12,357 bases of DNA from Thermoproteota archaeon (GCA_037917675.1 JAVCBW010000001.1:1-12357), one strand, 5' to 3'; positions 1 to 12,357 are shown, numbered from the stretch's first letter. Translations and numbers: made by a program. Notes: generated by a model from the letters alone, not told the origin.

Positions 1-22
1 TGAGCTTAAGCTGGAGGCGTGG

Positions 23-970
23 CTAATACCAGTATGTTGTGAACTTGTGCTCGAGGAGCGGCTCAGCTAGCCCACTATAGGCCATGCAGGCTTCTCTAAG
101 AGGACAAGTAACTGGGCTAGCTGGAAGCTTACAGGATGGCTTAGCTCTACAGACGGTCTTCCCAATATGCCACAGGAGGTCGTCTAGGAGGAGAGGGCTT
201 TTCTCAGCCTCTGAGGCCACAAGCCTCCATGCCAGCCTTACAGCAGCTCTTATAGCTATGTCCTCCTCTACCTCAGCTTCCCTAAGCTGCCTTAGGAGCT
301 CAGCTTCAGCTTCAGAAGGCTTGACGATGCCAGCTCTCACAGCTATCCTAGTCAGGTGGTTGTCTACTGGAACCTGAAGCCTCTGCCTGTCCTCAGCTTT
401 GAAAACCCCTCTTCTCTCGAGGAACTTGACGAGGAGGAAAGGCTTCTTCTCAATGGGGTCCATGTAGGCCCTGAAGGACTTAAGCCTCTCGACGAGCCCC
501 CTCCATGACGCATATAGCCTGCTTCTAGAGCTTCTGATCAGCTCTAGAGCTCTGCCACCATACAGCTCCAGCAGCCCCTCAGCTACATCCCTAAGGAGCT
601 CAGCTCTCTCATGAGGCCTATCAACCTTAGCTCCATGCCTACTGAGCCAGCTGTCAACCTCCTCTCCAGTTATATCAGCCATGTGCTCAGGTGAGAAGAA
701 CCCCCTATCCCTCTGGTATGCTTCTGCTCCAAGCCTATATAGCAGGCTAGCCCCCCTATATACTCTGCCATCCACCTCAGCTTCATAGACTCCTCCTGGA
801 GGATGTGTCCTGTGGTCTATCGCAACCATAAAGAGGAAGTAGCGTGCAACCCACTCATCAGGCTCCCCCTCAGGTGGATACTGCCTCGGGTCGGTAAATG
901 GGTCTTCCCTCACCTTAAGCTTTAGAAGAAGCCTCCCAACCCTCCTACAGGCTTCTCTATCAACATCCAA
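23..970 (-). CDS. HhH-GPD-superfamily N-glycosylase/hydrolase, QNG1 (queuosine-salvage, DUF2419)-like, with C-terminal 4-Cys putative [4Fe-4S] motif
   Basis: 315-aa ORF; TTG start directly abuts the upstream stop (971-973). Motifs: ERAELLR, DPIEKKPFLL, VPVDNHLTRIAVRAGIV (catalytic-Asp motif of the HhH-GPD fold), EEDIAIRAA, LDDLLWHIG, then C-x5-C-x8-CP-x4-C (endonuclease III-like cluster loop). Confidence 0.7.
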   Translation of the reverse strand: MDVDREACRRVGRLLLKLKVREDPFTDPRQYPPEGEPDEWVARYFLFMVAIDHRTHPPGGVYEAEVDGRVYRGASLLYRLGAEAYQRDRGFFSPEHMADITGEEVDSWLSRHGAKVDRPHERAELLRDVAEGLLELYGGRALELIRSSRSRLYASWRGLVERLKSFRAYMDPIEKKPFLLVKFLERRGVFKAEDRQRLQVPVDNHLTRIAVRAGIVKPSEAEAELLRQLREAEVEEDIAIRAAVRLAWRLVASEAEKSPLLLDDLLWHIGKTVCRAKPSCKLPASPVTCPLREACMAYSGLAEPLLEHKFTTYWY

Positions 971-2086
971 CTAGAGACCCCTAGGGACCCTGACGCCAAG
1001 CTCCTCTGACACGCTTCTGAAGTACTCTGCTGTCTTCCTGTGGACTGGGACACCCTTCTTCAGCCTAGTCTGCGTTGTGAGCCAGCTCCTCTCCCCATGG
1101 ACCCATATCTCCTTGAATTTAGGGTGCTTCCTAGCTGACTTCAAGTACCTCTTAAGCTCATCGACTCTCTCAAGGAACTCGCTGAGAGGCATAAAGGCCT
1201 CCACGTTCAGTGCAGCAAAGAAGTGCCCGACATTACTAGGCTTAGGGCCAGCTGTCCCACCAACCTGGCTCCCCCAAGCTGCTCCAGTCAGCAGCCCACA
1301 GAGCACGTCTACTGCAACAGACAGCCCATAGCCCTTATGCCCTCCAGTAAGCTCTAGAAGCCCACCTAAAGGTAGTAGCGCCCCACTCCTCAGCACAACC
1401 TCAGGGTCTCTAGTGATCTCCCCCTTCTCATCTATAGCCCAGTCAGCTGGAGCATCAAGCCCCTTCCTCCTATAGGTCTCAAACTTCCCGATTGGAACTA
1501 TCGTAGTAGCCATATCAAGGAGGAATGGAGGTGGAGTCTTAGCTGGAGCCCCTAGCGCAATGGGGTTTGTCCCTATAGTCCTCCCTAGGGCGCCAGTGTG
1601 GCATGCAAGAGGCCTAGAGTTCGTCATCGAAAGCCCTATCAGCTTCCTCTCAACAGCCATCAGAGCATAGTAGCCTGCTATCCCATAGTGATTGCTGTTC
1701 CTGACCCCTATGACACCAACCATATCACTCTCAGCCTTCCTGATAGCAAGCTCCATAGCCCTATAGCCTACAACCTGCCCAAGCCCCCTATCGCCATCAA
1801 TGAGGGCAGTACACCTGCTCTCTCTCAGAACTCTGATCTCAGGCCTAGGGTTCACAGTACCAGCCTTAAGCCCATCAACATACCTCTTAAGCCTAGCTAC
1901 ACCATGAGACTCTATTCCTCTGAGGTCAGCTGTCACAAGCACATCAGCTGTGATCTCAGCGTCTCCTCTAGGAACCCCAAGCTTCTCGAAGACATCAGCT
2001 ACAAACCTCCTAAGCTCCCTGTGATCTAATCGAACATACTCCTCAGGTGGAGCAGAGACCTTTTCAAACTCCAAGTAAGCCACCAC
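971..2086 (-). CDS. Ldh_2-family (type 2 malate/L-lactate/L-sulfolactate/ureidoglycolate) NAD(P)-dependent oxidoreductase
   Basis: 371 aa with ADLRGIESHG, NSNHYG, GTNPIA, LDMATT, GGHKGYGL and GHFFAAL signatures. GTG start preceded by a GGTGGGG SD-like sequence. Substrate cannot be resolved by eye. Confidence 0.93.
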   Translation of the reverse strand: MVAYLEFEKVSAPPEEYVRLDHRELRRFVADVFEKLGVPRGDAEITADVLVTADLRGIESHGVARLKRYVDGLKAGTVNPRPEIRVLRESRCTALIDGDRGLGQVVGYRAMELAIRKAESDMVGVIGVRNSNHYGIAGYYALMAVERKLIGLSMTNSRPLACHTGALGRTIGTNPIALGAPAKTPPPFLLDMATTIVPIGKFETYRRKGLDAPADWAIDEKGEITRDPEVVLRSGALLPLGGLLELTGGHKGYGLSVAVDVLCGLLTGAAWGSQVGGTAGPKPSNVGHFFAALNVEAFMPLSEFLERVDELKRYLKSARKHPKFKEIWVHGERSWLTTQTRLKKGVPVHRKTAEYFRSVSEELGVRVPRGL

Positions 2087-2103
2087 ACCCCACCTACCCA
2101 GCT

Positions 2104-2120
2104 GGTAAATAAGCCTTAAC
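2104..2120 (-). promoter_or_regulatory. Putative BRE/TATA promoter for the Ldh_2-glycosylase pair
   Basis: Minus strand reads GTTAAGGCTTATTTACC about 20-34 nt upstream of the GTG; it is the only AT-rich box near the start. Confidence 0.45.
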
Positions 2121-2483
2121 TGAGGCTGAGACCATGGGATCCTCTAGCTAGCGTCCTGAGGGCTAGATATCACAGCAATCATGTAGTTTCCTTCTCAGCG
2201 CTGCCCTGAGGCAGCTTGAAGAGCGTCCTTGGCGTCTCTCCAGCATGGCTTCCTCCACCACTTAAAGATCATGTAGAAGCAGCTTCAAATGCTGCCAACA
2301 GCACTAGGCTCTAGGGAGCTAGCCTCCTATAGCATACCTCCAGGCATGTAGTATGCACATGGCTACATAGCTTTAGGTGTCTAGAGACTAGCTCTAGCTA
2401 ACATGGCTACGCTTAGCCTGCTGATGAGCTCCACTGAGGCTCATAGCAGCGTCTGCTGCTCCTTCATAAGCTGAGAGCTACTC

Positions 2484-2496
2484 TAACGCTTATAAG
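2484..2496 (+). promoter_or_regulatory. Putative BRE/TATA promoter of the DUF401 gene
   Basis: TAACG-CTTATAAG; the box ends ~23 nt before the in-frame GTG at 2519, consistent with a leaderless transcript. Confidence 0.55.
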
Positions 2497-2518
2497 CTAC
2501 ATGGCCACCGGGGCAGCT

Positions 2519-3631
2519 GTGGAGAGTAGATCTCTGCTTGCCTTAGCTCTAGCCATCCTGCTGGCATCCCTCTTGATAGCTGAGGCTAGAGGAGTTTCTC
2601 CAGTTCATGTGGTTGAGGCTGTAGCAGGAGACGCAGGTACCTGGAGCCTCCTAGCCTCCATATCGATGATGATGGCTATGGGAGAGCTATACAGGGGATC
2701 TGGAGCTGCAGAGGAGCTTGCTTCAGAGCTTAGAGCGATGCTTAAGAGTGGCAGAGTCGTAGTCTTCGCTGTAGCAGCAGTCTTCGGCTTGCTGCCGATG
2801 CCTGGTGGAGCACTATTATCTGCACCACTGGTAGATGAGGAGGGTAAGAAGATTGGGATGAAGAGAGAGGATATAGCTCTTGCAAACGTCTGGTTCAGAC
2901 ACATAGTCTTCCTGGTTTTCCCACTTACTCCAAGCTTCCTTCTAGCTGAAGCAATAGCTGAAGTAAGCATCTACAAGATAGCCTTGTTCCAAGTTCCAGC
3001 TTTCATCCTGTCAACTGTGATAGGGCTAGCTAAGCTCAAAGGGTACTCTGAGCCCCCCTCAGCCCACCTAAGCTCTAGGCCAGCTAAGCTGCTCTTACTC
3101 CTGATGCCAATAGCCTCAGCTGTCCTCCTAGGGGTCGCTGGGGTCCCAGTACCTATAGCTATTCTAGCTGGGGTAGCTATCCTAGCAGCTATCTCCCATC
3201 CTAGCAGAAGGCAGCTAGCAGATGCTGTCAGCTTCGCGCTCAGCCCACACGTCCTAGCGATAGCATTCAGCTCTCTCGTATTAAGGAGGACGCTCGAGGA
3301 CATGCAGCTGAAGGTCGCTATCCCAGGCTACCTGTACATCCCATGTGCGTCTATTGCAGCAGCTGCCCTAGCTCTAGTAGCAGGGTCGCCTCTAGCTGCA
3401 GTGGGTGCAGTTCTACCAGTATTCGCTGAGCAAGGCAATCTCCCTATGACAAGCGTCATCATAGTGTCATCTTGGACAGGATACCTCTGCTCACCTCTCC
3501 ATCTCTGTAGTATCCTGACATCAAGCTACGTGAGCTCAAGCCTAAAAAGCCTTATTAAGGACATAGCTGGGTTAGCGGTCCCGATACTCATCGCCACCAC
3601 AGCTCAAGCAGCCATAGCTCTAGCTGTGTAG
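2519..3631 (+). CDS. DUF401 (TIGR00529) family multi-pass membrane protein, putative transporter
   Basis: Highly hydrophobic, with GLLPMPGGALLSAPLV, NVWFRH and GYLCSPLHLC motifs typical of DUF401. The ORF track starts at ATG 2501; GTG 2519 fits promoter spacing better. Confidence 0.88.
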   Translation: MESRSLLALALAILLASLLIAEARGVSPVHVVEAVAGDAGTWSLLASISMMMAMGELYRGSGAAEELASELRAMLKSGRVVVFAVAAVFGLLPMPGGALLSAPLVDEEGKKIGMKREDIALANVWFRHIVFLVFPLTPSFLLAEAIAEVSIYKIALFQVPAFILSTVIGLAKLKGYSEPPSAHLSSRPAKLLLLLMPIASAVLLGVAGVPVPIAILAGVAILAAISHPSRRQLADAVSFALSPHVLAIAFSSLVLRRTLEDMQLKVAIPGYLYIPCASIAAAALALVAGSPLAAVGAVLPVFAEQGNLPMTSVIIVSSWTGYLCSPLHLCSILTSSYVSSSLKSLIKDIAGLAVPILIATTAQAAIALAV

Positions 3632-3737
3632 CCAGCTTCCAGCCTACCAGCAGAATCTAGCTAGCAGCCTACAACACCCAGTGCTGGAGCCTAAGTTGAG
3701 GCTGCTGAGAATAGAGAAGAGCTTACTCCCCCCAGAC

Positions 3738-3766
3738 TTAAGCTAGGCTGCGGAAGCCACGCTTAA
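3738..3766. other. Imperfect hairpin between convergent genes (possible terminator/processing element)
   Basis: TTAAGC-ta-GGCT-gcgga-AGCC-ac-GCTTAA inside the 159-nt convergent gap. Confidence 0.25.
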
Positions 3767-3790
3767 AGCTTCAGCCTGCTTAGCTGCCTC

Positions 3791-4468
3791 CTAGCCTACT
3801 ACATGAGCTGCTATGAGCTGAGTGACATCTAAGACCTTAGCCTCACATCCTGCTCTTCCCGCTGCCTCCCTGAGCTGTAGCAGGCAGAATGGGCAGCTTG
3901 TAACCACATAGTCTGGGCTTTGTGAAAGCAGATCTCTGAGAAGCAGAGCTGCTACCTCAGCTGACTCCTCTGGATACAGAGCTCTGAAGCCTCCTCCAGC
4001 ACCACAACACGCCAAGCTAGACTCAACAACTCTACCTATAGCCTTAAGCAGAGTGATAGGCTCCTCTCTAATACCAAGGTGCCTAGCTAGATGGCATGGA
4101 TGATGGTAAGCTATGGTGTAGCCTAGCTTAGGCAGCTTCAGCACACCTCTTCTATATGCTTCAGCTAAGACCTCTACAGTATGCTTTACCCTAGGAGGCT
4201 TCACCCCAACTAGGGGGTAGTCTATCTTAAAGGCTCTGTAGCAGCCTGCACATGACGTGACAACTTCTCTTTCACCCAAGAGCTCAGAGTTGTATCCAGC
4301 TAGCTCCCTGAAGGCCTTAATGTCACCAAGCCTATATAGCACTGAGCCACAGCACCTCCAGCCTTCAGCTACCTCAACCCTGAGCCCAGCAGCCTCTAGA
4401 ACAGCTAGAGTAGCCTCGTAGACCTCTCTAACACGCTGCTCAGCCACGCAGCCAGGGAAGTAGAGCAA
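3791..4468 (-). CDS. Stand-alone cysteine-rich CCG-domain (Fe-S)-binding protein (HdrB/HdrD/GlpC/GlcF-like), no ferredoxin domain
   Basis: 225 aa: LYFPGC...CCG...TSCAGC and YHHPCHL...CCGAGGG...TSCPFC are two CCG repeats. TTG start with SD GAGGTGA (4479-4473). Confidence 0.9.
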   Translation of the reverse strand: MLYFPGCVAEQRVREVYEATLAVLEAAGLRVEVAEGWRCCGSVLYRLGDIKAFRELAGYNSELLGEREVVTSCAGCYRAFKIDYPLVGVKPPRVKHTVEVLAEAYRRGVLKLPKLGYTIAYHHPCHLARHLGIREEPITLLKAIGRVVESSLACCGAGGGFRALYPEESAEVAALLLRDLLSQSPDYVVTSCPFCLLQLREAAGRAGCEAKVLDVTQLIAAHVVG

Positions 4469-4600
4469 GAGCTCACCTCAGAACAAGGGTGGCGTGTTAG
4501 CAGTTGACCCATGTAGCTTCACCTTGATCCACTCTGCTACTAGGAGGTTCAGCGAATGTCTGTATTGGTGAGCGGACATCCACCTTGGGGTACATCAACT
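4469..4600 (-). ncRNA. Candidate structured 5' leader / cis-regulatory RNA
   Basis: Lies between the predicted TSS (~4600) and the SD. Multi-stem fold by eye, including 10 contiguous bp GGUGGAUGUC/GACAUUCGCU with 3 G-U pairs that form only on the minus strand. Confidence 0.4.
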
Positions 4601-4624
4601 TCAGCCTACCACATGCTCACTGGA

Positions 4625-4640
4625 TATTTAACAGTTTCGC
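4625..4640 (-). promoter_or_regulatory. BRE/TATA promoter for the CCG gene
   Basis: Minus strand GCGAAACTG-TTAAATA is a close match to archaeal BRE (CGAAA) plus TATA; predicts a TSS near 4600. Confidence 0.65.
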
Positions 4641-4676
4641 AAGGGTTTACTGCTAAGCCTCAGGGGAAGCAGGCAG

Positions 4677-4684
4677 CTTAATAA
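4677..4684 (+). promoter_or_regulatory. TATA box of the FAD/Fe-S/kinase operon (leaderless)
   Basis: CTTAATAA ends ~23 nt before ATG 4707; no clear SD present. Confidence 0.6.
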
Positions 4685-4706
4685 GCAGTAGCTCAAGTAG
4701 GCTGCT

Positions 4707-6053
4707 ATGGCCATCAGCCGTGTGATAGCTGAGATAGAGGCTGCTGGAGTCAAGCTATCTACATCCTTAGAGGACAGGCTAGCCTACTGCAAGGACTATA
4801 ATCCTCTACACCTCCATAGACTCCTCAGGAGGGAGGTTCCTGCACTACCTGATGCAGTGGCCTTCCCTAGGAGCATAGATGATGTTTCAGCTGTCCTGAG
4901 GGCTGCTAGTGCTCATGGTGTGCCAGTCTACGTGTTTGGTGGGGCGAGTGGAGTGATGGATGCTGCCACACCATATGAGGGAGGGATAGCTCTATCTACT
5001 CTAGGCCTAGACTGGATTGAAGTTGACGTTGAGAACAGGCTAGCTACAGCTGGAGCTGGCGTCATAGGAGGGAAGCTCGAGAAGGCTCTAAACGCCTATG
5101 GGCTTACACTCAGACACTCCCCTCAGAGCCTCTACTGCTCTACTGTTGGCGGGTGGGTTGCTACAGCTGCAAGCGGCCAGTACTCTACAGGCTATGGTAG
5201 CATAGAGGATCTAGTGGTTTCGCTCACTGTTGTTCTACCTAGCGGTGAGGTCCTTGAGGAGACCAAGGCTCCTAGGAGAGCTGGCCCAGACCTCAAGAAG
5301 CTCTTCATAGGAAGCGAGGGGGCTCTAGGTGTTGTAGCTGAGGCCACACTGAAGGTGTTTGATGCTCCAGAGGAGGCTGCCATGCTCTCGCTGGAGTACA
5401 GCAGCCTGAGGGAGGCTCTAGCAGAAGCTAGGAGGCTAGTAGCCATGAAGCCTGCTCTCATGAGGCTGTTCGACGAGGAGGAGTCTCTCAGGTACTTTGA
5501 TGTAGAGAAGCCTACGCTGATAGCTATATTTGAGGGCCAGGACGCTAGCCAGAGAGCTGAGGCAGCTGCTAGAGCTCTGGAGGGTAGGAGAGCTGAAGGC
5601 TACGCTGAGACGTGGATGGGGAAGAGGTTTGATGTCTCTGACATATCTCGCATAGTACCACTTGGCTTCATCTTCGACACCATAGAGGTCGCTTGCTTCT
5701 GGAGCAGCGCTGAGCGCCTATACAGGTCTGTCATTGAGGCTATCAGGAGCGTAAAGGGGACTGTGATGGCTTCAGCTCACGCGTCACACTTCTATTATAG
5801 CGGGCTATGCTTCTACTTCACCTTCGTCGGGCTGCCAGCTGACATCGAAGAGTACTACCATGAGGTCTGGAAGCAAGCTATGAAAGCCTCCCTGGAGAGC
5901 GGAGGCAACATAACACACCACCACGGGGTAGGTAGGCTGAGGAAGCCCTGGCTTAGAGCTGAGATAAAAGGGTACTATAGCCTCCTAGAGAAGATCAAGG
6001 ACATGGTGGATGAGAGGAGGCTGCTTAACAAGGGTGTGCTCCTTGACACTTAG
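4707..6053 (+). CDS. FAD-binding oxidoreductase of the VAO/PCMH family, alkyl-dihydroxyacetone-phosphate synthase (AGPS/YgcU)-like
   Basis: 448 aa; PDAVAFP, FGGASGV, HSPQSLYCSTVGGWVATAASGQYSTGYGSIEDLV, GSEGALGV, HASHFY, LCFYFTF and ITHHHGVG. The triple-His HHHGVG and STxGGW are AGPS-type, whereas GlcD/D-lactate dehydrogenases have GEHGxG. Confidence 0.88.
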   Translation: MAISRVIAEIEAAGVKLSTSLEDRLAYCKDYNPLHLHRLLRREVPALPDAVAFPRSIDDVSAVLRAASAHGVPVYVFGGASGVMDAATPYEGGIALSTLGLDWIEVDVENRLATAGAGVIGGKLEKALNAYGLTLRHSPQSLYCSTVGGWVATAASGQYSTGYGSIEDLVVSLTVVLPSGEVLEETKAPRRAGPDLKKLFIGSEGALGVVAEATLKVFDAPEEAAMLSLEYSSLREALAEARRLVAMKPALMRLFDEEESLRYFDVEKPTLIAIFEGQDASQRAEAAARALEGRRAEGYAETWMGKRFDVSDISRIVPLGFIFDTIEVACFWSSAERLYRSVIEAIRSVKGTVMASAHASHFYYSGLCFYFTFVGLPADIEEYYHEVWKQAMKASLESGGNITHHHGVGRLRKPWLRAEIKGYYSLLEKIKDMVDERRLLNKGVLLDT

Positions 6054-7059
6054 CCCAAAGCTCGTAGCTAGGCTGCTTGCTAGAGCTGACACAGGAACCA
6101 AGCTGAGGCTAGCTAAGGCAGCCTTCAAGCTCAAGAAGGCAGATGACTTTGCTAGGTGCATGCTATGCCCAAACATGTGCCTCCACATGTGCCCTGTCTT
6201 CGATGTGGAGCGGAGGCTAACAGTATCACCCTCTGTGAAGATGAGGCTAGCATACTTCATGAGAGAAGAGGTGTTTGACGCAATATACCACTGCCTCCCA
6301 TGTGACGCATGCAAAGTAAGCTGTCCAATGGAGATAAGCGTAGGTGAGAAGCTGGCTGAAGCTAGGGCAGGACACAGGAGCAAGCTAGCTGAGGAGGCAG
6401 CCAGGGAGGCAGAGGAGCTCATGGCTGAAGCAAGGAGGGAAGCTGAGCAGGAGGAGCGAGATGGGAGAGTCCTCTACTTCCCAGGCTGCAGAGCCTTTGA
6501 GGCAGGGCTCTTCAAGCCCACGGTAGAAGCCCTAGAGAAGCTTGGCGTAGACTTCGCTGTTAGCAGCCAGCTGGTGTGCTGTGGGATGCCCTACTATGAG
6601 CTTGGGCTCAGAGAGAAGTTCAGGGAGCACACCAAAGCGCTGAGGAAGCTGTCAAGGTATGAGAGCGTCGTGAGCAGCTGCCCACACTGCATCTACATCA
6701 TGAGGAAGCTTGGCATAAGAGCTGAGCACATCACAACACTGCTGAAACCCATCAGGATAGGAGGAGACATATCCTACCACGACCCCTGCATACTAGCGAG
6801 GAGACTGAATGTGGTTGAGGAGCCACGCAAGCTGCTTGAAAGCATGGGCTTCAAGCTACATGAACCGCTGTACAGCAGGCACGAGACATACTGCTGCGGC
6901 TACGGCGGAGTCTACAGGCTCATCGACAGGGAGCACGCGGAGAAGGTTGCTGAAGCTAGGAGAAGCCACTTCACCCACGAGGCTGTAACCACATGTCCAG
7001 CATGCAAGATGGCACTTAAAGCAAAGGACATCATAGAGCTAGTGGTGATGGAGCTATGA
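6043..7059 (+). CDS. (Fe-S)-binding oxidoreductase subunit: 2x[4Fe-4S] dicluster plus two CCG domains (GlpC/GlcF/HdrD-like)
   Basis: CMLCPNMCLHMCP, CLPCDACKVSCP, YFPGC..CCG..SSCPHC, YHDPC..CCGYGG..TTCPAC. ORF track start is 6010; TTG 6043 with GGGTG 6 nt upstream, overlapping the previous stop, is more plausible. Confidence 0.9.
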   Translation: MTLSPKLVARLLARADTGTKLRLAKAAFKLKKADDFARCMLCPNMCLHMCPVFDVERRLTVSPSVKMRLAYFMREEVFDAIYHCLPCDACKVSCPMEISVGEKLAEARAGHRSKLAEEAAREAEELMAEARREAEQEERDGRVLYFPGCRAFEAGLFKPTVEALEKLGVDFAVSSQLVCCGMPYYELGLREKFREHTKALRKLSRYESVVSSCPHCIYIMRKLGIRAEHITTLLKPIRIGGDISYHDPCILARRLNVVEEPRKLLESMGFKLHEPLYSRHETYCCGYGGVYRLIDREHAEKVAEARRSHFTHEAVTTCPACKMALKAKDIIELVVMEL

Positions 7060-8531
7060 TAGCTGTGGTTGATGCAGGCACAACCATGATAAAGCTAGCA
7101 GTCTACGACGATGGGAAGCTAGTGGAGCTGCTGAAGGACCCTATCAGGAAGCATAGCCCTCAGCCAGGTTGGGTTGAGATCGACGCAGAGGACCTAGCGA
7201 GGAAGTGCATCAGGCTAGTCGACGAAGCCATGGAAAAGCATGAGATAGAGGCTATAGCTGTGACAAACCAGAGGGCTACAGCTGTGCTCTGGGATGAGAG
7301 GACAGGGAAGCCAGTGATGCCAGCTGTAGGCTGGCAGGACACACGTGCAGAGCCTACTGCAGCAGAGCTGAACAGAAGGTGGGTGCTGAGAGCTGGGAGG
7401 GCCCTAGGGAAGCTCACGTCGCTAGCTGCAGCAGCCCTACCGAGGCTGAAGGCCAGCAGGAGAGCTAAGTGGCTGATCACAGTATCCAAGCTAGCTCTCA
7501 AGTCAGAGCACACCAGCATCAAGCTCAGGTGGATGCTAGATCAGCTTGGCGAGAAGGCCAGCAGGCTTAAGCTGAAGGCTGGCACAATAGACAGCTGGCT
7601 AGTCTACAGGCTCACAGGAGAGCATGTGACAGACTACTCAAATGCTGCTGCAACAGGGATGTACGACGTCTTCTACATGCACTGGAGCAATACCATCCTG
7701 AGCCTTATAGGAGTCAGTGAGGACATGCTGCCAGCTGTGAAGCCATCAGACGACGTCTTCGGAGAGTACAGGGGGATCCCTGTAACAGGGGTGATAGCAG
7801 ACCAGTCAGCCTCACTATATGCGCTAGGCTGCTGGGAGAGAAATGAGCTAAAGGTCACAAATGGGACAGGTAGCTTCATCGACCTGAACATAGGAGAAAG
7901 CCCAGCTGCATCCACAAGAGGCCTGCTGCCTCTTGTAGCATGGAGGCTAAAAGGCGAGACGAGATACATGCTAGAAGGCATAGTCCCCTACAGCGGAGCA
8001 GCCATAGAGCTCCTAAAGAGCCTAGGCCTCTACACAGATGTAAGAGAGACGTCAGACATGGCATATAGGTCAAGAGACGAGAGCCTACTTCTAATACCAG
8101 CATTCACATCCTTAGGCACACCATACTACACTCAAGCTCCAGGCCTACTCTATGGCCTATCAAACACGACATCAAGAGAAGACATAGTTAAAGCCCTGCT
8201 AGAAGCAATAGCATTCAGGATAGCAGAGGTAGTAGACCTCATGAGGTCAGAGCTATGGAAGCCGAGGAAGATAAAGTGTGATGGAGAGGCCTCATCAAAC
8301 GACTTCCTACTACAGAGGATAGCTGACACAACAGGGCTACCAGTTGAGAGGCCAACAATCCTCTCAGGATCATCATATGGAGCACACCTCATAGCTGGAA
8401 GAGCTCTAGGGAAGTGGAAGAGAGGCCAACAGATCCCAGTAGCAAGAGTGTTCAAAAGGGAAAGAATCCTCACAGAGAAGTACACAAGGTGGAGAAAGCT
8501 CCTCAAGAAAGCCATCTCCATGAGAGTCTAG
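7056..8531 (+). CDS. FGGY-family kinase, glycerol kinase 5 (GK5)-like
   Basis: 491 aa; DAGTT, PGWVEID, TNQR, WQDTR, GTIDSWL, TDYSNAAATG, ADQSA, KVTNGTGSFIDLN, DGEASSNDF. ATGA overlap with the upstream stop, SD GGTGATGG. Confidence 0.92.
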   Translation: MIAVVDAGTTMIKLAVYDDGKLVELLKDPIRKHSPQPGWVEIDAEDLARKCIRLVDEAMEKHEIEAIAVTNQRATAVLWDERTGKPVMPAVGWQDTRAEPTAAELNRRWVLRAGRALGKLTSLAAAALPRLKASRRAKWLITVSKLALKSEHTSIKLRWMLDQLGEKASRLKLKAGTIDSWLVYRLTGEHVTDYSNAAATGMYDVFYMHWSNTILSLIGVSEDMLPAVKPSDDVFGEYRGIPVTGVIADQSASLYALGCWERNELKVTNGTGSFIDLNIGESPAASTRGLLPLVAWRLKGETRYMLEGIVPYSGAAIELLKSLGLYTDVRETSDMAYRSRDESLLLIPAFTSLGTPYYTQAPGLLYGLSNTTSREDIVKALLEAIAFRIAEVVDLMRSELWKPRKIKCDGEASSNDFLLQRIADTTGLPVERPTILSGSSYGAHLIAGRALGKWKRGQQIPVARVFKRERILTEKYTRWRKLLKKAISMRV

Positions 8532-8800
8532 CAGAGGCAGCCCTAAGCTCCACATCACACTATGAGCCCTCTTAAGATGGTTCACTTGCCTCCTAGAACA
8601 TATGCTACATCAGCTCTATCTGAGCCATAAGCATATGCACAGCTACACTCTAGATGCGTCTCTCCATGCTCACCTGGCTTCTAGAGGGCCTCCACTCTCA
8701 GCTGAGAGCAGCATTACCCTCCCCTATATCGCTCTGTGAAGCAGCTTATGTAGCATCACATGGCTGCTAAGCCTAAGCCACATGGCTAGTCCTAAAGCAG

Positions 8801-8809
8801 CTTTTATAT
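8801..8809 (+). promoter_or_regulatory. Putative TATA box upstream of the pseudogene region
   Basis: CTTTTATAT preceded by AAAGCAG; strongest AT-rich box in 8532-8920. Confidence 0.45.
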
Positions 8810-8921
8810 GATAGCTTCATGTCTAGGCTGGTGCCTGGATTGAGGCGCTCTATGAGGAGGATCGGCAAGCTACGCCCAGGTAGAGTGCTCGGCTACATAG
8901 TGAAGCATAGGGTAGAGGTAC

Positions 8922-9350
8922 ATGGGAGTGAGGGTGAGGCTGAAGATAAGGGGAGCTGAGAGGGAGCTAGAGTCTTCAGCGCTCATTAGCACAGGCTTTG
9001 AGGCTGATGAGCCTGAGGTCCTGCTTCCAGCTAAGCTTGCTGAGGAGCTAGGCCTGTATCCTCCTAAGACAGGTGCTATAGTCTAGGAGTATGATGTTGT
9101 TGGTGGAGTAGCTATACTCATCAAGTGCCCTGAGAAGGTTTATGTCAAGGTGGAAGCTGAAGACAGGGAGACAGACTTTATTGAAGCACTCCAGTAGTAT
9201 CTGCAGGTGAAAGTGAGGTCTTGATCAGCGGCATGCTGGCTTCAGCTCTCAAGCTGTCAGTAGTAGACCCTGCTAAGGGCATATGGAAGTTCAGAGACGA
9301 CCCATCTAGCACCACTAGGGAAGAGTGCTTCTCTGACATGCTGGGAGTAG
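8922..9350 (+). pseudogene. Pseudogene of a small archaeal hypothetical protein, possibly clan AA (retropepsin-like) fold
   Basis: ATG 8922 reads MGVRVRLKIRGAERELESSALISTGFEADEPEVLLPAKLAEELGLYPPKTGAIV*(TAG 9084-9086)EYDVVGG...TDFIEA. After a frameshift at ~9188 it continues TPVVSAGESEVLISGMLASALKLSVVDPAKGIWKFRDDPSSTTR. A probable second shift at ~9320 gives KSASLTCWE* (9350). Purine-rich, coding-like codons throughout. Confidence 0.75.
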
Positions 9351-9423
9351 CCTGCCACCTGATAGTGCAAGCTACATGGCTTTAAGGATATCTTGCGACG
9401 GCCTGTAGGCTACAGCTGCCCAC

Positions 9424-9436
9424 TAAGTTTTTAATA
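9424..9436 (+). promoter_or_regulatory. BRE/TATA promoter of the acyl-CoA dehydrogenase/CoA-transferase operon
   Basis: TAAG-TTTTTAATA about 30-40 nt before ATG 9466; SD-like AGGTG at 9456-9460. Confidence 0.6.
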
Positions 9437-9465
9437 GCCTTTCAAGTAGGGTTGTAGGTGTCGGT

Positions 9466-10668
9466 ATGCCAGATTTCAGCTTTACTGAAGAGCAGGAGCT
9501 TTTTAGGAAGACTGTCCGCGAGTTCTGTGAGAGGGAGCTTGAGCCTAGAGCTAGGGAGATAGATGAGAAGGGTGAGATACCAGATGTAGTCATCAAGGGG
9601 ATGGCGAAGCTGGGGCTAATGGGCATCATGCTATCATCAGAGTATGGTGGAAGCGAGGCTGATGTCACAACAGCTGCCATAGCTGCTGAGGAGATTGCTA
9701 GAGCTGACATAAGCTGTGCTACCGCCGTCTACTACCTAGTGCAGGCAGGCTGGAGCTACATATTCGAGAGGTATGGGAAGCCAGAGTGGAAGGATGAGAT
9801 ACTGCCAAAGCTCACTAAAGGGGAGGCCTGGGTTGGGATAGCTACAACAGAGCCAGGTGGAGGCTCAGATCTCGTTGGGATGAAAACCACGATGAAGAAG
9901 GTCGATGGAAAGTGGATCTTGAACGGTGAGAAAGCATACATAAGCGGCATAAGAGAAGTCTTGAAGTATGGTGGAGTCCACATGACTCTAGTGAAGACAG
10001 CTCCAGAGCTAGCACACAAGGGAATGACCTTCATTGCCCTACCGATAAAGGAGGCAAAGGGCATAGAAGTCTCATTCTTCGAGGACATGGGTAGGATGGG
10101 GATCTCAACTGGAGCCTTCAAGATGGACAGCGTGGAAGTCGATGAGAAGTGGATTGTAGGAGAGCTGAACAGAGGCTTCTACTATGCCATGGAAGGCTTC
10201 AATGTAGCTAGAGTCCTTGTTGCAGCAGCCTGCATAGGTGCAGCTGAGAAAGCTCTCGAGATAGGAATGGACTACATCAAGCAGAGAACAGCATTCGGAG
10301 CCCCCATCGCAAAGTATGAAGGCATACAGTTCAGCCTAGCTGACCAAGCTACTAAGATCGAGGCAGCTAAGCTCCTAACCTATAGGGCTGCCTGGGCTGT
10401 AGACCAGTTCTATAAGGGTAAGATGAAGGTCTCAGATGTCAACAAGTATGTTGCGATGGCTAAGCTCACTGCTCCACTCTGGGCCTTCGATGCAATCAAA
10501 GATGCGATGATGTGGCATGGCGCCTACGGTTACACGAAGGAGTGCCCACTGGAAATGGGGCTCAGAGGAGTGATGTCATACTGCATTGGAGCAGAGGGGG
10601 CTCAGAACATAATGAGGATAATCATAGGAAGAGAGCTCCTAGGCAGAGAATACATGCCATACAAGTAG
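9466..10668 (+). CDS. Acyl-CoA dehydrogenase family protein
   Basis: 400 aa; FSFTEEQELFRKTVREF, TEPGGGSD, LNGEKAYIS, RTAFGAPIAKYEGIQF, HGAYGY and IGAEGAQNIMR (Glu at the canonical catalytic position). Confidence 0.96.
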   Translation: MPDFSFTEEQELFRKTVREFCERELEPRAREIDEKGEIPDVVIKGMAKLGLMGIMLSSEYGGSEADVTTAAIAAEEIARADISCATAVYYLVQAGWSYIFERYGKPEWKDEILPKLTKGEAWVGIATTEPGGGSDLVGMKTTMKKVDGKWILNGEKAYISGIREVLKYGGVHMTLVKTAPELAHKGMTFIALPIKEAKGIEVSFFEDMGRMGISTGAFKMDSVEVDEKWIVGELNRGFYYAMEGFNVARVLVAAACIGAAEKALEIGMDYIKQRTAFGAPIAKYEGIQFSLADQATKIEAAKLLTYRAAWAVDQFYKGKMKVSDVNKYVAMAKLTAPLWAFDAIKDAMMWHGAYGYTKECPLEMGLRGVMSYCIGAEGAQNIMRIIIGRELLGREYMPYK

Positions 10669-10677
10669 GGGGGTCTT

Positions 10678-11871
10678 TTGCCTCCTCCCCTAGAGGGGAT
10701 CAGAGTCCTAGACCTCTCAAGGATACTAACAGGCCCATTCTGCACCATGATACTAGGAGACCTAGGAGCTGAAGTGATCAAAGTAGAGATGCCAGGTCGA
10801 GGAGACGACACACGAAGCTGGGGGCCACCCTTCCTAGATGGAGAAGCAGCATACTTCCTCTCAGTAAACAGGAACAAGAAGAGCATAACAGTAAACCTCA
10901 AGGCAGAGAAAGGCCGGGAGATAGTCTACAAGCTAGCTGAGAAGTCTGACGTGCTCATAGAAAACTTCTCACCCGGGGTAACAGAGAGGCTTAGAATAGA
11001 CTACAAGACGATAAGCAGGATAAACCCCAAGATAGTCTACTGCTCAATAACTGGGTTCGGGCAGACAGGCCCATACAGGAGCAGAGTAGCCTATGACATA
11101 ATCCTACAAGGCATGGGAGGCTTCATGGGGATAACAGGGGAGCCAGATAGGCCTCCCGTGAGGATAGGGGTTGCGATAACAGACCTGATAGCAGGGATGT
11201 ATGCTGCAATAGCCATACTCTCAGCTCTCAGAGCCAGAGACCAGACTGGGAGAGGACAGTACATAGATATAGCTCTGCTAGACAGCACAGTGAGCTTCAT
11301 GACCTATATGGCAGCAAACTACTTTGCAACAGGAGAGGTTCCACCTAGAATGGGCTCAGCTCACCCTAACATAGTCCCATACCAGTGCTTCAAGGCTGGC
11401 GACGGGAAGTACTTCACTTTGGCTGTCGCAAACGATAGGATATGGCAGAGCTTCTGTAAGGCAGTTGGCCTAGAGCACCTAGCAGAAGACACACGCTTCA
11501 AGACGAACCCAGATAGGGTCAGGAACAGAAGCCAGCTCATACCCATGCTAGAGAAGCTCTTCCTAGAGAAGCCAAGAGACGAGTGGCTAAAGATACTAGA
11601 GGAGAACAGGGTTCCAGCTGGCCCAGTATACACAATGGACGAGGTTTTCAGCGACCCACAGGTGCTACACCGCGAAATGCTCATAGAGATGAGCCACCCC
11701 AAGATAGGCAAGATAAAGCAGATAGGCACACCAATGAAGCTCTCAGAGACCCACTGTGAGATAAAGCTGCCACCACCACTACTAGGCCAGCACACAGAAG
11801 AAGTCCTCAAAGACCTACTAGGATACACCCAAGAGGAGATAAAGCAGCTAAGAGAGCAGGGAGTAATCTAA
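10678..11871 (+). CDS. CaiB/BaiF (family III) CoA-transferase
   Basis: 397 aa; PLEGIRVLDLSRILTGPF, LGDLGAEVIKVE, GDDTR, NRNKKS, ENFSPG, SITGFGQTGP, ITDLIAG (catalytic Asp), PPLLGQHTEEVL. TTG start 9 nt after the upstream stop, SD AGGGGGT. Confidence 0.96.
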   Translation: MPPPLEGIRVLDLSRILTGPFCTMILGDLGAEVIKVEMPGRGDDTRSWGPPFLDGEAAYFLSVNRNKKSITVNLKAEKGREIVYKLAEKSDVLIENFSPGVTERLRIDYKTISRINPKIVYCSITGFGQTGPYRSRVAYDIILQGMGGFMGITGEPDRPPVRIGVAITDLIAGMYAAIAILSALRARDQTGRGQYIDIALLDSTVSFMTYMAANYFATGEVPPRMGSAHPNIVPYQCFKAGDGKYFTLAVANDRIWQSFCKAVGLEHLAEDTRFKTNPDRVRNRSQLIPMLEKLFLEKPRDEWLKILEENRVPAGPVYTMDEVFSDPQVLHREMLIEMSHPKIGKIKQIGTPMKLSETHCEIKLPPPLLGQHTEEVLKDLLGYTQEEIKQLREQGVI

Positions 11872-11906
11872 CCCTCCCCCATTTCACCCTGGAACAGCTT
11901 CAGGAG

Positions 11907-12357
11907 CTAGGTCTCAGCATGCCCAGTGTAGCCATGCTGTTCCTCATCTGTAGCCTCCTCTACTCGAGTACGCCTCTCAGCTAGCCTCCTCCTTATCTCT
12001 GTGAGCTCACGCCTATACCTGTCCTCAACCTCAGCTAGAAGCTCTAACGCCACCCTCCTACACCCCTCCGGGTCCATCTTCTCGTATTCTGCCCTTCTCA
12101 CGCCAGTCTTCTCCAGGAAGGCTCTGTCCAGTAGGTACTCGATACACTCCCTATACTCTTCTTCATCAACTTCAAGGCCAAGTGAGAGCTTCAAGAGGAG
12201 GTTCTCTGGAGCTGGCAGAGCATAGTACACGCCACAGCTCTCGCAGGCTACTCCCTTGTCGACAAGCTCCCTGAAAGCCCCCTCAACCTCACTGACACTC
12301 AGCTTAAGCCTCTCAGCTACCTCACTTGGCTCACAGGCACCATGCTTGAGAAGCCAC
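11907..12357 (-). CDS. Partial (5'-truncated) winged-helix HTH protein, TrmB-like transcriptional regulator/chromatin protein
   Basis: The frame stays open from 12356: WLLKHGACEPSEVAERLKLSVSEVEGAFRELVDKGVACESCGVYYALPAPENLL..., a wHTH pattern (EVAERL..S.SEV...L..KG...Y.A.P.E.LL) followed by a helical/coiled tail. The track's 12230 start is internal. Confidence 0.72.
   Translation of the reverse strand, partial: WLLKHGACEPSEVAERLKLSVSEVEGAFRELVDKGVACESCGVYYALPAPENLLLKLSLGLEVDEEEYRECIEYLLDRAFLEKTGVRRAEYEKMDPEGCRRVALELLAEVEDRYRRELTEIRRRLAERRTRVEEATDEEQHGYTGHAET

Follow-up and report, generated by a model that had tools for sequence, protein, structure and literature searches.

AGPS (or ADPS, EC: 2.5.1.26; PDB structures: 4bby and 2uuu) replaces the acyl group on acyl-DHAP with a fatty alcohol, and is built on a two-domain PCMH/VAO FAD fold (FAD_binding_4 plus FAD-oxidase_C). 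Its catalytic residues, Arg419, Tyr578 and the His615-His617 loop, serve chemistry at the C1-O of DHAP and not the abstraction of hydride from a hydroxy acid; Arg419His and Tyr578Phe mutants are named in the titles of PDB entries. The glycerol kinase GlpK has a signature consisting of Arg83, Glu84, Tyr135, Asp245 and Phe270 (as set out in PMC3245297), and these residues bind the hydroxyls of glycerol (PMC3245297 and PMC2680290). The HdrD/GlpC/GlcF-type layout of Fe-S proteins combines two four-cysteine motifs with two CXnCCGXmCXXC domains.

Relatives of all three proteins are encoded side by side in a 12,357-nt stretch of DNA from a Thermoproteota archaeon (GCA_037917675.1 JAVCBW010000001.1:1-12357; the window in what follows), as listed in Table 1. 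We propose that the flavo-Fe-S enzyme and the altered kinase probably act on a phosphorylated glycerol derivative at the level of DHAP. More narrowly, the module may perhaps catabolise a 1-O-substituted glycerol that is cleaved via a DHAP-type intermediate, a reading which we put forward tentatively.

Table 1. Features of the three-gene locus, in coordinates of the window
Feature	Coordinates	Strand	Basis
Putative TATA-like box TTAATAAG	4678..4685	+	22-29 nt upstream of the first ATG; consensus resemblance
Short-form AGPS-clade FAD subunit (P0001), 448 aa	4707..6053	+	Pfam, profile, fold, tree
HdrD/GlpC-like Fe-S subunit, 349 aa from ATG 6010	6010..7059	+	Pfam, Cys motifs, profile
Divergent GlpK-family FGGY kinase (P0003), 491 aa	7056..8531	+	Pfam, signature residues

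The three genes overlap, as a sequence-only reading of this DNA had claimed. The flavoprotein gene ends in TAG (6051-6053), and the Fe-S gene has candidate starts at ATG 6010, GTG 6034 and TTG 6043, so that the overlap is 11-44 nt depending on the start; homologues of the Fe-S subunit start near the two later candidates. The Fe-S and kinase genes overlap by 4 nt (ATGA, 7056-7059). Of the TATA box claimed in the same reading, what stands is a TATA-like match recognised by its likeness to the consensus, and this element would fit the putative promoter of a leaderless three-gene archaeal mRNA.

The flavoprotein was said to be AGPS-like and to carry AGPS-type motifs. The motifs are found at residues 145-150 (STVGGW) and 404-409 (HHHGVG), and the assignment is upheld by PDB match, family profile, structural comparison and tree. 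Both domains of the AGPS fold are present (Pfam: FAD_binding_4, 4.9e-38; FAD-oxidase_C, 2.7e-25). Sequence comparison with PDB gives 1.7e-48 for AGPS as opposed to 5.3e-27 for D-LDH, and the family profile scores 335/326 bits with AGPS and 213 with LDHD. The AF2 model (pLDDT 90.4) leads to the same relative: Foldseek aligns it to AGPS 5ae2_B with TMq of 0.91 (E 4.7e-40; AGPS rmsd 2.4), and to LDHD with TMq of 0.83-0.84. In the alignment, AGPS Arg419, Thr568, Tyr578 and His615-617 (4bby numbering) correspond to Arg253, Ser360, Tyr370 and His404-406 of P0001, giving equivalents of the catalytic Arg, Tyr and His loop; all 23 family sequences compared share Arg253, Tyr370 and His404-406. Assignment of P0001 as GlcD was rejected (TIGR00387, 148.9 bits against the cut-off of 567.9; PRK11230, 85.9 against 897), and so was D-LDH, the closest solved relative by sequence, profile and fold being AGPS.

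In a quick maximum likelihood tree of 66 rows, with a weakly supported root (56) on three paralogues from the host's own genome, P0001 belongs to a short-form clade (41 rows, SH-aLRT 93), which is sister to a long-form AGPS clade (22 rows, 99) of eukaryote-derived, Polyangiales and acyltransferase-fusion sequences. The clustering with GlcD or D-lactate dehydrogenases that would have spoken against kinship with AGPS was not seen in this tree, where the host's own GlcD-like paralogues lie outside the AGPS-like group. Membership of P0001 in a short-form sister clade of AGPS that has kept the catalytic Arg, Tyr and HHH is well supported by these comparisons of sequence.

The retained catalytic residues would accord with a biosynthetic AGPS, making non-isoprenoid ether lipids by acyl-for-alcohol exchange on acyl-DHAP, with the kinase and a G3P dehydrogenase supplying DHAP. 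Fusions of long-form relatives with PlsC-type acyltransferases (PF01553) or with GlpD do occur, and a recent preprint (bioRxiv 10.1101/2025.10.10.681575) links an AGPS homologue from a myxobacterium to the synthesis of ether lipids. We nevertheless consider such a role highly improbable. The acyltransferase fusions are in the long-form clade, whereas P0001 is placed outside it; the AGPS N-terminal domain is absent from P0001, whose alignment begins at AGPS residue 160-167 (87 in 2uuu); and the cap-domain segment is missing as well (a 28-residue gap relative to 2uuu), 46 residues separating the two aligned blocks as compared with 83 in AGPS. Domain and family searches found no acyltransferase or fatty-acyl reductase gene in the window, and the biosynthetic route has no role for the kinase or the Fe-S partner. 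The same preprint reports that it found no evidence for the plasmalogen pathway in Archaea. The missing N-terminal domain and cap segment, together with the position outside the long-form clade, also count against cleavage of a 1-O-substituted glycerol.

The second protein has the HdrD/GlpC/GlcF-type layout in full: Fer4_8 and two CCG stretches (Pfam), with ferredoxin-type motifs at C50/53/57/61 and C95/98/101/105 and CCG motifs at C160, C190-C191-G, C224/227 and at C260, C295-C296-G, C329/332. Its nearest solved chains by profile are an 'iron-sulfur-binding reductase' (9ojn_A, 185.7 bits), HdrB and HdrC. Identification as GlpC itself was rejected (PRK11168, 69.6 bits against 278), and the GlpA/GlpB of the host are not its neighbours, being encoded on a different contig (C22), accompanied only by a 155-aa ferredoxin-type protein. 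Multimer modelling, proposed in the sequence-only reading as a check on the FAD and Fe-S pairing, supports binding: the complex model scored 0.93 and the best of three controls 0.00. Of 80 solved complexes, 58 reached this mark, as did 2 of 110 mismatched pairs (rough counts, own alignments used), though a pass may reflect likeness to a solved complex, if one exists. At least 89% of contacts agree between runs and partner pLDDT is at least 86; the predicted interface sets FAD-domain residues 77-82 and 141-144 against Fe-S motif residues 48-60 and 104-107. The ferredoxin-like end of the Fe-S/CCG protein is thereby predicted to dock on the FAD domain of P0001, an arrangement that makes a redox-wired enzyme likely, unlike AGPS; judging by the model, net redox chemistry would be more probable than AGPS-style exchange alone.

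The erythritol route employs FGGY and GlpD-like enzymes, and the P0001/Fe-S pair could likewise form a dehydrogenase of two subunits whose substrate is some small polyol phosphate, not sn-G3P but perhaps sn-glycerol-1-phosphate or a C4/C5 compound. The ester would be made by the altered kinase, two electrons would pass through the Fe-S/CCG protein, and a GlpD/GlpA-type neighbour would carry out a parallel or preceding step. This we regard as unlikely, albeit with several points to recommend it. The predicted complex would bring the clusters close to the FAD domain, paralogous pairs of GlcD-like and Fe-S/CCG genes are found on C58 and C1 of the host genome, and E. coli YgcU is encoded in a cluster with the ETF-like YgcQ/R, YgcN/O, sugar transporters and an SDR; the docked Fe-S subunit and the ETF-type neighbours in E. 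coli are at least as easily reconciled with a plain dehydrogenase as with an AGPS-type exchange. It is opposed by the strict retention of the AGPS-specific Arg, Tyr and HHH, by the lack, in the neighbourhoods examined, of recurring genes for an isomerase or aldolase belonging to a C4/C5 route, and by GlpD fusions (see below), which suggest successive steps on one glycerol-phosphate skeleton.

The kinase (FGGY_N and FGGY_C by Pfam) finds its best family and PDB matches among glycerol kinases (TIGR01311, 337.3 bits; PDB matches down to 3.9e-76), at a score below the NCBIfam GlpK equivalog cut-off of 590.35 bits, which was reached in none of five archaeal genomes tested and may be set too high for such lineages. 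Three of the five signature residues are kept (Arg83, Asp245 and Phe270), while Glu84 is replaced by Ala and Tyr135 by Glu. Among 27 AGPS-linked kinases, all have Arg83 and Asp245, none has Glu at 84, and two have Tyr at 135, the replacements of Tyr135/Phe136 being polar and variable (E/H, N/Q, D/S). The alignment thus gives good support for a pocket that lacks the two residues holding the distal hydroxyls of glycerol, a loss that would suit a kinase acting on something else than free glycerol. The sub-cut-off score and the polar replacements speak for another polyol phosphate; the latter suggest no obvious hydrophobic channel, and in this respect count against a 1-O-substituted glycerol. The long amphipathic insertion noted earlier is indeed there, with 26 extra basic, amphipathic residues at about 100-150: the positions of Trp103 and Tyr135 are spaced by 59 residues, 13 of them K or R, as compared with 33 in E. 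coli GlpK, and for the 18 residues from 108 onwards the hydrophobic moment is 0.63 (protein mean 0.25, sd 0.12). The label 'GK5-like', also attached to this protein, has one Atlas hint as its sole basis.

No second GlpK-like kinase was found in the host genome (92.7% complete), so P0003, as the only one, might be just the glycerol kinase of the host. In that case the AGPS-like/Fe-S pair would be a non-canonical sn-G3P dehydrogenase feeding electrons to the membrane, which was the simpler alternative of the sequence-only reading. GlpK models are the top matches of the kinase, GlpC is among the families that the Fe-S subunit resembles, and a G3P/DHAP site is plausible because the substrate of AGPS is a DHAP derivative. 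Ordinary anaerobic glycerol catabolism of this kind nonetheless seems to us quite improbable, one point against it being the eroded kinase signature. The host already has GlpA/GlpB, no GlpF-type facilitator is found nearby (0 of 92 sequences searched), and two Archaeoglobi genomes have, in addition to the kinase of the module, another GlpK paralogue in which the NQRET/DPYF signature is complete.

Gene neighbourhoods argue in the same direction. The trio, which the sequence-only reading had placed in Archaeoglobus, is present in all six Archaeoglobi loci and so is conserved in other genomes, the flavoprotein itself being found in 26 of 96 Archaeoglobi genomes. The AGPS-like gene is paired with an FGGY gene in 6/6 loci of the host's own class, and this pairing extends far into bacteria. 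Metagenome loci were taken as the best-scoring 80 of 560, which are not independent; among the 31 of these with full flanks, FGGY genes occur in 27, GlpD/GlpA-like genes in 29, and both in 25, and none is devoid of all three of FGGY, Fe-S/CCG and GlpD/GlpA-like genes. Fusion proteins of AGPS and GlpD, of about 1100 aa, are frequent, and one Fe-S/CCG-BON-DAO-BFD fusion was found. An alpha/beta-hydrolase gene follows the kinase in three Archaeoglobi loci and adjoins the cluster in three metagenome loci. There is good support for a lasting association of the kinase gene with the flavoprotein gene in both archaea and bacteria, in nearly every case accompanied by a gene of G3P-dehydrogenase type.

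Because the AGPS-like gene nearly always adjoins or is fused with a GlpD/GlpA-type gene, which would make a second such enzyme redundant, the non-canonical G3P dehydrogenase is weakened as an explanation; as a simple substitute it is disfavoured by the co-occurring G3P dehydrogenases and by the canonical-signature GlpK paralogue in the two Archaeoglobi. The recurrence of the trio beside glycerol-phosphate dehydrogenase genes suggests instead that a glycerol derivative is handled by an uncharacterised pathway. If the derivative is a glycerol with a 1-O substituent (an alkyl- or acyl-glycerol, for instance), the kinase would phosphorylate its free sn-3 hydroxyl, and an enzyme of G3P-dehydrogenase type would oxidise C2 to give a substituted DHAP. 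A G3P-dehydrogenase gene was not found in the window, which counts against 1-O-cleavage; in the host, C2 oxidation would fall to GlpA/GlpB, encoded elsewhere, or to the flavo-Fe-S enzyme itself. The AGPS-like site would then enolise the substituted DHAP and expel the C1 substituent via a flavin N5 adduct, water taking the place of the fatty alcohol used by AGPS, so that the end products would be DHAP and a free alcohol or acid. The Fe-S/CCG subunit may move flavin electrons to the quinone or thiol/disulfide pool or, alternatively, hold the flavin oxidised under anoxic conditions.

Each of the closest known systems shares a part of the design. AGPS has a common PCMH/VAO fold with P0001 and is its best sequence and profile match, yet P0001 belongs to a sister clade, lacks the N-terminal domain and cap segment, has a predicted Fe-S partner, and is paired with a kinase gene and not with a gene for an acyltransferase or reductase. 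The Fe-S subunit combines a ferredoxin-like domain with two CCG domains in the manner of GlpC/HdrD, but its catalytic partner is not the DAO-family GlpA found in GlpABC. GlcDEF and D-lactate dehydrogenase follow the same two-subunit plan, a FAD_binding_4 flavoprotein with a ferredoxin-type/CCG protein, whereas P0001 is far under the GlcD cut-offs and nearer to AGPS than to LDHD. GlpK and P0003 have in common FGGY_N/FGGY_C, Arg83, Asp245 and Phe270, and differ in Ala84, Glu135, the basic insertion and the sub-cut-off score of the latter. E. coli YgcU (b4463, an uncharacterised FAD dehydrogenase) is 32% identical to P0001 over 437 residues, has the same Arg, Tyr and HHH, and falls on a long branch within the same short-form clade. 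The sequence-only reading had placed it near an FGGY kinase gene, and ygcE is two genes away; YgcE is unlike GlpK at the signature positions, and the partners of YgcU are the ETF-like ygcQ/R and FixC/FixX-like ygcN/O instead of an Fe-S/CCG protein.

The AGPS-like flavoprotein P0001, the HdrD/GlpC-like Fe-S/CCG protein P0002 and the GlpK-family FGGY kinase P0003 (AGPS is alkyl-dihydroxyacetonephosphate synthase) belong to a real, conserved and uncharacterised module, which is AGPS-like but not an AGPS, and which is probably not the ordinary set of glycerol kinase and G3P dehydrogenase either. The three overlapping, consecutive genes of the sequence-only reading are borne out by the ORF coordinates and by shared start and stop positions: the flavoprotein gene stops at TAG 6051-6053, the candidate starts of the Fe-S gene are ATG 6010, GTG 6034 and TTG 6043, and an ATGA at 7056-7059 is common to the Fe-S and kinase genes. 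The STVGGW and HHHGVG motifs cited in that reading are found in the flavoprotein.

Features of the trio and of its surroundings in the window
Feature	Position	Strand	Remarks
Ldh_2-family dehydrogenase	971-2086	-	nearest L-sulfolactate dehydrogenase (286 bits; cut-off 500)
DUF401/TIGR00529 membrane protein	2501-3631	+	
Stand-alone CCG protein, 225 aa	3791-4468	-	two CCG domains, without ferredoxin domain; divergent upstream of trio
TATA-like TTAATAAG	4678-4685	+	putative; consensus match only
Flavoprotein ORF, 448 aa (P0001)	4707-6053	+	FAD_binding_4 + FAD-oxidase_C (Pfam)
Fe-S subunit ORF, 349 aa (P0002)	6010-7059	+	Fer4_8 + two CCG stretches (Pfam)
Kinase ORF, 491 aa (P0003)	7056-8531	+	FGGY_N + FGGY_C (Pfam)
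Stretch of ~930 nt	8532-9465		no intact ORF of at least 60 aa
54-aa ORF	8922-9086		continues past two in-frame TAG codons
ORF piece in another frame	9221-9385		
Acyl-CoA dehydrogenase and family III CoA-transferase genes	9466-11871	+	directly 3' of trio region

The stretch that follows the kinase gene looks like a decayed small gene; its broken ORF region (8922-9221) gave zero matches in the Pfam, Rfam and tRNA scans. The acyl-CoA dehydrogenase and CoA-transferase families further downstream also border glpD/AGPS-like/FGGY clusters in 9 of the 31 metagenome loci with at least 2 kb of upstream and at least 3.5 kb of downstream sequence (full-flank loci). These two genes were considered as members of the module and rejected: the versions in the window and in the bacterial clusters are only 25-34% identical, which makes a functional link to the trio doubtful.

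The AGPS-like label given to the flavoprotein agrees with sequence, profile and fold, all of which rank AGPS ahead of LDHD. In the PDB sequence search, the top solved relatives of P0001 are mammalian AGPS (E 1.7e-48) and Dictyostelium AGPS (8.5e-46), with mitochondrial D-lactate dehydrogenase at 5.3e-27, and a profile of the 23-member family scores AGPS at 335 and 326 bits, LDHD at 213 and LctD at 204. The closest folds to the AlphaFold2 model of P0001 (pLDDT 90.4) are AGPS chains (TMq 0.91, rmsd 2.4, E 4.7e-40), followed by LDHD with TMq 0.83-0.84. Arg253, Ser360, Tyr370 and His404-406 of P0001 align with Arg419, Thr568, Tyr578 and His615-617 of AGPS, and do not vary across the 23-sequence alignment. 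In AGPS, Arg419, Tyr578 and His615-617 are catalytic residues that work at C1 of a DHAP ester; the AGPS mutants Arg419His and Tyr578Phe appear in PDB titles. In a quick 66-row ML tree, for which three GlcD-like paralogues of the window's genome served as root (the root branch is weak, at 56), P0001 belongs to a short-form clade of 41 rows (SH-aLRT 93), together with all homologues found in Fe-S and GlpD contexts and with E. coli YgcU; the same clade contains, on a long branch, the long Chondromyces proteins P0244 and P0247. Its sister is a long-form clade (22 rows, SH-aLRT 99), among whose members are one sequence of eukaryotic derivation, a protein from Polyangiales, and the fusions with acyltransferase and GlpD. 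Judging from these rankings and from its place in the tree, P0001 is AGPS-like and not GlcD-like, yet lies outside the AGPS clade proper. Two GlcD-like matches in the same genome, C30:3095-3682 and C33:3025-3612, agree in E-value, in identity and in frame length; the stretch is probably duplicated or redundantly assembled.

The cysteines of P0002 form two ferredoxin-type motifs and two complete CCG motifs, and vary little or not at all across 16 homologues. Among solved chains, P0002 is closest to 9ojn_A, an "iron-sulfur-binding reductase" (185.7 bits), and to HdrB and HdrC; it falls under the cut-off of every named NCBIfam family. The predicted complex of P0001 and P0002 scored 0.93 in each of three runs and the best of three controls scored 0.00; the mark for this score was met by 58 of 80 solved complexes and by 2 of 110 mismatched pairs (rough counts, own alignments used), and a pass may mirror resemblance to complexes already solved. 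Contact agreement between runs was at least 89%, partner pLDDT was at least 86, and the modelled interface sets FAD-domain residues 77-82 and 141-144 against the first and second cluster motifs (48-60 and 104-107). The model supports binding of P0001 to P0002, and the analysis as a whole suggests that archaeal and anaerobic short-form AGPS-like proteins are wired to an Fe-S/CCG subunit. The docked Fe-S subunit and the ETF-type neighbours of E. coli YgcU fit a simple dehydrogenase, acting on some small phosphorylated polyol, about as well as they fit the scheme proposed below.

The best matches of P0003 are GlpK models, but its TIGR01311 score is 337.3 against a cut-off of 590.35; PDB glycerol kinases match it with E down to 3.9e-76. 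According to PMC3245297, the GlpK signature is made up of Phe270 and of four residues that form hydrogen bonds to the hydroxyls of glycerol, Arg83, Glu84, Tyr135 and Asp245; PMC2680290 is in agreement. Aligned to E. coli GlpK, P0003 keeps Arg83, Asp245 and Phe270, and has Ala at position 84 and Glu at position 135. Among 27 AGPS-linked kinases, a set that includes one poor ORF (row L104), Arg83 and Asp245 are found in all 27, Tyr135 in two and Glu84 in none (17 Ala, 6 Ser, 3 Thr, 1 Gln). The alignment indicates that this subfamily consistently lacks the two residues that grip the distal glycerol hydroxyls; canonical-signature GlpK paralogues, where present, keep both. Positions 135 and 136 of the AGPS-linked kinases are polar and variable, and do not look like a lipid channel. 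A basic amphipathic insertion (59 vs 33 residues) occurs in 5 of the 27: those of the window, two Archaeoglobi, and the loci L032 and L033. A hint at the GK5-like label of the sequence-only reading comes from the Atlas, which placed P0003 in a cluster with a mixed archaeal and arthropod label.

A similar trio, which the sequence-only reading mentions for Archaeoglobus fulgidus, was found in Archaeoglobi: a single-protein scan of genome_contigs gave six loci in Archaeoglobi MAGs, and at all six the three genes and their order match those of the window, with 54-67% identity. One Archaeoglobi flavoprotein orthologue (G119:C74:9808-11139, minus strand) has an in-frame TGA. In the class of these loci, the flavoprotein is found at E <= 1e-60 in 26 of 96 genomes; the window's own class has a match in only 7 of 40, the window's genome included, and the other six carry a version 37-40% identical. 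That version adjoins an FGGY gene in six of six loci, with 27-31% identity to P0003, and at one of them (L026) its further neighbours are a DAO+BFD protein, a protein of Rossmann type and one of 265 aa that bears two ferredoxin-type Cys motifs. The nesting of P0001 among Archaeoglobi sequences in the tree (SH-aLRT 100) suggests that the trio was transferred laterally. An Archaeoglobus sp. MAG has a GpsA-type NAD(P) G3P dehydrogenase and a YbjQ-family gene upstream of the trio (L013:6456-8001) and an alpha/beta hydrolase downstream (L013:11830-12618); across the Archaeoglobi loci, GpsA occurs in 4 of 6 and the hydrolase in 3 of 6.

Short-form AGPS-like proteins are numerous (834 matches at E <= 0.001 among 8000 scored candidates). 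A metagenome scan with alignment on metagenome_contigs gave 560 confirmed stretches, of which the best 80 were analysed, with neighbours counted by tblastn; these loci are top-scoring and mutually related, so the counts are not independent. FGGY genes are present in 53 of the 80, GlpD/GlpA-like genes in 54 and Fe-S/CCG genes in 15, and 11 have none of these. For the 31 full-flank loci the numbers are 27 with FGGY, 29 with GlpD/GlpA-like, 25 with both, 7 with Fe-S/CCG and 0 with none. Two layouts dominate: glpD, AGPS-like, FGGY; and AGPS-like, Fe-S/CCG, GlpA-like (DAO+BFD), FGGY, Pyr_redox_2, DUF1667.

Apparent long AGPS-like ORFs on high-GC metagenome contigs were not counted as fusions. A search for longer proteins retrieved P0132, of 1100 aa, in which an AGPS-type domain precedes DAO and DAO_C, the make-up of GlpD. 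With its AGPS part as query, dozens of AGPS-GlpD fusions of ~1100 aa are among the matches listed; their sources include Thermodesulfobacteriota, KSB1 and Calditrichaeota. Also listed is AGPS fused to a PlsC-type acyltransferase (PF01553); the fusions sit in the long-form clade. The PF01553 fusions (P0190, P0191, P0194, P0198, P0201 and P0204; ~800 aa, one labelled Acidimicrobiia) look like a GNPAT-AGPS pair in a single chain and suggest ether-lipid synthesis in bacteria. A 940-aa fusion of Fer4_8, two CCG, BON, DAO and BFD (L036:9361-12183, plus strand) adjoins an AGPS-like gene, its Fe-S/CCG part being tied to a GlpA-like dehydrogenase via a putative lipid-binding domain. The AGPS-like gene accompanies G3P-dehydrogenase-type genes rather than replacing them, and in long-form relatives is fused to one; a plain stand-in for the usual G3P dehydrogenase, one form of the simpler alternative offered from the sequence, is therefore unlikely.

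Contig C22 of the window's genome, which is 92.7% complete, encodes GlpA (505 aa; TIGR03377, 377 bits), GlpB (412 aa) and a ferredoxin-type protein of 155 aa that lacks CCG, and an argument from a missing G3P dehydrogenase was accordingly rejected. The 225-aa CCG protein of the window, which matches best the C-terminal half of TfrB (147.8 bits; GlpC 87), might form, with this 155-aa protein, the halves of a split GlpC. The sole other FGGY kinase of this genome is XylB-like; GpsA and GlpF homologues were not found in it with the queries used, nor was GlpF in any of the 92 sequences searched. Of 14 control genomes, 10 have a GlpK above the curated cut-off; the five archaeal genomes tested have none. 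In two of three Archaeoglobi genomes there is a further GlpK paralogue, whose NQRET, DPYF, GDQQ and GTGTF signature is complete; in genome G040 this canonical-signature paralogue has an alpha/beta hydrolase gene and a GlpA-like gene as neighbours. PMC5059525 notes both GpsA and GlpK in A. fulgidus.

The loss of kinase residues, the retention of the AGPS residues and the company of G3P-dehydrogenase-type enzymes are most economically accommodated by a 1-O-substituted glycerol, which the kinase would phosphorylate, after which C2 would be oxidised and the C1 substituent expelled by AGPS-type chemistry with water; the Fe-S subunit would serve as electron outlet or would re-oxidise the flavin. In its ether version, an alkylglycerol would be converted to alkyl-G3P and then to alkyl-DHAP, from which AGPS chemistry with water would release DHAP and a fatty alcohol. 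That glyceryl ethers are cleaved by this O2-independent route, in which the short-form AGPS-like flavo-Fe-S enzyme would work with the kinase and with an enzyme of the G3P-dehydrogenase type, strikes us as rather unlikely. The sequence-only reading was right to recognise the module as AGPS-like, and its ether-lipid proposal is an attractive minority hypothesis.

Short-form AGPS-like proteins are usually annotated as "alkyldihydroxyacetonephosphate synthase" or "FAD-binding oxidoreductase", and we know of no characterised member. Our analysis shows that they share a conserved module with a GlpK-type kinase, which is altered, and with an enzyme of the G3P-dehydrogenase type, and that transfer of the annotations "AGPS" and "glycerol kinase" is unsafe. 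The module offers a testable starting point for a branch of glycerol or glycerolipid metabolism that is still unassigned, and which could include anaerobic cleavage of ethers or esters at the DHAP level. A literature search found nothing that links an AGPS homologue to a glycerol kinase and a G3P dehydrogenase in one operon, and nothing on an AGPS tunnel or residues. According to a preprint, the plasmalogen pathway was not found in Archaea, and the AGPS homologue MXAN_1676 of M. xanthus is implicated in ether-lipid synthesis (bioRxiv 10.1101/2025.10.10.681575). Compared to AGPS, P0001 is without the region before AGPS residue ~160 and without a cap segment. If ether cleavage does take place, alkylglycerol monooxygenase would have its first anaerobic counterpart, and a family spread over archaea and bacteria, E. 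coli YgcU included, would gain a function.
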